DNA from: Candidatus Woesearchaeota archaeon | Lineage (GTDB): Archaea > Nanobdellota > Nanobdellia > SCGC-AAA011-G17 > PNOQ01 | Length of the DNA: 60,771 nt | NCBI GenBank assembly: GCA_964617925.1 | Contig: CAZTYO010000001.1 | Location: forward strand, 1 to 60,771 | Reading direction: 5' to 3' | Made by a program: the position numbers and the translations under genes | Notes under the pieces: generated by a model | Told to the model about the DNA's origin: nothing | What the model saw: the letters and a program-made list of their open reading frames with translations, nothing else | The model's database searches: none | Shown here: positions 1 to 60,771 of the stretch, piece by piece | Position numbering within the stretch: the first letter of the stretch is position 1 | Layout: each line of letters opens with the position of its first letter

Positions 1-102
1 GAGAAGAAATAATTTTTTTACTCAGTCTAAGTCCCGACAACGCAACAATGCATCCAAATAGTAAACTTTATATACTCTTCACTACTATTTGGGAGTACTA
101 CT

Positions 103-486
103 ATGGAGGAAATTAGAAAAATGAATAAAAAAATATTGCCTTATATTATTGCAGGAGGAGTTTCATTATTTGGTGCTTCTGTTGGTAATTCAACAGATGT
201 TGAAGTAGATCCTTATGTGGATTATTTAAATTTAAAAGAACTTTATGTTCAAGAACAAAATAGTATGAAAGTTTGTGAATCTGAATATGCTGTATTAGAA
301 ACAAAATTTGAAGAATCTGTCCAACATTATAATACTTTGTTGAATGAATATCAGGTTATGGTAAAAGAAATGGATTTAACAATTGAAGTATTACAAGATA
401 GTTTGAATTCCCTTGAACAAAAATTATTGATTGAATCAGGTTTGAAAGAGAAAGCAGAAAATAAGAAATTTTTAGGTATTTTTTAA
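103..486 (+). CDS. hypothetical membrane-anchored coiled-coil protein
   Basis: 127-aa ORF. Hydrophobic helix (ILPYIIAGGVSLFGASV) after MNKK; the rest is E/L/K-rich and heptad-like. No family recognised. Confidence 0.5.
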   Translation: MEEIRKMNKKILPYIIAGGVSLFGASVGNSTDVEVDPYVDYLNLKELYVQEQNSMKVCESEYAVLETKFEESVQHYNTLLNEYQVMVKEMDLTIEVLQDSLNSLEQKLLIESGLKEKAENKKFLGIF

Positions 487-494
487 TATCTTTT

Positions 495-842
495 TTAAAT
501 TAAACTTATTATTTCTGCTTCGATTTCTATTTTATTTTTATATTCTATAACTCTTCCTTGAACTCCTATTATGTTTCCTTTTTTTAACTCTAGGTTTTCC
601 TCTTTAAATGCTATGATTGTTATTTCTCCAGTCAAATCTCTAATTTTAATTATTGCTAATCCTGGAGTATTAATTATTGAATAAATTTCTCCTTTTATCT
701 TCACTTTTTCATTTATTTTATCAAGTGTAATCTCTCCAATATTTGAAGCAGATAAGTCCATTCTTTCAGAAATAAACAAAATTAAAAAAATTCCAACCAA
801 TCCACAGAATAATGCCATTCTTAGTAAGTTTTTCTCATTCAT
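495..842 (-). CDS. membrane-anchored OB-fold (tRNA_anti-like nucleic-acid-binding) protein
   Basis: N-terminal TM helix (LLRMALFCGLVGIFLILFI), then an ~80-aa module (VKIKGEIYSI...GNIIGVQGRVIEYKNKIEIEAE) with the beta-strand pattern of OB folds. Confidence 0.5.
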   Translation of the reverse strand: MNEKNLLRMALFCGLVGIFLILFISERMDLSASNIGEITLDKINEKVKIKGEIYSIINTPGLAIIKIRDLTGEITIIAFKEENLELKKGNIIGVQGRVIEYKNKIEIEAEIISLI

Positions 843-865
843 ATTATTATAGTAGAAGATAAAAA

Positions 866-873
866 TTTATAAA
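866..873 (+). promoter_or_regulatory. TATA-like box upstream of PAN gene (probable leaderless transcript)
   Basis: TTTATAAA ends 24 nt before the ATG at 897. No Shine-Dalgarno-like purine run lies in between. Confidence 0.35.
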
Positions 874-896
874 TTGATTTATGTTCTCTTTATTAA

Positions 897-2009
897 ATGA
901 ATTTATCTAGGAAAAAGAGGGGATTTGATAGTTCTGTTTATGAAGAGAATAAGAGATTAAGAGATACAATTTCTCATTTAAAATTGGAGATTGATAAATT
1001 TAGGCAACCTCCCCTATTATTGTGTGATGTTATTAAAATTATTGGAGAAAAAGCAATTGTTAAATTATCTAATGGAAATAAATTCTTGGTTGGAATTTCT
1101 AATAATTTGAAAGAAAAAATTAAATCTGGAGATACTGCATTAGTTGAACAAAAAACGTTGACAGTTCTTGCTAAAATTGGAAAAAGTAAAAGATTTGATG
1201 TTGAAAATTTTGTTAGAATTGAAAAACCTTCTATGTCTTGGTCTCAGGTAGGTGGACTTAATAAACAAATAAGAGAAATACAAGAAGTTATCGAATTGCC
1301 CTTAAAGAAACCTGAATTATTCAAAGAAATGGGGATGGTACCTCCAAAAGGAGTATTGCTTTATGGATATAGTGGAACTGGAAAAACTATCTTGGCTAAG
1401 GCGATTGCTGCTAGTACTAATTCTACATTTATAGAAGTTGTTGGGTCTGAACTTGTTCAAAAATTTATAGGAGATGGATCTAAATTAGTAAAAGATATAT
1501 TTAGGCTTGCAAAAGAGAGAAGTCCATCTATAATTTTTATTGATGAAATTGATTCTATAGCTTCTGAAAGGATGGAGTCTGGTACTTCTGGTGAAAGAGA
1601 AGTTCAAAGAACTTTAATGCAATTGTTGGCAGAAATAGATGGTTTTGATAATCTTGGAGATGTAAAAATTATTGCAGCAACTAATCGTTTTGATGTTTTA
1701 GATCCAGCAATTTTAAGGCCCGGAAGATTAGATCGATTAATTGAAGTTCCTCTTCCTTGTAAACTTGGAAGAGAAGAAATTTTTAAAATTCATTCAAAAA
1801 ATATGAAACTTAGTAAAGTAGTTTATGAGGAATTGGATAAAAAAATGGAAGGTCTTTCTGGAGCAGAAATAAGGGCAATTTGTACAGAAGCAGGATATTT
1901 TGCAATTAGGAATAAAAGAAAAGATATTCGTCATGGTGATTTTCTTAGGGCAATTGATAAAGTAAATCAATTTGAAGAAGATGAAGTGCATTTGGGAATG
2001 GTTGGTTAG
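897..2009 (+). CDS. pan: proteasome-activating nucleotidase (AAA+ ATPase)
   Basis: N-terminal coiled coil plus OB segment. AAA core has a Walker A variant (GYSGTGKT) and Walker B (IIFIDEID). It also has SRH (ATNRFDVLDPAILRPGRLDR) and the C-terminal SGAEIRAICTEAG pattern. Confidence 0.9.
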   Translation: MNLSRKKRGFDSSVYEENKRLRDTISHLKLEIDKFRQPPLLLCDVIKIIGEKAIVKLSNGNKFLVGISNNLKEKIKSGDTALVEQKTLTVLAKIGKSKRFDVENFVRIEKPSMSWSQVGGLNKQIREIQEVIELPLKKPELFKEMGMVPPKGVLLYGYSGTGKTILAKAIAASTNSTFIEVVGSELVQKFIGDGSKLVKDIFRLAKERSPSIIFIDEIDSIASERMESGTSGEREVQRTLMQLLAEIDGFDNLGDVKIIAATNRFDVLDPAILRPGRLDRLIEVPLPCKLGREEIFKIHSKNMKLSKVVYEELDKKMEGLSGAEIRAICTEAGYFAIRNKRKDIRHGDFLRAIDKVNQFEEDEVHLGMVG

Positions 2010-2010
2010 A

Positions 2011-2112
2011 ATGAATGATGGGTTGCTTCTCATATTATCGATTATTGGTCTTTTAACTCTTTATTGGGTGTTATTTGGTGAAAAAAAATATAATAAATTA
2101 TTTGAAAAATGA
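2011..2112 (+). CDS. 33-aa micro-ORF, single-TM peptide (unverified)
   Basis: MNDGLLLILSIIGLLTLYWVLFGEKKYNKLFEK. It starts 2 nt after the PAN stop, and its TGA overlaps the next ATG (ATGA at 2109-2112). Not in the ORF track. Confidence 0.3.
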   Translation: MNDGLLLILSIIGLLTLYWVLFGEKKYNKLFEK

Positions 2113-2645
2113 GATTATTTATAGCAATAAATTTGCCTTCTGAAATAAAAGATGAACTTTACCAGATTCAAGGTAATTTTGATAAAAAGTTTGCAAAAGT
2201 TAAATGGGTTTCAAAAAAGAATTTACATTTAACTTTAAAATTTCTTGGACAATGTGATGAAAATAAACTTGAAGAAATTAGAGAAAAATTAAAAAATATT
2301 TCTTTTAATTCCTTTGAACTTAATTTGGGAAAAATTGATTATTTTCCAGATAAAACAGATATGAAAATTATTTGGATAAACCTTTTTCCTAAAGAAGAAT
2401 TTCTACAATTACAGAAAACTATTGATTCTGAATTTTTAATTGATTGTTCAAAAGATAATATTTTTTCTGCACATTTAACTCTTGGAAGAATTAAGTTAAT
2501 AAAAAAGAAAGAAAACTTTCTAGGTTATTTTAATAATTTTAGAATAAAAAATAAATCATTTGTAGTATCTGAATTTCATTTAATTGAAAGTAAATTAACT
2601 AAAGATGGTCCTCAATACAAGGTTATTGAAACTTTTAATAAATAA
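2109..2645 (+). CDS. thpR: RNA 2',3'-cyclic phosphodiesterase / 2'-5' RNA ligase (2H phosphoesterase family)
   Basis: Two HxTx motifs (HLTLKFLG and HLTLGRI) at the spacing typical of LigT/ThpR; ~180 aa. Confidence 0.8.
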   Translation: MRLFIAINLPSEIKDELYQIQGNFDKKFAKVKWVSKKNLHLTLKFLGQCDENKLEEIREKLKNISFNSFELNLGKIDYFPDKTDMKIIWINLFPKEEFLQLQKTIDSEFLIDCSKDNIFSAHLTLGRIKLIKKKENFLGYFNNFRIKNKSFVVSEFHLIESKLTKDGPQYKVIETFNK

Positions 2646-2675
2646 ATTTATATATTGTAATGTCTGAAGGTTTTT

Positions 2676-3917
2676 ATGTTTGGTAAGAAACCCATTGTTT
2701 GGCCAATTGTATTTTTGATTATAGGAATATGTTTATTTCTTTTTCTTTTGTTTTGGAGCAAGGGAGGTTTTGTTAGGGCCCCAATTGAACCTATGCCTGG
2801 ATGTGTAGTGGTTGACAGTCAAGGAGGTTCCGATAATAAGATAGATATAGTTTTTCTTGGAGCTAATTATGCAGATGTTAGTAAATTTATAGAAGATACT
2901 TATGAATGGTCAAATGCATTGATGGATGTTGAACCCTATGATAGTTACAGAGATAGGTTTAATTTTTTTAGAATAGAAAATTTTGCAAATTATGGATGTG
3001 AATGGGACGAAGGATATATACTTTGTGATACTGGGAAAGTTGTTCGAGCTTCATCTATCTGTCCCCATGATTATTTCATTGTTTTGACTGATACGAAGGG
3101 AACTCAGAGGTTATCGGATTGGTTGAGATCTAGTTATTATCAAAAAGTACTTGCAATTAATACGGCTGATGAAAAATTAGTTTTGGCTCATGAAGCAGGT
3201 CATGCATTTGGAGATTTTGCAGAAGAATATACTGAAGAAGGTTTAAATATTTGGTGGGATGCACCTAATTGTGATTCTGAACTTGAAACTTGTTCAAAGT
3301 TTTCAGGAGTTGAAAATTCTGAATGTGTGAAAGGTTGTACAAATTTTGAATATTCAAGATCCACAAAAGAAGGGATAATGAGAGATTATTGGGTTTCTGG
3401 AGGAAAAACTTATGGTTTATTTGATGAATATGTTTTGGAACAATTTATTTTAAAGGTTACTGGGAATGTTTCAAATGAAGATCCAAAACCAGAAGATGTT
3501 TTAATTGTTGATATTGAATGTGAAGAAGATAATTGTTTTATTGGAAGTATTGAAGAGAGTTTGGGATTTCCAGATGGAGAAAATAGTGAAATTCATGACG
3601 ATTTCCCAATGAAACTATTGGCAAATGATGAGAAGGACAATCAAGTTATTGGTAAGATGGCAGATATGCCTAAAATTTTTACTTGTAATAAAGATAGTCG
3701 AAATGTTGAAAAGAAAAAACCTTTTAATTATGTTTTGGTCTTACCTCTTCCTTCTGTAGATAGTAAAGAAATTAAATTTAAACTTATTGATGAAAATGGA
3801 ATTAGTATTGATTTTGAAGAATATGAAATAGTTGGTTCTGAAAATGGAACTGAAGAAAATGTACTTGGTCCAAAACGTTCTGGAAATAAAGTTATTGTGA
3901 AAATTCCCAAGATTTAA
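2676..3917 (+). CDS. membrane-anchored zinc metalloprotease, M64 (IgA-peptidase)-like
   Basis: N-terminal TM helix. HEAGHAFGDFAEEY matches the HExxHxxGxxxDEY signature I associate with peptidase M64. The C-terminal half is Cys-rich. Confidence 0.45.
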   Translation: MFGKKPIVWPIVFLIIGICLFLFLLFWSKGGFVRAPIEPMPGCVVVDSQGGSDNKIDIVFLGANYADVSKFIEDTYEWSNALMDVEPYDSYRDRFNFFRIENFANYGCEWDEGYILCDTGKVVRASSICPHDYFIVLTDTKGTQRLSDWLRSSYYQKVLAINTADEKLVLAHEAGHAFGDFAEEYTEEGLNIWWDAPNCDSELETCSKFSGVENSECVKGCTNFEYSRSTKEGIMRDYWVSGGKTYGLFDEYVLEQFILKVTGNVSNEDPKPEDVLIVDIECEEDNCFIGSIEESLGFPDGENSEIHDDFPMKLLANDEKDNQVIGKMADMPKIFTCNKDSRNVEKKKPFNYVLVLPLPSVDSKEIKFKLIDENGISIDFEEYEIVGSENGTEENVLGPKRSGNKVIVKIPKI

Positions 3918-6103
3918 TTTTTGTAAATTTTATCTAAAATTTCTTTGATACTCTTTGCTTTTTTTGATCCTAGCTTATCTATCTCTTTTAATTTATCTTC
4001 TGAAGAATTCATTATTTTTTTAATTGTTTTAAATTGTTTTAATAATTCTTTTGCTAAAGATGGCCCTATTCCTGGTAACGACTCTATTATAAATTCTTGT
4101 TGTTCTTTTGTTGTAATTGGTTTTTTTTCTAACCTTATTCCAAATTCTTTGTTTTCAGAATTTTGTTCTCTTTTTGCTATTGTTTTTATTATTGCAGCAG
4201 TTTCTTTGAAATCTTTTGTAGTAATTATTGGAATTCCATAAGCGATAGTTATTGTTGCCAACATCCCCCTTATTGCATTTGGATGAATATTTCTAATTGA
4301 GTATATATCTTCGTCTCCTTCTAAAATTATTAATGGTTTTTCAAAATTATTTTTTAGTTCTTTTATCTGGATTATCAATCTTTTATCTATAATTGAATTG
4401 ACAAAATCTTGTTTTGTTTTTCTTTCTATTCCTACTTTGTTTGAAACTATAAAATCTGCAACATTAAGCGATTGAACAGTCAAATTTAATCCGATTTCGT
4501 CAAGCTCTTTTAATATTGATGAGCCATGTTCTCTTGAATCTGCAAATATTTTTAAATTAGTTCTTTTTGAATAGTTTCCTAGTTTCTGTTGATTTTCTAA
4601 ATTTATATTGTCTTTTAGTTTTTTTAATGCTTCATACATTCTTTTTTCTTTATGATGTGCAGTCCAATGATATGCCTCATCCCTTGTATCCTTTGTTATT
4701 AAAACTATAACTTTTCCCTTGGCATGTCTTGCTGTTCTTCCTCTTCTTTGTATGTTTCTTATTGCAGAAGGAATTGGTTCATAGAATATAACTGATTCAA
4801 CTTTTGGTATGTCTAATCCTTCTTCACCAATGGAAGTAGAAATAAGGCAATTATGGATATTATTTTTAAAATCCTTAAGTATGTCTATTTGTTCTTTTTG
4901 TGATAATCCTGTGCCTCTTTTTTTCATTTGACCAACAAATAATTTTGGATTTATTCCCTTTATTTTGTTTAGCCTTGTTTCTAATCTTTTTGCAGAATCA
5001 CGGTATTGATTGAATATTATTATTTTACTTTTTGAATTGTTCTCTAATTCTTTTTTTACTATTTTTTCTAATTCTTTTTCTTTTGGATGATTGATTTTTT
5101 CATCATATAAATTTTTTATTAATAGGTATGCAGATTTCATGTTTATATCTATTGAAAGATTTTTTCCAGATTTGGTTTTTGAATTTCCTTCAATTATTGA
5201 TTTTAGATATTTATGGGCGGATATTACTCCTTGAGTCTCAATTAAATCGATTGCATGATTTATTTTTATTGCTTCTGCTGTGCATGCTATTGCACCAAAT
5301 GTTTCAATGTCTTTTGATCCTTTTGCAACTTCTCCTTGTAATTTTGCCATAATTTTAAGTAAATCTTTTTTTGATGCATATTTTTCAGAATTTGAATATT
5401 TTAATTCCTTCAATCTGTTTAGTCTTTGATTATTCGCACCATCCAAAAATTTCTTTGCTTCTTTGAATTTTTGAGGTAAATTCACTTTTATTAATTTCAT
5501 TTCTGTTTTTTGAATATATGGTTTAACATCTTGATCTTGTTCTGTTCTTACTTCTAAATTCTGAATGAATAAGTTTGAACAAACTTCTTTTATTTTTTCA
5601 AGATCAGAACCAGGAGATGCAGTCAGTCCAATAATTCTTGAATGAATTGCATCTTTTTTGTATTTTTTTGCTAACCAAGTATATGAATAATTTTGTACTG
5701 CTCTGTGAGCTTCATCAAAAATGATTAATGAAACTTCTGCAAATTTGAATTTTTTATTTATTACATCGTTTTCTATGCTTTGAGGAGTACTGATTATTAT
5801 TTTAGCATTTTTTACAAGTTCATATCTTTTTTTTGGTAAAATTGCACCAGTAAATAAAACAATTTCATCAATATTTGTACTTTCCTTAAATTCTTCATAA
5901 ATTTGATTTGCTAATGGTTTTGTTGGCGTGAGAAATAATATTTTTGAATTTGGGTGTTTTCTTAATCTATTTATTGCAATTAAAATTGAAGTTTTTGTTT
6001 TTCCTAATCCTGTGGGCAAGGAGATTAAAGTATTTTTGTCTATACTTGAATTTAATATAGTTTCTTGATATAATCTTGGTTTAAAGTTTTTAATGGAATA
6101 CAT
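3914..6103 (-). CDS. hef: Hef helicase/nuclease (SF2 helicase fused to ERCC4/XPF nuclease and HhH2)
   Basis: Helicase motifs PTGLGKT, FDEAH, TASPG and QRRGRTAR. The C-terminal ERCC4 has ADSRE...GIERKTKQDF, followed by a terminal (HhH)2 (LPGIGPSLAKELL). Confidence 0.9.
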   Translation of the reverse strand: MYSIKNFKPRLYQETILNSSIDKNTLISLPTGLGKTKTSILIAINRLRKHPNSKILFLTPTKPLANQIYEEFKESTNIDEIVLFTGAILPKKRYELVKNAKIIISTPQSIENDVINKKFKFAEVSLIIFDEAHRAVQNYSYTWLAKKYKKDAIHSRIIGLTASPGSDLEKIKEVCSNLFIQNLEVRTEQDQDVKPYIQKTEMKLIKVNLPQKFKEAKKFLDGANNQRLNRLKELKYSNSEKYASKKDLLKIMAKLQGEVAKGSKDIETFGAIACTAEAIKINHAIDLIETQGVISAHKYLKSIIEGNSKTKSGKNLSIDINMKSAYLLIKNLYDEKINHPKEKELEKIVKKELENNSKSKIIIFNQYRDSAKRLETRLNKIKGINPKLFVGQMKKRGTGLSQKEQIDILKDFKNNIHNCLISTSIGEEGLDIPKVESVIFYEPIPSAIRNIQRRGRTARHAKGKVIVLITKDTRDEAYHWTAHHKEKRMYEALKKLKDNINLENQQKLGNYSKRTNLKIFADSREHGSSILKELDEIGLNLTVQSLNVADFIVSNKVGIERKTKQDFVNSIIDKRLIIQIKELKNNFEKPLIILEGDEDIYSIRNIHPNAIRGMLATITIAYGIPIITTKDFKETAAIIKTIAKREQNSENKEFGIRLEKKPITTKEQQEFIIESLPGIGPSLAKELLKQFKTIKKIMNSSEDKLKEIDKLGSKKAKSIKEILDKIYKN

Positions 6104-6156
6104 ATTGTGATACTTTAACTCTTATTTATAAATTATTAAGTTGGAGTTTGACAATG

Positions 6157-6894
6157 TTACAATGTTTTGTACATATAAGTTATTAAGAGCATTATTGCTA
6201 TTATTGATGATAGAATCAATGATCCAATTAATCCAATTATGTTGAGTAATGCAATTGAGAAAATAATGAATGCGATTGAAAAGATATAAAGGAATATTGA
6301 ACCAAAAAATATTTTTGCTCCATCTAATTGAGAAATTGGAATCATAGAATATATTGCCATTAAGTAGTTCATTTCTATAAAGGTCTCAAATCCTGGAAGG
6401 GCAAGTGTTTGAAATATAAGTGCTATGAATAAATTTGTTAATGGTCCTGCCAATGCAATTATTGCAGTTTCAAATTCTGTAATTTTTGTATATTTTTTCC
6501 CTATCCTTTTATGCTCTATCTCTTTTGCTTCAGAAGTTCCCACTAAAAATAGTTTTATTGATCCAAGAGAAAGAAATATTGTTATTATTGGTAAGAATAT
6601 TCCTGCAAAAAATCCACCTATTTTTTTACCTAATATTTTTTTGGGGAATTTTGATTTTCTAAAAAATCCATATCTTTTTATTTCCCATAATCTAAAATGA
6701 GATTCACATGCCTTTTTTCTTGCAACTATTTTGTGTGCTATCTCGTGGATCAATATAACGCCTGCACCCAAGATGGAAAACCTCAACCAATTTATTAAGT
6801 TAAATTGATTGAATGAAAAAATGAAACCTATTACCAATGTTGCTATAATTATGTGTTTTATCTCAGTTTTATCAAAAATTTTATTTTTTTTCAT
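6157..6894 (-). CDS. site-2-protease-like intramembrane metalloprotease (peptidase M50 family)
   Basis: Polytopic. HEIAH sits in a TM segment, with AGPLTN and the downstream MIPISQLDG (NxxPxxxLDG-like) motif. Confidence 0.65.
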   Translation of the reverse strand: MKKNKIFDKTEIKHIIIATLVIGFIFSFNQFNLINWLRFSILGAGVILIHEIAHKIVARKKACESHFRLWEIKRYGFFRKSKFPKKILGKKIGGFFAGIFLPIITIFLSLGSIKLFLVGTSEAKEIEHKRIGKKYTKITEFETAIIALAGPLTNLFIALIFQTLALPGFETFIEMNYLMAIYSMIPISQLDGAKIFFGSIFLYIFSIAFIIFSIALLNIIGLIGSLILSSIIAIMLLITYMYKTL

Positions 6895-7558
6895 TTTTCT
6901 TTAAATATTCTAAAATACTTTCTTTATGTCCTGCTCCAACTATTGCAAGTATCCTTTTATTGGGATAATTAGTAATTAGATTATTTAAGTTTTTTGCAAG
7001 AATTATATCTCTTTCTTTTATTAGTACCTTATAAATTGAAGGATATCTTCTTTTAACTATTTCAGTTAGTTCTTTTATTATTATTTTGTTGGGTACTTTG
7101 GTTAAATCAAAATTCTTTATCTCTTTTTTCAAATTTTTTGTTTTGAACAAATCTTTAAAAAATCTAAATTTTTCTTTTAATGTTATTTCTTTTGATAATC
7201 TTTTTAGGGTTATTTGAATATCTTGATCTATTAATGCAATCCTTGTTTTGTTCTTTTTTGATAATTCTATTGCTTTTTTCATTTCAGCACCAGGAGTCAT
7301 GCCAACTAGTTTCCCTAATTTTTTTTCTGCATATGCTCCAATTAGATTAAAGAAAAAACCCGTAATTCCTATTTTTTTTATGTTTTTTACTGATGCTTTT
7401 CTTTTTTCTGGGTGCATTATTAGGTAGAATCTAGATTGATCTAATTCTATTGCTACTATTTCTGGTTCAATTTCAGAAAATGCTGTTTTAACGTCTTTAA
7501 CGCTTTCTTTTGCTATGTGTGAAGATCCAATCAATGTTAAATTTTTGAATTTTATCAT
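6881..7558 (-). CDS. TraB/PrgY (GumN) family protein
   Basis: LIGSSHIAKESVKDV...IVAIELDQSRF near the N-terminus and VGAGH near the C-terminus. It overlaps the M50 gene by 14 nt. Confidence 0.7.
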   Translation of the reverse strand: MIKFKNLTLIGSSHIAKESVKDVKTAFSEIEPEIVAIELDQSRFYLIMHPEKRKASVKNIKKIGITGFFFNLIGAYAEKKLGKLVGMTPGAEMKKAIELSKKNKTRIALIDQDIQITLKRLSKEITLKEKFRFFKDLFKTKNLKKEIKNFDLTKVPNKIIIKELTEIVKRRYPSIYKVLIKERDIILAKNLNNLITNYPNKRILAIVGAGHKESILEYLKKNEKK

Positions 7559-7625
7559 TTGATTAGAAAGATATATAAAGTTTAAAAGACTTCTCTTTCA
7601 TACTTTGACAAAGGAGGAATTCGAA

Positions 7626-7910
7626 ATGTTAAAAACTAAACAAATAAATGAAATCTATGATATGGAAGTTTATACAGATTCTGGTGATTATTTTGGAGAT
7701 ATAGAAGAATCTATTCTAACAACCAATAAAATTTTTGGTTGGAGAGTTAAGGCAACAAAAAGATCTTATCTTTCAAAAATACTGGGTGGTGCTAAAGGAG
7801 TTATTATACCTCATCAACTTGTTAAAGCTATTGGAGATATAATAATCATAAGTAAGGCAGCTGTACCTACTACACATGATGAAAATAGTGCTATTGAAGA
7901 AGTGGAGTAA
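7626..7910 (+). CDS. PRC-barrel domain protein
   Basis: EIYDMEVYTDSGDYFGDIEESIL...GWRVK pattern. I prefer the ATG at 7626 (GGAGG at 7613-7617) to the TTG at 7605 used by the ORF track. Confidence 0.55.
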   Translation: MLKTKQINEIYDMEVYTDSGDYFGDIEESILTTNKIFGWRVKATKRSYLSKILGGAKGVIIPHQLVKAIGDIIIISKAAVPTTHDENSAIEEVE

Positions 7911-7952
7911 AAAACATAAATTTTAAATACTCCTTTTTTTATTATTCATACA

Positions 7953-8519
7953 ATGGTATCAACATTACAACAATCAATTGAGTTTCTTAAAGACTTTGGT
8001 CTTTTTGATGTAGTCCTTCCTTTCTTACTTGTGTTTGCATTAATTTTTGCAATTCTTGAAAAAACATTTATACTTGGTAAGGAAAGTGATGGAATTGCTA
8101 AGAAAAATTTAAATTCAATTGTTGCTCTTGCAATTGCTTTAATTGCGGTTGCTACAAATAAAGTTATTGGTGCGATTAATGAGGCTTTGCCCAATGTTGT
8201 TTTACTAATTGTTGTTTCAATTTCTTTTCTTATGATGATCGGAGTTTTTCTTAAAACTGGAGAATTTGATTTCAAGACTACGCACGGAAATTGGTATAAG
8301 GCTTTTGTTGTTGCAATGTTTGTTGGAGTTTTATTAATTTTTGCTAGTGCTATAAAAGTAGAGGGAGTTAGTTGGCTGAGTATGATACTAAGTAAGATTG
8401 GTGGAATTTCTGAATCAGTTATTAGTTCATTTATATTTTTAGCAATAGTTGTAGGAATTCTTGCATTTATAATTAAAGGATCGAATAGCAAAGATAGTAA
8501 TTCTGGAAGTGGTGGTTAA
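7953..8519 (+). CDS. 4-TM membrane protein, paralog 1 of a tandem triplet (unknown family)
   Basis: Shares VVLPFLLVFALIFAILEKTFILG with the next two genes. ~4 predicted TM helices and a Ser/Gly tail. Confidence 0.75.
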   Translation: MVSTLQQSIEFLKDFGLFDVVLPFLLVFALIFAILEKTFILGKESDGIAKKNLNSIVALAIALIAVATNKVIGAINEALPNVVLLIVVSISFLMMIGVFLKTGEFDFKTTHGNWYKAFVVAMFVGVLLIFASAIKVEGVSWLSMILSKIGGISESVISSFIFLAIVVGILAFIIKGSNSKDSNSGSGG

Positions 8520-8521
8520 TT

Positions 8522-9067
8522 ATGGTAAATATCAATCAATTAGTTTATCAATTAGAAACTTCAGGTGTTTATGAATATATGTTGCCCTTTCTTTTGGTAT
8601 TCATAGTTATTTTTTCAATTTTAGAAAAGGTTCATATTCTTGGTTCAATTAAAGCACCAATCACTCCTGGTGCTCCTGGTGCTTCGGATGCTCCTAAAAC
8701 TTCTCTTAATGCAATATTTTCGGTAATAGTTTCTTTAATTGTTATAGTTAATACCGATATTGTTATGTTAATTAATAATTATATGTCCAAGATGGCAATG
8801 ATAGTAATTTTAACTGTGATGTTCATGATTCTTGTTGCATTAATTACTGGAAAGAAATTTGACAAGGGAGGTTTCTTTTTTGCAGCTCTTTTTGCTTTGG
8901 CGGCAGCAGTTTGGTCTTTGACTCCATATCAGCTTCATAATCAAGCATGGTATCATGCATTATCTCCTACAATTAATGCATCTTTTCCACTTGTTTTATT
9001 TGGTTTAGTGATTGTTTGGATAGTCAAAGCTAGTAGTACTACTCCTGGTAGGTGGACTAGAACTTAG
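8522..9067 (+). CDS. 4-TM membrane protein, paralog 2 of a tandem triplet
   Basis: YMLPFLLVFIVIFSILEKVHILG. Has a Pro/Ala/Gly-rich loop insertion (PITPGAPGASDAP). Starts 2 nt after paralog 1 ends. Confidence 0.75.
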   Translation: MVNINQLVYQLETSGVYEYMLPFLLVFIVIFSILEKVHILGSIKAPITPGAPGASDAPKTSLNAIFSVIVSLIVIVNTDIVMLINNYMSKMAMIVILTVMFMILVALITGKKFDKGGFFFAALFALAAAVWSLTPYQLHNQAWYHALSPTINASFPLVLFGLVIVWIVKASSTTPGRWTRT

Positions 9068-9078
9068 ATTTATAAAAA

Positions 9079-9564
9079 ATGGTATTAGATGTTTCAATGT
9101 TTGGCAATTTTTTGCCAGTATTTGTTTTTGTATTGATATTTACGTTATTGTATGCGTTACTTGAAAAAACAAAACTTCTGGGATCAAATAGTAGTTTGAA
9201 TTTTTTAATTAGCATGTCTATTGCATTCATTTCTTTATTTTCTGGAAATGCAATGAAATTAGTGTTGTTTGTTTTGCCTTGGTATATTTTTTTAATGGTT
9301 TTTTTAGTGTCAATATTCAGTTTGTTTTTATTTTATGGAATGAAAGAAGAAGATTTTTTTCCTAAGCCCACCATCATATTTATAGTTATGATGATCTTTT
9401 TAATAATTGGCATTACAAAAGTTTTTGGTCCTGTTTTTACACCTTATGTAGAAGAAGGAACTAGTAATGTATTAAGGACTATTTTTCATCCAAGGGTATT
9501 TGGAGCATTTTTTATATTACTAATATCTTCATTTTTAATAAAGAACATTTCAGAGAATGTTTAA
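9079..9564 (+). CDS. 4-TM membrane protein, paralog 3 of a tandem triplet
   Basis: FLPVFVFVLIFTLLYALLEKTKLLG; same topology but more diverged. Confidence 0.7.
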   Translation: MVLDVSMFGNFLPVFVFVLIFTLLYALLEKTKLLGSNSSLNFLISMSIAFISLFSGNAMKLVLFVLPWYIFLMVFLVSIFSLFLFYGMKEEDFFPKPTIIFIVMMIFLIIGITKVFGPVFTPYVEEGTSNVLRTIFHPRVFGAFFILLISSFLIKNISENV

Positions 9565-9566
9565 AC

Positions 9567-10256
9567 TTATTTTTTTCTCTTTTTCAATTCTTCAGTGATT
9601 TTAGAAAGCTCCTTTATGTTTGTAGTTAAAGGTGTTATGATTTTATTTAGAACTTTTTCAATTGCTTGCATCTCTGTTCCAATATCTCTAATATCTTTTC
9701 CATATTCTTCAACCTTGCCAAGTGACGCAGTTTGTAAATTATCAAATCTTTGTTGAGTTCTCAATATTTCTTGTTTTATTGCTTGTATATCTGTTTCTGT
9801 TTTTTCTTTCCATTTACTGATGTCTCCAAGTCCATGTAATAATTCTGCCCATTTTTCTTTTATTACGGATTCTGCAATTTCTTCTACCATTTCATAGCTT
9901 GCTCTTTCTGCAGGCATAGATTGCATAGATATCAAATCAGAAGATTGAGGATTTGTTGTTATTGGAGTAATTGGGGATGGTTGTTGGGAATTATTTGGTG
10001 TTTCAGATGTAGGAGATGGTGCGTTAGTTAAACCAAGAGGTACGCCCATAGTTCCAGAAGGAGGGAGAGGTGTACTTGAAGTAGTAGTTGCTTCATGCTT
10101 TATATTTGTTTGATCCATTGCACTTGCAATTTGTTCGTGAGAATAAGATTTGTCACTTAGACTTCCAATGATTTGTTCATTTGTTAGTCCTTTTTTTTTC
10201 ATTTCTGAAACTTCGTTGATTGGTGTCTTATTTACATTATCTTTTTGATTTAACAT
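9567..10256 (-). CDS. hypothetical protein: small N-terminal helical domain, P/S/T-rich linker, C-terminal coiled coil
   Basis: Low-complexity TTTSSTPLPPSG...NNSQQPSPITPITTNPQSS linker, followed by a ~110-aa heptad-like region. No TM helix. Confidence 0.6.
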   Translation of the reverse strand: MLNQKDNVNKTPINEVSEMKKKGLTNEQIIGSLSDKSYSHEQIASAMDQTNIKHEATTTSSTPLPPSGTMGVPLGLTNAPSPTSETPNNSQQPSPITPITTNPQSSDLISMQSMPAERASYEMVEEIAESVIKEKWAELLHGLGDISKWKEKTETDIQAIKQEILRTQQRFDNLQTASLGKVEEYGKDIRDIGTEMQAIEKVLNKIITPLTTNIKELSKITEELKKRKK

Positions 10257-10635
10257 TCTTTTGCCTCTTTTTTTCTATTAATTTTAAAACTTCTTCTTCT
10301 GTAACAAAGTTAAATGGGTTCCACATATTAATATATTTTTCTAAAACCTTTAATTGGTCTTTTCTTGCAAAATTTTCTAATTCTTGTACTAAATGTTTTA
10401 CTGTTTCTTTTACTTTAAATATGGATCCTTTTAATTCTTTTATATCTTCATTTAAAGCAGATAATTCACTATTTGTTTTTTTATAGTGATCTATCATGTT
10501 TTGATTCATTACAAACATTCTTTCTCTGTTTGTGCCATATCTTTCTTCTAAAATTCTCAACCTATTGTTTAATTCTATTAAAATTGCATAAGGATCTTGT
10601 TTTTGTTGAGGCGTGGGATTAGTTTGTTGTACCAT
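10237..10635 (-). CDS. hypothetical coiled-coil protein
   Basis: 132 aa, mostly heptad-like (LIELNNRLRILEERY...ELSALNEDIKELKGSIFKVKETVKHLVQELE). Overlaps the downstream gene by 20 nt. Divergent from the pilus ATPase gene. Confidence 0.6.
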   Translation of the reverse strand: MVQQTNPTPQQKQDPYAILIELNNRLRILEERYGTNRERMFVMNQNMIDHYKKTNSELSALNEDIKELKGSIFKVKETVKHLVQELENFARKDQLKVLEKYINMWNPFNFVTEEEVLKLIEKKRQKNVKSKR

Positions 10636-10726
10636 TTTTATTGTTTTAAAACGAAAGTTATTTTAATTTAAAACTATATAAGGTTAATTAATAATAAAAG
10701 TTATGTTATTTTAGCGGAGTAGTAAT

Positions 10727-13009
10727 ATGGCATTCAAGAAAAAATTAAAATCGGGCGAATATGAATTAATTCAAGATGGGCAATTTGATGTAATGAAAGT
10801 GAATTATCTTGGAATCTCACATTCGTCATCTATTTCAGACAGTAAATTTTGTATGTTGGATGTCATTAACAAATTAATTGAAGTTCCAAGTGTGAATAGG
10901 TTAATCATTTCTTCTGAAAAAAATTATCAATATTCTGCTGAACAAATTTCGATGTTAAGGGAAATTGCGAATTTGTATATTTATTTAACTAAACAAAAAA
11001 GAATATTGAGTTTTGGAAGTTTTGGATTAAGTGTTGAATATGCACAAAAATCTCCTTCTAGGTTTTCAGAACTTCAATTTGTTATATCTACTCTTCTTCG
11101 TAGTGATCCAATCGGAGCATATGTAGAATTGAGGAGATTAATTAGGGAACAAAAAATTAGGATTTCTAAACTTCCTACAAAAGATTTGGCAAATGAAGAA
11201 AATGCACATCTCGAGTTGTTAGTTGGAGTGGTAGATTTATTGAAAAAAACTAAATTAATATCTTCTATTCTGGATTTTGTAGATGGGCATGAAATAGGTG
11301 ATCGTTCATTTTACTCTTCCTTATTTAGGCCATTGATTTCTCCAAATTTTATGTTTACTAGACTTATGTCTGAAATTCCATTGGATGGTGAAGAAATTGA
11401 TGCATATAATTTAGATAAAGAAACAGGTATTTCTATTTTTATTACTAAAAATGATATAAAACCTCTTTATCATTTGGATCCACTTGAATTTAATTTACCA
11501 GAAGAAAAAAATGAATTGTTAGATTTAGCTAGATCTGTTTTAGCAGAACATAAACCTGTTACTGAAGAGTTTGTAGATCCAGAAAATATGAGAAGAACAT
11601 TTTTTAATATAGGTAGAGATTTATTAATTGAACTTGCAAAACATAAAAATTATATTATACCTTATGATGAGATAGAAAATCTTGCTAATATTTTGGTTAG
11701 ATATACTGTAGGTTTTGGATTGATTGAATTATTATTAAAAGATCCTAAAATTCAAGATGTCGTTATAAATGGCCCAATCGGAGTAACTCCAATTTTTATT
11801 GTTCATCAAGATTATGGGGAATGTGTTACAAACATAATTCCTAGCAGGGAAGATGGAGAAAGTTGGGCAACGAAATTTAGAATGATTAGTGGCCGTCCAT
11901 TAGATGAAGCTAATCCAGTTTTGGACACTCAGCTTAATGTTCCTGGTGGTCAGGCAAGAGTTGCAATAATTTCTCAACCTCTTAATCCCTTAGGATATGC
12001 ATATGCTTTTAGGAGGCATAGGGAACATCCATGGACATTACCTTTATTTGTTCATAATAAAATGATAAATTCACTTGCTGCAGGTTTGCTTAGTTTTGTA
12101 ATTGATGGTGGAAGAACTATGCTTATTGCTGGAACCAGGAGCAGTGGTAAAACTTCCTTGCTTGGTTCTTGTTTAGTTGAAATTATGAGAAAACATAGAA
12201 TAATTACTGTTGAAGATACCTTAGAATTGCCAGTTAATTCTCTTAGAGATATGGGATATAATATTCAACCTATGAAAGTTAGGGCTGCGTTATCTGAAGG
12301 CGGGGCTGAAATGGCAGCAGAAGAAGGAATTAGAACAAGTTTGCGGCTTGGAGATAGCAGTTTGATAGTTGGAGAAATAAGGAGTAAGGAAGCTTTAGCT
12401 TTATATGAAGCTATGAGAGTTGGTGCCCTTGCTAATGTTGTTGCTGGAACTATCCATGGTGCAAGCCCCTATGGTGTTTATGATAGGGTAGTAAACGATC
12501 TTGGAGTTCCACGTACTAGTTTTAAGGCAACAGATTTGATTATTGTTGTAAATCCTATAAAAACTCCAGATGGTCTCCATAAAATTAAAAGAGTAGTTAG
12601 TATAACTGAAATTAGAAAAGACTGGGAAAAAGATCCGCTTGCTGAAAGAGGTTTTGTCGACCTTATGAAATATAATGCAAAAACTGATCAGTTGGAACCT
12701 ACAGATAATTTAATAAATGGAGATTCCGAAGTTATAAAGAGTATAGCTAGTTCAGTTAAAGAATGGGTTGGAGACTGGGATGCAGTTTGGAATAACATAA
12801 GATTAAGGGCAAAAATAAAACAAAGATTGGTTGATTATGCAGTAGAAAATAAAAATCTTGATCTTTTGGAAGCTCCCTTTGTTATAAACTCAAATGATCA
12901 ATTTCATAAAATATCTGATTCTATTCTAAGAAAAACTGGAAAATCAGATTATGAAAAAGTATATTTCCAATGGAATGAATGGTTAAAGAAACAAATAAAA
13001 AAGAGGTGA
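10727..13009 (+). CDS. type II/IV secretion-family ATPase (archaeal PilB/FlaI-like), long N-terminal extension
   Basis: Walker A (AGTRSSGKTS), the Asp/Glu box region and GEIRSKEALALYEAM, typical of GspE/VirB11/FlaI ATPases. ~330 residues precede the recognisable core. Confidence 0.85.
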   Translation: MAFKKKLKSGEYELIQDGQFDVMKVNYLGISHSSSISDSKFCMLDVINKLIEVPSVNRLIISSEKNYQYSAEQISMLREIANLYIYLTKQKRILSFGSFGLSVEYAQKSPSRFSELQFVISTLLRSDPIGAYVELRRLIREQKIRISKLPTKDLANEENAHLELLVGVVDLLKKTKLISSILDFVDGHEIGDRSFYSSLFRPLISPNFMFTRLMSEIPLDGEEIDAYNLDKETGISIFITKNDIKPLYHLDPLEFNLPEEKNELLDLARSVLAEHKPVTEEFVDPENMRRTFFNIGRDLLIELAKHKNYIIPYDEIENLANILVRYTVGFGLIELLLKDPKIQDVVINGPIGVTPIFIVHQDYGECVTNIIPSREDGESWATKFRMISGRPLDEANPVLDTQLNVPGGQARVAIISQPLNPLGYAYAFRRHREHPWTLPLFVHNKMINSLAAGLLSFVIDGGRTMLIAGTRSSGKTSLLGSCLVEIMRKHRIITVEDTLELPVNSLRDMGYNIQPMKVRAALSEGGAEMAAEEGIRTSLRLGDSSLIVGEIRSKEALALYEAMRVGALANVVAGTIHGASPYGVYDRVVNDLGVPRTSFKATDLIIVVNPIKTPDGLHKIKRVVSITEIRKDWEKDPLAERGFVDLMKYNAKTDQLEPTDNLINGDSEVIKSIASSVKEWVGDWDAVWNNIRLRAKIKQRLVDYAVENKNLDLLEAPFVINSNDQFHKISDSILRKTGKSDYEKVYFQWNEWLKKQIKKR

Positions 13010-15136
13010 ATGATGCCAATATCTGATAAAGAAATTCAAGATATTTTAAATAAATATAAAGTAAAACTTGAAGATAAAGTGAATGTGTCTGATATTAATA
13101 AATATTCTCCTAATCCTGAATTTTCTAAAGAGTATGAACAATTTAAAAAAGAATATATGTCTGCTGGAACAAGTACTTATGAAAAAATGTGTTCTGTTTC
13201 TGAAGGAATTTTAAAAGTTAACCCTTCAAAAAAAGATTATAATAAAATTGAAGAAAGTATTAAATTTACCCATTTGAAAATTACTCCTATTAGTGTTGCA
13301 AGTTTTTCAATGGTTGTTGCAGGAATATTTGTCCTGTTAGCAATTTTAGTTGGTTCAATTGGTTATTTTGTTTTTGAAAATTCTTCATCAATTTTTTTAG
13401 CAGTTTTGTTTGTTATTGGTGCCCTCATTTCTTTAAAATATTTTACAAATTATCCTATCCGTCTTGCTAATCAATGGAGGTTACAAGCTAGTAATCAAAT
13501 GGTATTGTGTATTCTTTATCTTGTTATTTATATGAGGCACACTTCTAATTTTGAAAATGCAATAAAATTTGCTGCAGATCATGTTAAACCTCCTCTCTCT
13601 CTTGACCTTAGAAAGATTTTTTGGGATGTTGAAACTGGAAAATTTTCAACTATGAAGGAATCTTTAGAAAGTTATCTTTCTCATTGGAGGGATTATAATT
13701 TAGAATTTGTCAATTCTTTTCATTTAATTGAAAGTAGTTTATATGAACCAGATGAAGGAAGAAGATTAGAACTTTTAGATAAAGGTTTAAAAGTAATTTT
13801 GGATGGAACTTATGATCGGATGCTTCGTTATGCGCATGATTTGAAAAATCCTATAACTATGCTCCATATGTTGGGAGTAATTTTGCCGATACTTGGATTA
13901 GTAATCTTTCCTCTTATTGGTAGTTTTATGGGTGGAACTGTTAAATGGTGGCACCTTGCAATGTTATATAATCTTGCTCTCCCTGTTATGGTTTTTACTA
14001 TGGGCAATGGCATTTTAAATAAAAGGCCAACTGGCTATGGCGAAAGTTTAGTAGAAGTTAAAACGAAAAAAAATGCTTCTTATTTTGGCTTTTTTTTATT
14101 TGGATTATTCGTTCTTATAGGAATATCTCCATTTATATTACATGCTATAAATCCAGGATATGATATTAATCTTTTTGGTGAGAAATTTCTAGATTTTGAA
14201 TGTTTTCAAACTGGAAAATGTTATGGTCCTTATGGTCTTGGTGCTACATTGTTGGGATTGTTCTTGCCTCTTGGAATTGCATTAGGTTTTGGAATTCATT
14301 TTGTTTCTAGAACAAAAAAAGCAATGAAAATAAGAGATGAAATAAAAAAATTAGAAAGTGAATTTTCTACAAGTTTGTTTCAGCTTGGAACTAGAATTGG
14401 AGATGGTATTCCTACCGAATCTGCTTTTAAAGATGTTGCGGAAACTTTAGGTGGGACTCCCACTGGTAATTTCTTTAGTAGGATTCATGCTAATCTAACT
14501 CAAGGAGGGTTAGGATTAAGGGATGCAATTTTTAATGGAGAAAATGGAGCAATTTTAGATTATAGGACGCCCTTAACTGAAAGTGCGATGGAAGTTCTTG
14601 TTGAAAGTTCAAAGAAAGGTCCGAATGTTGTTTCACAATCAATGATTAGTATTTCAGGTTATGTGGATAAGATCCATAAAATAAATGAAAGATTAAAAGA
14701 TCTTTTGGCAGAAATAATTTCTAGTATGAAAGGACAGATAAAATTTCTTACTCCCATAATTGCCGGAATTGTAGTTGGGATTTCTAGTATGATTGTAAGT
14801 GTAATCTCAAAACTTTCTCTTATGACTAAAGTAGTTCAGTCAGGGGATGATACCTTTGGAGGTGGAATTTCTGGACTGGGGGAATTATTCAATAAAGTAG
14901 ACACCATTCCTAGTTATTTTTTTCAAATTATTGTAGGGGTATATGTTATTCAAATAGTTTATATTTTAACTGTATTATCTAATGGAATTGAATTTGGTGT
15001 TGATAAATTAAATGAAAAAAATAAAGCTGGTAAAAATTTGATAAAGAGTACTCTACTATATTTAATTATATCTTTAGTTGTAATCTTAATGTTTAATGGC
15101 CTAGCATCTTCTATTCTTAGTCTTGATGGAATTTAA
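13010..15136 (+). CDS. polytopic pilus/archaellum platform protein (FlaJ/TadC/PilC-like)
   Basis: Starts directly after the ATPase stop. Has many TM helices separated by two soluble helical segments (for example FSTSLFQLGTRIGDGIPTESAFKDVAETL, T2SSF-like). Confidence 0.6.
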   Translation: MMPISDKEIQDILNKYKVKLEDKVNVSDINKYSPNPEFSKEYEQFKKEYMSAGTSTYEKMCSVSEGILKVNPSKKDYNKIEESIKFTHLKITPISVASFSMVVAGIFVLLAILVGSIGYFVFENSSSIFLAVLFVIGALISLKYFTNYPIRLANQWRLQASNQMVLCILYLVIYMRHTSNFENAIKFAADHVKPPLSLDLRKIFWDVETGKFSTMKESLESYLSHWRDYNLEFVNSFHLIESSLYEPDEGRRLELLDKGLKVILDGTYDRMLRYAHDLKNPITMLHMLGVILPILGLVIFPLIGSFMGGTVKWWHLAMLYNLALPVMVFTMGNGILNKRPTGYGESLVEVKTKKNASYFGFFLFGLFVLIGISPFILHAINPGYDINLFGEKFLDFECFQTGKCYGPYGLGATLLGLFLPLGIALGFGIHFVSRTKKAMKIRDEIKKLESEFSTSLFQLGTRIGDGIPTESAFKDVAETLGGTPTGNFFSRIHANLTQGGLGLRDAIFNGENGAILDYRTPLTESAMEVLVESSKKGPNVVSQSMISISGYVDKIHKINERLKDLLAEIISSMKGQIKFLTPIIAGIVVGISSMIVSVISKLSLMTKVVQSGDDTFGGGISGLGELFNKVDTIPSYFFQIIVGVYVIQIVYILTVLSNGIEFGVDKLNEKNKAGKNLIKSTLLYLIISLVVILMFNGLASSILSLDGI

Positions 15137-15175
15137 TAAAATTTATAAATCTGAAAATATGAATTAATTAGAAAG

Positions 15176-15289
15176 ATGGGTGAAATGGATAAATTTTTGA
15201 AGTATGCATTAAGGACAATATTTGTTTTACTTACATTATTTATATTATATTCCATGATTATGAAAGGGGTGAATTTATTTGTTAAATAA
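15176..15289 (+). CDS. 37-aa micro-ORF, single-TM peptide
   Basis: MGEMDKFLKYALRTIFVLLTLFILYSMIMKGVNLFVK. Not in the ORF track. Overlaps the next gene's TTG start by 11 nt. Confidence 0.35.
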   Translation: MGEMDKFLKYALRTIFVLLTLFILYSMIMKGVNLFVK

Positions 15290-16166
15290 AAAAGCAGGAA
15301 TGGCAATGACTATTGCAGGAATAATAATATTAGTTCTTGCTGCAGGAATTTTCCTATACTGGTTTCTTTTTGAATTTGGTCCTTATGCCGAACAAGGAGT
15401 TGGAAGAGAAGCATGTAGGGATAGTGTTTTTTTGAGAACTCAAGGAAAGATTGCAGGATATACCACTTTTAAAAATTTGGCTTGTGAAACTAGACAAAGA
15501 GAAATTAAAACTGTTGATGAAGATAATATTAAAAAAGCAATTTCTGAAGAAATGTATGATTGTTGGTATCAGTTTGGTGAAGGTAAAAAGGATTTTTTAA
15601 CTGATAGGGATTGGGGATTTGGAAATAATTGGTGTTTTATTTGTTCTAGGATTGATTTTGATGAAAGAGTTAAAGAAGAAATTTCTCAAGTAAATGGTTT
15701 GATGACTTATTTAGATACTACTCCAGTTCCATTTTATAATGGGTCTTTTTTTAATTATTTTTATGGTACTGAAGGAGAAATTGGTGGGCAAATTTTTGAA
15801 GATGACACCTATGCAACTAATGTTCCTCTTTATGTTGCTTTTTTTGGAGATAAGAAAGTAGGAAGTTGGCCAGGCCTTGGAGGAGAAGCAGTTAGCGATG
15901 TTGGGTGGACTGCACTTGTTGGTGGGATTGCAGGTTGTGTGATTTGGGGTACTCTTGGAGCTACTGGTGGAAGTATTGTTCCTATTGCTGGAACTGTTGC
16001 AGGTTTTATTGCTGGTTGTCTGGCTGGGGGTGATACTGGTTTTTATGCCGGGGCCTTAATTGGTGGTGGAAAGGCAGTTTATGATGTTGGAACCCATAAA
16101 AAAGGCTTTTATACTGGATTGTATGTTGGAAATAGTGATGAAATTTTGGAGTCGTGTAATCAATGA
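15279..16166 (+). CDS. pilin-like exported protein with Cys-containing middle domain and C-terminal glycine-zipper membrane segment
   Basis: N-terminus is LNKKA-GMAMTIAGIIILVLAAG (class III signal-like, TTG start; an alternative ATG lies at 15300). The C-terminus has GxxxG-dense hydrophobic repeats (VGGIAGCVIWGTLGATGGSIVPIAGTVAGFIAGCLAGG). Confidence 0.6.
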   Translation: MLNKKAGMAMTIAGIIILVLAAGIFLYWFLFEFGPYAEQGVGREACRDSVFLRTQGKIAGYTTFKNLACETRQREIKTVDEDNIKKAISEEMYDCWYQFGEGKKDFLTDRDWGFGNNWCFICSRIDFDERVKEEISQVNGLMTYLDTTPVPFYNGSFFNYFYGTEGEIGGQIFEDDTYATNVPLYVAFFGDKKVGSWPGLGGEAVSDVGWTALVGGIAGCVIWGTLGATGGSIVPIAGTVAGFIAGCLAGGDTGFYAGALIGGGKAVYDVGTHKKGFYTGLYVGNSDEILESCNQ

Positions 16167-16321
16167 ATAAAAAAGGAGACTTAGTTTGGGATCAGATTGG
16201 GAAATTTATTTTAGCAATTATATTGATGGTAATACTTGCTTTTATTCTTTGGATGCATAAAGATAATATTTTTGAAATGTTTGAAGATTTTAAAACTGTT
16301 TTTAGGTTTGGTGGTAGTTAG
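16163..16321 (+). CDS. 52-aa micro-ORF, pilin-like signal plus amphipathic Phe-rich tail
   Basis: MNKKGDLVWDQIGKFILAIILMVILAFILWMHKDNIFEMFEDFKTVFRFGGS. ATGA overlap with the upstream stop, and its TAG overlaps the next GTG start by 1 nt. Not in the ORF track. Confidence 0.45.
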   Translation: MNKKGDLVWDQIGKFILAIILMVILAFILWMHKDNIFEMFEDFKTVFRFGGS

Positions 16322-17499
16322 TGGAGACTACTATTAAACATATAATTTCGGGAATTTTTGTAGTTATGATTATAGTTTTGGTTGGTTTTTGGGGAAATAG
16401 TACTCTAACGACCTTGGCAAATCAATATGGTTGGGATCTTTTTATTGGTGCAGATGAAATTGCTGCTCAAAAAGATTCAAAAGAAATTTTTGATGATTTA
16501 ACTTTGTCTTTAACCGAATGTATGAGTGACGAAAGTGTTAATTGTTTTTGCATTAAGGAAGAGATAAATCTCCCCACCGATTTCAGACTTGAATTTTCTA
16601 AAAAAGAAAGTAGTACTGATGTTATTTTAAAGTCTTCAAGAGTTACATTGGATGAAAAAAATATTAATTTTATTCCTTGCCTTTTACTTGAACCTTGGCG
16701 TTCGTCAGTTAGTTTGAATGGTCCTTTGACTTTATTATACGGAAATGATAAGATAATTAATAAAGATTATGAAGGTTTTTTTGATTCTTCTTCTGTGTTT
16801 TATAAGATGGAAAATAATAATCTTTGTATTGTTTCTGTTGAAGTTGCTAATTCCTATGATATAATCAGTTTGGAATGTTCTGAAAAAGATGAATCTTTTG
16901 ATTCATGGATTGATGCAGCAATAGTTTTTGATTCTGAAATTGATAATGTCCAATTAAATCAATATGTTTCACTTGCATCAATAAATTCAAATTTTGTGAA
17001 TAATGCAGATAAAATAATTAAGGGAATAATTTATTTAGAATCTTATAATAATGGAATATTCACAAATAGAGAGATATTAAAACACCAAGGAACTGGAAAA
17101 TATTTTGAAGGAAAAGGAAAAGGAATATCTTCACTACAAGTCATTGAATCTGGTCCTGCATATGAAGCTATTGGATCTGATGAAGGTAGGAGAATTTTAA
17201 ATTTATATGGATATTCTGATGTTGATTTCAGTGATGATTATTTGTCTGCTCTTTTAATTAATGATCCAGAATTTTCTATTTCTCTTGCATATGTTTATTT
17301 ATCTAATTCTATTGAAGATTTTTCAAATGTTCAAAATACTAATGATTTGTTTAAGTTATGGTTAATTAATTATAATAAGGCGAGTTTGGAATATGGAGAT
17401 TATGTCAATAAGATAAATCTTTTAAATAGCAGAGTTTTTGATATTGGAATTGAAAATTCGCAAGTCATAAGTGAAGATCAGAATCCTCACAGAATTTAA
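16321..17499 (+). CDS. N-terminally anchored exported protein with C-terminal lytic-transglycosylase (SLT/GH23)-like motif set
   Basis: TM helix IISGIFVVMIIVLVGFW. The C-terminal region has YLES..N, GISSLQV, LINDPEFSISLAYVYL and WLINYNKA, in the order and approximate spacing of the SLT motifs ES / GLMQ / DPxxNIxxGxxYL / AYNAG. Confidence 0.45.
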   Translation: METTIKHIISGIFVVMIIVLVGFWGNSTLTTLANQYGWDLFIGADEIAAQKDSKEIFDDLTLSLTECMSDESVNCFCIKEEINLPTDFRLEFSKKESSTDVILKSSRVTLDEKNINFIPCLLLEPWRSSVSLNGPLTLLYGNDKIINKDYEGFFDSSSVFYKMENNNLCIVSVEVANSYDIISLECSEKDESFDSWIDAAIVFDSEIDNVQLNQYVSLASINSNFVNNADKIIKGIIYLESYNNGIFTNREILKHQGTGKYFEGKGKGISSLQVIESGPAYEAIGSDEGRRILNLYGYSDVDFSDDYLSALLINDPEFSISLAYVYLSNSIEDFSNVQNTNDLFKLWLINYNKASLEYGDYVNKINLLNSRVFDIGIENSQVISEDQNPHRI

Positions 17500-17707
17500 T
17501 AAAATGGAAAATAAAGAGTTAGAACAAAGAAGAATTCCCCTTACAGGTATAAAGTTAAAGGAAAATTTAGATAAAAATAAAGAAGTTGTTAGGGAAGCTA
17601 TAGAAGATCATATGTTTATTATGCCAGCATATTTAAAATTTTTTCATTTTTTTCCTACAATAAAAACTTATTTTAAAGAGAAGGTTAAATCTAAATCAAC
17701 CAAAAAG

Positions 17708-17715
17708 TTTAAATA
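17708..17715 (+). promoter_or_regulatory. TATA-like box in front of the canonical pilin gene
   Basis: TTTAAATA ends 27 nt upstream of the GTG at 17742. It lies in the only long spacer (17500-17741) of the operon. Confidence 0.4.
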
Positions 17716-17741
17716 GTAAATTTGCTAGTTTTTTAGAAGAG

Positions 17742-18107
17742 GTGATTATACTGAAAGTTGATAAAAAAGGTCAAAGTCTTTCAATGAATACAATTATAAT
17801 ATCTATTCTTGTGATATTAGTTTTAGTTATTGTTGCTGGATTTTTTGCAGGTGGGATGACTGGATTAATAAATAAGATGAAGGGAATTTTTGGAGCTCAG
17901 CCAATTGATGCTAGCCAGGCAGTAATGGAATGTAATGGCTATTGTCAGAGTTATGATATAACTGGTGTAGAAAATTACAAAACTAATTTTTGTGGTGATG
18001 TGCTTTTTGATTTAGATACTGATAATGATGGTAAGATGGATACAAGTAAAACTTGCTCTCAACTCGGAGTCATATGTCAAACGATTATAGATGAAGGGGG
18101 ATGTTAA
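17742..18107 (+). CDS. archaeal type IV pilin-like protein (class III signal peptide), Cys-rich globular domain
   Basis: VDKKGQ-SLSMNTIIISILVILVLVIVAG is a textbook KGQ cleavage context plus hydrophobic helix. Six Cys in the ectodomain. The exact start (GTG 17742) is uncertain. Confidence 0.75.
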   Translation: MIILKVDKKGQSLSMNTIIISILVILVLVIVAGFFAGGMTGLINKMKGIFGAQPIDASQAVMECNGYCQSYDITGVENYKTNFCGDVLFDLDTDNDGKMDTSKTCSQLGVICQTIIDEGGC

Positions 18108-18139
18108 CCCTTTCTTTCTATTATTTGGAGATTTGTTAA

Positions 18140-18310
18140 ATGAGACTTGCCCTTGATACCATAGTTGTGTTTATTATAGCTATTTTAGTTTTAGTTTTAA
18201 TGTTGTTTATTTTTGGGGATCAATTTAAGACATTTTTTAATACATTTGGTGTGTTTATAAAGAATGCATTAGGTATTGCTAATATTGGTGTTAATGGAAC
18301 CATACAATGA
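18140..18310 (+). CDS. 56-aa micro-ORF, single-TM peptide with Phe-rich amphipathic tail
   Basis: MRLALDTIVVFIIAILVLVLMLFIFGDQFKTFFNTFGVFIKNALGIANIGVNGTIQ. GGAG lies ~8 nt upstream, and there is an ATGA overlap with the next gene. Not in the ORF track. Confidence 0.45.
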   Translation: MRLALDTIVVFIIAILVLVLMLFIFGDQFKTFFNTFGVFIKNALGIANIGVNGTIQ

Positions 18311-18786
18311 AATTAAGTTTTAAATTTATCTTTGGATTGGTAATTGGTATTGCAGGTCTTTTTTTGGCATTTAGTGCAGGGAGTGCAATGTGGGGGATTT
18401 TTTTCCCCGAACCTTTAGAATTAACTGAAAGTTCTATGGATAGATTGAATGTAGTTATATCAAATTTAGAAGAAGGTCAGAATACCACTATGTTATTTTA
18501 TTTAGAAAAGGGTTTTTATTTAGTTGGTTTTGATAAAGGGTCTGATTCTGGGCCAGTATATTTGCGACCTGAACAATGTTTTGAAACTTTCTGTTTATTA
18601 ATTTGTTCAAATTCTGGAAATGAAAGAAGTTGTTTAGATGCAAATTATGGGATAAGTCCTAATTCAATTGTTTCTTTTACTTCTGAAAATGTTGGCGGAG
18701 TTATTCTTTCAGAAACGGGAGAATATATTACTTTATACTTGGAAAAACAAGGAAGTGCTCTTTTAATTGAAAAACTTAATTCTTAA
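18307..18786 (+). CDS. N-terminally anchored exported protein, unknown family
   Basis: 159 aa; TM helix FIFGLVIGIAGLFLAFSAG; 4 Cys. In-operon position. Confidence 0.65.
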   Translation: MKLSFKFIFGLVIGIAGLFLAFSAGSAMWGIFFPEPLELTESSMDRLNVVISNLEEGQNTTMLFYLEKGFYLVGFDKGSDSGPVYLRPEQCFETFCLLICSNSGNERSCLDANYGISPNSIVSFTSENVGGVILSETGEYITLYLEKQGSALLIEKLNS

Positions 18787-18799
18787 ATTTGTAAAAATC

Positions 18800-18809
18800 T
18801 TTATAAATA
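18800..18809 (+). promoter_or_regulatory. TATA-like box, possible internal promoter
   Basis: TTTATAAATA ends 20 nt before the ATG at 18830. Confidence 0.3.
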
Positions 18810-18829
18810 TGTAAATCTGATTTTTATGC

Positions 18830-19237
18830 ATGGAAGAGGAGAGAATATATTTGTGGCCAGGATATCTTGTTATAACAACGCTTGTTTTAATCTCTTTATT
18901 TTTTATTTTAGTTAAGATATCTGATGAAACTTCGTTTAATCAAGATTATCTTTCAAAAGATATTTCATTATTAGAACAAAGTTTATTTATTGCTCCAGGC
19001 GATGTTTCTCTTAGGTATGAAGTTGTTCAAGATGAAGATAGGTTTAAAATAACTTTTGATGATTCTTGTGAGGTAAATGTAAATATCGATGATAGTTTGG
19101 GTTTTTCTGGTTCTTCTTCTTGGTGTGGAGGAAATAATTATTTTTTTACAGATTATCCACCTCAAGATGATTTTGATTATTTATTTTTTAATAAAACTTA
19201 CTCGGATTTAATTGTTGAAGGTGGAAAAAATGGATAA
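18830..19237 (+). CDS. N-terminally anchored exported protein, unknown family
   Basis: 135 aa; TM helix GYLVITTLVLISLFFILV; acidic ectodomain. Confidence 0.6.
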   Translation: MEEERIYLWPGYLVITTLVLISLFFILVKISDETSFNQDYLSKDISLLEQSLFIAPGDVSLRYEVVQDEDRFKITFDDSCEVNVNIDDSLGFSGSSSWCGGNNYFFTDYPPQDDFDYLFFNKTYSDLIVEGGKNG

Positions 19238-19727
19238 AAAAGGTTTTGTTTTTTTAACTGAAGAACAAATGAGTTTAGTCGTATATGTTTTTGTAATTCT
19301 TTTTGTTTGTGGCGTTTTAATTGTTGGATCATATTTATTTACAGATAAAAACATTGAAACTCAAGGGTTAGAGAGGCATTTATTAATAAATGGATTGTTA
19401 TATTCTCCAACTTGTTTGAGTTATAGTGATGAACTTCGTTCATATCCTGGAATAATAGATTTAGATAATTTTAATGAGAATAAATTGTCTAATTGTATTT
19501 CTTATGAATTCGGAGGCCAAGGATTTAAGTTAATTTTATATGATGTTAATGAAACAATATTGAAAGAAGTAGAAGTTAATCCTCAAGTATTTACACAGGG
19601 ATTATTGTGTGGATTGAAAGAATCAAATTTTGAATGTTTTTCCAAACGAGATTATGTGTTGTTTGAGAACAATTCTTTTTTTGAATCTGGTTATTTAGAT
19701 ATTAAGGTGGTGACTCCAGTTGGATAA
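19230..19727 (+). CDS. pilin-like protein (class III signal-like N-terminus)
   Basis: MDKKG-FVFLTEEQMSLVVYVFVILFVCGVLIVG. GGTGGA precedes the ATG at 19230 (the track used the TTG at 19212). 8-nt overlap with the upstream gene. Confidence 0.6.
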   Translation: MDKKGFVFLTEEQMSLVVYVFVILFVCGVLIVGSYLFTDKNIETQGLERHLLINGLLYSPTCLSYSDELRSYPGIIDLDNFNENKLSNCISYEFGGQGFKLILYDVNETILKEVEVNPQVFTQGLLCGLKESNFECFSKRDYVLFENNSFFESGYLDIKVVTPVG

Positions 19728-20295
19728 AAAAGCAACAACTTTAATGATGAGGCTTTTTAATATTCTTTTAATAGGAATTCTCTTGGCAGGATTTTTATTG
19801 ATTATGGCATTTGGTAGTTTGAAAGAAAGTGAAAATCAAGAGATTATTAAAATAAATGAAAAATTAACTTATTCTGAAGATAACCTTCAAATGATTAATT
19901 ATCTTAGGTCTAATTTCCAATTTCCAAAATTTGGAAATTCTAGTGTTTTATCTATATTAATAAATTATGATTCTAATCTTCTTTCTAGTTCTGATGTGAA
20001 TTTTCTGAAAGAACAAACTGAAAATATCTTAAATAATATGACATACTGTCAAATTATTGATAATAAAGAAATTTTGAGAAGTTATTCCTTTTATTTGACT
20101 GCAGAACTATATATGAAATTTGATGAAATTGAGGAAATTGTTCAATTCAGTTCAGAATCTTTTTGTAATGTGGATGATCAATTTATTTGTAATGATCAAT
20201 TTATTGTTGAAACTCAAAAATTATTAGATGGGTATTATCTTATTCTTGTTGCTAGTGATACTTTTTATTCTGGGGAGAATTGTTTAAAATGGTGA
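19720..20295 (+). CDS. pilin-like protein (class III signal-like N-terminus)
   Basis: TTG start preceded by AAGGTGGTGA. MDKKA-TTLMMRLFNILLIGILLAGFLLIM. 8-nt overlap with the upstream gene. Confidence 0.55.
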   Translation: MDKKATTLMMRLFNILLIGILLAGFLLIMAFGSLKESENQEIIKINEKLTYSEDNLQMINYLRSNFQFPKFGNSSVLSILINYDSNLLSSSDVNFLKEQTENILNNMTYCQIIDNKEILRSYSFYLTAELYMKFDEIEEIVQFSSESFCNVDDQFICNDQFIVETQKLLDGYYLILVASDTFYSGENCLKW

Positions 20296-21059
20296 ATAAA
20301 AAAGGATTATTTACATTATATGTTTTAATTTATACTATCTTAGGAATAGGAATTTCTTTAATGTTATTTGTTAATTTTCAAGAACATTCTTCTACTAAAT
20401 ATCTTGGAGATAGCCAATTAAACCTTATTGAATTATATTCTGAAGGGGAGAGTGATCTATTTTATGTTACTCAACTTCTTTCTGATATTGAAATTGTTTC
20501 TAGTTTGTTTGAAAATGGAGGATTTTATAATGATCCAAATAAAATGAATGGAGAATATGTATTGTGGAAAAAGAATTCATCCGATTGCTATCCCACTTTA
20601 AATTTATTAGATAGGGAGTTTTCTATTGTTTTTAATAAAAAATTGTTAAATGAAGGCTATTCTCTTGATTATTCCACCAAAGTTATAAATTCTCTTTCTT
20701 TTTTTGAAATTTTATTTAATTCTTCAAAAAATTTAGATTATTCTATTGTTAATAAAGAAAATGAAGAAATTGGAATTTATTCTCTCTCCCCTAATTTCAA
20801 AATCTTGATTAATTATGATTTAAATAATTTTTTTAGTTTTGTTGAAGAAGTTAAATCTATTGTAGGTTTGTGCCAAAATGACGAAAATTGTTGGGAATCT
20901 CATGCAACTTTTGAATGGGAGAACAATGGTAACCTTTTTATGTTTGAGTCACTTCCTCAATTAATTCAAACTGTAAATGGAGAAAAAGAAGTAAAAATTA
21001 AAGCTGCAGTTGATTTCGAAGAAATAAATGAATTAGTTGAAGGTGAATTTGAATGTTAA
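20289..21059 (+). CDS. pilin-like protein (class III signal-like N-terminus)
   Basis: MVNKKG-LFTLYVLIYTILGIGISLMLFV. GGGGAG lies 12 nt upstream of the ATG at 20289. Overlaps both neighbours. Confidence 0.55.
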   Translation: MVNKKGLFTLYVLIYTILGIGISLMLFVNFQEHSSTKYLGDSQLNLIELYSEGESDLFYVTQLLSDIEIVSSLFENGGFYNDPNKMNGEYVLWKKNSSDCYPTLNLLDREFSIVFNKKLLNEGYSLDYSTKVINSLSFFEILFNSSKNLDYSIVNKENEEIGIYSLSPNFKILINYDLNNFFSFVEEVKSIVGLCQNDENCWESHATFEWENNGNLFMFESLPQLIQTVNGEKEVKIKAAVDFEEINELVEGEFEC

Positions 21060-22045
21060 GGTTAAGTTATGAAGAAATTATAGATAAGATAGTTAATGAA
21101 AAAGGCGTTTCTAAAGAAGATATTGAAGAAAAAATTGAAGTAAAAATTAATGAACTTTCTGATCTTATTAGTAAGGAAGGTGCAGCACATATAATTGCTA
21201 ACCAATATGGCATAAAATTATTTGAAAATAATGCCCCCAAAGATTTGAAAATTTCAAAAATTCCCAAAGGTGTTAATGGCATTAATGTACTAGGTAAATT
21301 AATTTCTGTTTTTGAGATTAGAGAATTTAAAACTGAAAAAAGACAGGGAAGGTTGGGATTTTGTACTATCGGTGATGAAACGGGATCTATGAGGTTGGTA
21401 GTTTGGGATGATAAAATTCTTGATAAAGTTAATGAAATTTCTAAAGAAGGAGATATTATTAAAGTTGGAGATGCATATTCTAAGGAAAATAATGGATATA
21501 TAGAACTTCATTTAGGGTCTAGAGGAAAGTTAGATATTAATCCAGAAGGAGAAACAGTTGGAGAAGTAAAAACCACTTCTTTTGAACCTTCATTTTCAAA
21601 GAAAAAAATAAATGAATTATCGAATGGGGAAAGAGTGGAATTACAAGGGACTATTGTCCAAGTTTTTGATCCTAGATATTATGATGTTTGTGAAAAATGT
21701 AATCGTAAAGTATTTCAACAAGATGGAAAAGCTACTTGTAATGATCATGGGGAAGTTTCGCCTAAGAAAGCAATTGTTCTCAATTTCTTTTTTGATGATG
21801 CTACTTCAAATATCAGAGTTGTTTGTTTCGCAGATCTTGCTGAAAAAATAATCAGTAAAACTGGCCAAGAGTTGAGTGTTCTTGAGCCTATAGAAGTTGA
21901 AAATGTGACTAAGGGATTATTGGGTTTTCAATTTGTAATTAAGGGTAGAGTTACAAAAAATGTTAATTTTGATAGATTGGAATTAATAGCAAATTTTATA
22001 GACCCTGCAAATCCTGTAGAGATTATAGAATCTTTTGAAAAATGA
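21053..22045 (+). CDS. rpa: replication protein A (euryarchaeal-type RPA, OB folds plus zinc finger)
   Basis: N-terminal SYEEIIDKI...ISKEGAAHIIANQYGI helix. OB-fold blocks (GRLGFCTIGDETGSMRLVVWD). CEKCNRKV...CNDHG zinc ribbon inside the second OB fold. Confidence 0.8.
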   Translation: MLRLSYEEIIDKIVNEKGVSKEDIEEKIEVKINELSDLISKEGAAHIIANQYGIKLFENNAPKDLKISKIPKGVNGINVLGKLISVFEIREFKTEKRQGRLGFCTIGDETGSMRLVVWDDKILDKVNEISKEGDIIKVGDAYSKENNGYIELHLGSRGKLDINPEGETVGEVKTTSFEPSFSKKKINELSNGERVELQGTIVQVFDPRYYDVCEKCNRKVFQQDGKATCNDHGEVSPKKAIVLNFFFDDATSNIRVVCFADLAEKIISKTGQELSVLEPIEVENVTKGLLGFQFVIKGRVTKNVNFDRLELIANFIDPANPVEIIESFEK

Positions 22046-22497
22046 TGTATAAAACTCATTTGATTTTTGGAATTTTGGCAGCTATATTAGTTTTACAAAT
22101 ATTTAAAATTGAAAATCCAATTATCTTTTTTTTGGTTTTGTGTTTTGCTTCTTTGCTTCCAGATATAGATTTCCCTAAAAGTTGGTTAGGAAGAAGAATA
22201 AAACCTTTGTCATGGATTATTAGGTTGTTTTTTGGACATAGAAAATTTATTCATAGTATTTATGTTCCATTTATTCTTTATTTCTTGTTGTCCATTGTAG
22301 GACAAAAAGAAGTGGGAATGGCAGTATTTATAGGTTATCTTGTTCATTTATTTGCTGATGGATTATCTAGTGAAGGAATTAAACCATTTTATCCTCTTTC
22401 AAAAATGAAATTCAAAGGAATTGTGCGGGTTGGAGGAATTTTGGAATCCTGTGTTTTAATTGGTTTGATAATTCTTATTTTATTTCTTTTGTTTTAA
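22042..22497 (+). CDS. membrane-bound metal-dependent hydrolase, YdjM/DUF457-like
   Basis: Polytopic, 151 aa, with LPDIDFP...HRKFIHS...HLFADG His/Asp pattern. ATGA overlap with the RPA stop. Confidence 0.6.
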   Translation: MMYKTHLIFGILAAILVLQIFKIENPIIFFLVLCFASLLPDIDFPKSWLGRRIKPLSWIIRLFFGHRKFIHSIYVPFILYFLLSIVGQKEVGMAVFIGYLVHLFADGLSSEGIKPFYPLSKMKFKGIVRVGGILESCVLIGLIILILFLLF

Positions 22498-22598
22498 TTG
22501 TCATGTTGTCATGGGCTATGGAATTATTTATAAATCTATTTTGATGTTTAACTGTGCTCCATTGAAATAAAATGCGAAAGCAAGGAGGTGTTATTTTA

Positions 22599-22838
22599 AT
22601 GAAACCGTTAAAAAAGTTTAAAGCTGGCTCGATTGAATGTTCTATTTGGGCTAATGAGAAAGAGATAGAAGGAAAAAAGATAGAATTTAAGACTGTTAAT
22701 TTGAAAAGAGCTTGGAAGGATGGAGATGTCTGGAGAGATCAACAAATTAATCTTCGAAGAAATGATATTATTAAAGCATTACTTGTTCTTGAAAAGGCAC
22801 AAGAAGATTTATTTTTGAATATTGAGGGGAATGAATAA
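22599..22838 (+). CDS. small basic protein, possibly a PC4/YdbC-like ssDNA-binding fold (tentative)
   Basis: 79 aa from the ATG at 22599 (GGAGGTG at 22584-22590). Has a beta-rich KAGSIECSIWANE...IEFKTVNLKRAWKDGDVWRDQQINL segment, then a helix. The fold assignment is from memory only. Confidence 0.3.
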   Translation: MKPLKKFKAGSIECSIWANEKEIEGKKIEFKTVNLKRAWKDGDVWRDQQINLRRNDIIKALLVLEKAQEDLFLNIEGNE

Positions 22839-23857
22839 TGAAAGAAATAATTGAAAAATCTAATGAGCTTATTGAAGAGAAACCAGTTCAGAAATCTAAA
22901 AAATCTGAAAAAAATGAAATGGTTATAGAAGACTTGCCAGGAGTTGGTGCTGCTACTGCAGATAAATTGAAAGAAGTAGGGTATACTGATTTGATGAGTA
23001 TTGCCGTTGCTAGTCCTTCTGAACTTATGGAGGCAGCAGGAATTGGAGATAATGTAGTAAAAAGAATAATTCAAGTTGCACGTAAAAATTTAGATATTGG
23101 TTTTGAAACTGGAGAAGAATTATTGAAAAAAAGAGATTTAGTTAAAAGAGTTAGTACTGGTAGTGAAAATTTTAATACTTTACTTGGAGGTGGATTAGAA
23201 ACTGGTTCAATAACTGAGTGTTATGGCGCATATGGATCTGGAAAAACTGCATTAGCCCATCAACTTGTTTGTTCTGCACAATCAAATGAATTTGGAAATG
23301 AAGATGGAGCAGTTGTTGTTTGGATAGATACTGAGGGAACTTTAAGGCCAGAAAGAGTAAAACAAATTGCTGAATTGAATGGATTAGATGTAGATAAAAC
23401 TTTGAAAAATATTCGTGCAGTTAGAGCATTTAATAGTGATCATCAAATGCTTTTGGCTGAAAAAGTTGAAGATTTGATAAAGAAAGAAGGCTTAAATGTT
23501 CGATTAGTTATTGTAGATTCTTTAATGAGCCATTTTAGAAGTGAATTTATTGGTAGGGGGACTTTATCTGATAGGCAACAAAAGTTGAACAAACATATGC
23601 ATGTTTTATTGAAATTGGCACAAAATCATAATATTGCAGTGTATATAACTAATCAAGTTATGTCAAAACCTGATACTTTTTTTGGGGATCCAACTGTTGC
23701 AATTGGTGGAAATATTGTTGCACATGCCTCTACTACTAGGGTATATCTAAGAAGGGGAAAAAAGGGGTCAAGAGTTGCAAAATTAGTAGATAGTCCTTGT
23801 TTACCTGATGGAGAATGTATGTTCTTTGTTACAGATGAGGGATTAAGAGACGAATAA
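22838..23857 (+). CDS. radA: DNA repair and recombination protein RadA
   Basis: N-terminal HhH (LPGVGAATADKLKEVGY), Walker A (GAYGSGKT), VVWIDTEGT, Walker B (LVIVDSL), and ITNQV...GGNIVAHASTTRVYLRRG. Confidence 0.9.
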   Translation: MKEIIEKSNELIEEKPVQKSKKSEKNEMVIEDLPGVGAATADKLKEVGYTDLMSIAVASPSELMEAAGIGDNVVKRIIQVARKNLDIGFETGEELLKKRDLVKRVSTGSENFNTLLGGGLETGSITECYGAYGSGKTALAHQLVCSAQSNEFGNEDGAVVVWIDTEGTLRPERVKQIAELNGLDVDKTLKNIRAVRAFNSDHQMLLAEKVEDLIKKEGLNVRLVIVDSLMSHFRSEFIGRGTLSDRQQKLNKHMHVLLKLAQNHNIAVYITNQVMSKPDTFFGDPTVAIGGNIVAHASTTRVYLRRGKKGSRVAKLVDSPCLPDGECMFFVTDEGLRDE

Positions 23858-23902
23858 TTTATTTGTCCCTTTTGGGACTCCTTTGTTTACTTATTAAAAA
23901 GA

Positions 23903-23910
23903 TTTATAAA
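23903..23910 (+). promoter_or_regulatory. TATA-like box upstream of Zn-ribbon/aEF-1beta pair
   Basis: TTTATAAA ends 26 nt before the ATG at 23937. Confidence 0.35.
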
Positions 23911-23936
23911 GGAATTATATCCACTTGATTATCAGA

Positions 23937-24113
23937 ATGGTTAAGAAAGAATTAATTTGTACATCATGTAAAAGAAAGGTAATGAATTTCACAGGTTCTG
24001 TTAAATTTAATTGTCCTAATTGTGGAAAAACTGAGATAATTAGATGTAAGGATTGTAGGGCGAATGTAATCAAATATATATGTCCTTCTTGTGAATTTGA
24101 GGGACCTAATTAA
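23937..24113 (+). CDS. Zn-ribbon protein (COG2888-type, usually paired with aEF-1beta)
   Basis: Four CxxC pairs (CTSC, CPNC, CKDC, CPSC) in 58 aa. Lies immediately upstream of the EF-1beta gene, as in many archaea. Confidence 0.65.
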   Translation: MVKKELICTSCKRKVMNFTGSVKFNCPNCGKTEIIRCKDCRANVIKYICPSCEFEGPN

Positions 24114-24114
24114 G

Positions 24115-24399
24115 ATGGCATATGTGATAGTGACTTTAAAAATAATGCCAAATAATCCCGAAGTAGATTTGAAAGAATTGGAATCAAAGATTAAAGTTTC
24201 ATTATCCGAATTTTTGAAAAAAAAAGAACCAGAAACTAAAGTAGAAATAACTCCTGTTGCATTTGGATTAAATTCAATTGATCTGACTTTTGCAGTAGAT
24301 GAAAGTCTGGGTTCGGCAGATCCTTTTGCAGAGTTAGTTTCAACTTTCGAAGAAGTTGCTTCTGCGGAAATAATCGATGCTAGACGGGCATTAGGTTAA
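24115..24399 (+). CDS. ef1b: translation elongation factor aEF-1 beta
   Basis: MAYVIVTLKIMPNNPEVDLKELE...VAFGLNSIDLTFAVDE...SAEI pattern and ~94 aa size. Start moved to the ATG at 24115. Confidence 0.75.
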   Translation: MAYVIVTLKIMPNNPEVDLKELESKIKVSLSEFLKKKEPETKVEITPVAFGLNSIDLTFAVDESLGSADPFAELVSTFEEVASAEIIDARRALG

Positions 24400-25275
24400 A
24401 ACATACATCAAGACATTTCCAAATATTAAACTTATTATTACTGCCAATATTATTGCAGGTAGAAAGGGGATTCCATCTTTTATTATTATTTTTTTAATTT
24501 TGTTTTTATTTAATAATTTAATTTGTTCTTTTGTAATTCCTTGTGTAGATGGTTTGTAAATTATTTGTTTATTTACTTTTATTTGATGAGTTATGTAATC
24601 TCCTTCTCTTAATTTATTTGAATTAATTGTTTTGATCATGCTTGCTTTTTCTATTGCAGAAATGGTTAACCAAAAATAAAATAAAACTAAAGGTAATGCA
24701 AGTATTATTATTGCCGAAAGTTTAAATTGAAAATTTTTAATCATTATCATACTTAATAATATTCCACTTATTGAAAAATAAATTGTTATTTTTTTTAGTT
24801 TTTTAATATTCTTGATTTTACTTTTTTCCTTATAATATTTTATTAATTTTTCTTTATTTTTTATTCCTAATATTATTCCTAAAATTATACTATATATTGC
24901 TCCAACAATCATTATGTTGATAAACAAAATTATTAAAAAATTCATATTTAAAGAAGGGTTAAAATATTTTAATAAGAATTCTGGATATTCTGGAATCGCT
25001 GCTCCAATCATCATTAATATTTTTGAATCTCCTCCTCCCCATTGTTTTGTGTAATACATTATATTTCCAATAGTGAAAAATATTCCAAAACCAATTAAAC
25101 TAATAATTAAGATATTCCAATTGTTCGATATTAGTGAAGAAAATAAATAAAAACTAAAGAGTGAGATTATTATACTAAAATTTAACCAATTTGGAACTTC
25201 TTTAGTTTTTATATCTGAATAAGTAGCTATAGTTAATCCTATTAATAATAATATTAAAATTATTGCTTCCATCAA
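24391..25275 (-). CDS. A24-family prepilin/preflagellin peptidase (PibD/FlaK/EppA-like)
   Basis: Polytopic. First catalytic Asp context is ATYSDIKTKEVPNWLN; the second is in WGGGDSKILMMIGA (GxGD). Confidence 0.8.
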   Translation of the reverse strand: MMEAIILILLLIGLTIATYSDIKTKEVPNWLNFSIIISLFSFYLFSSLISNNWNILIISLIGFGIFFTIGNIMYYTKQWGGGDSKILMMIGAAIPEYPEFLLKYFNPSLNMNFLIILFINIMIVGAIYSIILGIILGIKNKEKLIKYYKEKSKIKNIKKLKKITIYFSISGILLSMIMIKNFQFKLSAIIILALPLVLFYFWLTISAIEKASMIKTINSNKLREGDYITHQIKVNKQIIYKPSTQGITKEQIKLLNKNKIKKIIIKDGIPFLPAIILAVIISLIFGNVLMYVLT

Positions 25276-25452
25276 TTACTTATTCTTTTATTTTTTTATA
25301 AATCTTTTTGAGAAATAAATAAAGATAATTATCTAGTATGGAACAAATAAATTAAGTTTAAAATTATTTTTCTTCCTTTTTTGAATTATTGATGATTTAT
25401 TAATAATAGAAAACCTTTTAAATTATTTTTAGTTAATTACTTTATAAATAAA

Positions 25453-26580
25453 ATGTTTAATAAAAAAGCTAGTGTTTCTGGATTCATGATTCTTTTAGCT
25501 TTTCTTATGATTATTTACACTCTTTTATTGCCGCCTTGTGATAAATGCGAGTTATTAGATCTTGAATGTTCTGATGATTGTCATTTTGGTGGTGAAAATT
25601 TAATTTTGGATGAGTTTCCAGGGTTAATCTCTCCTCATTCAGATACTACTGTTGCCCATAATTTTGATTCTTTGAATTTATTTTTTCATTCCAACCCAGA
25701 GCTTAGAGAATTAATAAGTGAGTTACGTTTAGAAAATGGACTATTTAGTAATGTCGATCAAACTTTATTCTTTAATTTGGAAAATATAGAAGATTTGGAA
25801 TCTGTTCTTCTTTCTTTTGCTATTGCCGATAAAAAAGGAGAATTAAATATTAAATTGAATGGTTATGATATCTTTTCCGATCATGTTGATGAAAATATAA
25901 AAATAATTACTCTTCCTGTTGATTATTTAACTGAAAATAACGAAATAACTTTTTTTGTTAGTTCTCCTGGTATAAATTTTTTATCTAGTAGTTATTATGA
26001 TTTAATTGATATTAATTTGAAACTTAATTATGAATTAATTTATTCTAGCAATCTTGAATCTTTTGATATCTCGGTTATGGAAAAAGCAAGCATGAAAAAA
26101 TCTAGTTTATCTTATTCTGTTTTTTGTAATTGGGGACCAGGGAGTAATTTATTGAAAATTTATCTTAATCAGAATCAAGTGTTATCTGAAGCAATATCTT
26201 GTGCAAGTGAAAACCGTGCATTGAATTTGGATGTTGATTTTTTTGTAGAAAATTCAAATGATCTAACTTTTGCAATTGATGGTGGAGATTATATATTTAG
26301 TGATGTTAAAATTATAAATTACCTTTCTGAATCTATTCAACCTATTTATAATTTTAATTTAAATAAAAAAATTGAGGATAATTATTATTTAAATTTTATA
26401 TTTTCTGGCAATTATTTTTCTCTAGATGTTATAATTAATGGTCAAAGTTTTAATATTGATACTTTAGAAAACGAAGTTGGAAAGGATATAACTGACATGT
26501 TAAATTCTGGAAATAATATTTTAGAAATAGTGCCCCTTTCTCAATTTGAGATAGAAACACTTAAAATAAGAACAATTTAA
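25453..26580 (+). CDS. large pilin-like/exported protein, unknown ectodomain
   Basis: MFNKKA-SVSGFMILLAFLMIIYTLLL class III-like signal; 375 aa; Cys cluster near the N-terminus. Confidence 0.6.
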   Translation: MFNKKASVSGFMILLAFLMIIYTLLLPPCDKCELLDLECSDDCHFGGENLILDEFPGLISPHSDTTVAHNFDSLNLFFHSNPELRELISELRLENGLFSNVDQTLFFNLENIEDLESVLLSFAIADKKGELNIKLNGYDIFSDHVDENIKIITLPVDYLTENNEITFFVSSPGINFLSSSYYDLIDINLKLNYELIYSSNLESFDISVMEKASMKKSSLSYSVFCNWGPGSNLLKIYLNQNQVLSEAISCASENRALNLDVDFFVENSNDLTFAIDGGDYIFSDVKIINYLSESIQPIYNFNLNKKIEDNYYLNFIFSGNYFSLDVIINGQSFNIDTLENEVGKDITDMLNSGNNILEIVPLSQFEIETLKIRTI

Positions 26581-26590
26581 ATTATATAAG

Positions 26591-28009
26591 ATGGTTGAGG
26601 GTGAATTAAGATCAAAATTTAGTGAATTGTTTGGAAAGGTGATACATTTTATTATTATTATTGCCATTGTTATAATTATAGTTCTTGCCGTTATCTTTAT
26701 GGTCAATGTTTGGAGGACTGGCGCTGCATCAGGACTTGTAGATGAAGGGCTTATTGCACTTGATGAAACTGGAGATCCCATGAAAAAAGGAGTATTTGGT
26801 TTTTGGAATATTTTTTGGAATCCTTCTGAAATTTCAAATCAATTTAAATGGGAATCTGAAGTTGTAGAATATGAATCTGCTGTAGAATTAGGAGTGGATA
26901 TCTTAAAATTTGAAACTAATCAAAAGTTTTTATCTAATGAACCTATTCAAGTAACTGGGCTTGTTAAGGGAGCCAGCATTAATGATGAGGGTATGAATCT
27001 CAGATTTTTATGTGAATTGGATGATTACGAAGGAGAAAGTTTAGCAATGCCTTCTGAAATTGAAGTTCATGGAAAAGGAGTTACGAGAAATCAAGAAGTG
27101 AGTTGTTTTTTTTCAGATGGTATAGAGGTTTCAAAACAACAAGATTCGAAAAAAGTAACTTTAAAAGCAGAATATGATTTTTTAACACAATCTACTTATA
27201 GATTATATTTTATGGATTCTTTAATTTTGGATTCTTTCCTATCTCATGGTTTAGATCCTTTTATTAATAATCAATATAATGTTCAAGATGATTTATTATT
27301 AAAACCTACTAATGTTATGAGATCTCAAATAACTGAAGGTCCAATTGACCTTAGAATTAGTAGTGAAACTAGCCAACCTTTTTCCCAATCTAGTAATTTT
27401 GTTATGCTTAATGTTGATTTAGTTACAAAAGAAAGTGGAAATTTGAAACAAGTTAAATCTTTAAAATTATATGTTCCGTTTGCTGTAGAACTTTCTAGAG
27501 ATGTCAGATTCTGTGATTTTACTGATACTGGAGAGATAGATGGACAATTTAAAATTTATGAAATTAGTGAAATTTCCTTAAATGATAAAGTTAATGTTGA
27601 TTGTAGTAATAATCAGTTTTATGACATTGAAGAAGATTGTATTGAAGATTATTCAGTTGTTGAATTAAGATGTAGTTTTGGTGTTTCTCAATTACCTGGA
27701 GGGGACGTTTTTTTTAAGAGTTTAATAAAAGCCGAAGTAGAATATGTATTTGAAGTAGAAAAGAGAGAGGCTATTACAATTTTGCAAGCAGAGGATTCTT
27801 CTGATGTGTGTGATAGAATATTTGATGAAACTGACTGCATTTCTACAGTTGGTTGTATGCCTTCTTCCGCTGGAGAATTTGTATCTTGTACTTCTTGTCC
27901 TATCTCTTGGACAAATTGTGAATCTTATGAAGATGAAATATCTTGTGATAATGACTGGTGTGGTTTTGAAAATTGTAATTTTATTGAAGACTCTTGTTTT
28001 TCTTCCTGA
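26591..28009 (+). CDS. N-terminally anchored exported protein with Cys-rich C-terminus
   Basis: TM helix VIHFIIIIAIVIIIVLAVIFMV. Its middle region resembles the two downstream lipobox proteins (GPIDLRIS, AEYDF blocks). The last ~70 aa contain 13 Cys. Confidence 0.65.
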   Translation: MVEGELRSKFSELFGKVIHFIIIIAIVIIIVLAVIFMVNVWRTGAASGLVDEGLIALDETGDPMKKGVFGFWNIFWNPSEISNQFKWESEVVEYESAVELGVDILKFETNQKFLSNEPIQVTGLVKGASINDEGMNLRFLCELDDYEGESLAMPSEIEVHGKGVTRNQEVSCFFSDGIEVSKQQDSKKVTLKAEYDFLTQSTYRLYFMDSLILDSFLSHGLDPFINNQYNVQDDLLLKPTNVMRSQITEGPIDLRISSETSQPFSQSSNFVMLNVDLVTKESGNLKQVKSLKLYVPFAVELSRDVRFCDFTDTGEIDGQFKIYEISEISLNDKVNVDCSNNQFYDIEEDCIEDYSVVELRCSFGVSQLPGGDVFFKSLIKAEVEYVFEVEKREAITILQAEDSSDVCDRIFDETDCISTVGCMPSSAGEFVSCTSCPISWTNCESYEDEISCDNDWCGFENCNFIEDSCFSS

Positions 28010-28052
28010 TTTAGAAAGTTTTTTATATCTCTTTGTTTAATTTATTCTTAAA

Positions 28053-28940
28053 ATGAGGTATGATATATTGATATTAATTATTGGACTTGCGTTTATTTCT
28101 GGATGTACTGGTCCTGCACCTGAAACTCATGTTGGAGGAGTAGACATTGGATTTTTATTGAATCAACCTCCTTCTGAGTTAAGAGAAGATGCTAATTTTG
28201 TTGTTGGTCTCAAATTAACTAATAATATTCCTAAACCTATTAATGGAGAATTATGTATTTCAGATACTCCTGCTAATAGTTTTGGAGGCATTCAAGAGCC
28301 TGAGTGTAAACATTTTATGATTGCTGCTGCAGAGGTAGTAGATGATAAAAAATATGTTGAAAAACAAAATGTTTATTTTCCTTTTGAAGGTTCCTCTTAT
28401 TCTTACCATAATCTTGAATTTGGTATTGGTTCTACAAATATTAATGCAAATTTAAAATATGATCTTAGTACTACTTCACTTGCAGAAATTTGTTTGAAAA
28501 AAGATCCTGCTGAAGAAATAGAGAATTGTGAATCAAATGCTGTTATTATTGGGGACAGTATTGTTTCTGATTTTGCTCCAATAACTATTGAGAGAATAGA
28601 TTCTAGTGTCGTTCCTGAAGGTAATCAGAATAGAGTTCATTTAGAAATTTCTTTAAGAAAAGAACCTCTTGGGTCTGTATCCTTTAATGATATTGAAGAT
28701 AATCTAAAATTAGGTATTAATTTGGCAGGTACTGCAACATTATTTACTTGTTATCCTTCTCAAGATGGATTAATTAAATTTAATGATTTAACTAAAGTTA
28801 TAACTTGTGATTCCAGTGTTGATCTTGGAAGTCAGTCCTTTTATGTGGATTCCTTAATAATGGATTTAGCTTATACTTATTCTATCTCTGCAAGTACTGG
28901 GGCGATACCTTTAAAAAGAAAAAGTGAGGATACATATTAA
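28053..28940 (+). CDS. secreted lipobox protein, paralog A
   Basis: Signal ending in LAFISGC. Shares block order with 28954-29856 (GGVD/GGVN, PPSEL/APLSEF, APITIERI/GPVQVNSI, LAYTY/LSYKY). Confidence 0.65.
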   Translation: MRYDILILIIGLAFISGCTGPAPETHVGGVDIGFLLNQPPSELREDANFVVGLKLTNNIPKPINGELCISDTPANSFGGIQEPECKHFMIAAAEVVDDKKYVEKQNVYFPFEGSSYSYHNLEFGIGSTNINANLKYDLSTTSLAEICLKKDPAEEIENCESNAVIIGDSIVSDFAPITIERIDSSVVPEGNQNRVHLEISLRKEPLGSVSFNDIEDNLKLGINLAGTATLFTCYPSQDGLIKFNDLTKVITCDSSVDLGSQSFYVDSLIMDLAYTYSISASTGAIPLKRKSEDTY

Positions 28941-28953
28941 GAGGTGTTAATAT

Positions 28954-29856
28954 ATGAAAAATAATATTTATCTTATTTTATTGGCGGTTTTAGTACTTTT
29001 TGTTGTTTCTGGATGTGATAAGGAAGAACCTGGATTGACTGATGGCCCATTCAATGGGGGTGTCAATGGATTATCTTTATCTTTTGTTGAAGGTGCTCCG
29101 CTTTCTGAATTTATGGCAGGGGAAGATGTTCCTTTTCAAATTTTGTTAAAAAATGAAGGAGAAAGTCCAGTTTTGGCAGGAAGTGCCAAAGTTCAACTTT
29201 TTGGAATAAATCCTAATTTTGGATTAAGTACTGATTTTGTTTCTAATGTTGGTGAACTTGCGGCGAGTAGTAAAGATATAGAAATTGGTGGTGAAGAAAT
29301 AATTTCCTTGGGTGAAGGAAATTATATGGGAACTATTTATGGTTCTCAAGATTTTCCAATAAATGCAAGGGCGTGTTATCCTTATGATACTACTGTTGTT
29401 TCTACTGTATGTATGAGTTCTAATAGAATTCAACAAACAGGTGTTGAAACTTGCGATATTTCTGGTGAAAAGATAGTTTCTGGAGGGGTGTCTTCTGGTC
29501 CAGTTCAAGTTAATTCAATAACTGAAACTTATGTAGGTAGTGATAAAATTAGATTTGCGATAGTTCTTGAGAATAAAGGAATTGGAAAAGTTTATTCTAA
29601 AAATATAGAATGTGGTAATTTTAATTTAGTTAATGAAGGCAAAGTTTATGTTGATATTAGTCCTGAAATTGTTGAGTGCCATTTTACTAGTGGAAAGGCA
29701 AATGTTGGAGAAACTACTATTGCTGAAGATACTAGAACTTTGATTTGTGAAATGCCTGTTGATGCTACAGATAGTTATCAAGATAATTTGGACATAGTTT
29801 TAAGTTATAAGTATGTGAATGAAGTTTCTACTACAATCAATGTTTTAGGTGTTTAA
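28954..29856 (+). CDS. secreted lipobox protein, paralog B (CARDB-like beta-sandwich features)
   Basis: Signal ending in FVVSGC. LLKNEGESPV and VLENKGIGKV resemble CARDB NxG strands. Confidence 0.65.
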   Translation: MKNNIYLILLAVLVLFVVSGCDKEEPGLTDGPFNGGVNGLSLSFVEGAPLSEFMAGEDVPFQILLKNEGESPVLAGSAKVQLFGINPNFGLSTDFVSNVGELAASSKDIEIGGEEIISLGEGNYMGTIYGSQDFPINARACYPYDTTVVSTVCMSSNRIQQTGVETCDISGEKIVSGGVSSGPVQVNSITETYVGSDKIRFAIVLENKGIGKVYSKNIECGNFNLVNEGKVYVDISPEIVECHFTSGKANVGETTIAEDTRTLICEMPVDATDSYQDNLDIVLSYKYVNEVSTTINVLGV

Positions 29857-30418
29857 TTCTTTTTATATTTTTTTTAACTATTTTTATATCTTTTTTCCAT
29901 TCCTTTATTAGATTTCTATTGTAAATTATTGCTGCAGGGTGAAATAATGGAATTAATTTTATTTTTATTTTTTTAAATTTAATATTTATTGGTTTTCCAT
30001 GTAATTTTGTTATTCCTGGGTTGTTTTTCATTTCTTTTATATCTCCATTAGATAGGAAGAATTTTGTGGCATAATTGCCTAATGAACAAATTATTTTTGG
30101 ATTCATTTCTTTTATTTGTTTTAATAAATAAGGGGTATGGGAAGTTATCTCTTCATTAGTCGGATTTCTGTTTTTTGGTGGCCTACATTTTAATATATTT
30201 GTTATGTATATTTCTTCTAAATTTAATTCACAAGAATTTAATAATTTATTTAGATTTTTTCCTGCTGCTCCAACAAAAGGTTCTCCTTGTTCGTCTTCAT
30301 TTTTTCCTGGCGCTTCTCCAACAAAAAGGATATCTACATTTGAATTTCCTTTTCCTATAACTATGTTTTTACAATTTTTATAAATTTCAGTATTTTTAAT
30401 TAAATTTAATTCATTCAT
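29837..30418 (-). CDS. udg: uracil-DNA glycosylase, family 4-like
   Basis: GEAPGKNEDEQGEPFVGAAGKNL, ILKCRPPKNRNP and HPAA motifs. Confidence 0.8.
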   Translation of the reverse strand: MNELNLIKNTEIYKNCKNIVIGKGNSNVDILFVGEAPGKNEDEQGEPFVGAAGKNLNKLLNSCELNLEEIYITNILKCRPPKNRNPTNEEITSHTPYLLKQIKEMNPKIICSLGNYATKFFLSNGDIKEMKNNPGITKLHGKPINIKFKKIKIKLIPLFHPAAIIYNRNLIKEWKKDIKIVKKNIKRIKHLKH

Positions 30419-30448
30419 AATTATTAGTTTCAGAATAAATTTAAAAAA

Positions 30449-30610
30449 TTATTGAATTTGTTTTTTTGCTAGTCTTCTATATTTTCCAAATTTATCAATT
30501 GCAGAATATTTTACTGGTTTTGGATTAATTGTAAGTTTGCCACATTTTGGGCATTTTTTTTTAAGAGTGTATTCTTCACATTTTTTACATTCAAATATTT
30601 TGGGTTGCAT
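30449..30610 (-). CDS. nop10: H/ACA RNP protein Nop10
   Basis: Not in the ORF track. The 53-aa translation is MQPKIFECKKCEEYTLKKKCPKCGKLTINPKPVKYSAIDKFGKYRRLAKKQIQ. It has the Nop10 zinc ribbon and the P.P.K(F/Y)S..DK.G.YRR pattern, and sits in the conserved position after aIF2-alpha. Confidence 0.85.
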   Translation of the reverse strand: MQPKIFECKKCEEYTLKKKCPKCGKLTINPKPVKYSAIDKFGKYRRLAKKQIQ

Positions 30611-30611
30611 T

Positions 30612-31388
30612 TTAATTTTTTATTTGAATAAAGTTTCCAGTTCCTTTTTCTTCTTTAATTTTTTCTAATGCTTCATCCTTGGCATTTTTTAGAATTTCTT
30701 CTGCAGTCTTATAATCTGATGCAGTTACCACTATCTTATATCTCGGAGCTCCAAGATATGTTACCTTTATATTTCCTTTTTGTGTTTTTAATAAAATTTC
30801 TTTGATTATTTCAATTCCTTCACCCAAATCACTAGTTAGTGTTAATATCCCTCTTACTTGTACTTCTTTGGGTTTTATTTTTTCTAAAACGGTTTTTAAA
30901 ATTAAATCAAGAGTTTTCTTATTTATTTTCAATTCCCTTGCATTATCTTGATCAATCACAAATTCTTGAAATGCATTGTTTAAGGATCCAAATTTTTCCA
31001 TTAATTCATATCCTGCTTCTTTATACATTCCTTCAATATCTTTTTCTAATTGTTTTCCAACTAACTCTAATAATTTTTCGGCTTTTTGTTCTTGTTTATA
31101 TTCTGCAGTTTTATTCATTCTTTGCATTTTATTTACTCTACGCAAAGAAAGATCAATGTGTCTAGTTTCTTTTCTAACCTTTAGAACTTTACAAACAATC
31201 TTTTTTTCTTCTTTTACATAATCTTTTATTGTTCTTATTCTACCTGGAGCAATTTCAGATATGTGCATCATTCCTTCTAGATTTTCATACTCATCTAATG
31301 TAAGAAATACTGAATGAAAAGAAATTTTTTTAACTGTGCAGATAACTATCTCATCTTCTTCTGGCATACCTTTTTTGATATAAAACAT
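30612..31388 (-). CDS. eif2a: translation initiation factor aIF-2 alpha subunit
   Basis: N-terminal S1 domain (EIVICTVKKISFHSVFLTLDEYENLEGMMHISEIAPGRIR). Size and operon context match. Confidence 0.85.
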   Translation of the reverse strand: MFYIKKGMPEEDEIVICTVKKISFHSVFLTLDEYENLEGMMHISEIAPGRIRTIKDYVKEEKKIVCKVLKVRKETRHIDLSLRRVNKMQRMNKTAEYKQEQKAEKLLELVGKQLEKDIEGMYKEAGYELMEKFGSLNNAFQEFVIDQDNARELKINKKTLDLILKTVLEKIKPKEVQVRGILTLTSDLGEGIEIIKEILLKTQKGNIKVTYLGAPRYKIVVTASDYKTAEEILKNAKDEALEKIKEEKGTGNFIQIKN

Positions 31389-31574
31389 CTATTCTAGGGC
31401 CTCCAAAATATTAGCCATTATTTTTGCTTTTCCACCAGTTGGTTCTGCAAGAATTTCTTCACAAACTAAACATTTTATTATTTTGTCTGCTTTATCAAAA
31501 ATTATTTGTTCATTTTTACATTTTTGACATCTTACTTTTATAAATTTGCTTGTTGGTTCTTTTTGTTCTATCAT
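31389..31574 (-). CDS. rps27e: ribosomal protein S27e
   Basis: FIKVRCQKCKNEQIIF...KCLVCEEILAEPTGGKAKI zinc ribbon. Confidence 0.85.
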   Translation of the reverse strand: MIEQKEPTSKFIKVRCQKCKNEQIIFDKADKIIKCLVCEEILAEPTGGKAKIMANILEALE

Positions 31575-31575
31575 T

Positions 31576-31887
31576 TTATTCGAATACTACCTTTTTTGCC
31601 CTAGGCATTTTACCTAATTTTGATTTATGGCACTCTGAACAAGTCATTTTTAATGCTTCTTTTTTACTTGTTTTTACTCCATATCTTTTCCAAGAAGTAA
31701 GTGCTCCTTTTGATCCATAATTTCCAAGGTTTCCAAATCCTCTACCTAATCCTCTTTTTCTTGCTCTTTGGATTGATCCTCTTTTTAGGCTACCTCTCTT
31801 ACCAGTAGTTTTATTTGTAGTTTGTTTATGTTCAGTGTGTTTTTTACAATTTGGACAATATGATTTTTTTGCTTTTGGTACTTTCAT
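31576..31887 (-). CDS. rpl44e: ribosomal protein L44e (eL42)
   Basis: KKSYCPNCKKHTEHK...CSECHKS with a basic interior. Confidence 0.85.
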   Translation of the reverse strand: MKVPKAKKSYCPNCKKHTEHKQTTNKTTGKRGSLKRGSIQRARKRGLGRGFGNLGNYGSKGALTSWKRYGVKTSKKEALKMTCSECHKSKLGKMPRAKKVVFE

Positions 31888-32513
31888 TCTATTTCCTCAA
31901 CTTTATTTTTAGCTACCAATAAATTTACAATATCTGTTGGTAATGAAGCTTCATCTCCTATTTCAAAAGGTCCATGTGTTTCAAGATCAGTCCCAACAAA
32001 ACTCTGTATTGGTTTTAGTGCCTTTATTCTCTTAGTTTTTTTAGGTCCATCTTCGGTTTTTAAGTGTTTTGGTTCCCCCATTTGTTCTTGTTTTTTATCT
32101 TTTCCATTTATTAAATTTGATAATAATTTGTTTCTGGAGTTATCTAAATGGTTTTTTAGTAAGTTATAAAATTCTTCTTCTTCTTCTAACATTGTTGATT
32201 TATCTAAGGCTTCTTGTCCTGTTTTTGAATTCATTAGTGCTAGGTGTATAATCTTGTTTTCTCTTTTTTCATATAATTCTTTTATTATTTTGAATATGTT
32301 ATCTAACTGTTTTCTAGTTTTTTGTACTTCTATTGTTGTGAATATGCTTTCTTTTTTTTGTTGTGAAACTAAAATTTCTTTCTTTTCCTCTATATATTTT
32401 AATATCTTATTGTAAAAATTTTCATCTATCTCTTGTAATTCTGTATTGTGTTTCTCTTTCCTGAGAATATCATATAAATTCTCATAAGTAATCATACTAT
32501 TTTCTTCTGTCAT
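31884..32513 (-). CDS. gins51: GINS subunit Gins51 (Gins15)-like
   Basis: The A-domain start (ITYENLYDILRKEKHNTELQEIDENFY) and the C-terminal B-domain (FVGTDLETHGPFEIGDEASLPTDIVNLLVAKNKVEEI) match my memory of archaeal Gins51. Confidence 0.6.
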   Translation of the reverse strand: MTEENSMITYENLYDILRKEKHNTELQEIDENFYNKILKYIEEKKEILVSQQKKESIFTTIEVQKTRKQLDNIFKIIKELYEKRENKIIHLALMNSKTGQEALDKSTMLEEEEEFYNLLKNHLDNSRNKLLSNLINGKDKKQEQMGEPKHLKTEDGPKKTKRIKALKPIQSFVGTDLETHGPFEIGDEASLPTDIVNLLVAKNKVEEIE

Positions 32514-32597
32514 TATTGCTATGAATCTCTCTTGAGTTATTAAAGTTTTTGTAATTAAATGGAAAGTTTTTTAATTTAGTGAAATAAAATATGTATT

Positions 32598-33173
32598 ATG
32601 AAGTGTCATATTTATCTTTTTAGGCATGGTGAAAGTTTTTTTAATGAATCTAAAAAGTTTACTGGATGGAAAGATTCTAAATTGACTCCAAAAGGGATTA
32701 AAAGTGCTAAAATTGTTGCTAAAAAATTAAAGGGGTCAATAATAGAAGTTGCATACTATACTAATCTTAGTAGGTCAAAAGACACTTTGAAAGAGGTTTT
32801 AAAATTCCATCCAGAGTGTAATTTGAAACTTCTGGATGATAGGATGATTGAAAGATCTTATGGGGATTTGCAAGGGTTTAACCATAAAAAAGTGATTGAT
32901 AAGTATGGGCAAAAACAATTTGATACTTGGCATCGTTCTTATTCTGTTGCTCCACCTGGTGGAGAAAGTATAAGGGATGTTGAAAAAAGAGTTAAATCTT
33001 TTATTAAAGATGTGCTTAAGTATATGAAAAAAGAAAAAGTAAATGTTGCAATCTCTGCACATGGAAATTCAATGAGGCCATTTCGTAAATATTTTGAAAA
33101 ATTAACTATAAAAGAAATGATGAGTTTAGAAAACCCTTGGGATGATTATTTTGATTATGTAATTGAATGTTAA
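32598..33173 (+). CDS. histidine phosphatase family protein (dPGM/GpmA-like, short form)
   Basis: LFRHGESFFNESKKFTGWKDSKLTPKG and SAHGNSMR motifs. Only 191 aa. Confidence 0.7.
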   Translation: MKCHIYLFRHGESFFNESKKFTGWKDSKLTPKGIKSAKIVAKKLKGSIIEVAYYTNLSRSKDTLKEVLKFHPECNLKLLDDRMIERSYGDLQGFNHKKVIDKYGQKQFDTWHRSYSVAPPGGESIRDVEKRVKSFIKDVLKYMKKEKVNVAISAHGNSMRPFRKYFEKLTIKEMMSLENPWDDYFDYVIEC

Positions 33174-33233
33174 AAAAGCACATATATTGATATAATGTTA
33201 TTAAATTTATGAAAATTAGGAAAGGAGGTGAGA

Positions 33234-33559
33234 ATGGATAAAAATAAACTTATTGGAATTGTTGTTGGATTTGTACTTTTTATATTGATATTATTTTCTG
33301 GAACGAATAATTTTCAAGAAAGTAAATACAGGGGTAATGTTGTTGATTGTGTTTCTTCTGAATGTGGTGGCTCTTGCACTTCAGGGGTTGTGATTTAGTG
33401 AATGGAGCATGTACTGAAATGATTTGTGAAGGAAACTCTTGTGGAAGTTATGCATGTACTACACAATATGGTGGTACTCCAATTGATAATGGAAAAGGAA
33501 AAAAGTGGAAGTATGGCCTTGGTCCACTTGGGCAAATTATAGATTGGTTTAATGGATGA
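33234..33559 (+). CDS. small secreted Cys-rich protein interrupted by an apparent 1-nt frameshift
   Basis: GGAGGTG SD, then ATG at 33234. The first frame has a signal/TM (LIGIVVGFVLFILILF) and Cys-rich start, and stops at 33396-33398. An overlapping -1 frame (33362-33559) continues the Cys-rich sequence. One extra G in the GGGG run at 33384-33387 would fuse them. Confidence 0.4.
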
Positions 33560-33561
33560 GA

Positions 33562-34461
33562 TTAACCTTTAATTTCTAAGAAATCTTTTGCAGCTTTAGT
33601 GTTCGGAAAGATTTTTTTTGCTTCTTTTTCTAATACTTTTTCATTTTTATATCTTTGTCCAAAATGAATTAAAAATAATTTTTTTACTTTTGCATTTTTT
33701 GCAATCATTGCAGCTTCTTCTGAAGTTAAATGACAAAATTCCCTTGCCTTTTCTTTTAATTTTTTTTCAAATGTGGATTCACAGATTAAAATATCTGAAT
33801 CTTTTACAAATGTTGAAATTTCCTTGAAATAAGATGTATCTGTTATTAGGGATATTTTTTTTCCTTTCTTTAATGTTGTTCCTTTTTCTGGTGTTATTTT
33901 TTTCCCTTCAAAAGTTATTGTTTTTCCATCCACTAACTTCTTTAATACTGGATCTTTTGTTAATCCGAATTTTTTTGTATATTCTGTGTTTATTTTTCTC
34001 TTATCTTTTTCTATTATTGAATATCCAACTACTGGTGCAGTATGTTTAAGTTCTTTAGAACTAATATAATAATCATAATTTTCATAAATTTTTTTTGTAT
34101 TTCCAATTTCGTTTATTATTAACTCTATTTCGCTAGTTTTTTTTATTGGAAATAATTTTAATAATTCATTTATGTATTTTTTTGTATTTTTTGGTCCATA
34201 GATTTCTAGTTTTTTACTATATTCTGAAGAATATAATGTTTGTAATAATCCTGGAAGGCCGAGCACATGATCTCCGTGCCAATGAGTGATTAGTATTTTT
34301 GTTATCTTTGTTGGACTTATTCCTACTATTCTCATTTGTCTCTGAGTTCCCTCTCCACAATCAATTAAAATATTTTCATTCTTAAAATTAATTAGCGTAC
34401 TACTAGTATTTCTATTTTTAGTTGGAAGCATTGAAGAAGTTCCCAAAAATGTTATTTTCAT
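33562..34461 (-). CDS. rnz: ribonuclease Z (tRNA 3' endonuclease)
   Basis: MKITFLGT..., ITHWHGDHVLGLPGLL (HxHxDH), and a ~300-aa short-form RNase Z layout. Confidence 0.8.
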   Translation of the reverse strand: MKITFLGTSSMLPTKNRNTSSTLINFKNENILIDCGEGTQRQMRIVGISPTKITKILITHWHGDHVLGLPGLLQTLYSSEYSKKLEIYGPKNTKKYINELLKLFPIKKTSEIELIINEIGNTKKIYENYDYYISSKELKHTAPVVGYSIIEKDKRKINTEYTKKFGLTKDPVLKKLVDGKTITFEGKKITPEKGTTLKKGKKISLITDTSYFKEISTFVKDSDILICESTFEKKLKEKAREFCHLTSEEAAMIAKNAKVKKLFLIHFGQRYKNEKVLEKEAKKIFPNTKAAKDFLEIKG

Positions 34462-34511
34462 ATATCAACTTTAACAAAAGGTTTTTAAATAATTTTTGCT
34501 TTTGTTAGATC

Positions 34512-35042
34512 ATGAAATTAGAGAAAATTCAAGGATATTTTAGTGATGAAAGGATTATTGCAGAGTTATGTAATCTTGCTAGTAAGTTATATGATAAATC
34601 TAGAATTGGAGAAATAAAAAAAAATAAAGTTAATTATAGTTTTCTTGAAGCTCTTTATTTAGTTGAAACTGGCAAACTTGATATCTTAGATGGAAGAAAT
34701 AAAATAATTGAATTTGATAAAATAGTAAAAAAAGTTAGAAAAAATAATTCAAATTTTTGGGCAAGATATTGTGTTTACAAAGATTTAAGGGTTAGGGGGT
34801 ATATTGTTAAAACTGCCTTAAAGTTTGGGGCAGATTTTAGAGTTTATGATAGAGGAATTAAGCCAGGAGATGGACATGCAACTTGGATAGTTTATCCAGT
34901 TTATGAAACAAATGTATTGACTTGGTATGATTTTGCTGCGAAAAATAGAGTTGCACATAGTACTCGTAAAAAATTACTTCTTGGAATTGTAGATGGTGAA
35001 GACGATGTTACGTATTATGAAGTAAATTGGATTAAACCATAA
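34512..35042 (+). CDS. endA: tRNA-splicing endonuclease
   Basis: YKDLRVRGYIVKTALKFGADFRVYDRG...HATWIVYP...AHSTRKKLLLG match the EndA catalytic-domain pattern. Confidence 0.8.
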   Translation: MKLEKIQGYFSDERIIAELCNLASKLYDKSRIGEIKKNKVNYSFLEALYLVETGKLDILDGRNKIIEFDKIVKKVRKNNSNFWARYCVYKDLRVRGYIVKTALKFGADFRVYDRGIKPGDGHATWIVYPVYETNVLTWYDFAAKNRVAHSTRKKLLLGIVDGEDDVTYYEVNWIKP

Positions 35043-35077
35043 GCCTTTTATAATAAATATGAGTTTCTATTTTTATT

Positions 35078-35956
35078 ATGGCAGATGATGTATTTTTTAC
35101 ACTTAGTTTTGTTAAAAGAGAGGGTCCAATAGTTCCTTCTCAAGTTGCAAAAGAATTGAATACCAATATCTTATTTGCTAGTGCTATTTTGTCTGAACTT
35201 GTAGAGAAAGGTCAAGTTTTGGTTACCCATATTAAGAAAGGGGGGTCTCCCTTTTATTATTTTGCTGGCCAAGAAGAAAAATTACAACGGTTGATATCCT
35301 TTTTAAGTGAATTTGATAAAGAAGTTTGTGATAATTTACAAAAAGAAATAATTATTCGTGATAACTCCATTTCTCCACAACAAAAAAATAGTTTTAGAAA
35401 AGAATTGAAAGATTTTGCAATTCCGCTTAGTGTGAAATTGGGAAATGATCATGAGTTATTTTGGAAATGGTATCTTGCTTCAAATGATGTTGCAAAGGAC
35501 AAGATAAAAGCATTAATATCTAATAAATCTAATTCTTCTGTTGAAAACTCAAAAGAAGAAGTTGAAAAAGAAATGATAAAAGAACAGGAAATAGAAAAGA
35601 AAGAGGAAATTCAACAAAAAGTTGAATCTGTTACAAGAAAGATTGATTCTGGTTTAGATATATTGAATAATTATTTTTCTACTAATGAAATGTATATTAT
35701 TTCTCAAGATGTTGTTAGAAAAAATAAAGAATTAAATTTTGTTATTGATTTGCCTTCAAAAATTGGTACACTCAGATATTTTGTTAAATTTAAAGATAAA
35801 AAAACAATAACCGATGCTGATCTAATTTCTGCTTTAGATGAAGCAAGGTCTAAGAAACTTCCTGTATTGTTTTTGAGTAAAGGTCAGTTGGCTAAGAAAG
35901 CTGAAAAATACTTGAATGATAATGTTTCTGGACAATTAGTTTTTAGATCTCTTTGA
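35078..35956 (+). CDS. hypothetical protein with probable N-terminal winged-helix domain(s) and E/K-rich linker
   Basis: REGPIVPSQVAKELNTNILFASAILSELVEKGQVLV...GGSPFYY resembles a wHTH. The C-terminal ~90 aa form a separate alpha/beta module. No family recognised. Confidence 0.55.
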   Translation: MADDVFFTLSFVKREGPIVPSQVAKELNTNILFASAILSELVEKGQVLVTHIKKGGSPFYYFAGQEEKLQRLISFLSEFDKEVCDNLQKEIIIRDNSISPQQKNSFRKELKDFAIPLSVKLGNDHELFWKWYLASNDVAKDKIKALISNKSNSSVENSKEEVEKEMIKEQEIEKKEEIQQKVESVTRKIDSGLDILNNYFSTNEMYIISQDVVRKNKELNFVIDLPSKIGTLRYFVKFKDKKTITDADLISALDEARSKKLPVLFLSKGQLAKKAEKYLNDNVSGQLVFRSL

Positions 35957-36646
35957 TTTTTTTCTAAATAAAATTAAATATAATATTAATATTGTAGCTA
36001 GGTATGTTTGTGTTTTGCTTCCTAATCTGTAATTTTGTTTTATAATTTCTGTTGTTTTTATATTACAAGTTGTATTGAATTCTGTTAGTGCTATTGAATA
36101 GACTAATTCCATTGTTTGTTCTAACTCTGATTGTGGAATCTTTGGATCTTTTGAGTTTAACCAAGGCTCCCAGTCTTTGTTATTTTGTGATGCCATATAT
36201 AATGAATTATTTAGCTCATATTTGTTTTTTTTACATTTTGTTTTTATTGTTGAAACTTGTTTTTCGAATTTAGAATGATCATAAGGATCTTCTCCATTTA
36301 TATTATGTGGAGATACGAAAGAATCTGAAACATAATGGGTAATGACTCCAAATGCATAACTAGCATTTTCGTAATCTTTTATTTTTAAAGAATCTCTTAG
36401 TATTTGTAACCAATGAACGGATTTGTTATAACTTGGGGGATAATGATGTAACCTTTGATCATGAAAATCTTTATCTGGTGCTAATGCTCCTTCTTCCATT
36501 AATTCTAAATCTAATTTTTGAGTTAATTCTAGTGGAAACGAGTAATAAACTTTTTGAACAATTGCTTTGTGAGTTGGCCAATTCCATGCTCCTGTTGAAG
36601 GGAATAGTAGAAAACATAAGATTATTAAACTTAAAGTTTTGTTCAT
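35936..36646 (-). CDS. zinc-dependent phospholipase C / S1-P1 nuclease-fold-like protein, signal peptide plus C-terminal TM anchor
   Basis: The mature N-terminus is GAWNWPTHKAI (the W...H Zn-ligand pattern of Zn_dep_PLPC), with HYVSDSFVSPHN. C-terminal helix YLATILILYLILF plus a basic tail. Confidence 0.5.
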   Translation of the reverse strand: MNKTLSLIILCFLLFPSTGAWNWPTHKAIVQKVYYSFPLELTQKLDLELMEEGALAPDKDFHDQRLHHYPPSYNKSVHWLQILRDSLKIKDYENASYAFGVITHYVSDSFVSPHNINGEDPYDHSKFEKQVSTIKTKCKKNKYELNNSLYMASQNNKDWEPWLNSKDPKIPQSELEQTMELVYSIALTEFNTTCNIKTTEIIKQNYRLGSKTQTYLATILILYLILFRKKSKRSKN

Positions 36647-36685
36647 GGATTAAATAATAATTTAATATATTTAAATTTAAGTAAA

Positions 36686-37804
36686 ATGAGAGATTACATA
36701 TTTATTTTAGGAAGAAACCCCGAATTATCACTAGCAGAAATAATTTCATATTTTAAATCTAGTGATATTGTTTATGAGTTGAAAAGCAAGGGGGTAGATG
36801 TTGTAGTCTTTTTATTGGATGAAAATAAAGTTGATTTTAATAAAATGATTAATTCTCTTGGAGGAACTTTGAAAATTGGGGAAGTAATTTCTGAAAATGA
36901 TTTTGATGATTTGATTCCTTATGAAGGTGCAGATTCTAAACTAAAATATTGCATAAGTTCTTATGGTGATGATTATCTGCTTTTAGATTTTAAAAAATAT
37001 TTAAAGAAATGGTTTAAATCACAAAAAATTAAGGCAGTTCATAAAAAATCTAATGTTGAAAAATTAACTCCTCGCGATGTTGGCAGGAAAACTATAGAAT
37101 ATTTAGTTTATGGGAGGTATGCTGCAAAAGTTATTGCAGTTTCAAATCCTTCAGAGTATAAAAAAAGAGATCAGAATAGGCCAGTTAATGATTTTTTGAA
37201 AAATACTTCAATAAGATTAGCAAAAATTATGGTAAATCTTTCTCAAGCTAAAAAAAATGAATTATTCTTGGATCCTTTTTGTGGAACTGGTGTAATTCTT
37301 CAGGAAGCCATGTTAAATGATATTAATGTTATTGGCATTGATTTAGATGGGAAATCTGCTGTTGCTGCCCAAAAAAATTGTGATTGGATAAATAAGAAAT
37401 ATGGATTGAAAAAAGGATTTAGAATAATTACTGGAGATTCTACCCAGATGAAAAGATATTTTACTTCAAGTTCTGTTGATGCTGTTGCTACTGAACCTTA
37501 CATGGGCCCGTATTTGAATGATCTTCCTCCAATCTCTGAAGCAACAAAGATTTCTAAAGAACTAGAAATTCTTTATTTTGGAGTTTTGAAGAATTTGAAG
37601 AAAGTTATTAGAAAGGATGCAAAGATTGCAATCATTGTTCCAACTTTTAAAGTGAAAAAAGGAGAAACTGTTGAATTTGATTTTTTGGCTATGTTAAAGA
37701 ATCTTGGATTTGAAATTGCTGAACTTGATGAAAATGTGCAATTTCCTATTGAGTATGTTGATAAAAAAAGTAAAATAATTAGAAATATATATGTTTTGAA
37801 TTAA
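36686..37804 (+). CDS. SAM-dependent RNA methyltransferase, Trm11/TrmG10 (UPF0020)-like
   Basis: N-terminus is ILGRNPELSLAEIISYF. SAM motif I is LDPFCGTGVILQEA. Motif IV appears as ATEPYMG rather than the DPPYG I expect. Confidence 0.55.
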   Translation: MRDYIFILGRNPELSLAEIISYFKSSDIVYELKSKGVDVVVFLLDENKVDFNKMINSLGGTLKIGEVISENDFDDLIPYEGADSKLKYCISSYGDDYLLLDFKKYLKKWFKSQKIKAVHKKSNVEKLTPRDVGRKTIEYLVYGRYAAKVIAVSNPSEYKKRDQNRPVNDFLKNTSIRLAKIMVNLSQAKKNELFLDPFCGTGVILQEAMLNDINVIGIDLDGKSAVAAQKNCDWINKKYGLKKGFRIITGDSTQMKRYFTSSSVDAVATEPYMGPYLNDLPPISEATKISKELEILYFGVLKNLKKVIRKDAKIAIIVPTFKVKKGETVEFDFLAMLKNLGFEIAELDENVQFPIEYVDKKSKIIRNIYVLN

Positions 37805-37853
37805 ATTTTTCATTTTCAAATGATTTATAAGTTTTTAGTGATTAGTTCATGTT

Positions 37854-38669
37854 ATGATTTCGGTCAATATGCTTTCTACTTATTTGTACTGTAAAAGAAA
37901 ATTGTATTTACAGTATGTTTTGAAACTTTCTTCTCCTCCAAAAGATGTTTTGATTAAAGGAAGATTAAGGCATGAGGCATTCGATAGGATTAATTTGATC
38001 GATAAAGATATTGTGAAGGAAATTACAAAATTTATGCCACTTGAAGATATGAGTATGATGTTTAGGAAAGAATATTCTAAAATTCTTCGTGAAGTTCTCG
38101 ATGAAATGAAATTGGAATTATTAGAAGTAGGTGTTGATCCAACCTCTGTTTTTCATTCTATCTGGCCAACTTTTCTTCGGGAAGCTCAAGATAAGGCGGA
38201 ATCTACATATAATTTTATGATAGCTGAAAAAGTTTATGGAGATAGTTTATGGAAGGGGCTAACTCCTAAAATAATGACTGAATTAACATTGACTTCGCTA
38301 TCTATTAATTTAAAAGGAACTATAGACAGGGTTGAAATTTCTAATGGTGTTTATGTTCCTGTTGAACTTAAAACAGGTAAAATGCCAAATGAAGGTATTT
38401 GGCCAGGAGATAGAATACAATTAGAATCTTATATGTCTTTACTTGTTGAAGAAATGAATAAAAATGTTAAAGAAGGTTATGTTCATTATGTTGACCATAA
38501 TGAGAAAAGAAAAATAGTTATGACCCCATTTATTCGTGATAATGTGATTAAAACTGTTCAAAATGTTAATGCTGTTTTGGAAGGAAAGTTGCCAGATATT
38601 GTTACTAATAGAAATAAATGTGTTTCTTGTGTTTTTAGAGAAAAATGTTATGGTTTGACAGGTTCTTAG
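37854..38669 (+). CDS. Cas4/RecB-like PD-(D/E)xK exonuclease with Cys4 (Fe-S) signature, stand-alone
   Basis: N-terminal YLYCKRKLYLQY Cys, the core IDRVE...VELKTGK, and a C-terminal CVSCVFREKC triad. Confidence 0.7.
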   Translation: MISVNMLSTYLYCKRKLYLQYVLKLSSPPKDVLIKGRLRHEAFDRINLIDKDIVKEITKFMPLEDMSMMFRKEYSKILREVLDEMKLELLEVGVDPTSVFHSIWPTFLREAQDKAESTYNFMIAEKVYGDSLWKGLTPKIMTELTLTSLSINLKGTIDRVEISNGVYVPVELKTGKMPNEGIWPGDRIQLESYMSLLVEEMNKNVKEGYVHYVDHNEKRKIVMTPFIRDNVIKTVQNVNAVLEGKLPDIVTNRNKCVSCVFREKCYGLTGS

Positions 38670-38711
38670 AACCGATATATATATGAACATTTTGTTATAA
38701 TAATATGTTGT

Positions 38712-39299
38712 TCACCATAATTTTTTCTTTTTTATTTTTTTTATTATTTCTTTAAAATTCTTTTCAGTTTGTTTTTCTTTGTAGTTTTGCAATGTTTCAA
38801 TATCTTTTTCCATTAAATTTCTACTTATTAGAAATTGGCATAGTTGTGTAACATTTTTTGTATTTTCAGTATAGTAACATCTTTCAAAATCTAAAATAGT
38901 TACTTTTGGATAGTGTACTAATACGTGTTTTAATGGCCTAGTAAATTCCAATTTGTTTATTTTTAATTTATCCAATGTTCTTGCTTGTTTTAGTAAGTTT
39001 ATTATTACTCTTTTTTTCTTGATTGGAGATTTTTCTTTTTCTAGAAACTCGGGTAAAAAAATTCCTTCAACATATGTATAGATAATATAATCTTTTCCTG
39101 ATTTTAATAACTCTGGGCCAATATTATGTCCATTTAATATTTTAAGAAATTTGGCTTCGTTTTTTAATCTTTCAATTGCTTCTGAGTTTGGATTTTTTTC
39201 TTTTATAGAGACTTTTTTTTCATTCAAAAGTCCAATATATACTACTCCTCGTTTGCCTTTTGCTAAATATTCCTTGTTTGTCACATTCTTTGGAATCAT
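38712..39299 (-). CDS. small atypical protein-kinase-like protein (COG2112/RIO/Bud32-like)
   Basis: G-loop-like AKGKRGVVY, VSIKEK lysine, and a distal ILDFERC (DFG-like). No clear HxD catalytic loop. Confidence 0.45.
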   Translation of the reverse strand: MIPKNVTNKEYLAKGKRGVVYIGLLNEKKVSIKEKNPNSEAIERLKNEAKFLKILNGHNIGPELLKSGKDYIIYTYVEGIFLPEFLEKEKSPIKKKRVIINLLKQARTLDKLKINKLEFTRPLKHVLVHYPKVTILDFERCYYTENTKNVTQLCQFLISRNLMEKDIETLQNYKEKQTEKNFKEIIKKIKKKKLW

Positions 39300-39411
39300 A
39301 GTATCTTTTTTGTATTTTCTTTTAATTAATCTTTCTTTTTATGTTTATTAAAAACAAAAACTTTTTTAAAGAATATCTCCCAACTTAAAGATATAAAAAG
39401 ACGGTGTTCAT

Positions 39412-41133
39412 ATGAAAAAAGTAATATTTGTATTTTGTCTCGCATTTGTTTTATTAGGTTCTCCTAATCTTGTTTCTGCAGAATTTAATCTTTCTCAAGG
39501 AACTGATTGGCTTTATGATCAAATGGATGTTGCAAATTGGAATAAACCTGTTGATGAAGTTGCACTTTCTGTTTTGGCTTTAAGAAATTTTGGTTATGAT
39601 GTTAGTAATGGTGTTGATCAATTAAATAGTGAACAATTGGGAGATAATTCTTGGGGTAATGCATATTATACTGCTCTTGCAACTCTTGCTTTACATAAAT
39701 CAGGTGAAAATGTTAGTGAGGAGGTTCGATGGTTATTAGATAATCGTGAAAGAGCAATGCAAAATGGGCAATGGTTAATTCAATTGATGACTGAAGGTTA
39801 TGGGACTTGTGGAATAACCTATAATGAAAATCCTTTTTATTTCGTTGTAAATAATACAATTATTGAAGAATCTCCTTCTGGTTTGTGTACTGGAGAAAAT
39901 TGGATAGATTTTGAAACTTGTGTTAAGGGAGGTTTGGCAGATGTTACTGAAACTCTTTCTATCGATTGTGTTGGTTTGTCAGTTACACCTTCTTTGATAT
40001 TCAAATCTTATGATAATTCTTATTATCTTGTTGATGAAGTTATGCCGCTTGATTTAGAAAATGGATGTTTCTATGGTGGCGCATATTCGTGTGATTGTGC
40101 TTATACTGGTTATGCTAGTTTTGTTTTGAATGAACTTGCAGAATCTTATGCAACTGTGCCTTATTTAGCAACTACTTGTACTGGAGATGCTCTTGGAAAT
40201 TCATTTTTATTATCTTTAACTAATGATGGCAAATATTCTACTTGGTTGAGAGACAATCAATTGGGCGGAAATTGGGAGAATAATAAATATACTACTGCTT
40301 TTGCTACGTATGTTTTGAGAAATTCAGCACAAGGGGGAGAATCTGTTACAACTGCAACAGATTGGATTGAATTGCACCAGCTTCCAGAAGGTTCTTGGGA
40401 TGGAAGTATAAAAACTACTGCGATGGTAATCTGGGGAGTTTTTAGTACTGAATTATCTCCGATTTCGTCTTCAACTACTGAATGTAATAATGGAGTTATT
40501 GAATATGATGAATCATGTGAAAATGGAATTCCCTGTACTGGTAATCTTGTTTGTCAAAATTGTACTTGCGTAACTCCTCAAACTTGTACTGAAATTAATG
40601 AGTGTATGTCTGGTACTGATTGTGCAGAGGGATATGATTGTAGTTTTGCAAGTTGTACTTGTGAGCCACTTCTTCTTGAATGTACTTCTGATTTACAATG
40701 TGAACTCGGTTTTTATTGTAATGAAATAACAAATACTTGTGAGCGTAGTGAATCTCCCGGATGTAGTTCTGATTCAGATTGTGATGATGGTTATCATTGT
40801 AATCTTCAAACTGGAAATTGTGAAGTTGATGAGGAAAGTAGTAATTGGATAGCATGGTTAATCTCTATAATTGTTATACTTGCAGGTTTAGCTGCTGGCT
40901 ATTATTATTATATGAAATATAAGAAAAAACCTATGGCTAAAACTCCTTCATTTAGTGGAGGTTTACCTACTCAAGGTCAACCTAAGAAACCAAATTATCC
41001 TGTTGCTAGGCAAGCTATTTCCCGTCCTACGAGTAAAAAATATGCTCCAAGTAGAAAGGACCATAAATTAGAAAGTGAACTTGATGAATCTATAAAAAAG
41101 GCCAAGGATCTTTTGAAGGGCAAGGGGCGATAA
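39412..41133 (+). CDS. surface protein: signal peptide, prenyltransferase/terpene-cyclase-like alpha/alpha-toroid repeats, Cys-rich modules, TM anchor, basic tail
   Basis: Repeats are DNSWGNAYYTALATLAL, GGNWENNKYTTAFATYVL and EGSWDGSIKTTAMVIWG. Several C..D.(D/Q)C..G(Y/F).C......C modules span aa 357-471. TM helix WIAWLISIIVILAGLAAGYYYY. Confidence 0.6.
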   Translation: MKKVIFVFCLAFVLLGSPNLVSAEFNLSQGTDWLYDQMDVANWNKPVDEVALSVLALRNFGYDVSNGVDQLNSEQLGDNSWGNAYYTALATLALHKSGENVSEEVRWLLDNRERAMQNGQWLIQLMTEGYGTCGITYNENPFYFVVNNTIIEESPSGLCTGENWIDFETCVKGGLADVTETLSIDCVGLSVTPSLIFKSYDNSYYLVDEVMPLDLENGCFYGGAYSCDCAYTGYASFVLNELAESYATVPYLATTCTGDALGNSFLLSLTNDGKYSTWLRDNQLGGNWENNKYTTAFATYVLRNSAQGGESVTTATDWIELHQLPEGSWDGSIKTTAMVIWGVFSTELSPISSSTTECNNGVIEYDESCENGIPCTGNLVCQNCTCVTPQTCTEINECMSGTDCAEGYDCSFASCTCEPLLLECTSDLQCELGFYCNEITNTCERSESPGCSSDSDCDDGYHCNLQTGNCEVDEESSNWIAWLISIIVILAGLAAGYYYYMKYKKKPMAKTPSFSGGLPTQGQPKKPNYPVARQAISRPTSKKYAPSRKDHKLESELDESIKKAKDLLKGKGR

Positions 41134-41135
41134 TT

Positions 41136-42449
41136 ATGAGAAAAATAGGTTTTGTATTTTTATTTCTTTTATTGTGTTCTATGGTTTCTGCTGATGATAT
41201 AATCTTTAGTAAGGATAATTATAATGTTGGTGAGACTTTTCAGGCTGAGATAGATATCTCTGTTGATTTAGTTGAAGATTTGTCCCGTAATGATGTTAAA
41301 TTTTTTGATTCAGAAGGAATAGAAATTTCAATTCCTTTTTTATTCTTTAAACTGTTGGAAGATAAGTTTTATATTTACTTTAATATTCACCCCGATTTTA
41401 ATGAAGGAAATTATACTCTTATTGTTGAAAATATAATTTATCTTGAAGAAAATAATTTAATTCAATCAGAATTGAATGAATCTTTTAATATTTCTTCATT
41501 AAATCATACTCTTTATGTTAATCCTGCTATCTTAATAATTGATCAATTTCGGGCAGGTGAATTATTTACTCTCGATTTTTATAATACTGGAACTGAAAAT
41601 TTAGAAGTTGAAGTAAGTAGTAGTGATTCTGAAGGTATTGTCCTTTCTAATTCCAATTTTTTGATTGAATCCATGGATTCGATTAATTATGATATTTATA
41701 TTGATAATTTACTCTTGGATAGATCAGAATATCAAACTATTAGTGTTAGCTATCTTAATGGTTCTTATGAAATTCCTGTGTGGTTTGGGGAATTAGAATC
41801 TGAAGAAAATCAACTTCCTGTTGAAGGAGATTTATTTTTTGATTCTCCAGTTTCAGAATTTAATATGACTTTATTTGCTGATGAAGATAAGAAAGGATAT
41901 ATTGAAATAACTAATTCTTATGATTTTGATATTTATGATATAGCTTTGAATTTAACTGGAAATCTTTTGAGTATTATTGATCTAGAATATGTAACAATTG
42001 AAAGTATTTTGGCAGGAGAGACTAAGAAGTTAAATATTAATGTTAATGAAAATCATACTATTCAAATTGGAGTTTATTCTGGTAGTTTGACTCTTGATTC
42101 AGGTTCTTATTATGATGACTTTCCATTTTTTGTAGAAATAATTAATCATCCTCTTGGCCACATAGATTGTAGAACTGAAGGTTGTGAATCTGGCATTTGT
42201 TCTGTTGAAACGGGTTTATGTATTAATGAAACTGATTCTTATTGTACTATGGATAGTTGTCCAACCGGATGGGTTTGCAATTTAACTTCCGGACTCTGCA
42301 CTGTTGATACTCCAAATGAGACTGAAAAAAATGATGGAAAAATAGTGTTTATGATAATTTTGATAATTTTAATTTTGTTTAGTTATTTAATCTATAAAAG
42401 AATAAAAGGTAGACCTAAGCCTACTTTTCCTCTTCCTCAGTCTTCTTAG
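41136..42449 (+). CDS. surface protein: signal peptide, beta-sandwich-like repeats, two Cys modules, TM anchor
   Basis: The signal is followed by N-glycosylation-sequon-rich repeats. CRTEGCESGICSVETGLC and CTMDSCPTGWVCNLTSGLC precede the IVFMIILIILILFSYLIY helix. Confidence 0.6.
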   Translation: MRKIGFVFLFLLLCSMVSADDIIFSKDNYNVGETFQAEIDISVDLVEDLSRNDVKFFDSEGIEISIPFLFFKLLEDKFYIYFNIHPDFNEGNYTLIVENIIYLEENNLIQSELNESFNISSLNHTLYVNPAILIIDQFRAGELFTLDFYNTGTENLEVEVSSSDSEGIVLSNSNFLIESMDSINYDIYIDNLLLDRSEYQTISVSYLNGSYEIPVWFGELESEENQLPVEGDLFFDSPVSEFNMTLFADEDKKGYIEITNSYDFDIYDIALNLTGNLLSIIDLEYVTIESILAGETKKLNINVNENHTIQIGVYSGSLTLDSGSYYDDFPFFVEIINHPLGHIDCRTEGCESGICSVETGLCINETDSYCTMDSCPTGWVCNLTSGLCTVDTPNETEKNDGKIVFMIILIILILFSYLIYKRIKGRPKPTFPLPQSS

Positions 42450-42834
42450 CCTGTTGTTCTTTAGCACGCGTTTCCATTATCATTCTTTTTAGTGCCATAT
42501 CATATTGATGTAATTTTGCTAAAACATCATTTAACATTTCTTCAATACTTCCTGATGAAAGTTTATTTGTCTCTGGTTCAATTATTTCAATTGAAGAAGG
42601 CATAAAGTTAAAACAGAAATCTGTTAATTTTTTAAAATTATTAAATTCTAATTCAAATTCAGTAAATGTTGACCACATTTCTTTCACTAACTTTGCTTCT
42701 GCAGTATCATGATTTAGTTTTTTTATTTCTTCGTCTTTTTCTATCAATTCTACTACTTGTCTCATAGTTTTTTCCACATGTTCTTTTGGCATGCCCACTA
42801 TTTCTATTATTGTGTTAATTTTTATCTTTTCCAT
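42421..42834 (-). CDS. hypothetical cytoplasmic protein
   Basis: 137-aa acidic ORF that overlaps both neighbours. No motif recognised. Confidence 0.5.
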   Translation of the reverse strand: MEKIKINTIIEIVGMPKEHVEKTMRQVVELIEKDEEIKKLNHDTAEAKLVKEMWSTFTEFELEFNNFKKLTDFCFNFMPSSIEIIEPETNKLSSGSIEEMLNDVLAKLHQYDMALKRMIMETRAKEQQAKKTEEEEK

Positions 42835-44278
42835 TTTCTAAACCTAATTGAATGATTACTAATATCAATATGAAACAAAAGAAGTAAATTGCCATATTCA
42901 TTGATTTTTTGCCAGTTGATTCATAAACAATATTACTTGTTGTGTTATTATTGTTGTTTATAATTGTTTCTACGTTGTTTTCTTCTTCCATTAAAGATAC
43001 TATTTCTTCTTCTGAATATCCGATTTTGATTATTTTACATAGTTCTTTGGAAAATCCTTCAACCCGAAAATTTTTTTTTGTTTTATTGTCTAATCCCTCC
43101 AATATCATTGAATAGCTCCCGTTTTGATATTTTTCGTTACAGTTTGGGTATAGTTGAATTGGAATGGTTAGTTCATATTCAGTATATCTTGAGTTTAAGT
43201 TTATCTTTGTTGTTTTTGAAATTTTTTCATTATTCTGAGAAATGACATACGCATTTATTGAGTTTTTTGACGTATTTCCTTTATAAATTACAACTTTCAT
43301 TCTGATGCTGTCTCCGAATTCAGACCTATTATCTGAGCCTATGTATATTTTTTCTATATTCAACTTTGATTTTTTACTTTTTTCTGAGTCATCTGGATTC
43401 TTTTCTCCTGGACTTGGTTTTGAAAACCTCCATAAGTTATTTATTAATGACCAAGAGTTTCCTTCTTTTGAATCACTATATGAGAGTTTATCTAATTGAT
43501 TATCATTTTTGTCAAATAGTGTGATTTCTTCTAACTCTTTATTATTTAGAAAACCAGATAATCCATTTGTGTAAACTACCAAATATCCTTCTTTTTCTAT
43601 TATTGTTTGATAAGTAGTTGTTTCTGAGATTGTAATGTTTCTTCCAAATTCATCTTTTAATTTTGCTCCTTTTAGATCAACTGTTTCTCCTAGGTTGTAA
43701 AGTTCAATCCATTCTCCTTCTGGCATGGGGGCATCATCATGTCCTTCCGGATCCGGTAAGAATTCATTTATTCTTATGTTCATGAATGTTTGAATAGTAT
43801 TATTGTTTCCAGGTGATTGAATGCATTCAATCCATCTGCTTTGTAGTAGACATAAACTTTTGTTGTTTCCATTTGCTCCCCATTCTGGATAATAATGAGT
43901 AGCATCAATTATTGTGTTGTTGTTTAGGATTATTATTAGATCTCCAGTATTTCCTAATTGATTTCCAATTGTTGCTCCAACTGAGTATACTGCGGAATTT
44001 ATATTTGAATAATTAAATCCCTCTTCTACAATGAGGTGGTAATTGTTGTTTCCTTCTTTTAATAATTCTAGGGCATCTTCTGAAGTTGTATCTCTTATTG
44101 ATAAGTTTGTAATGAATTGAAACTCATCAGAATATATTTCAATATATTCTTTGTTATTGTCTGATCCAGATGGATTGTACATTATTTCATTTATGAATGT
44201 GGTTGCATAAGTACTGTGAATTAAAGAAAATAGAATTAAAATAAAAATTACTGTTGTGATACTTTTGTTTTTTTCCAT
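42815..44278 (-). CDS. surface protein with two lamin-tail domains (LTD), N-terminal signal and C-terminal TM anchor
   Basis: FINEIMYNPSGSDNNKEYIEIYS and RINEFLPDPEGHDD...GEWIELYNLG are the LTD hallmark, seen twice. C-terminal helix MAIYFFCFILILVIIQLG. Confidence 0.65.
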   Translation of the reverse strand: MEKNKSITTVIFILILFSLIHSTYATTFINEIMYNPSGSDNNKEYIEIYSDEFQFITNLSIRDTTSEDALELLKEGNNNYHLIVEEGFNYSNINSAVYSVGATIGNQLGNTGDLIIILNNNTIIDATHYYPEWGANGNNKSLCLLQSRWIECIQSPGNNNTIQTFMNIRINEFLPDPEGHDDAPMPEGEWIELYNLGETVDLKGAKLKDEFGRNITISETTTYQTIIEKEGYLVVYTNGLSGFLNNKELEEITLFDKNDNQLDKLSYSDSKEGNSWSLINNLWRFSKPSPGEKNPDDSEKSKKSKLNIEKIYIGSDNRSEFGDSIRMKVVIYKGNTSKNSINAYVISQNNEKISKTTKINLNSRYTEYELTIPIQLYPNCNEKYQNGSYSMILEGLDNKTKKNFRVEGFSKELCKIIKIGYSEEEIVSLMEEENNVETIINNNNNTTSNIVYESTGKKSMNMAIYFFCFILILVIIQLGLENGKDKN

Positions 44279-45288
44279 GTTTTTTTAACTAATTGAGAAA
44301 TATCTTCAAAATTACCTCCATCAATCCATTTTGCTATTTCTTTTGCTACATTTGGGTAATCAATTTTAATTTTTGATTTTGTGTTTAACCATTCCGATAA
44401 TATCTTTTCATCTATTTCTTTTGTACTTTTTCCATATGCTAGGGATTCAAGAGACATAGCATTTGCTTCTTGTTCTGTATGTCCTCTTATTGGTTTTACT
44501 AGCAATTTTTTTCCTAATTTTAGAACTTCTGCAGGTAATTCAAAACCTGCATTACATATGACTCCCTCACATTCTTCTAAATCTTTTAAAAAATTCTTTC
44601 TAGAAAATCCTCTTTCTTTTATGTTAATTTTTTTCTTTTTTTCTTTTTTCCCATATATGTTGAATTCATATTTTTTGAATTTTTTTAATAATTTTTTTAA
44701 TTTTTCATTATCTTCGTGTTGTAAATATATTAATATTTTATTTTTTGCTATTTTTTTGTTAGTTATTTCTTGTTTTATTATTGGTGGTAGAATTGGTTGA
44801 TTAAAATGATGAAAATGTAATCCAATATTATAATCAATTTTTGTAAATTTTTTTATAAATATTTTATTTAAGTAATCTTTTTTTATTAATTTTGGAACTG
44901 GTATTTTGTGTAAAAATGAATATTGATGGCCTATCCCAATACATGGAATTTTGTTTTTTTTAGCTATTCTAGATGAAATTGGTTCAAAATCAGTAATAAC
45001 TAAATCTATTTCTTTTATATCATATTTTTTGAAATCTTTATATGTTTGAATTAAATCTATGTTTGAGAGAGTTTTTAGATAATCTACTTTTCCTTTTTTT
45101 ATTACAAAGGTTATTCCCTTATATGCATCATATTCCTTGAATAGTTTTAATTTTTTTATTTCTTTTGGATCTCTACCGCTTAATATTACTTTAATACTGT
45201 GCCCAAGTTTTTCTAATTCTTTTATAATCTCTGTTGAACGTGTTATGTGCCCATTCCCTGTTGCTTGAATCCCATATAATACTTTCAT
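44248..45288 (-). CDS. GT-B glycosyltransferase, MJ1255/TIGR00661-like
   Basis: MKVLYGIQATGNGHITRS N-terminus and a C-terminal NAGFELPAEVLKLGKKLLVKP nucleotide-sugar-binding-like block. Confidence 0.5.
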   Translation of the reverse strand: MKVLYGIQATGNGHITRSTEIIKELEKLGHSIKVILSGRDPKEIKKLKLFKEYDAYKGITFVIKKGKVDYLKTLSNIDLIQTYKDFKKYDIKEIDLVITDFEPISSRIAKKNKIPCIGIGHQYSFLHKIPVPKLIKKDYLNKIFIKKFTKIDYNIGLHFHHFNQPILPPIIKQEITNKKIAKNKILIYLQHEDNEKLKKLLKKFKKYEFNIYGKKEKKKKINIKERGFSRKNFLKDLEECEGVICNAGFELPAEVLKLGKKLLVKPIRGHTEQEANAMSLESLAYGKSTKEIDEKILSEWLNTKSKIKIDYPNVAKEIAKWIDGGNFEDISQLVKKTWKKTKVSQQ

Positions 45289-45674
45289 TTGATTTCTATT
45301 AATTTGTTAAATGTAATTCCTGTTTCTTTTGATAGTTCTAGTGAAATTGTAAAGTTTCCATTTTTGTTAGGTGTTAAATTGTTAACATCTAAAAAGTACC
45401 ATCCCTTTCCATCAAATCTCATTCCTATTAATGCAGTTGCTCCAAAAAGTTCTGAAAATAATTTTAACTCATCAATTTCCTTTTTATTAAAATGATGGCT
45501 TTTACTTTTTATTGATTTACATTCTATTGCAAAAGTTGTTTTATTTTTGCTGGCTAATAAATCCGGAGATGGTCTTGTTGTTGATCCAGAACCTGCAGAC
45601 CGCATAGCAGCCCATTCATTTTCCCAAAATAGGTGTAGAAGTTCTCTTTCTGCTCTGGTTCCTTTGCTTTTCAT
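45285..45674 (-). CDS. hjc: Holliday junction resolvase Hjc
   Basis: KGTRAERELLHLF...AAMRSAGSG...PDLLASK...AIECKS, the PD-(D/E)xK pattern of Hjc. 129 aa. Confidence 0.85.
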   Translation of the reverse strand: MKSKGTRAERELLHLFWENEWAAMRSAGSGSTTRPSPDLLASKNKTTFAIECKSIKSKSHHFNKKEIDELKLFSELFGATALIGMRFDGKGWYFLDVNNLTPNKNGNFTISLELSKETGITFNKLIEIK

Positions 45675-45734
45675 AGAATTAAATTGTATGTTTAATTAAA
45701 ATAAGTTTTGGTTAATAAAAAAGAAAAAAAGAGA

Positions 45735-45896
45735 TTATAAATCTCTTGCTTGTACTGTTTTTCTTCCATTAGCTTTACATCTTTCGCATGCTTTATTTAT
45801 TACAGTTTGAAGTTCTTTATCAAGTGCTTCTGCGAAATCTCCTGCTACGTTTAAGTCCCCTGTGAATTCTTTTACTTTAGATTTTACAACTAACAT
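45735..45896 (-). CDS. small histone-fold protein, DUF1931-like
   Basis: Not in the ORF track. The translation is MLVVKSKVKEFTGDLNVAGDFAEALDKELQTVINKACERCKANGRKTVQARDL. GGAGGA lies 9 nt upstream. NGRKTVQARDL matches the histone-fold L2/alpha3 AGRKT(I/V)xxxD(I/L). Confidence 0.55.
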   Translation of the reverse strand: MLVVKSKVKEFTGDLNVAGDFAEALDKELQTVINKACERCKANGRKTVQARDL

Positions 45897-45976
45897 TTTT
45901 TTATTTCCTCCTATTTTTAAATTTTGACCTTCCAGGTAATCTCTTGTTAATTTAAGGAGAAATCTATTTATAAATT

Positions 45977-47443
45977 TTATTGTTCTTCTTCAGGTTTCAT
46001 TGTTGGAAATAGTATAACGTCCCTTATTGAAGGAGAATTTGTAAGTAACATCATCATCCTATCTATTCCTAATCCAAGTCCTCCTGCTGGAGGCATACCT
46101 GTTTCAATAGCTCTTATGAAATCTTTGTCCATTGGATGATATTCTTCGTCTCCACCTCTGCCTGCTTTCTCTTGTTCTTCTAAAAGTTCTGTTTGAAGCA
46201 CTGGATCATTTAATTCTGAATATGCATTTCCAATTTCCCATCCATTAATAAAAGGTTCAAATCGTTCTATTAAGTCTGGATTTGTTCTTTTTTGTTTACA
46301 TAATGGTGTTGTTTCTTTTGGATGATCTTTTATGAAAGTTGGTTGAATCAATTTATCTTCAACTAATTCTTCAAATAGTTCATTAATTGCTAATCCTCTA
46401 TTGAATGGTTTAAGATTAATCTTATGTTTTTTTAATAATTCTTGAAGTTGTTTATCTTCTAATTTATTTATATCAATTTTAGCATATTTTTTCAATGAAT
46501 CTATCATTGTTATTTTTTTCCAAGGTGTAGTTAAATCTATCTTTTGCCCTTGGTATTCTATTTTTGTAGTTCCCAGAACTTTTTTTGCTACATAGTTGTA
46601 TAAATCTTCAGTCAATTTTTCCATATCTGTATAGTCTGCATAAGCTTGATAGCACTCTAACATTGTAAATTCTGGATTATGGGTTCTGTCAACTCCTTCA
46701 TTTCTAAATGATTTATTTAATGAATATACTTTTTCAAATCCTCCAACTAATAATCTTTTTAAATGTAGTTCGGGAGATATACTAAGATAGATTGGCATGT
46801 CCCATGCATTGATGTGTGTTTTAAATGGTCTTGCATTTGCTCCACCATATATTGTTTGTAATGTGGGTATATCTACTTCCATAAATCCTTTTGAATCTAA
46901 AAATTCTCTAATTGCCTTAATTATTTCTGCTCTTTTGAAGAATACTTCTTTTACTTCTGGATTTGAGATTAAATCTAAGTATCTTTGCCTATATCTTATT
47001 TCATCATCTTTTAGGCCATGCCATTTTGAAGGTAATGGAAGAATATTTTTTGATAATAATTCAAAATTTTTAACATCTATTGTTATTTCTCCAGTTCTTG
47101 TTTTAAAAATTGTTCCAGATACTCCAATAAAATCTCCGTTATCAATTTTTTTTAAAGTATTATAATTTTCTAATGTTTTTTTAGAAGCATAAATCTGAAT
47201 CCTACCAGTTTGGTCTTGAATTTCAAAAAAAGAAATTTTCCCCATTATTCTAGATACCATTACTCTTCCAGCGATACTAGCTTTCTTTCTTGTTTTCTCT
47301 TCTTTCTTAAGTTTACTAAAATTTTCTTGAAGTTCTTTTGCATTATTCTTTTTATCAAAACTATATGGAAATGGATTTATTCCACTTTCTTTCAAGTTTT
47401 TCAACTTTTGTTTTCTTTTTCCAATAATATCTTCTTCTGGCAT
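45977..47443 (-). CDS. lysS: lysyl-tRNA synthetase, class II
   Basis: N-terminal OB anticodon-binding domain. Class II motif 2 (FRNEGVDRTHNPEFTMLECYQAYADY) and motif 3 (GGLGLGIDRMMMLL). Confidence 0.9.
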   Translation of the reverse strand: MPEEDIIGKRKQKLKNLKESGINPFPYSFDKKNNAKELQENFSKLKKEEKTRKKASIAGRVMVSRIMGKISFFEIQDQTGRIQIYASKKTLENYNTLKKIDNGDFIGVSGTIFKTRTGEITIDVKNFELLSKNILPLPSKWHGLKDDEIRYRQRYLDLISNPEVKEVFFKRAEIIKAIREFLDSKGFMEVDIPTLQTIYGGANARPFKTHINAWDMPIYLSISPELHLKRLLVGGFEKVYSLNKSFRNEGVDRTHNPEFTMLECYQAYADYTDMEKLTEDLYNYVAKKVLGTTKIEYQGQKIDLTTPWKKITMIDSLKKYAKIDINKLEDKQLQELLKKHKINLKPFNRGLAINELFEELVEDKLIQPTFIKDHPKETTPLCKQKRTNPDLIERFEPFINGWEIGNAYSELNDPVLQTELLEEQEKAGRGGDEEYHPMDKDFIRAIETGMPPAGGLGLGIDRMMMLLTNSPSIRDVILFPTMKPEEEQ

Positions 47444-47531
47444 ATTTGTTTAATTTGTTTAAGTGTATTTAAAACTTTTTACTATATTTATTTCTATAGG
47501 GTTTTTAAAAAAAGAAAAAGAAAAAGAAAAA

Positions 47532-47882
47532 TTAGCATAACATGCTATATATTTTCTTAAATACTACAAAAAGACCTGTTGTACCTAAGAATACTTTGAA
47601 CAGTTCAAAGAAGGATCCTGCAATTGCACCAACGTAAAATCCGCTATCTAAAATTGGTGTGAATTGAGACAATAGTACAAATAATAATATAAGCCACATT
47701 AACGGCATAACATCTTTCGCACTGTATAGCCACCCTACTATGATACCAAGTACAACTAGAACTAAATATGCATATTGATTAGTAAATGCAAATCCGAAAG
47801 CACCAGCTACTGCTAAAAATAGTGCTAATACCCAAGCTGCAGTAAATGCCCACTTGTCCCATGTTGCTTTTTTCTTAGCCAT
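47532..47882 (-). CDS. small 3-4 TM membrane protein, unknown function
   Basis: 116 aa, with a MAKKKATWDKW start and then hydrophobic helices. Strong coding appearance. Confidence 0.6.
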   Translation of the reverse strand: MAKKKATWDKWAFTAAWVLALFLAVAGAFGFAFTNQYAYLVLVVLGIIVGWLYSAKDVMPLMWLILLFVLLSQFTPILDSGFYVGAIAGSFFELFKVFLGTTGLFVVFKKIYSMLC

Positions 47883-48006
47883 ATAAATCTACCTCCCTTA
47901 TATTTTTTAAAATTAATATTTAATATTTGATTTTTTTATTATATAAGTATTTTGAAACTACACATTAGTTGTAATTTTATTAGAATTATTCAAACATATT
48001 GGATAA

Positions 48007-48996
48007 TTATGCTAAATTTGCTAGATATATGTTGTTTTTGTTTTGCACTATTTTAATTTTTACTGTTGATCCAATTGGTTGTTTACATTTGTTTATGGTT
48101 ATGCACCTATTGTTTGCTATTCCAATCATTTGATCTTTTGTCCAACCTGGAATTTTTATTTTTGCATAAATTTTTTGGTTAATGTCCATTGTTTTTGGAA
48201 ATCTTGGTAATTTTCTAAATTTAAATATGTCTGAATTTAATTTTAAACTTGTATTGTGATTTTTTTCCCATTCTTCAAGTTTTTTATAAAATTTCCAGAA
48301 AGTTAAGTTCTTCATCTTTTTCATTTTTCTTGAATACTTATATATCTCATATTTTTGAATTCCAATTAAACATTTTAATTCTTTTGAAAGTTCTATAATA
48401 TTATCTATTTGTTCATCATTTTTTCCAGATAACCAAACAGGTGCTAGAAGTAGTTCTATATTTTTCTTTAAATTGATGTATCTTGCCATCTCAACAATAT
48501 GGTTTATTTCGTAACTATTGTTTCCTGCAAGTTCCTTAGCAGATTCTTTTTCTGTTGAATGGATTGATAAATTTATTCTCATAGGGATTCCTATTTTATC
48601 TAGTTCATCTATTTTTTCTTTTGTTAGTAATGTCCCATTAGATTGCATAGATATCTTGTAAATTCCATTTATCTCTCCAATTTTTTCTACTAATTCTATG
48701 AAATTTTTATGTGCAAATGGTTCACCTACAGAATCTAAATTTGCTTCTATCTCTTTTTCTCCCTTGTATTTTACAACCTCTTTTACCCAATCTATTAAAT
48801 AATCTATATCTACCGAATAAGTTGTATTGTGAGTTTTTGAATTTGGGCCTGCATCTGTTGAACAAAATGGACAACTAAGATTACATACTGAAGTTGCCCT
48901 TATTTGTAATAAGTTTGTTCCTCTGTCAATTATTCCAAATTGAATCGCGCCCATTAAAGGAATTTCAGAGTCTCGAGTTATATGTATGTGTTTCAT
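48007..48996 (-). CDS. radical SAM protein (COG2100-like)
   Basis: CNLSCPFCS (CxxxCxxC) near the N-terminus, with a C-terminal beta-rich extension. Confidence 0.7.
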   Translation of the reverse strand: MKHIHITRDSEIPLMGAIQFGIIDRGTNLLQIRATSVCNLSCPFCSTDAGPNSKTHNTTYSVDIDYLIDWVKEVVKYKGEKEIEANLDSVGEPFAHKNFIELVEKIGEINGIYKISMQSNGTLLTKEKIDELDKIGIPMRINLSIHSTEKESAKELAGNNSYEINHIVEMARYINLKKNIELLLAPVWLSGKNDEQIDNIIELSKELKCLIGIQKYEIYKYSRKMKKMKNLTFWKFYKKLEEWEKNHNTSLKLNSDIFKFRKLPRFPKTMDINQKIYAKIKIPGWTKDQMIGIANNRCITINKCKQPIGSTVKIKIVQNKNNIYLANLA

Positions 48997-48997
48997 T

Positions 48998-49984
48998 TTA
49001 TTTTTTGTTGTATTTTGGATATGTTCCCTTTATCATGAATACTTTTTTTGTTTTTGCAGATATTCCTTTCTCTTTTTTCAATATTTCTTCTGAGTTTAGT
49101 TCTGCAATTCCAGTTGCAACTAATTCGTTTTTTAATGTCATGATTGCAATTTGATCTTTTTTGTTTATTTTTGAATGTATTTTAGCAATTCCGGGTATTG
49201 CTAATTCTGCACCATGGCAAATTGCATCTACTGTGCTATCTGTTATCCAAATTTTTGGTAAATGTTCTATTGCTCTTTCAATTGGTAAAATAATTTCTCT
49301 TAATGGTTTTTCATTTCCTTCTTTGTAAAATTCATATGCATCTTTTATTTCTTGTAACGAATGCCAAGTATCTTCTTTGAAAGGTCCTGCCTTGGTTCTT
49401 ATTAATTGTGCCATATGTGCACTTGTTCCTAATTTTTGACCTATATCATGACACAATTTTCTTATGTATGTTCCAGCCTGACAACCTACTCTAAATAATA
49501 CGTTTCTTTCATCTATTTCTAATATTTCTAGATAATAAATTTCTCTTGTCCTTTTTCTTCTTTTTACTGCCGACCTTATTGGGGGGAGTTGTTCTATTTT
49601 TCCAATGAAAGAGTTTATAATTTCTCTTACTTTTTTTTCGTCTTTTTTTTCATGAATTTTCATTAAACAGATATATTCTTTTCCGCTTGTTAATAACGAT
49701 TGTACAATTCTTGTTGCTTTTTCAATTGCAGTTGGAAGTACTCCGGTTACTTTTGGATCTAAAGTTCCAGAATGTCCTGCCTTTTCTATATCTAATATTT
49801 CTTTTAAGTATGCAGTTATTTGGTGAGATGTTGGACCTTCTGGTTTGTTAACATTAATTATTCCATATTTTAGTAATTCTTTGATGTCCCTTTTATTTGG
49901 AGATTTTCCGAATTCTTTATTAGAACTAGATTCTTGTTTTGTTAGAATTTTTCTTTCTATCTTTTCAAATGGGAGAAGGTTCAT
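48998..49984 (-). CDS. cbf5: H/ACA RNP pseudouridine synthase Cbf5 (TruB family with PUA domain)
   Basis: GHSGTLDPKVTGVLP catalytic Asp motif and a C-terminal PUA (ICHGAELAIPGI). Confidence 0.9.
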   Translation of the reverse strand: MNLLPFEKIERKILTKQESSSNKEFGKSPNKRDIKELLKYGIINVNKPEGPTSHQITAYLKEILDIEKAGHSGTLDPKVTGVLPTAIEKATRIVQSLLTSGKEYICLMKIHEKKDEKKVREIINSFIGKIEQLPPIRSAVKRRKRTREIYYLEILEIDERNVLFRVGCQAGTYIRKLCHDIGQKLGTSAHMAQLIRTKAGPFKEDTWHSLQEIKDAYEFYKEGNEKPLREIILPIERAIEHLPKIWITDSTVDAICHGAELAIPGIAKIHSKINKKDQIAIMTLKNELVATGIAELNSEEILKKEKGISAKTKKVFMIKGTYPKYNKK

Positions 49985-50430
49985 TCTTTCTTTTCTTTCT
50001 TCTCTTTTAATTCTGAAGCAGTTGGAACTTTTTTAGTTACTTTTTTCTTCACTTCTTTTTTTTCTTCAAGCTCTTTTGCTTTTGGAACTTCTTTTTTCTT
50101 GGCAGATTTTTTTTCAATAGTTTCTTTTTTCTTTTTTGAATCTTTCTTAGGTTCTTCCTTTATTTCTTCTGGTGCTCCAACTATTTCTGCTTTTGCAATT
50201 CCTTCTTCTGTTATAACTTTTACAGTTACTTTGGAAGGAGGATTTTTTGGACCATTCTTCCAGATTTCTTGATTGAGATAATTTCCTAATGAAGCTGCTT
50301 CAGTTTTCATATGTTTCATTAAAAATTGTTTTATGGCTCTAATTGATTTTGCAGATCTTTTATATTTAGGTGCTTTCAAAAATTCTTTTCTTAATGGGAT
50401 TGTGTAAATTCTTTCTTTTTTATCTGCCAT
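49981..50430 (-). CDS. rpl31e: ribosomal protein L31e with Lys/Glu-rich C-terminal extension
   Basis: ERIYTIPLRKEFLKAPKYKRSAKSIRAIKQFLMKH core, followed by ~60 aa of K/E-rich tail. Confidence 0.8.
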   Translation of the reverse strand: MADKKERIYTIPLRKEFLKAPKYKRSAKSIRAIKQFLMKHMKTEAASLGNYLNQEIWKNGPKNPPSKVTVKVITEEGIAKAEIVGAPEEIKEEPKKDSKKKKETIEKKSAKKKEVPKAKELEEKKEVKKKVTKKVPTASELKEKKEKKE

Positions 50431-50432
50431 TT

Positions 50433-50606
50433 TTACGGTTTAATCTTTGTTCTTTTCCAGTTTCTTTTTACTTTTGTAAAGACTGATGGGTGAATCTTCT
50501 TCCCGACTCCAGCTATTTTTGGTACTACCCAAAATGGTGCCCATTTTCTTTGCTTGCCTTTTTTAGCTAGCCTTTGTTTTTTTGCTGGATTTATGTGTCT
50601 TGCCAT
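50433..50606 (-). CDS. rpl39e: ribosomal protein L39e
   Basis: Not in the ORF track. The 57-aa translation is MARHINPAKKQRLAKKGKQRKWAPFWVVPKIAGVGKKIHPSVFTKVKRNWKRTKIKP. It lies between L31e and S19e. Confidence 0.8.
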   Translation of the reverse strand: MARHINPAKKQRLAKKGKQRKWAPFWVVPKIAGVGKKIHPSVFTKVKRNWKRTKIKP

Positions 50607-50607
50607 T

Positions 50608-51027
50608 TTATTTTGTTTCTTTTGAAATTTTGTTTAGGAATGATTGTCCTTTTGGAGTTAATACTCTTCCATGATGAACTCCTTTTTTTGTTTGTTTTAT
50701 TAATTCTGCAGATTCCAATTGTTGCAAAATTTTTCTGATTATATTTCCTGATCCTTTATAGAATTTTTCTGGTTTATGACCTCTCGCCTTTTTTCCACCA
50801 AATTTGATTCTAAGCTTTGAAGTTCCCACTGGACCTAATTTGTATACTTTTCTTAATATTGCTGCTGCTCTAGTGTACCACCAATCTTCATTTGAAGGTA
50901 CTCTTTCTTTGTGAGCTCCAGTTTTCACGAATTTTGCCCATTCTGGTGCAGTGATGCTATCCATCTTTTTTAATTCTACAGCAGAGTTTTCTATTAATTT
51001 GTTTATTGGTGCATTATCTATTACCAT
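50608..51027 (-). CDS. rps19e: ribosomal protein S19e
   Basis: APEWAKFVKTGAHKERVP...DWWYTRAAAILRKVY...GPVG pattern. Confidence 0.85.
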   Translation of the reverse strand: MVIDNAPINKLIENSAVELKKMDSITAPEWAKFVKTGAHKERVPSNEDWWYTRAAAILRKVYKLGPVGTSKLRIKFGGKKARGHKPEKFYKGSGNIIRKILQQLESAELIKQTKKGVHHGRVLTPKGQSFLNKISKETK

Positions 51028-51077
51028 TTTATTTAATTATCTTCTTCAAAAGGCTTAGCTTTTGTTTAAAAATGTTT

Positions 51078-52421
51078 CTATTTAATTTTTTTTAGTTTTG
51101 GGCCAGTGTTGGAATCTTCAATCATAAAGCCTTCTTTGTTTATTTTTTCTCTTAATTGATCTGCAAGTTTCCAATCTCTTTCTTTTCTGGCTATTTCTCT
51201 TTGATTTGCAAGAGTGATTAATTCTTTTGGAATTTTTTCTATTTTGTCTAAATTTAATCCGAGAATTTTATCAAGTTTTATTAAGAAATTGTATGCATTC
51301 TTTCCATTTCCTTCTTTATTTGCTTTTTTTATGAATTCAAATATTGCTGCGATTGCATTAGGTGTATCAAAATCGTTATTCATTGATTTTATGAATTTTT
51401 TATCTGTATCTTTTATTATCTTTTTGTCAATATTTGTTTTTGATTTCCTTGCATTTTCTACAAAATCTGTAATTCTTTGTAATGCATTTTTTGCTTGTTC
51501 AAGATTTTTTTTAGAAAAATCTATTGGGGCCCTATAATGTGCTGAAATAATCATATATCTAATTACTTCTGGTGCATATTCTTTGTATATTTCTTGTAAT
51601 GTGAAAAAATTATTTAATGATTTTGACATTTTCTCTTTGTTTACTTGAATAAATCCATTATGTAACCAATAATTTGCAAATGGTTTTTTATTTGCTGCTT
51701 CTGATTGAGCTATTTCATTTTCATGATGGGGGAATATTAAATCTTGTCCTCCTCCATGAATATCAAAAGTTTCTCCAAGATATGCTTTTGACATGGCAGA
51801 ACATTCTATGTGCCATCCGGGTCTCCCTTCTCCCCATGGACTTTTCCACGATGGTTCTCCTTCTTTTGCTAATTTCCAAATAACAAAGTCTTGATAATTT
51901 TTTTTATTATCATCTTTTTTTATTCTTCTTCCTGCTTGAAGTTGTTTTATATCTTGATGTGATAATTTTCCATAATCTTTTAATTTAGAAGTGTTAAAAT
52001 ATAATCCGTCCTTTAGTTGATATGTAACTCCATTTTTTTCGATATCTTTTATTAATTCTATTATTTCTTTAATTTGTTTTGTAGGTTTTGGATTTTTTGT
52101 AGGTTTTAAAATGTTTAATTTTTTATAATCTTCATCATATATTTTTGAAAATTTGCCAGTTAATTCTTTAACTGTTATTTTATTTTTGTTTGCTCTTTCT
52201 ATAATTTTATCATCTATGTCTGTATAATTAAATATAAAATTTACTTTATATTTTTGAAATTCAAAATATCTTCTTATTACATCAAAATTAACTGCTGATC
52301 TTCCATGCCCTAAATGTCCATAATCATAAATTGTTGGTCCACATACATACATACCAACTTGTCCTTTCTTTATTGGTTTGAATTCTTCTTTTTTTCTAGT
52401 TAATGTATTATAGACTTTCAT
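51078..52421 (-). CDS. cysS: cysteinyl-tRNA synthetase
   Basis: CGPTIYDYGHLGHGR (HIGH region), WHIECS and KMSKSLNN. Confidence 0.9.
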   Translation of the reverse strand: MKVYNTLTRKKEEFKPIKKGQVGMYVCGPTIYDYGHLGHGRSAVNFDVIRRYFEFQKYKVNFIFNYTDIDDKIIERANKNKITVKELTGKFSKIYDEDYKKLNILKPTKNPKPTKQIKEIIELIKDIEKNGVTYQLKDGLYFNTSKLKDYGKLSHQDIKQLQAGRRIKKDDNKKNYQDFVIWKLAKEGEPSWKSPWGEGRPGWHIECSAMSKAYLGETFDIHGGGQDLIFPHHENEIAQSEAANKKPFANYWLHNGFIQVNKEKMSKSLNNFFTLQEIYKEYAPEVIRYMIISAHYRAPIDFSKKNLEQAKNALQRITDFVENARKSKTNIDKKIIKDTDKKFIKSMNNDFDTPNAIAAIFEFIKKANKEGNGKNAYNFLIKLDKILGLNLDKIEKIPKELITLANQREIARKERDWKLADQLREKINKEGFMIEDSNTGPKLKKIK

Positions 52422-52454
52422 AAAAATAAAAAAGAAAGAAGAAGTATATAAAGT

Positions 52455-52979
52455 TTATTCTCCCATTAAATTAACAATTATTGTACCTGTTCCATATTGT
52501 TCGCCTGATGCAGATTCTGCAATTAGTGTATAAAAACAAGTTGGCCCTATCGGTGTACCTTTTGGAATATTTATCTGAAAAGGTATTGAAGTTAGGTCTC
52601 CTTCTTCAGTGGGTAATGCAGTAGTTGGTGTTTTTATCCAATCTAATTCACAGGCTGGATCGTTTCCACTTAATGCTAAGTTTAGTATAACATCTCCCCA
52701 TCCGTTATAATCTCTCACTCCTACTCCTACTGTTCTAATGTTTCCAGGTTTTATTTCAAATGATAGTCCTGATATGAAAAAGTCATCGTCGCTTGCCATT
52801 ATTTCTCTTACCATTCTGTCTGCTTCAAGAAATGCTTCATCCCCAAGTGAACCTCCCTTGTCAAATATATTTTTTACCCACGTTAGTCCAAGTGTTAATA
52901 ATGTGACTCCAATTACAATTACAATTATTGTTGTCATAGACAATTCGATTGCCCCTTTTTTATTAGAATGAGTTTTCAT
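52455..52979 (-). CDS. archaeal type IV pilin-like protein (class III signal peptide)
   Basis: MKTHSNKKG-AIELSMTTIIVIVIGVTLLTLG. GGTGA lies upstream. Confidence 0.7.
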   Translation of the reverse strand: MKTHSNKKGAIELSMTTIIVIVIGVTLLTLGLTWVKNIFDKGGSLGDEAFLEADRMVREIMASDDDFFISGLSFEIKPGNIRTVGVGVRDYNGWGDVILNLALSGNDPACELDWIKTPTTALPTEEGDLTSIPFQINIPKGTPIGPTCFYTLIAESASGEQYGTGTIIVNLMGE

Positions 52980-53026
52980 TTAATCACCTCTAGTTTTTTT
53001 CTTTTTTTAATCTTTATAAAATTTTG

Positions 53027-54157
53027 CTATTCTTCAATTGTAAATTGGATAGTATTTGAAGTTCCTTGGTTTATTTCATAACTTGTATCGTCATAATAGT
53101 ATGTATAACTTTCCCAATTTCCTGGACTAAAGTAATTAATTAAATTGTCCATGTCTATAATCTCAGATTCAAATGCTCTAGTTTCTGTTTCTGTCGAAAT
53201 TAATGAATCTGGGTTTAATGAACTATAATATGCCCAAGAATATCCAGTGTCTATATTTCTAAATACTCTAGCAATTGAAAAATTATGTTCTTCAGTGTTG
53301 CCTGCACAAGGTATTGTTTTGTCAATCATATCTCCATTGATTTCATCTTCATATATTGTTTTATCTTTTACTTCAGAAGTTAATGTTATTATTCTACCTT
53401 CTAATGTAGGTTCGTACATAATTGCTTGCGGTTGATTGCTTTCTATGAACATTTGAAATTCAACTTGTTGATTTCCTGGAATTTCTAGATTATAGACATC
53501 CCAATTGTTTGCTAATGTCATCTCTTCAAAATTTGGATATCCATTTAGAATTGCTTCTAAATTTTGAAGTAAATGTACTGCTTCGATTATTATTCCTCCT
53601 TTTGGAACTATGTATGAAATTGCTACATCAAATAAATCTAAATCATTTAGTAATGTTTCTCCAGTAATTGAAGTGATATAGTTTGAACAATCTGTTTCTC
53701 TATTCTGTGATTCGGTTTCAATTGCTTCTCTTAGAAATTTTTTGAATGGATCATTTTCTTCGTTTAATTCTCTAAATGTGTATCCTTGATTTGTAGGATT
53801 CTGTAATTCTATAGTTTCTGCCGAAAAATCTTCTAGATACCTTATTGCAGGCAAATAAATTTCATTTTCTTCTTGTATAGTTATTATTTTATAATTTTCT
53901 GATTCATCATGATAATAATTTACAATTATATTTTCTATTGATTCATGTGTTTCTGAATCAATTATATTTATTATCTCTCCATTTTCAAAAATAACTTCTC
54001 CTTCAGAATTTGTTTGTTCTTCTTGAAATTCTATGTAATTTGTACTGCTGTTTTCATCAAGTGGATTTGAACAAGAATTAATTGACATTGCTTGTGCTGC
54101 AATAAGGGCACTTATTAAGGTTTTTTTGCCTTTTTTAATTATTTTCTCGAGGGTCAT
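53027..54157 (-). CDS. secreted acidic protein, possible lipobox (MSINSCS), unknown family
   Basis: 376 aa; signal-like ISALIAAQAMSINSC; E/N/T-rich. Confidence 0.6.
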   Translation of the reverse strand: MTLEKIIKKGKKTLISALIAAQAMSINSCSNPLDENSSTNYIEFQEEQTNSEGEVIFENGEIINIIDSETHESIENIIVNYYHDESENYKIITIQEENEIYLPAIRYLEDFSAETIELQNPTNQGYTFRELNEENDPFKKFLREAIETESQNRETDCSNYITSITGETLLNDLDLFDVAISYIVPKGGIIIEAVHLLQNLEAILNGYPNFEEMTLANNWDVYNLEIPGNQQVEFQMFIESNQPQAIMYEPTLEGRIITLTSEVKDKTIYEDEINGDMIDKTIPCAGNTEEHNFSIARVFRNIDTGYSWAYYSSLNPDSLISTETETRAFESEIIDMDNLINYFSPGNWESYTYYYDDTSYEINQGTSNTIQFTIEE

Positions 54158-54180
54158 TTTTAATTTACCTCTTATTTAAA

Positions 54181-54254
54181 TGGGGCGAGAGGGATTTGAA
54201 CCCCCGACACCTAGATCTTCAGTCTAGTGCTCTCCCAGGCTGAGCTACCGCCCC
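54181..54254 (-). tRNA. tRNA-Phe (anticodon GAA)
   Basis: The reverse complement is GGGGCGGTAGCTCAGCCTGGGAGAGCACTAGACTGAAGATCTAGGTGTCGGGGGTTCAAATCCCTCTCGCCCCA. It folds as a cloverleaf: 7-bp acceptor stem, GCTC/GAGC D stem, CTAGA/TCTAG anticodon stem with loop CTGAAGA, and a TTCAAAT T-loop. CCA is not encoded. Confidence 0.9.
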
Positions 54255-54282
54255 ATTATGGGTTTGAGTATCTAAAAGTTGT

Positions 54283-54290
54283 TATTTAAA
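54283..54290 (-). promoter_or_regulatory. TATA-like box for tRNA-Phe
   Basis: On the minus strand, TTTAAATA ends 28 nt upstream of tRNA position 1. Confidence 0.45.
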
Positions 54291-54376
54291 TCTTTCTACA
54301 TTTACTAATTTTTCTTTATTTCTTTTATATAGTCTATAAATCTTTAAAAATGATGGATAGTTCTTTTATTTTAATA

Positions 54377-55195
54377 ATGTCTTTAAATGAAATTGTATTT
54401 TTGGGAACAGGAGGTGATCGTTTTTCTGTTGGACGTCAAATGAGATCTTCCGGAGGAATAGTTTTACGAATTAGTGGTATTCAATTTCATTTAGATCCTG
54501 GACCAGGTTCTTTAGTTAAAGCAAAAGATTATGGGATAAATCCAAGAGAGACTAACGTTTTATTGGCTAGCCATAATGGTCTTATCCATTGTAACGATAT
54601 TAATGTTATGATTGATGCTATGACTCATTCCGGACTTGATAAGTCAGGTATTCTATTGGCTAGTAGATCAATTATTTATGGAGATGAAAAAGTTAAACCT
54701 TATTTGACTAAAATGCATAGGAGATATGTTGAAAGATATGTTCCTCTTGATGCAGGACATACAGTGAAATTTAATAATAATATTAAAATTACTGCATTAA
54801 AAACACAAAGTAATGACTCTACTGGAGTTGGTTTTAAATTTGTCAATGATAAATTTTCTGTTGGTTATACTTCTGATACTGGATATTTTCCTGAATTGGC
54901 AGAAGATTTGAAAGGTAGCGATGTGTTGATATTGAATATAGTTATGCCTTTTGGACATACTTCTGAAGATTATTTGTCTTCTGATGATGCAATTAAGTTA
55001 ATTAGAGAAATTAGACCACGGTTGGCAATTCTTACTCATTTTGGACAAAAAATGTTAGAACAGGATCCTATTTATCAAGCAAGGAAAATTCAAAGAAAAA
55101 CCAATGTTCAAACTATTGCTGCAAGGGATGGAATGGCAGTTGATCCAATTACTTATGTTGCTACAAAAGATAGAAAGACCATGAATTTTTATTAA
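54377..55195 (+). CDS. metallo-beta-lactamase-fold protein with degenerate metal motif
   Basis: IVFLGTGG start and HFG near the C-terminus fit the MBL fold. SHNGLIHCND stands where HxHxDH is expected. I prefer the ATG at 54377 to 54350. Confidence 0.5.
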   Translation: MSLNEIVFLGTGGDRFSVGRQMRSSGGIVLRISGIQFHLDPGPGSLVKAKDYGINPRETNVLLASHNGLIHCNDINVMIDAMTHSGLDKSGILLASRSIIYGDEKVKPYLTKMHRRYVERYVPLDAGHTVKFNNNIKITALKTQSNDSTGVGFKFVNDKFSVGYTSDTGYFPELAEDLKGSDVLILNIVMPFGHTSEDYLSSDDAIKLIREIRPRLAILTHFGQKMLEQDPIYQARKIQRKTNVQTIAARDGMAVDPITYVATKDRKTMNFY

Positions 55196-55232
55196 AGAAA
55201 GGTTTAAATATTTCCCTTTAAGAATTACTTCT

Positions 55233-57596
55233 ATGGAACTTGCAAAAAAGTATGATTCTAAGGTTGCTGAAGAAAAGTTAGAAAAATATTGGAAAGATAA
55301 AGAAATCTATAACTTTGATGCTAAATCTAAAAAACCCATATTTTCTATAGATACTCCCCCTCCATATGTTTCTGCTTCTCATCTGCACGTTGGCCATGCA
55401 ATGCATTATTCACAATTTGAATTTATTGCTAGATACAAAAGAATGAAAGGGTTTAACGTTTTTTTCCCAATGGGTTTTGATGACAATGGGTTACCCACTG
55501 AAAGATTTGTTGAAAAAATACATAATGTGAATAAATCTAGAATTTCTAGAAAAGAGTTTACTAAATTATGTTTATCTGAAACTAAAAAAGGAATTGAGAA
55601 TTATAAAAATTTGTGGGATTCGCTTGGAATAAGTGTTGATTGGGATCTTACATATTCTACAATTGATTCACGTTCTACTCTTGTTGCTCAAAAATCTTTT
55701 ATTGATCTATATAAAAAAGGATTTCTTAAAAGAACTGACATTCCCATTATTTGGGATGTTAAATTACAAACTAGTTTGGCTCAAGCAGATTTAGAAGATG
55801 TTGAAAAATCATCTCATTTTAATGATTTGATTTTTAAATGTGGTGATGAAAATTTAATAATTTCTACTACTCGTCCAGAATTGTTATCTGCTTGTGTTGG
55901 GTTATTTTATAATCCTAAGGATAAAAAATATAAAAAATTCAAAGGAAAAAAGGCCATTGTTCCGCTTTTTAATTATGAAGTTCCAATTTTAGAAGATGAA
56001 TCGGTTGAAATTGATAAGGGGACTGGTTTGATGATGGTTTGTACTTTTGGTGATAAAGAAGATATTGAGAAATGGGCCAAATATAAGTTAGATCTTAGAA
56101 TTTCAATTACTGAAGATGGCAAGATGAATGATTTTGCAGAGAAATATTCTGGATTGAAAATAAAAGAAGCTAGAGATAGAATAATTGAAAATTTGAAAGA
56201 AAATAAACTATTAACAAATCAAGAAAAAATTACTCATGTTGTAAATGTTAGTGAAAGGTCTGGTGCTGAAATTGAATTTTTGAAAATTCCACAATGGGTA
56301 ATAAATGTGTTAGATTATAAAACTAAATTAATTAAACAAGGAAATAAAGTTAATTGGCATCCAGAATTTATGAAAACTAGGTATGAACATTGGGTTGAAA
56401 ATTTACAATGGGATTGGGTTATATCTAGACAAAGATTTTATGGAGTTCCATTTCCGGTTTGGTATGATAAAAAAACTGGAAAAGTAGTTCTTCCAAAATT
56501 AAGTGAATTACCAATTGATCCTAGAGATGGAAGTGTTCCTGAAGGATATAAGAAAGAAGATTTAATTCCTGAGATGGATGTTATGGATACTTGGATGACT
56601 TCTTCTGTAACTACAAAAATAAATGATGCTTATAATAAAACTAAATTGTTGCCAATGTCATTAAGACCACAAGCACATGATATAATTAGAACTTGGGCAT
56701 TTTATAGTATTGTAAAATCTTATTATCATGATAAAGAAGTTCCTTGGAAAGATATTATTATTTCTGGACATGGACTTGGTTCGAATGGAAAAAAGATGAG
56801 TAAATCTCTTGGAAATTTTGTTGAACCCTCCCAAGTTCTTGAAAAATATGGGGCAGATGCTTTAAGATTCTGGTCTTCTGGAGCGCATTTGGGAAGAGAT
56901 TTATCTTACAGGGAAGAAGATGTTAGGGCAGGATTGAAAACAATAACTAAATTATGGAATGCTTCCAAATTTTCTTTTATGCATTTGAAAGACTTTGATT
57001 ATAAAAAAGTTAACTTAACTGATCTAGATAATGGGATTTTATCTAAGTTTAATAATTTAATTAAAGAAGCCACTGAATCTTTTGATAAATATGAATATTC
57101 AAAATCTAGATTATTAACTGATTCATTTTTCTGGACACAATTTTGTGATAATTATTTAGAAGTTTCTAAGGATAGGTTGTATAATCCAGATAAGAGGGGA
57201 GAAGAAGAAAAGAAAAGTGCACAATATACTCTTTATTATTTGCTTAATGGAATATTAAAATTGTTTGCACCCATTATGCCATTTATTACTGAGGAATTAT
57301 ATCTTGCTTCATTTGCAGATATTGAAAAAGTTGAAAGTATTCATGTTTCAAAATGGCCAAAATATGATAAAAAATTAGATGATCCTATTTCTGAAAAAAT
57401 ATGGGATAATTTCATTGCTGTTTTAACAGAAGTTAGACAAACAAAAGCAAAATATAGTAAATCCTTGAAAACAGAAATTGATTTAGTATTAAAGAAAGAA
57501 GATGAATCTTTATTAAGGAGTAGTATTGAAGATTTAAAGGCAGTTACTTGTGCTAAGTCAGTTGATTCTGGTACAAAATTAAAAATTTTATTTTAA
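55233..57596 (+). CDS. valS: valyl-tRNA synthetase (class Ia)
   Basis: IDTPPPYVSASHLHVGHA (HIGH), an editing-domain insertion, WDWVISRQRFYGVPFPVWY and KMSKSLGN. 787 aa. Confidence 0.75.
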   Translation: MELAKKYDSKVAEEKLEKYWKDKEIYNFDAKSKKPIFSIDTPPPYVSASHLHVGHAMHYSQFEFIARYKRMKGFNVFFPMGFDDNGLPTERFVEKIHNVNKSRISRKEFTKLCLSETKKGIENYKNLWDSLGISVDWDLTYSTIDSRSTLVAQKSFIDLYKKGFLKRTDIPIIWDVKLQTSLAQADLEDVEKSSHFNDLIFKCGDENLIISTTRPELLSACVGLFYNPKDKKYKKFKGKKAIVPLFNYEVPILEDESVEIDKGTGLMMVCTFGDKEDIEKWAKYKLDLRISITEDGKMNDFAEKYSGLKIKEARDRIIENLKENKLLTNQEKITHVVNVSERSGAEIEFLKIPQWVINVLDYKTKLIKQGNKVNWHPEFMKTRYEHWVENLQWDWVISRQRFYGVPFPVWYDKKTGKVVLPKLSELPIDPRDGSVPEGYKKEDLIPEMDVMDTWMTSSVTTKINDAYNKTKLLPMSLRPQAHDIIRTWAFYSIVKSYYHDKEVPWKDIIISGHGLGSNGKKMSKSLGNFVEPSQVLEKYGADALRFWSSGAHLGRDLSYREEDVRAGLKTITKLWNASKFSFMHLKDFDYKKVNLTDLDNGILSKFNNLIKEATESFDKYEYSKSRLLTDSFFWTQFCDNYLEVSKDRLYNPDKRGEEEKKSAQYTLYYLLNGILKLFAPIMPFITEELYLASFADIEKVESIHVSKWPKYDKKLDDPISEKIWDNFIAVLTEVRQTKAKYSKSLKTEIDLVLKKEDESLLRSSIEDLKAVTCAKSVDSGTKLKILF

Positions 57597-57597
57597 A

Positions 57598-58686
57598 ATG
57601 GATATTAAAGAAAAGTTAGAATTGAAAAAATTTGTAAATCATCTGGATTCTATTAGGGGCAGACATACAGAATTAGTTTCTGTGTATATCCCTTCAGGAT
57701 ACAATATTCACAAAATTATTGAACACCTTTCACAAGAACAACATACTGCTTCAAATATTAAAGATGCAAGAACTAGAAAAAATGTTATAGATAGTCTTGA
57801 AAAAGCAATTAGGCAATTAAAATTATATAAAAAAACTCCCGAAAATGGATTAGCAATTTTTGCAGGAAATACTTCTACTAATGAAAGTAAGATTAATATT
57901 GAAGTTTTTAGTATAGAGCCCGTTCAACCCTTACAAACTAGAATTTATAGGTGTGATCAAACTTTTGTTACTAGTATTCTTAAAGATATGATGGAGCATA
58001 AAGAAACTTATGGTTTACTTGTTGTTGATAGGCGTGAAGGCAATGTTGGATTATTGAAGGGAACTGCGATAATTGAGTTGGCCAGTTTTACTTCTAATGT
58101 TCCAGGTAAAACAACAAAAGGTGGTCAAAGTCAGCAAAGGTATGCAAGACTCAGGGAAGAAGCAATGCATGAATTTTTTAAGAGAATTGCGGTTGCAGTT
58201 AATAAAGAATTTCTTGAGATGAAATCTTTGAAAGGAATACTTGTTGGTGGTCCCGGTCCAACTAAAGAATATTTTATTGATGGAGATTATATGGACAATA
58301 GGATTAAAACTAAAATAAAAAGTGTCCAGGATCTTAGTTATACTGGTGAATTTGGATTAAATGAACTTGTTGACAAAAGTCATGAAACTTTGGCTAAGGA
58401 AGATATAATAGAAGAAAAAAAGATTATGGAAGATTTCTTTTCTGAATTAGCTAAAGGTTCAAAAAAAGTTGTTTATGGTGAAGAAAATGTTAAAATGATG
58501 CTTGACCGTGCAGCAGTTGAGAAAATTCTTATTTCTGAAAAAACAGAACAAAAACTTATTGATGAATTGGAAAAAGGTGCTGCAGATACTGGTGCAGATA
58601 TAAAAGTTATTTCAGTTGATACTGAAGAAGGTCAACAATTAAAAGAAATTGGAATGGTTGCTGCTTTCTTAAGGTATGCAATTTAG
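57598..58686 (+). CDS. prf1: peptide chain release factor aRF1
   Basis: GGQSQQR (GGQ loop), TASNIKD (NIKS-loop variant) and RIYRCD (YxCxxxF region). Confidence 0.85.
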   Translation: MDIKEKLELKKFVNHLDSIRGRHTELVSVYIPSGYNIHKIIEHLSQEQHTASNIKDARTRKNVIDSLEKAIRQLKLYKKTPENGLAIFAGNTSTNESKINIEVFSIEPVQPLQTRIYRCDQTFVTSILKDMMEHKETYGLLVVDRREGNVGLLKGTAIIELASFTSNVPGKTTKGGQSQQRYARLREEAMHEFFKRIAVAVNKEFLEMKSLKGILVGGPGPTKEYFIDGDYMDNRIKTKIKSVQDLSYTGEFGLNELVDKSHETLAKEDIIEEKKIMEDFFSELAKGSKKVVYGEENVKMMLDRAAVEKILISEKTEQKLIDELEKGAADTGADIKVISVDTEEGQQLKEIGMVAAFLRYAI

Positions 58687-58722
58687 TAAGTTATTTAAAT
58701 TCTTTATGTTTTATTTCTTGAT

Positions 58723-59343
58723 ATGTCTGAAGATAAGAAAAAAATAGAGGCGATACTTTTTACTACTGGAAGATTCTTGAAACTTGATGATATTAGTAGA
58801 ATGTGTGGTATTGGAAGTGTTGGATATCTTAAAACATTATTAAATGAGATAAAAGAAGAATATGCTAAAAGGGAGACTGCCCTAGATATTGTTGAAGATG
58901 GAGGAAGATGGAAATTAAATATTAGAAAAGAATTTTTACATCTTACTGAAAAATTATTAGATGATGCAGAACTTGATTTACCAACTCAGAAAACTCTTGC
59001 AGTAGTTGCGTATAAACAACCTGCTATTCAATGTGATGTTGTTTCTATTCGTGGAAATAAGTCATATGATCATATTAGAAAATTAAAAGAAGAAGGGTTT
59101 GTTACTTCAGAAAGATTTGGTAGGACTAAGTTGTTAAAATTGAGTCAAAAGTTCTATGATTATTTTGATGTTGTTCAAGATGAACTTAAATCTAAATTTA
59201 TGAATAATCCTGAATCTAATGTTGAATTAACTGAGAAGGTTGAAACTGTTTCTAAATCTGAAGAAGTTATTGAAAAAGAGAGCGAAATTGTTTCTGAACC
59301 TGAACTTGAGGCTGAAATTGAAAATGAAATTGAAGATTCATAA
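58723..59343 (+). CDS. scpB: segregation and condensation protein B (ScpB)-like
   Basis: KKIEAILFTTGRFLKLDDISRMCG, then a second wHTH (LAVVAYKQPAIQCDVVSIRG...LKEEGFV), and an acidic tail. Confidence 0.65.
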   Translation: MSEDKKKIEAILFTTGRFLKLDDISRMCGIGSVGYLKTLLNEIKEEYAKRETALDIVEDGGRWKLNIRKEFLHLTEKLLDDAELDLPTQKTLAVVAYKQPAIQCDVVSIRGNKSYDHIRKLKEEGFVTSERFGRTKLLKLSQKFYDYFDVVQDELKSKFMNNPESNVELTEKVETVSKSEEVIEKESEIVSEPELEAEIENEIEDS

Positions 59344-60697
59344 GTTTTTTAGGGAACATAAATTTATTTTATACATTCTTATTTTATCTGCTATATTGCG
59401 ATTGATTTTTTTTAGTAGGTTTAGCGGTATCTGGTGGGATTCGGCAGTCTATATTGGAATGGCCAAGAGTATGTTTGGAACTTTTGGTTTTTGGGAGTTT
59501 CTTAGGCCAATTGGTTGGCCATTTATCCTTGGATTATTGTGGAAATTAAATTTAGATGTTGTTTTTTTTGGTAGGTTGCTTGAAGTTTTTTGTAGTTTTG
59601 GGATTGTTTATTTAGTTTATTTAATTGGAAAAAAAATATTCGATAAAAAAATCGCATTATTTGCAAGTTTTATTTTATCTCTTAATGCAATTTTTTTCTT
59701 TTTAGGATTTAGGTTGTATTCTAGTGTTCCGGCGTCATTTTTTATTTTACTTGCATATTATTTGGTTTTAATTGATGGGAAATTTAGAAGTTTTTTTATT
59801 GCTGGTATCTCTGCAGGTCTTGCTATGTTAATCCGGTATCCTGTTGCATTTTTAGTTGTTCCACTTTGTTTAAAACTTGGTTGGAATGTTCTTAAGAGGA
59901 GATCAAAATCTGTTCAAAAATTCTTTATTTTTAATTTAACTTCACTTTCTTTGTTTGGTATTTATTTATATTATAATTATATTAAGTTTGGCGATGCATT
60001 TATTTCTTTAAAGGCGGGTCTTTCTTCGATTTCAACAAATCATGGTGTGCCAATTATTATTATGAATTATCCCTTGTTTTATTTGGTCTTTTTATTCTTA
60101 TTCTTGAATTTTCTTATAGTTTTTCTAGGAATTGGGTTGTATAAACTGATTAAACAAATGAATGAGAAAAAATTCTTTTTTATTTTATTGCCCCTTATTC
60201 TTTTTGGAGGGTTCCTTCAATTATTTGTTTCAATGAGGGAAGAAAGATATGTTGTTCCCATCTTGTTTGTTCTATGTTTGATTGTAGGAGTTGGATTTGT
60301 TGATTTTAAGTTTAAGAAACTTAAATATATTTTATTGAGCCTTTATGTGGTTGTTTCTTTTATCTTGTTTAGTTTTATGCCTTATGCTGTAGGTCCGCAG
60401 CCCTTTTATGCAGAATCAGATGTTCTAGAAATGTTAAAATTATGTCCTAAGGAAGCAAGAGTTGCTAGTTCTAGTCCTTTGGCTGCAGTTCATTGGGACA
60501 ATGTTCAACCTTATTATGGGGAGTGGACAACTCCACAGATTAAAAATCATGTCGAAGATATTGAATGTATTTTTTATTCTTCTTGCGATTATTCTGGAGA
60601 GTTTCCATTTAGTTATTTTGAAAATTATTATGATTTAAATTCTTTTAGTGATGAAGAATGGTGTAAAGAATATGTGTTGGTGAAGAAAAATGAGTAA
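59324..60697 (+). CDS. GT-C fold membrane glycosyltransferase (ArnT/PMT_2-like)
   Basis: About 11 TM helices, with a first-loop WWDSAVYIGMAKSM motif region. Start placed at the ATG at 59324 (the track used an upstream TTG inside scpB). Confidence 0.5.
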   Translation: MKLKIHKFFREHKFILYILILSAILRLIFFSRFSGIWWDSAVYIGMAKSMFGTFGFWEFLRPIGWPFILGLLWKLNLDVVFFGRLLEVFCSFGIVYLVYLIGKKIFDKKIALFASFILSLNAIFFFLGFRLYSSVPASFFILLAYYLVLIDGKFRSFFIAGISAGLAMLIRYPVAFLVVPLCLKLGWNVLKRRSKSVQKFFIFNLTSLSLFGIYLYYNYIKFGDAFISLKAGLSSISTNHGVPIIIMNYPLFYLVFLFLFLNFLIVFLGIGLYKLIKQMNEKKFFFILLPLILFGGFLQLFVSMREERYVVPILFVLCLIVGVGFVDFKFKKLKYILLSLYVVVSFILFSFMPYAVGPQPFYAESDVLEMLKLCPKEARVASSSPLAAVHWDNVQPYYGEWTTPQIKNHVEDIECIFYSSCDYSGEFPFSYFENYYDLNSFSDEEWCKEYVLVKKNE

Positions 60698-60771
60698 GAT
60701 TTCAGTATTAATACCGGCATATAACGAAGAAGAACGAATAGTTTCTAGTTTAGAAAAAATTTCTAAATTTT
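60690..60771 (+). CDS. glycosyltransferase family 2, N-terminal fragment (runs off window)
   Basis: MSKISVLIPAYNEEERI is the typical GT2 start. Overlaps the upstream stop by 8 nt. Confidence 0.6.
   Translation, partial: MSKISVLIPAYNEEERIVSSLEKISKF

Follow-up and report, generated by a model that had tools for sequence, protein, structure and literature searches.

A pilin-like protein with a candidate lysozyme-like C-terminal domain in the type-IV-filament operon of a DPANN archaeon

The stretch of DNA analysed here (60,771 nucleotides, referred to below as the window) belongs to a small symbiotic-type (DPANN) archaeon. The DPANN archaea concerned have not been brought into culture, and their surface proteins are for the most part unannotated; how such organisms attach to their hosts and breach them, and whether some have bacteria instead of archaea as hosts, is largely unknown. 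In a preliminary description of the window, four blocks of an exported 392-aa protein (the target) were likened to those of lytic transglycosylases of the SLT/GH23 type, and the protein was assigned to an archaeal pilus operon. The locus raises the question of whether a pilus of such an archaeon carries a glycan-cleaving domain and, if so, at whose wall this domain is aimed.

Operon context of the target gene

The genes around the target (Table 1) make up a type-IV-filament system, with an assembly ATPase, a platform protein, many genes with KKG leaders and a Peptidase_A24 gene; the pilus context assigned earlier is borne out by these genes and by the overlaps between them. The best NCBIfam matches of the ATPase are FlaI (3e-38) and TadA (4.8e-34), neither of which reaches the family cut-off. 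The platform protein shares 73% identity with its counterpart in L003 and 58% with that in L086, both of them syntenic operons, and the gene order of the operon is kept in L003, L086 and L089. The L003 ortholog of the 295-aa membrane protein starts with KKG/EMAM, and the same position is occupied in L086 and L089. The 52-aa gene, which is a called gene in public assemblies, shares an ATGA overlap with its upstream neighbour and a one-base overlap (TAGTG) with the GTG start of the target, and this arrangement recurs in five other loci (L001, L002, L003, L086 and L089). On the downstream side, small ORFs homologous to the 70-aa gene are found in L002 and L089, the 121-aa pilin gives a weak match to WSC in Pfam, and the six small pilin-like proteins are collinear in L003, L086 and L089. 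L003 and L086 have the peptidase gene in syntenic position too. L091 and L093, operons less closely related (44% platform identity), have no gene in the slot of the target and are uninformative.

Table 1. Features of the pilus operon and of the target protein, with positions in the window.
Feature	Position	Strand	Basis
Type-IV-filament assembly ATPase, 760 aa	10727..13009	+	Pfam T2SSE 4.4e-15
Polytopic membrane platform protein, 708 aa	13010..15136	+	Pfam T2SSF, weak match, 3.6e-4
Conserved 295-aa membrane protein, pilin-like N-terminus	15279..16166	+	ORF listing
52-aa pilin-like gene (MNKKG/D...), translationally coupled to target	16163..16321	+	Start/stop overlaps
Target protein, 392 aa	16321..17499	+	GTG start, ORF listing
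Target, N-terminal pilin-like module, aa 1-185	16321..16875	+	Homologs and AlphaFold
Target, C-terminal domain of the narrow clade, aa 186-392 and stop codon; candidate for a divergent lysozyme-like module	16876..17499	+	AlphaFold, Foldseek
Block I, YLESYNN, aa 238-244	17032..17052	+	Target protein
Glu240-Ser241, candidate catalytic Glu	17038..17043	+	Invariant in five orthologs
Block II, KGISSLQVIESG, aa 267-278, proposed GLMQ equivalent	17119..17154	+	Target protein
Block III, LLINDPEFSISLAYVYL, aa 311-327, best SLT-like block	17251..17301	+	SLT block matrix
Block IV, WLINYNKA, aa 347-354, proposed AYNxG equivalent	17359..17382	+	Target protein
C-terminal P-H-x-I-COOH motif	17485..17496	+	Invariant in all five orthologs
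70-aa gene downstream of target	17504..17716	+	Called in public assemblies
121-aa Cys-rich pilin, class III signal peptide (KKGQ/S); likely major pilin	17742..18107	+	Sequence, L003/L089 comparison
Six more small proteins with pilin-like N-termini (56, 159, 135, 171, 191, 259 aa)	18140..21059	+	KKG or hydrophobic N-termini
Prepilin/class III signal peptidase	24391..25275	-	Pfam Peptidase_A24 8.5e-13

The target is built of two modules. The N-terminal one, termed the carrier, comprises a hydrophobic helix at aa 8-25, then another helix and a beta-sandwich rich in disulfides; its count of six Cys includes C186, the first residue of the C-terminal domain. In the AlphaFold model of the ortholog P0003 the carrier consists of helices 5-35 and 44-69 and nine strands over residues 89-173, with pLDDT mostly above 90. 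The carrier gives no significant Pfam or PDB match. Its homologs are ~30 proteins of roughly 200 aa, which is also the normal length (~200 aa) of the protein at this fixed slot of the conserved DPANN type-IV-filament operon; P0007, at the same slot in L086, is a carrier only. The N-terminal helix of the carrier resembles the KKG pilins of the same operons. A [KR][GA] leader in front of the hydrophobic helix is absent from P0001, which starts M/V-ETTIKHIISG..., straight at the hydrophobic segment, and the carriers of P0003, L003 and P0011 likewise lack it. A [KR]x[GA] leader (of MKKG- or MNKKG-type) is present in 15 of 34 representatives of the carrier family, so the family is regarded as pilin-like even though the clade of the target is leaderless. 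Because this clade lacks a [KR]G leader, processing of the target and its assembly into a pilus are putative.

Sequence of the C-terminal domain

The C-terminal domain is confined to one narrow clade of the sequence collections searched: in 1.84 billion representatives together with the scanned collections it was found in only five orthologs. A word-indexed search returned one ortholog and an exhaustive search two more with this domain; a profile search for further orthologs of the domain added none, and neither the profile of the domain against metagenome and viral contigs nor tblastn against phage genomes gave a match. Among the slot homologs from the exhaustive search, about 30 representatives consist of the carrier only, one is the SLT fusion and three have the present domain, a number that scans of other collections brought to five orthologs. 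Identity in the domain between ortholog lineages is 35-48%. Glu240-Ser241 is nevertheless kept in all five orthologs, in lineages that differ at over half of the positions; loss of this pair in orthologs, which would have spoken against the preliminary assignment, is not observed.

All four blocks named earlier are present in the ORF and follow the order of SLT enzymes. Their spacing, which had been called comparable, is wider: 28/47/36 residues against 15/29/30 in E. coli Slt70. The blocks were scored with position-specific matrices built for the four SLT blocks on a set of 73 SLT domains. In the target the highest-scoring ordered chain coincides exactly with the four blocks and reaches 18.1 bits versus 6.1 +/- 4.5 bits in 2000 shuffles (p = 0.0105). 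Block III gives 10.1 of the 18.1 bits and is the sole stretch aligned to SLT profiles by hmmsearch and hhalign. Since the match was picked by eye in a 60-kb window, a p of 0.01 does not withstand multiple testing. The chains of orthologs are nonsignificant (p = 0.17, 0.16 and 0.21), and the positive control P0011, described below, gives p < 0.0005. The likeness to the SLT/GH23 blocks is in this way reduced to one barely above chance in the target.

The conservation within the blocks follows the SLT pattern in part. In our alignment of 73 SLT sequences the Gln of GLMQ and the Tyr and Gly of AYNxG are conserved at 100%. In block II all five orthologs keep G268 and L272, whereas the position of the proposed Gln reads Q/N/E/E/E, so the invariant Gln of SLT members is not conserved among them; the alignment of this block to GLMQ moreover requires one extra residue. 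The Asp and Pro of block III are unconserved. In block IV W347, L348 and Y351 are invariant, the Asn position reads N/H/N/N/H, and Gly stands at the motif position in two of five orthologs.

Family and profile searches for the lysozyme-like fold proposed in the preliminary description were all negative. Pfam SLT (PF01464) has no match at E <= 1 in the target, its C-terminal 160 aa or three orthologs. Scans of NCBIfam and PHROGs with the protein, the C-terminal domain and the orthologs revealed no relevant family, and searches of PDB sequences (phmmer/hmmsearch, with the protein and a 4-sequence profile) gave no SLT or lysozyme-family match. With hhalign the C-terminal profile has a probability below 1% against each of E. 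coli Slt70 and EmtA, the 73-sequence SLT profile and P0011. In a targeted hmmsearch with our own 73-sequence SLT HMM, P0001 obtains 0.5 bits (p ~0.03) and P0003 a p of 0.16; the same HMM detects no SLT-domain ORF in the 60-kb window or in the syntenic loci. By sequence the target is not a demonstrable member of the SLT family. Weak similarity between aa 255-311 and the two repeats of the jacalin structure 2jz4 (E = 0.32, then 0.014) was judged to be chance: Pfam Jacalin is negative, only ~57 residues of a jacalin domain are covered, and AlphaFold places helices over part of the region.

These results speak for another explanation, in which the C-terminal domain would be a largely helical orphan module, unrelated to lysozymes by evolution or mechanism and serving adhesion, host recognition or pilus assembly. 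The four motifs would then be a chance likeness, and the structural signal described in the next section an artefact of a shallow alignment. The negative profile and profile-profile searches, the nonsignificant chains of the orthologs, the unconserved key residues (Gln of GLMQ, Asn-Gly of AYNxG) and the limitation of the domain to one narrow clade all argue in this direction, and the invariant Glu-Ser, predicted to lie at a helix end ahead of a hairpin, argues against it. With the structural evidence added, an orphan module appears to us a possible but not a probable explanation.

Predicted structure of the C-terminal domain

Two AlphaFold runs were performed, on the orthologs P0001 and P0003 (~35% identical in the C-terminal domain), and the model of this domain is based on an alignment of 4 sequences. 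The same layout is predicted in both runs: three helices ending in Glu-Ser, then a hairpin, then helices. The P0001 model has a pLDDT of 70; two of its five models converged and the other three stayed at pLDDT 36-41, which favors an orphan module, whereas the reproduction of the secondary structure by the second ortholog speaks against it. In the P0001 model Glu240 is the last residue of helix 229-240, with the hairpin next to it, and block IV lies at the end of helix 340-352. In the P0003 model the candidate Glu is positioned two residues from where helix 228-243 ends. Both models thus place the Glu-Ser pair at or near the C-terminus of a helix, as in SLT enzymes. The hairpin, or "GLMQ" lobe (the region of block II), has a pLDDT below 50 in both of them, and the P-H-x-I-COOH motif falls within a low-confidence tail. 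It is the order of the predicted secondary-structure elements that suggests a catalytic position for Glu240.

The Foldseek search proposed in the preliminary description gave a divided answer. Every PDB match with TM >= 0.3 is a lysozyme-like glycosidase, the matches including GH23 chitinase 3w6d, endolysin gp46 of phage KTN6 (8p8e), P. aeruginosa Slt 5ohu and MltE 3t36, and none of them is found at E <= 0.001; their probabilities are 0.07-0.14. The best match to a solved structure, 3w6d, has a TM of 0.40 (query length) or 0.51 (target length), an rmsd of 6.0 A over 186 columns and an identity of 13%, and is statistically nonsignificant (E-value 6.7, probability 0.14). In the viral-structure library the top matches have probabilities of 0.96 and 0.87 and TM of 0.61 and 0.55, again with none at E <= 0.001, and all named matches with TM >= 0.3 are phage lysins, GH19 enzymes, LT_GEWL proteins or the phi29 wall hydrolase. 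The best TM across both libraries is 0.62 (target length). The full-length P0003 model returned only noise (galectins, hexokinase; TM < 0.2). The missing matches at E <= 0.001 agree with an orphan module; against it, the matches with TM >= 0.3 in two independent libraries belong to the lysozyme superfamily and to no other fold class. Weak as these matches are, they suggest that the fold of the C-terminal domain may be lysozyme-like.

A further argument against an orphan module comes from the sister protein P0011, in which a recognisable SLT-like domain (PF01464 at 5.6e-4, our own SLT HMM at 8e-5) replaces the C-terminal domain of the target at the same operon slot. The carriers of the two proteins correspond (hhalign probability 98%) and share the same CSxKD linker, and a 53-aa gene with a one-base overlap lies upstream of P0011, as the 52-aa gene does of the target. 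The SLT-like domain of P0011, at about aa 260-484 with its Glu in a QES motif, keeps the full ES/GIMQ/AYNG set that would be expected of an active enzyme. An anchored full-length hhalign of the target and P0011 did not bring the C-terminal domains into motif register, and with the C-terminal domain of P0011 as a query the homolog search was empty and no PDB sequence match was obtained. By analogy P0011 suggests, as indirect support, that the cargo on the target may be lysozyme-like as well.

Possible role and relation to known systems

We tentatively read the target, at somewhat under even chances, as a two-module pilin-like protein that exposes a divergent lysozyme-like domain directed against a partner's cell wall. 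The carrier would be inserted into the pilus, or at its tip, by the ATPase and the platform protein. The C-terminal domain is an add-on of the narrow clade, in which Glu240, placed where a helix ends in the model, may be the only acid catalyst, and the pilus would present this glycan-cleaving domain to the wall of the partner or host, which could be opened locally. Murein, pseudomurein, chitin-like or another glycan may be considered as substrates.

It is unlikely, in our estimate, that a lysozyme-like fold is present without cleavage, as a glycan-binding (lectin-like) head by which the pilus grips the wall polysaccharide of the partner. The fold-level signal would be identical in this case, the substrate-binding motifs are degenerate, and prediction is poor for the small beta lobe, which in GH23 enzymes makes up one side of the cleft; moreover, bacterial episymbionts bind their hosts via minor pilins with lectin-like C-terminal domains (PMC11623550). 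Against a mere lectin, Glu240, the residue that would matter for catalysis, and its Ser partner are invariant across divergent lineages, and P0011 retains its full set of motifs.

Returning to the enzymatic reading, the target can be compared with the lytic transglycosylases (SLT/GH23, PF01464) dedicated to bacterial machines, among them VirB1 of type IV secretion, EtgA/IagB of type III secretion, FlgJ, Caulobacter PleA and BfpH of the bundle-forming pilus. Like theirs, the gene of the target lies in an operon for a filament or secretion machine. With SLT/GH23 proteins the target further shares one candidate catalytic Glu with Ser directly after it where a helix ends, the order of the blocks and the predicted helix-hairpin-helix layout. 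Unlike them, it has no detectable sequence membership, with GLMQ and AYNxG degenerate, and it is fused to a pilin-like carrier, whereas the bacterial machine enzymes are separate, periplasmic proteins. Since the producer is an archaeon without a known glycan wall of its own, the substrate of the target would be foreign, in contrast to that of the bacterial enzymes.

It may be asked whether the enzyme acts on the envelope of the archaeon itself and lets the archaeon's own pilus through, in the manner of bacterial VirB1-type enzymes. The gene is part of the pilus operon, with translational coupling to assembly genes, the same within-operon arrangement as that of bacterial machine-associated lytic transglycosylases. 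Most homologous operons (e.g. L086), however, run with a ~200-aa slot protein without the domain, which means that assembly can do without it. No genes for making a cell-wall glycan were seen in the annotated parts of the 60-kb window, and synthesis of murein or pseudomurein is not known from DPANN archaea. A role at the own envelope is therefore highly improbable.

A partner's wall as the site of action is in line with other DPANN proteins. The preliminary description held that archaea normally have no murein to breach, and this needs qualifying: proteins with lytic-transglycosylase domains have been reported in Pacearchaeota and Woesearchaeota (PMC8204110) and are known in DPANN (PMC8204110, PMC10936187). 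The DPANN proteins of fam00969 (PMC8204110) are, like the target, extracellular and carry a murein-type glycan-cleaving domain, putative in the target, which is read as a sign of interaction with a walled host. They can be as long as 3000 aa, their SLT domain is recognisable, and no pilus-operon location or pilin fusion is described for them (PMC8204110); the target is a pilin-fused protein of 392 aa in which an SLT domain, the mark of fam00969, is not recognisable by sequence. A survey of archaeal type-IV filaments mentions no transglycosylase or lysozyme accessories.

In its architecture the target is closest to modular minor pilins. Bimodular minor type IV pilins are exemplified by PilB and PilC of Streptococcus sanguinis. 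PilX1 and PilX2 of Saccharibacteria are modular minor type IV pilins of an ultrasmall episymbiont (PMC11623550). The target shares with such proteins a pilin-like N-terminal module, an extra C-terminal domain and a gene placed among minor pilins; the site at the pilus tip and the contact with the host in an ultrasmall episymbiont, proposed for modular minor pilins, offer a parallel. PilX1/PilX2 and PilB/PilC differ in being bacterial and in having lectin-like, beta-propeller or vWA cargo, whereas the cargo of the target is putatively enzymatic. Unlike the carriers of the bacterial modular pilins, that of the target belongs to an uncharacterised archaeal family and is leaderless in its clade.

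In a broader reading, which we regard as doubtful though worth stating, the slot subunit of the pilus in DPANN archaea of this clade would be an exchangeable carrier for wall-degrading cargo, and the pilus an enzymatic drill against the wall of a bacterial (murein) or pseudomurein-containing host. Some lineages (P0011) would carry a recognisable SLT domain as cargo, others (the target) a lysozyme-like domain that evolves fast and is an orphan by sequence, and most lineages none; the type of cargo would report the kind of host.

If the C-terminal domain is not lysozyme-like, the target still represents a conserved, unannotated component of the pilus operon with lineage-specific add-on domains. 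If it is, a wall-cleaving domain on a pilin-like carrier would provide a concrete, testable mechanism of host breaching. The cargo at this operon slot would then become a genomic marker by which the envelope type of the host could be read from metagenomes, and the idea of modular minor pilins would come to cover archaea besides bacteria and enzymes besides binding modules.

Pilus operon and carrier module

The target protein (392 aa) consists of a pilin-like carrier (residues 1-185) and a C-terminal domain (residues 186-392). The preliminary description placed its gene in an archaeal pilus operon, and this is confirmed by the gene order: ATPase, platform protein, 295-aa protein, 52-aa pilin-like protein, the target gene (hereafter the slot) and about eight small proteins, most of them with pilin-like N-termini, with RPA, RadA and Peptidase_A24 genes next. 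The order is retained in three related loci (L003, L086 and L089). Translation of the target starts at GTG (16321), as in public gene calls. The preceding 52-aa gene has an ATGA overlap with the ORF before it, and its TAG stop shares one base with the target GTG. Since the small gene and the one-base overlap are kept in every related locus (L001, L002, L003, L086 and L089), conserved translational coupling is suggested. The slot protein of L086 (P0007, 197 aa) carries no extra domain; therefore the C-terminal domain is a lineage-specific addition dispensable for the machine.

Coordinates of the features discussed in the text
Feature	Residues	Position	Strand	Remark
52-aa gene (MNKKGDLVWDQIGKF...FRFGGS)		16163-16321	+	unlisted; class III signal-peptide-like leader
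Target ORF		16321-17499	+	
Block YLESYNN	238-244	17032-17052	+	
Weak match to jacalin-type repeats (between ES and block III)	255-311	17083-17253		
Block II KGISSLQVIESG	267-278	17119-17154	+	
Block III LLINDPEFSISLAYVYL	311-327	17251-17301	+	
Block IV WLINYNKA	347-354	17359-17382	+	
Pro-His-x-Ile-COOH	389-392	17485-17496		
Cys-rich pilin		17742-18107	+	121 aa
Large ORF		26591-28009	+	472 aa
Large ORF		39412-41133	+	573 aa
Lamin Tail Domain protein		42815-44278	-	486 aa
tRNA gene		54181-54254	-	
P0011, slot homolog		L001:384-1838		484 aa; Logan SRR26275510, contig 1.9 kb

The family of the carrier has about 30 representatives. Most are 170-255 aa long, and all share a hydrophobic helix at the N-terminus as well as conserved cysteines. 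The family has no match in Pfam or PDB; its HMM also matches the N-termini of the small KKG pilins encoded in these operons. In the AlphaFold model of ortholog P0003 (pLDDT above 90 in this part) the carrier is formed by helices 5-35 and 44-69 and a nine-stranded beta domain, and this predicted fold has the general shape of archaeal pilins. Leaders of the MKKG or MNKKG type are found in 15 of 34 family representatives. The target clade (16321-16390) and P0011, the slot homolog on L001, begin directly with the hydrophobic helix; such "leaderless" pilin-like proteins may bypass class III signal peptidase. The Cys-rich pilin encoded nearby has a clear class III signal peptide (KKGQ/SLSMNTIII...) and a weak WSC-domain match (E = 0.002). 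It is kept in L003 and L089 and is likely the major pilin.

The window (G+C 26-32%) is archaeal, with RadA/Rad51, an RPA-like protein and a Hef-type helicase-nuclease, and of its named relatives "MAG: archaeon isolate SI048_bin40" is the nearest. Low G+C, small proteins and gene content suggest a DPANN-type archaeon. The Lamin Tail Domain protein (PF00932, 1e-15) has a membrane segment at its N-terminus and may be a further surface protein or adhesin. The two large ORFs match no Pfam family at E <= 0.001, and the single tRNA gene is the sole Rfam match of the window at gathering thresholds.

Four-block motif and family searches

Four blocks resembling those of SLT/GH23 enzymes (ES, GLMQ, LLDPxxNIxxGxxYL and AYNAG) had been recognised by eye in the target. 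All four are present; their spacing (28/47/36 residues), described as comparable to that of Slt70, is in fact longer (15/29/30 in Slt70). In an ordered scoring-matrix chain test the best chain consists of exactly these blocks (18.1 bits vs 6.1 +/- 4.5 in shuffles, p = 0.0105), with 10.1 bits supplied by block III. The same test gives p = 0.16-0.21 in three orthologs and p < 0.0005 for the positive control P0011. Because the blocks were chosen by eye from 60 kb, the motif match alone is not significant.

An independent SLT profile, built from the E. coli Slt70 C-domain, EmtA and 71 phage SLT domains, gives 0.5 bits with the target (p about 0.03, filters off, search space one), only block III being aligned, and p about 0.16 with ortholog P0003. 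Comparison of the ortholog profile with the SLT profile or with Slt70+EmtA by hhalign yields a probability below 1%, block III alone being aligned. Neither the protein nor its last 160 aa matches any Pfam family, SLT included, at E <= 1, and searches of NCBIfam, PHROGs and PDB sequences with the protein return nothing relevant. The target scores below the PF01464 threshold and lacks a proper GLMQ motif, so that its membership of this family cannot be demonstrated by sequence; the likeness of the four blocks is a real observation, but barely above chance.

The region between ES and block III is longer than in canonical SLT domains and is poorly modelled. In this stretch, residues 255-311 have a weak profile match (E = 0.014) to both repeats of a jacalin-type lectin (PDB 2jz4). 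We judged this match to be chance, since Pfam Jacalin gives none and part of the matched segment is predicted to be helical; alternatively, it may point to a glycan-binding element inserted here.

Predicted fold and conservation of the C-terminal domain

A catalytic Glu that closes a helix at its C-terminal end and precedes a small beta sheet is the hallmark of the lysozyme superfamily (HEWL Glu35, T4L Glu11, GEWL Glu73, Slt70 Glu478). The AlphaFold model of residues 186-392 (4-sequence alignment; pLDDT 70.3, pTM 0.70; two of five models converged) comprises three helices, the third ending with Glu240, a beta hairpin and seven helices. A second, independent model, that of full-length P0003 (overall pLDDT 79.8), has identical secondary-structure elements at matching positions; in both runs the pLDDT of the hairpin/"GLMQ" region stays below 50. 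The Pro-His-x-Ile-COOH terminus, preceded by N/S/T, ends all five orthologs and forms a low-confidence tail in both models. A role as a signal for sorting, docking or processing is possible.

Foldseek finds no match to the domain model at E <= 0.001 in PDB or BFVD (viral structures), and the full-length P0003 model gives noise only. This counts in favour of an unrelated orphan helical domain. However, the weak matches agree with one another. All PDB matches with TM >= 0.3 are lysozyme-like: GH23 chitinase 3w6d/e/b/f (up to 0.40/0.51), phage KTN6 endolysin 8p8e, P. aeruginosa Slt 5ohu and MltE 3t36. The others are mostly haemoglobins (TM about 0.2 or lower). The top BFVD matches have probabilities of 0.96, 0.87 and 0.72 (TM by target length up to 0.62), and every named one with TM >= 0.3 is a phage lysin, GH19 enzyme, LT_GEWL protein or phi29 wall hydrolase. 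The models thus give weak support to a lysozyme-like fold, which is probable; an orphan helical domain is rather unlikely.

Among 1.84 billion representatives, searched exhaustively, only three contain the domain, the query included. With other scans there are five orthologs from three lineages (P0001, the target, with P0002; P0003 with L003; and L089), 35-48% identical between lineages in this domain. Glu240-Ser241, whose loss would have spoken against the proposed enzyme, is invariant in all five; this is weak evidence, because invariance extends to about a quarter of all positions. The orthologs differ at the position proposed for the GLMQ Gln (Q/N/E/E/E) and do not share the Asp-Pro of block III; in block IV, only Trp347, Leu348 and Tyr351 are invariant. 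Such variation would suit a non-catalytic binding head with a lysozyme fold, and the invariant Glu-Ser would suit an enzyme; we regard the binding head as quite unlikely.

A sister fusion and the proposed role

The carrier of P0011 is that of the target (hhalign probability 98.3%, E = 2e-14). The two proteins share the CS-x-KD linker, and P0011 is likewise preceded by a small gene (53 aa) with a one-base overlap. In P0011 the carrier is followed by a Cys-rich stretch (a total of 24 Cys) and then by an SLT-like domain, whose motifs are QES, GIMQIN, N-x-x-x-G-x-x-L-L and AYNG. This domain scores 19.9 bits against Pfam SLT (E = 5.6e-4), just under the 21.3 cut-off, and 8e-5 against our own SLT HMM. 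Therefore, the target's carrier bears a lytic-transglycosylase-type domain in another lineage. The C-terminal domains of P0011 and the target have no detectable sequence similarity, and the support lent to the target is one of analogous architecture, not homology. Structure prediction, conservation and this analogous fusion partly support the preliminary interpretation.

We found no earlier description in the literature of a fusion between a pilin-like carrier and a lytic-transglycosylase domain, and neither transglycosylases nor lysozymes are mentioned as accessories in a recent survey of the type-IV-filament systems of archaea. The target is reminiscent of the extracellular proteins with an SLT domain that have been reported from Pacearchaeota and Woesearchaeota (PMC8204110; PMC10936187). 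Its proposed way of working is like that of modular minor pilins (PMC11623550).

It is also like that of the lytic transglycosylases associated with bacterial machines. The pilus ATPase and platform protein would handle the carrier as a minor pilin, which would end at the filament tip or on the adjacent cell surface. A gene within the pilus operon would also suit an enzyme remodelling the producer's own envelope, but the domain is absent from the otherwise similar L086 operon; this reading seems very improbable. Tentatively, and with slightly less than even confidence, we favour a pilus-borne domain that would cleave the glycan strands of a partner's wall, with Glu240 as the acid catalyst.
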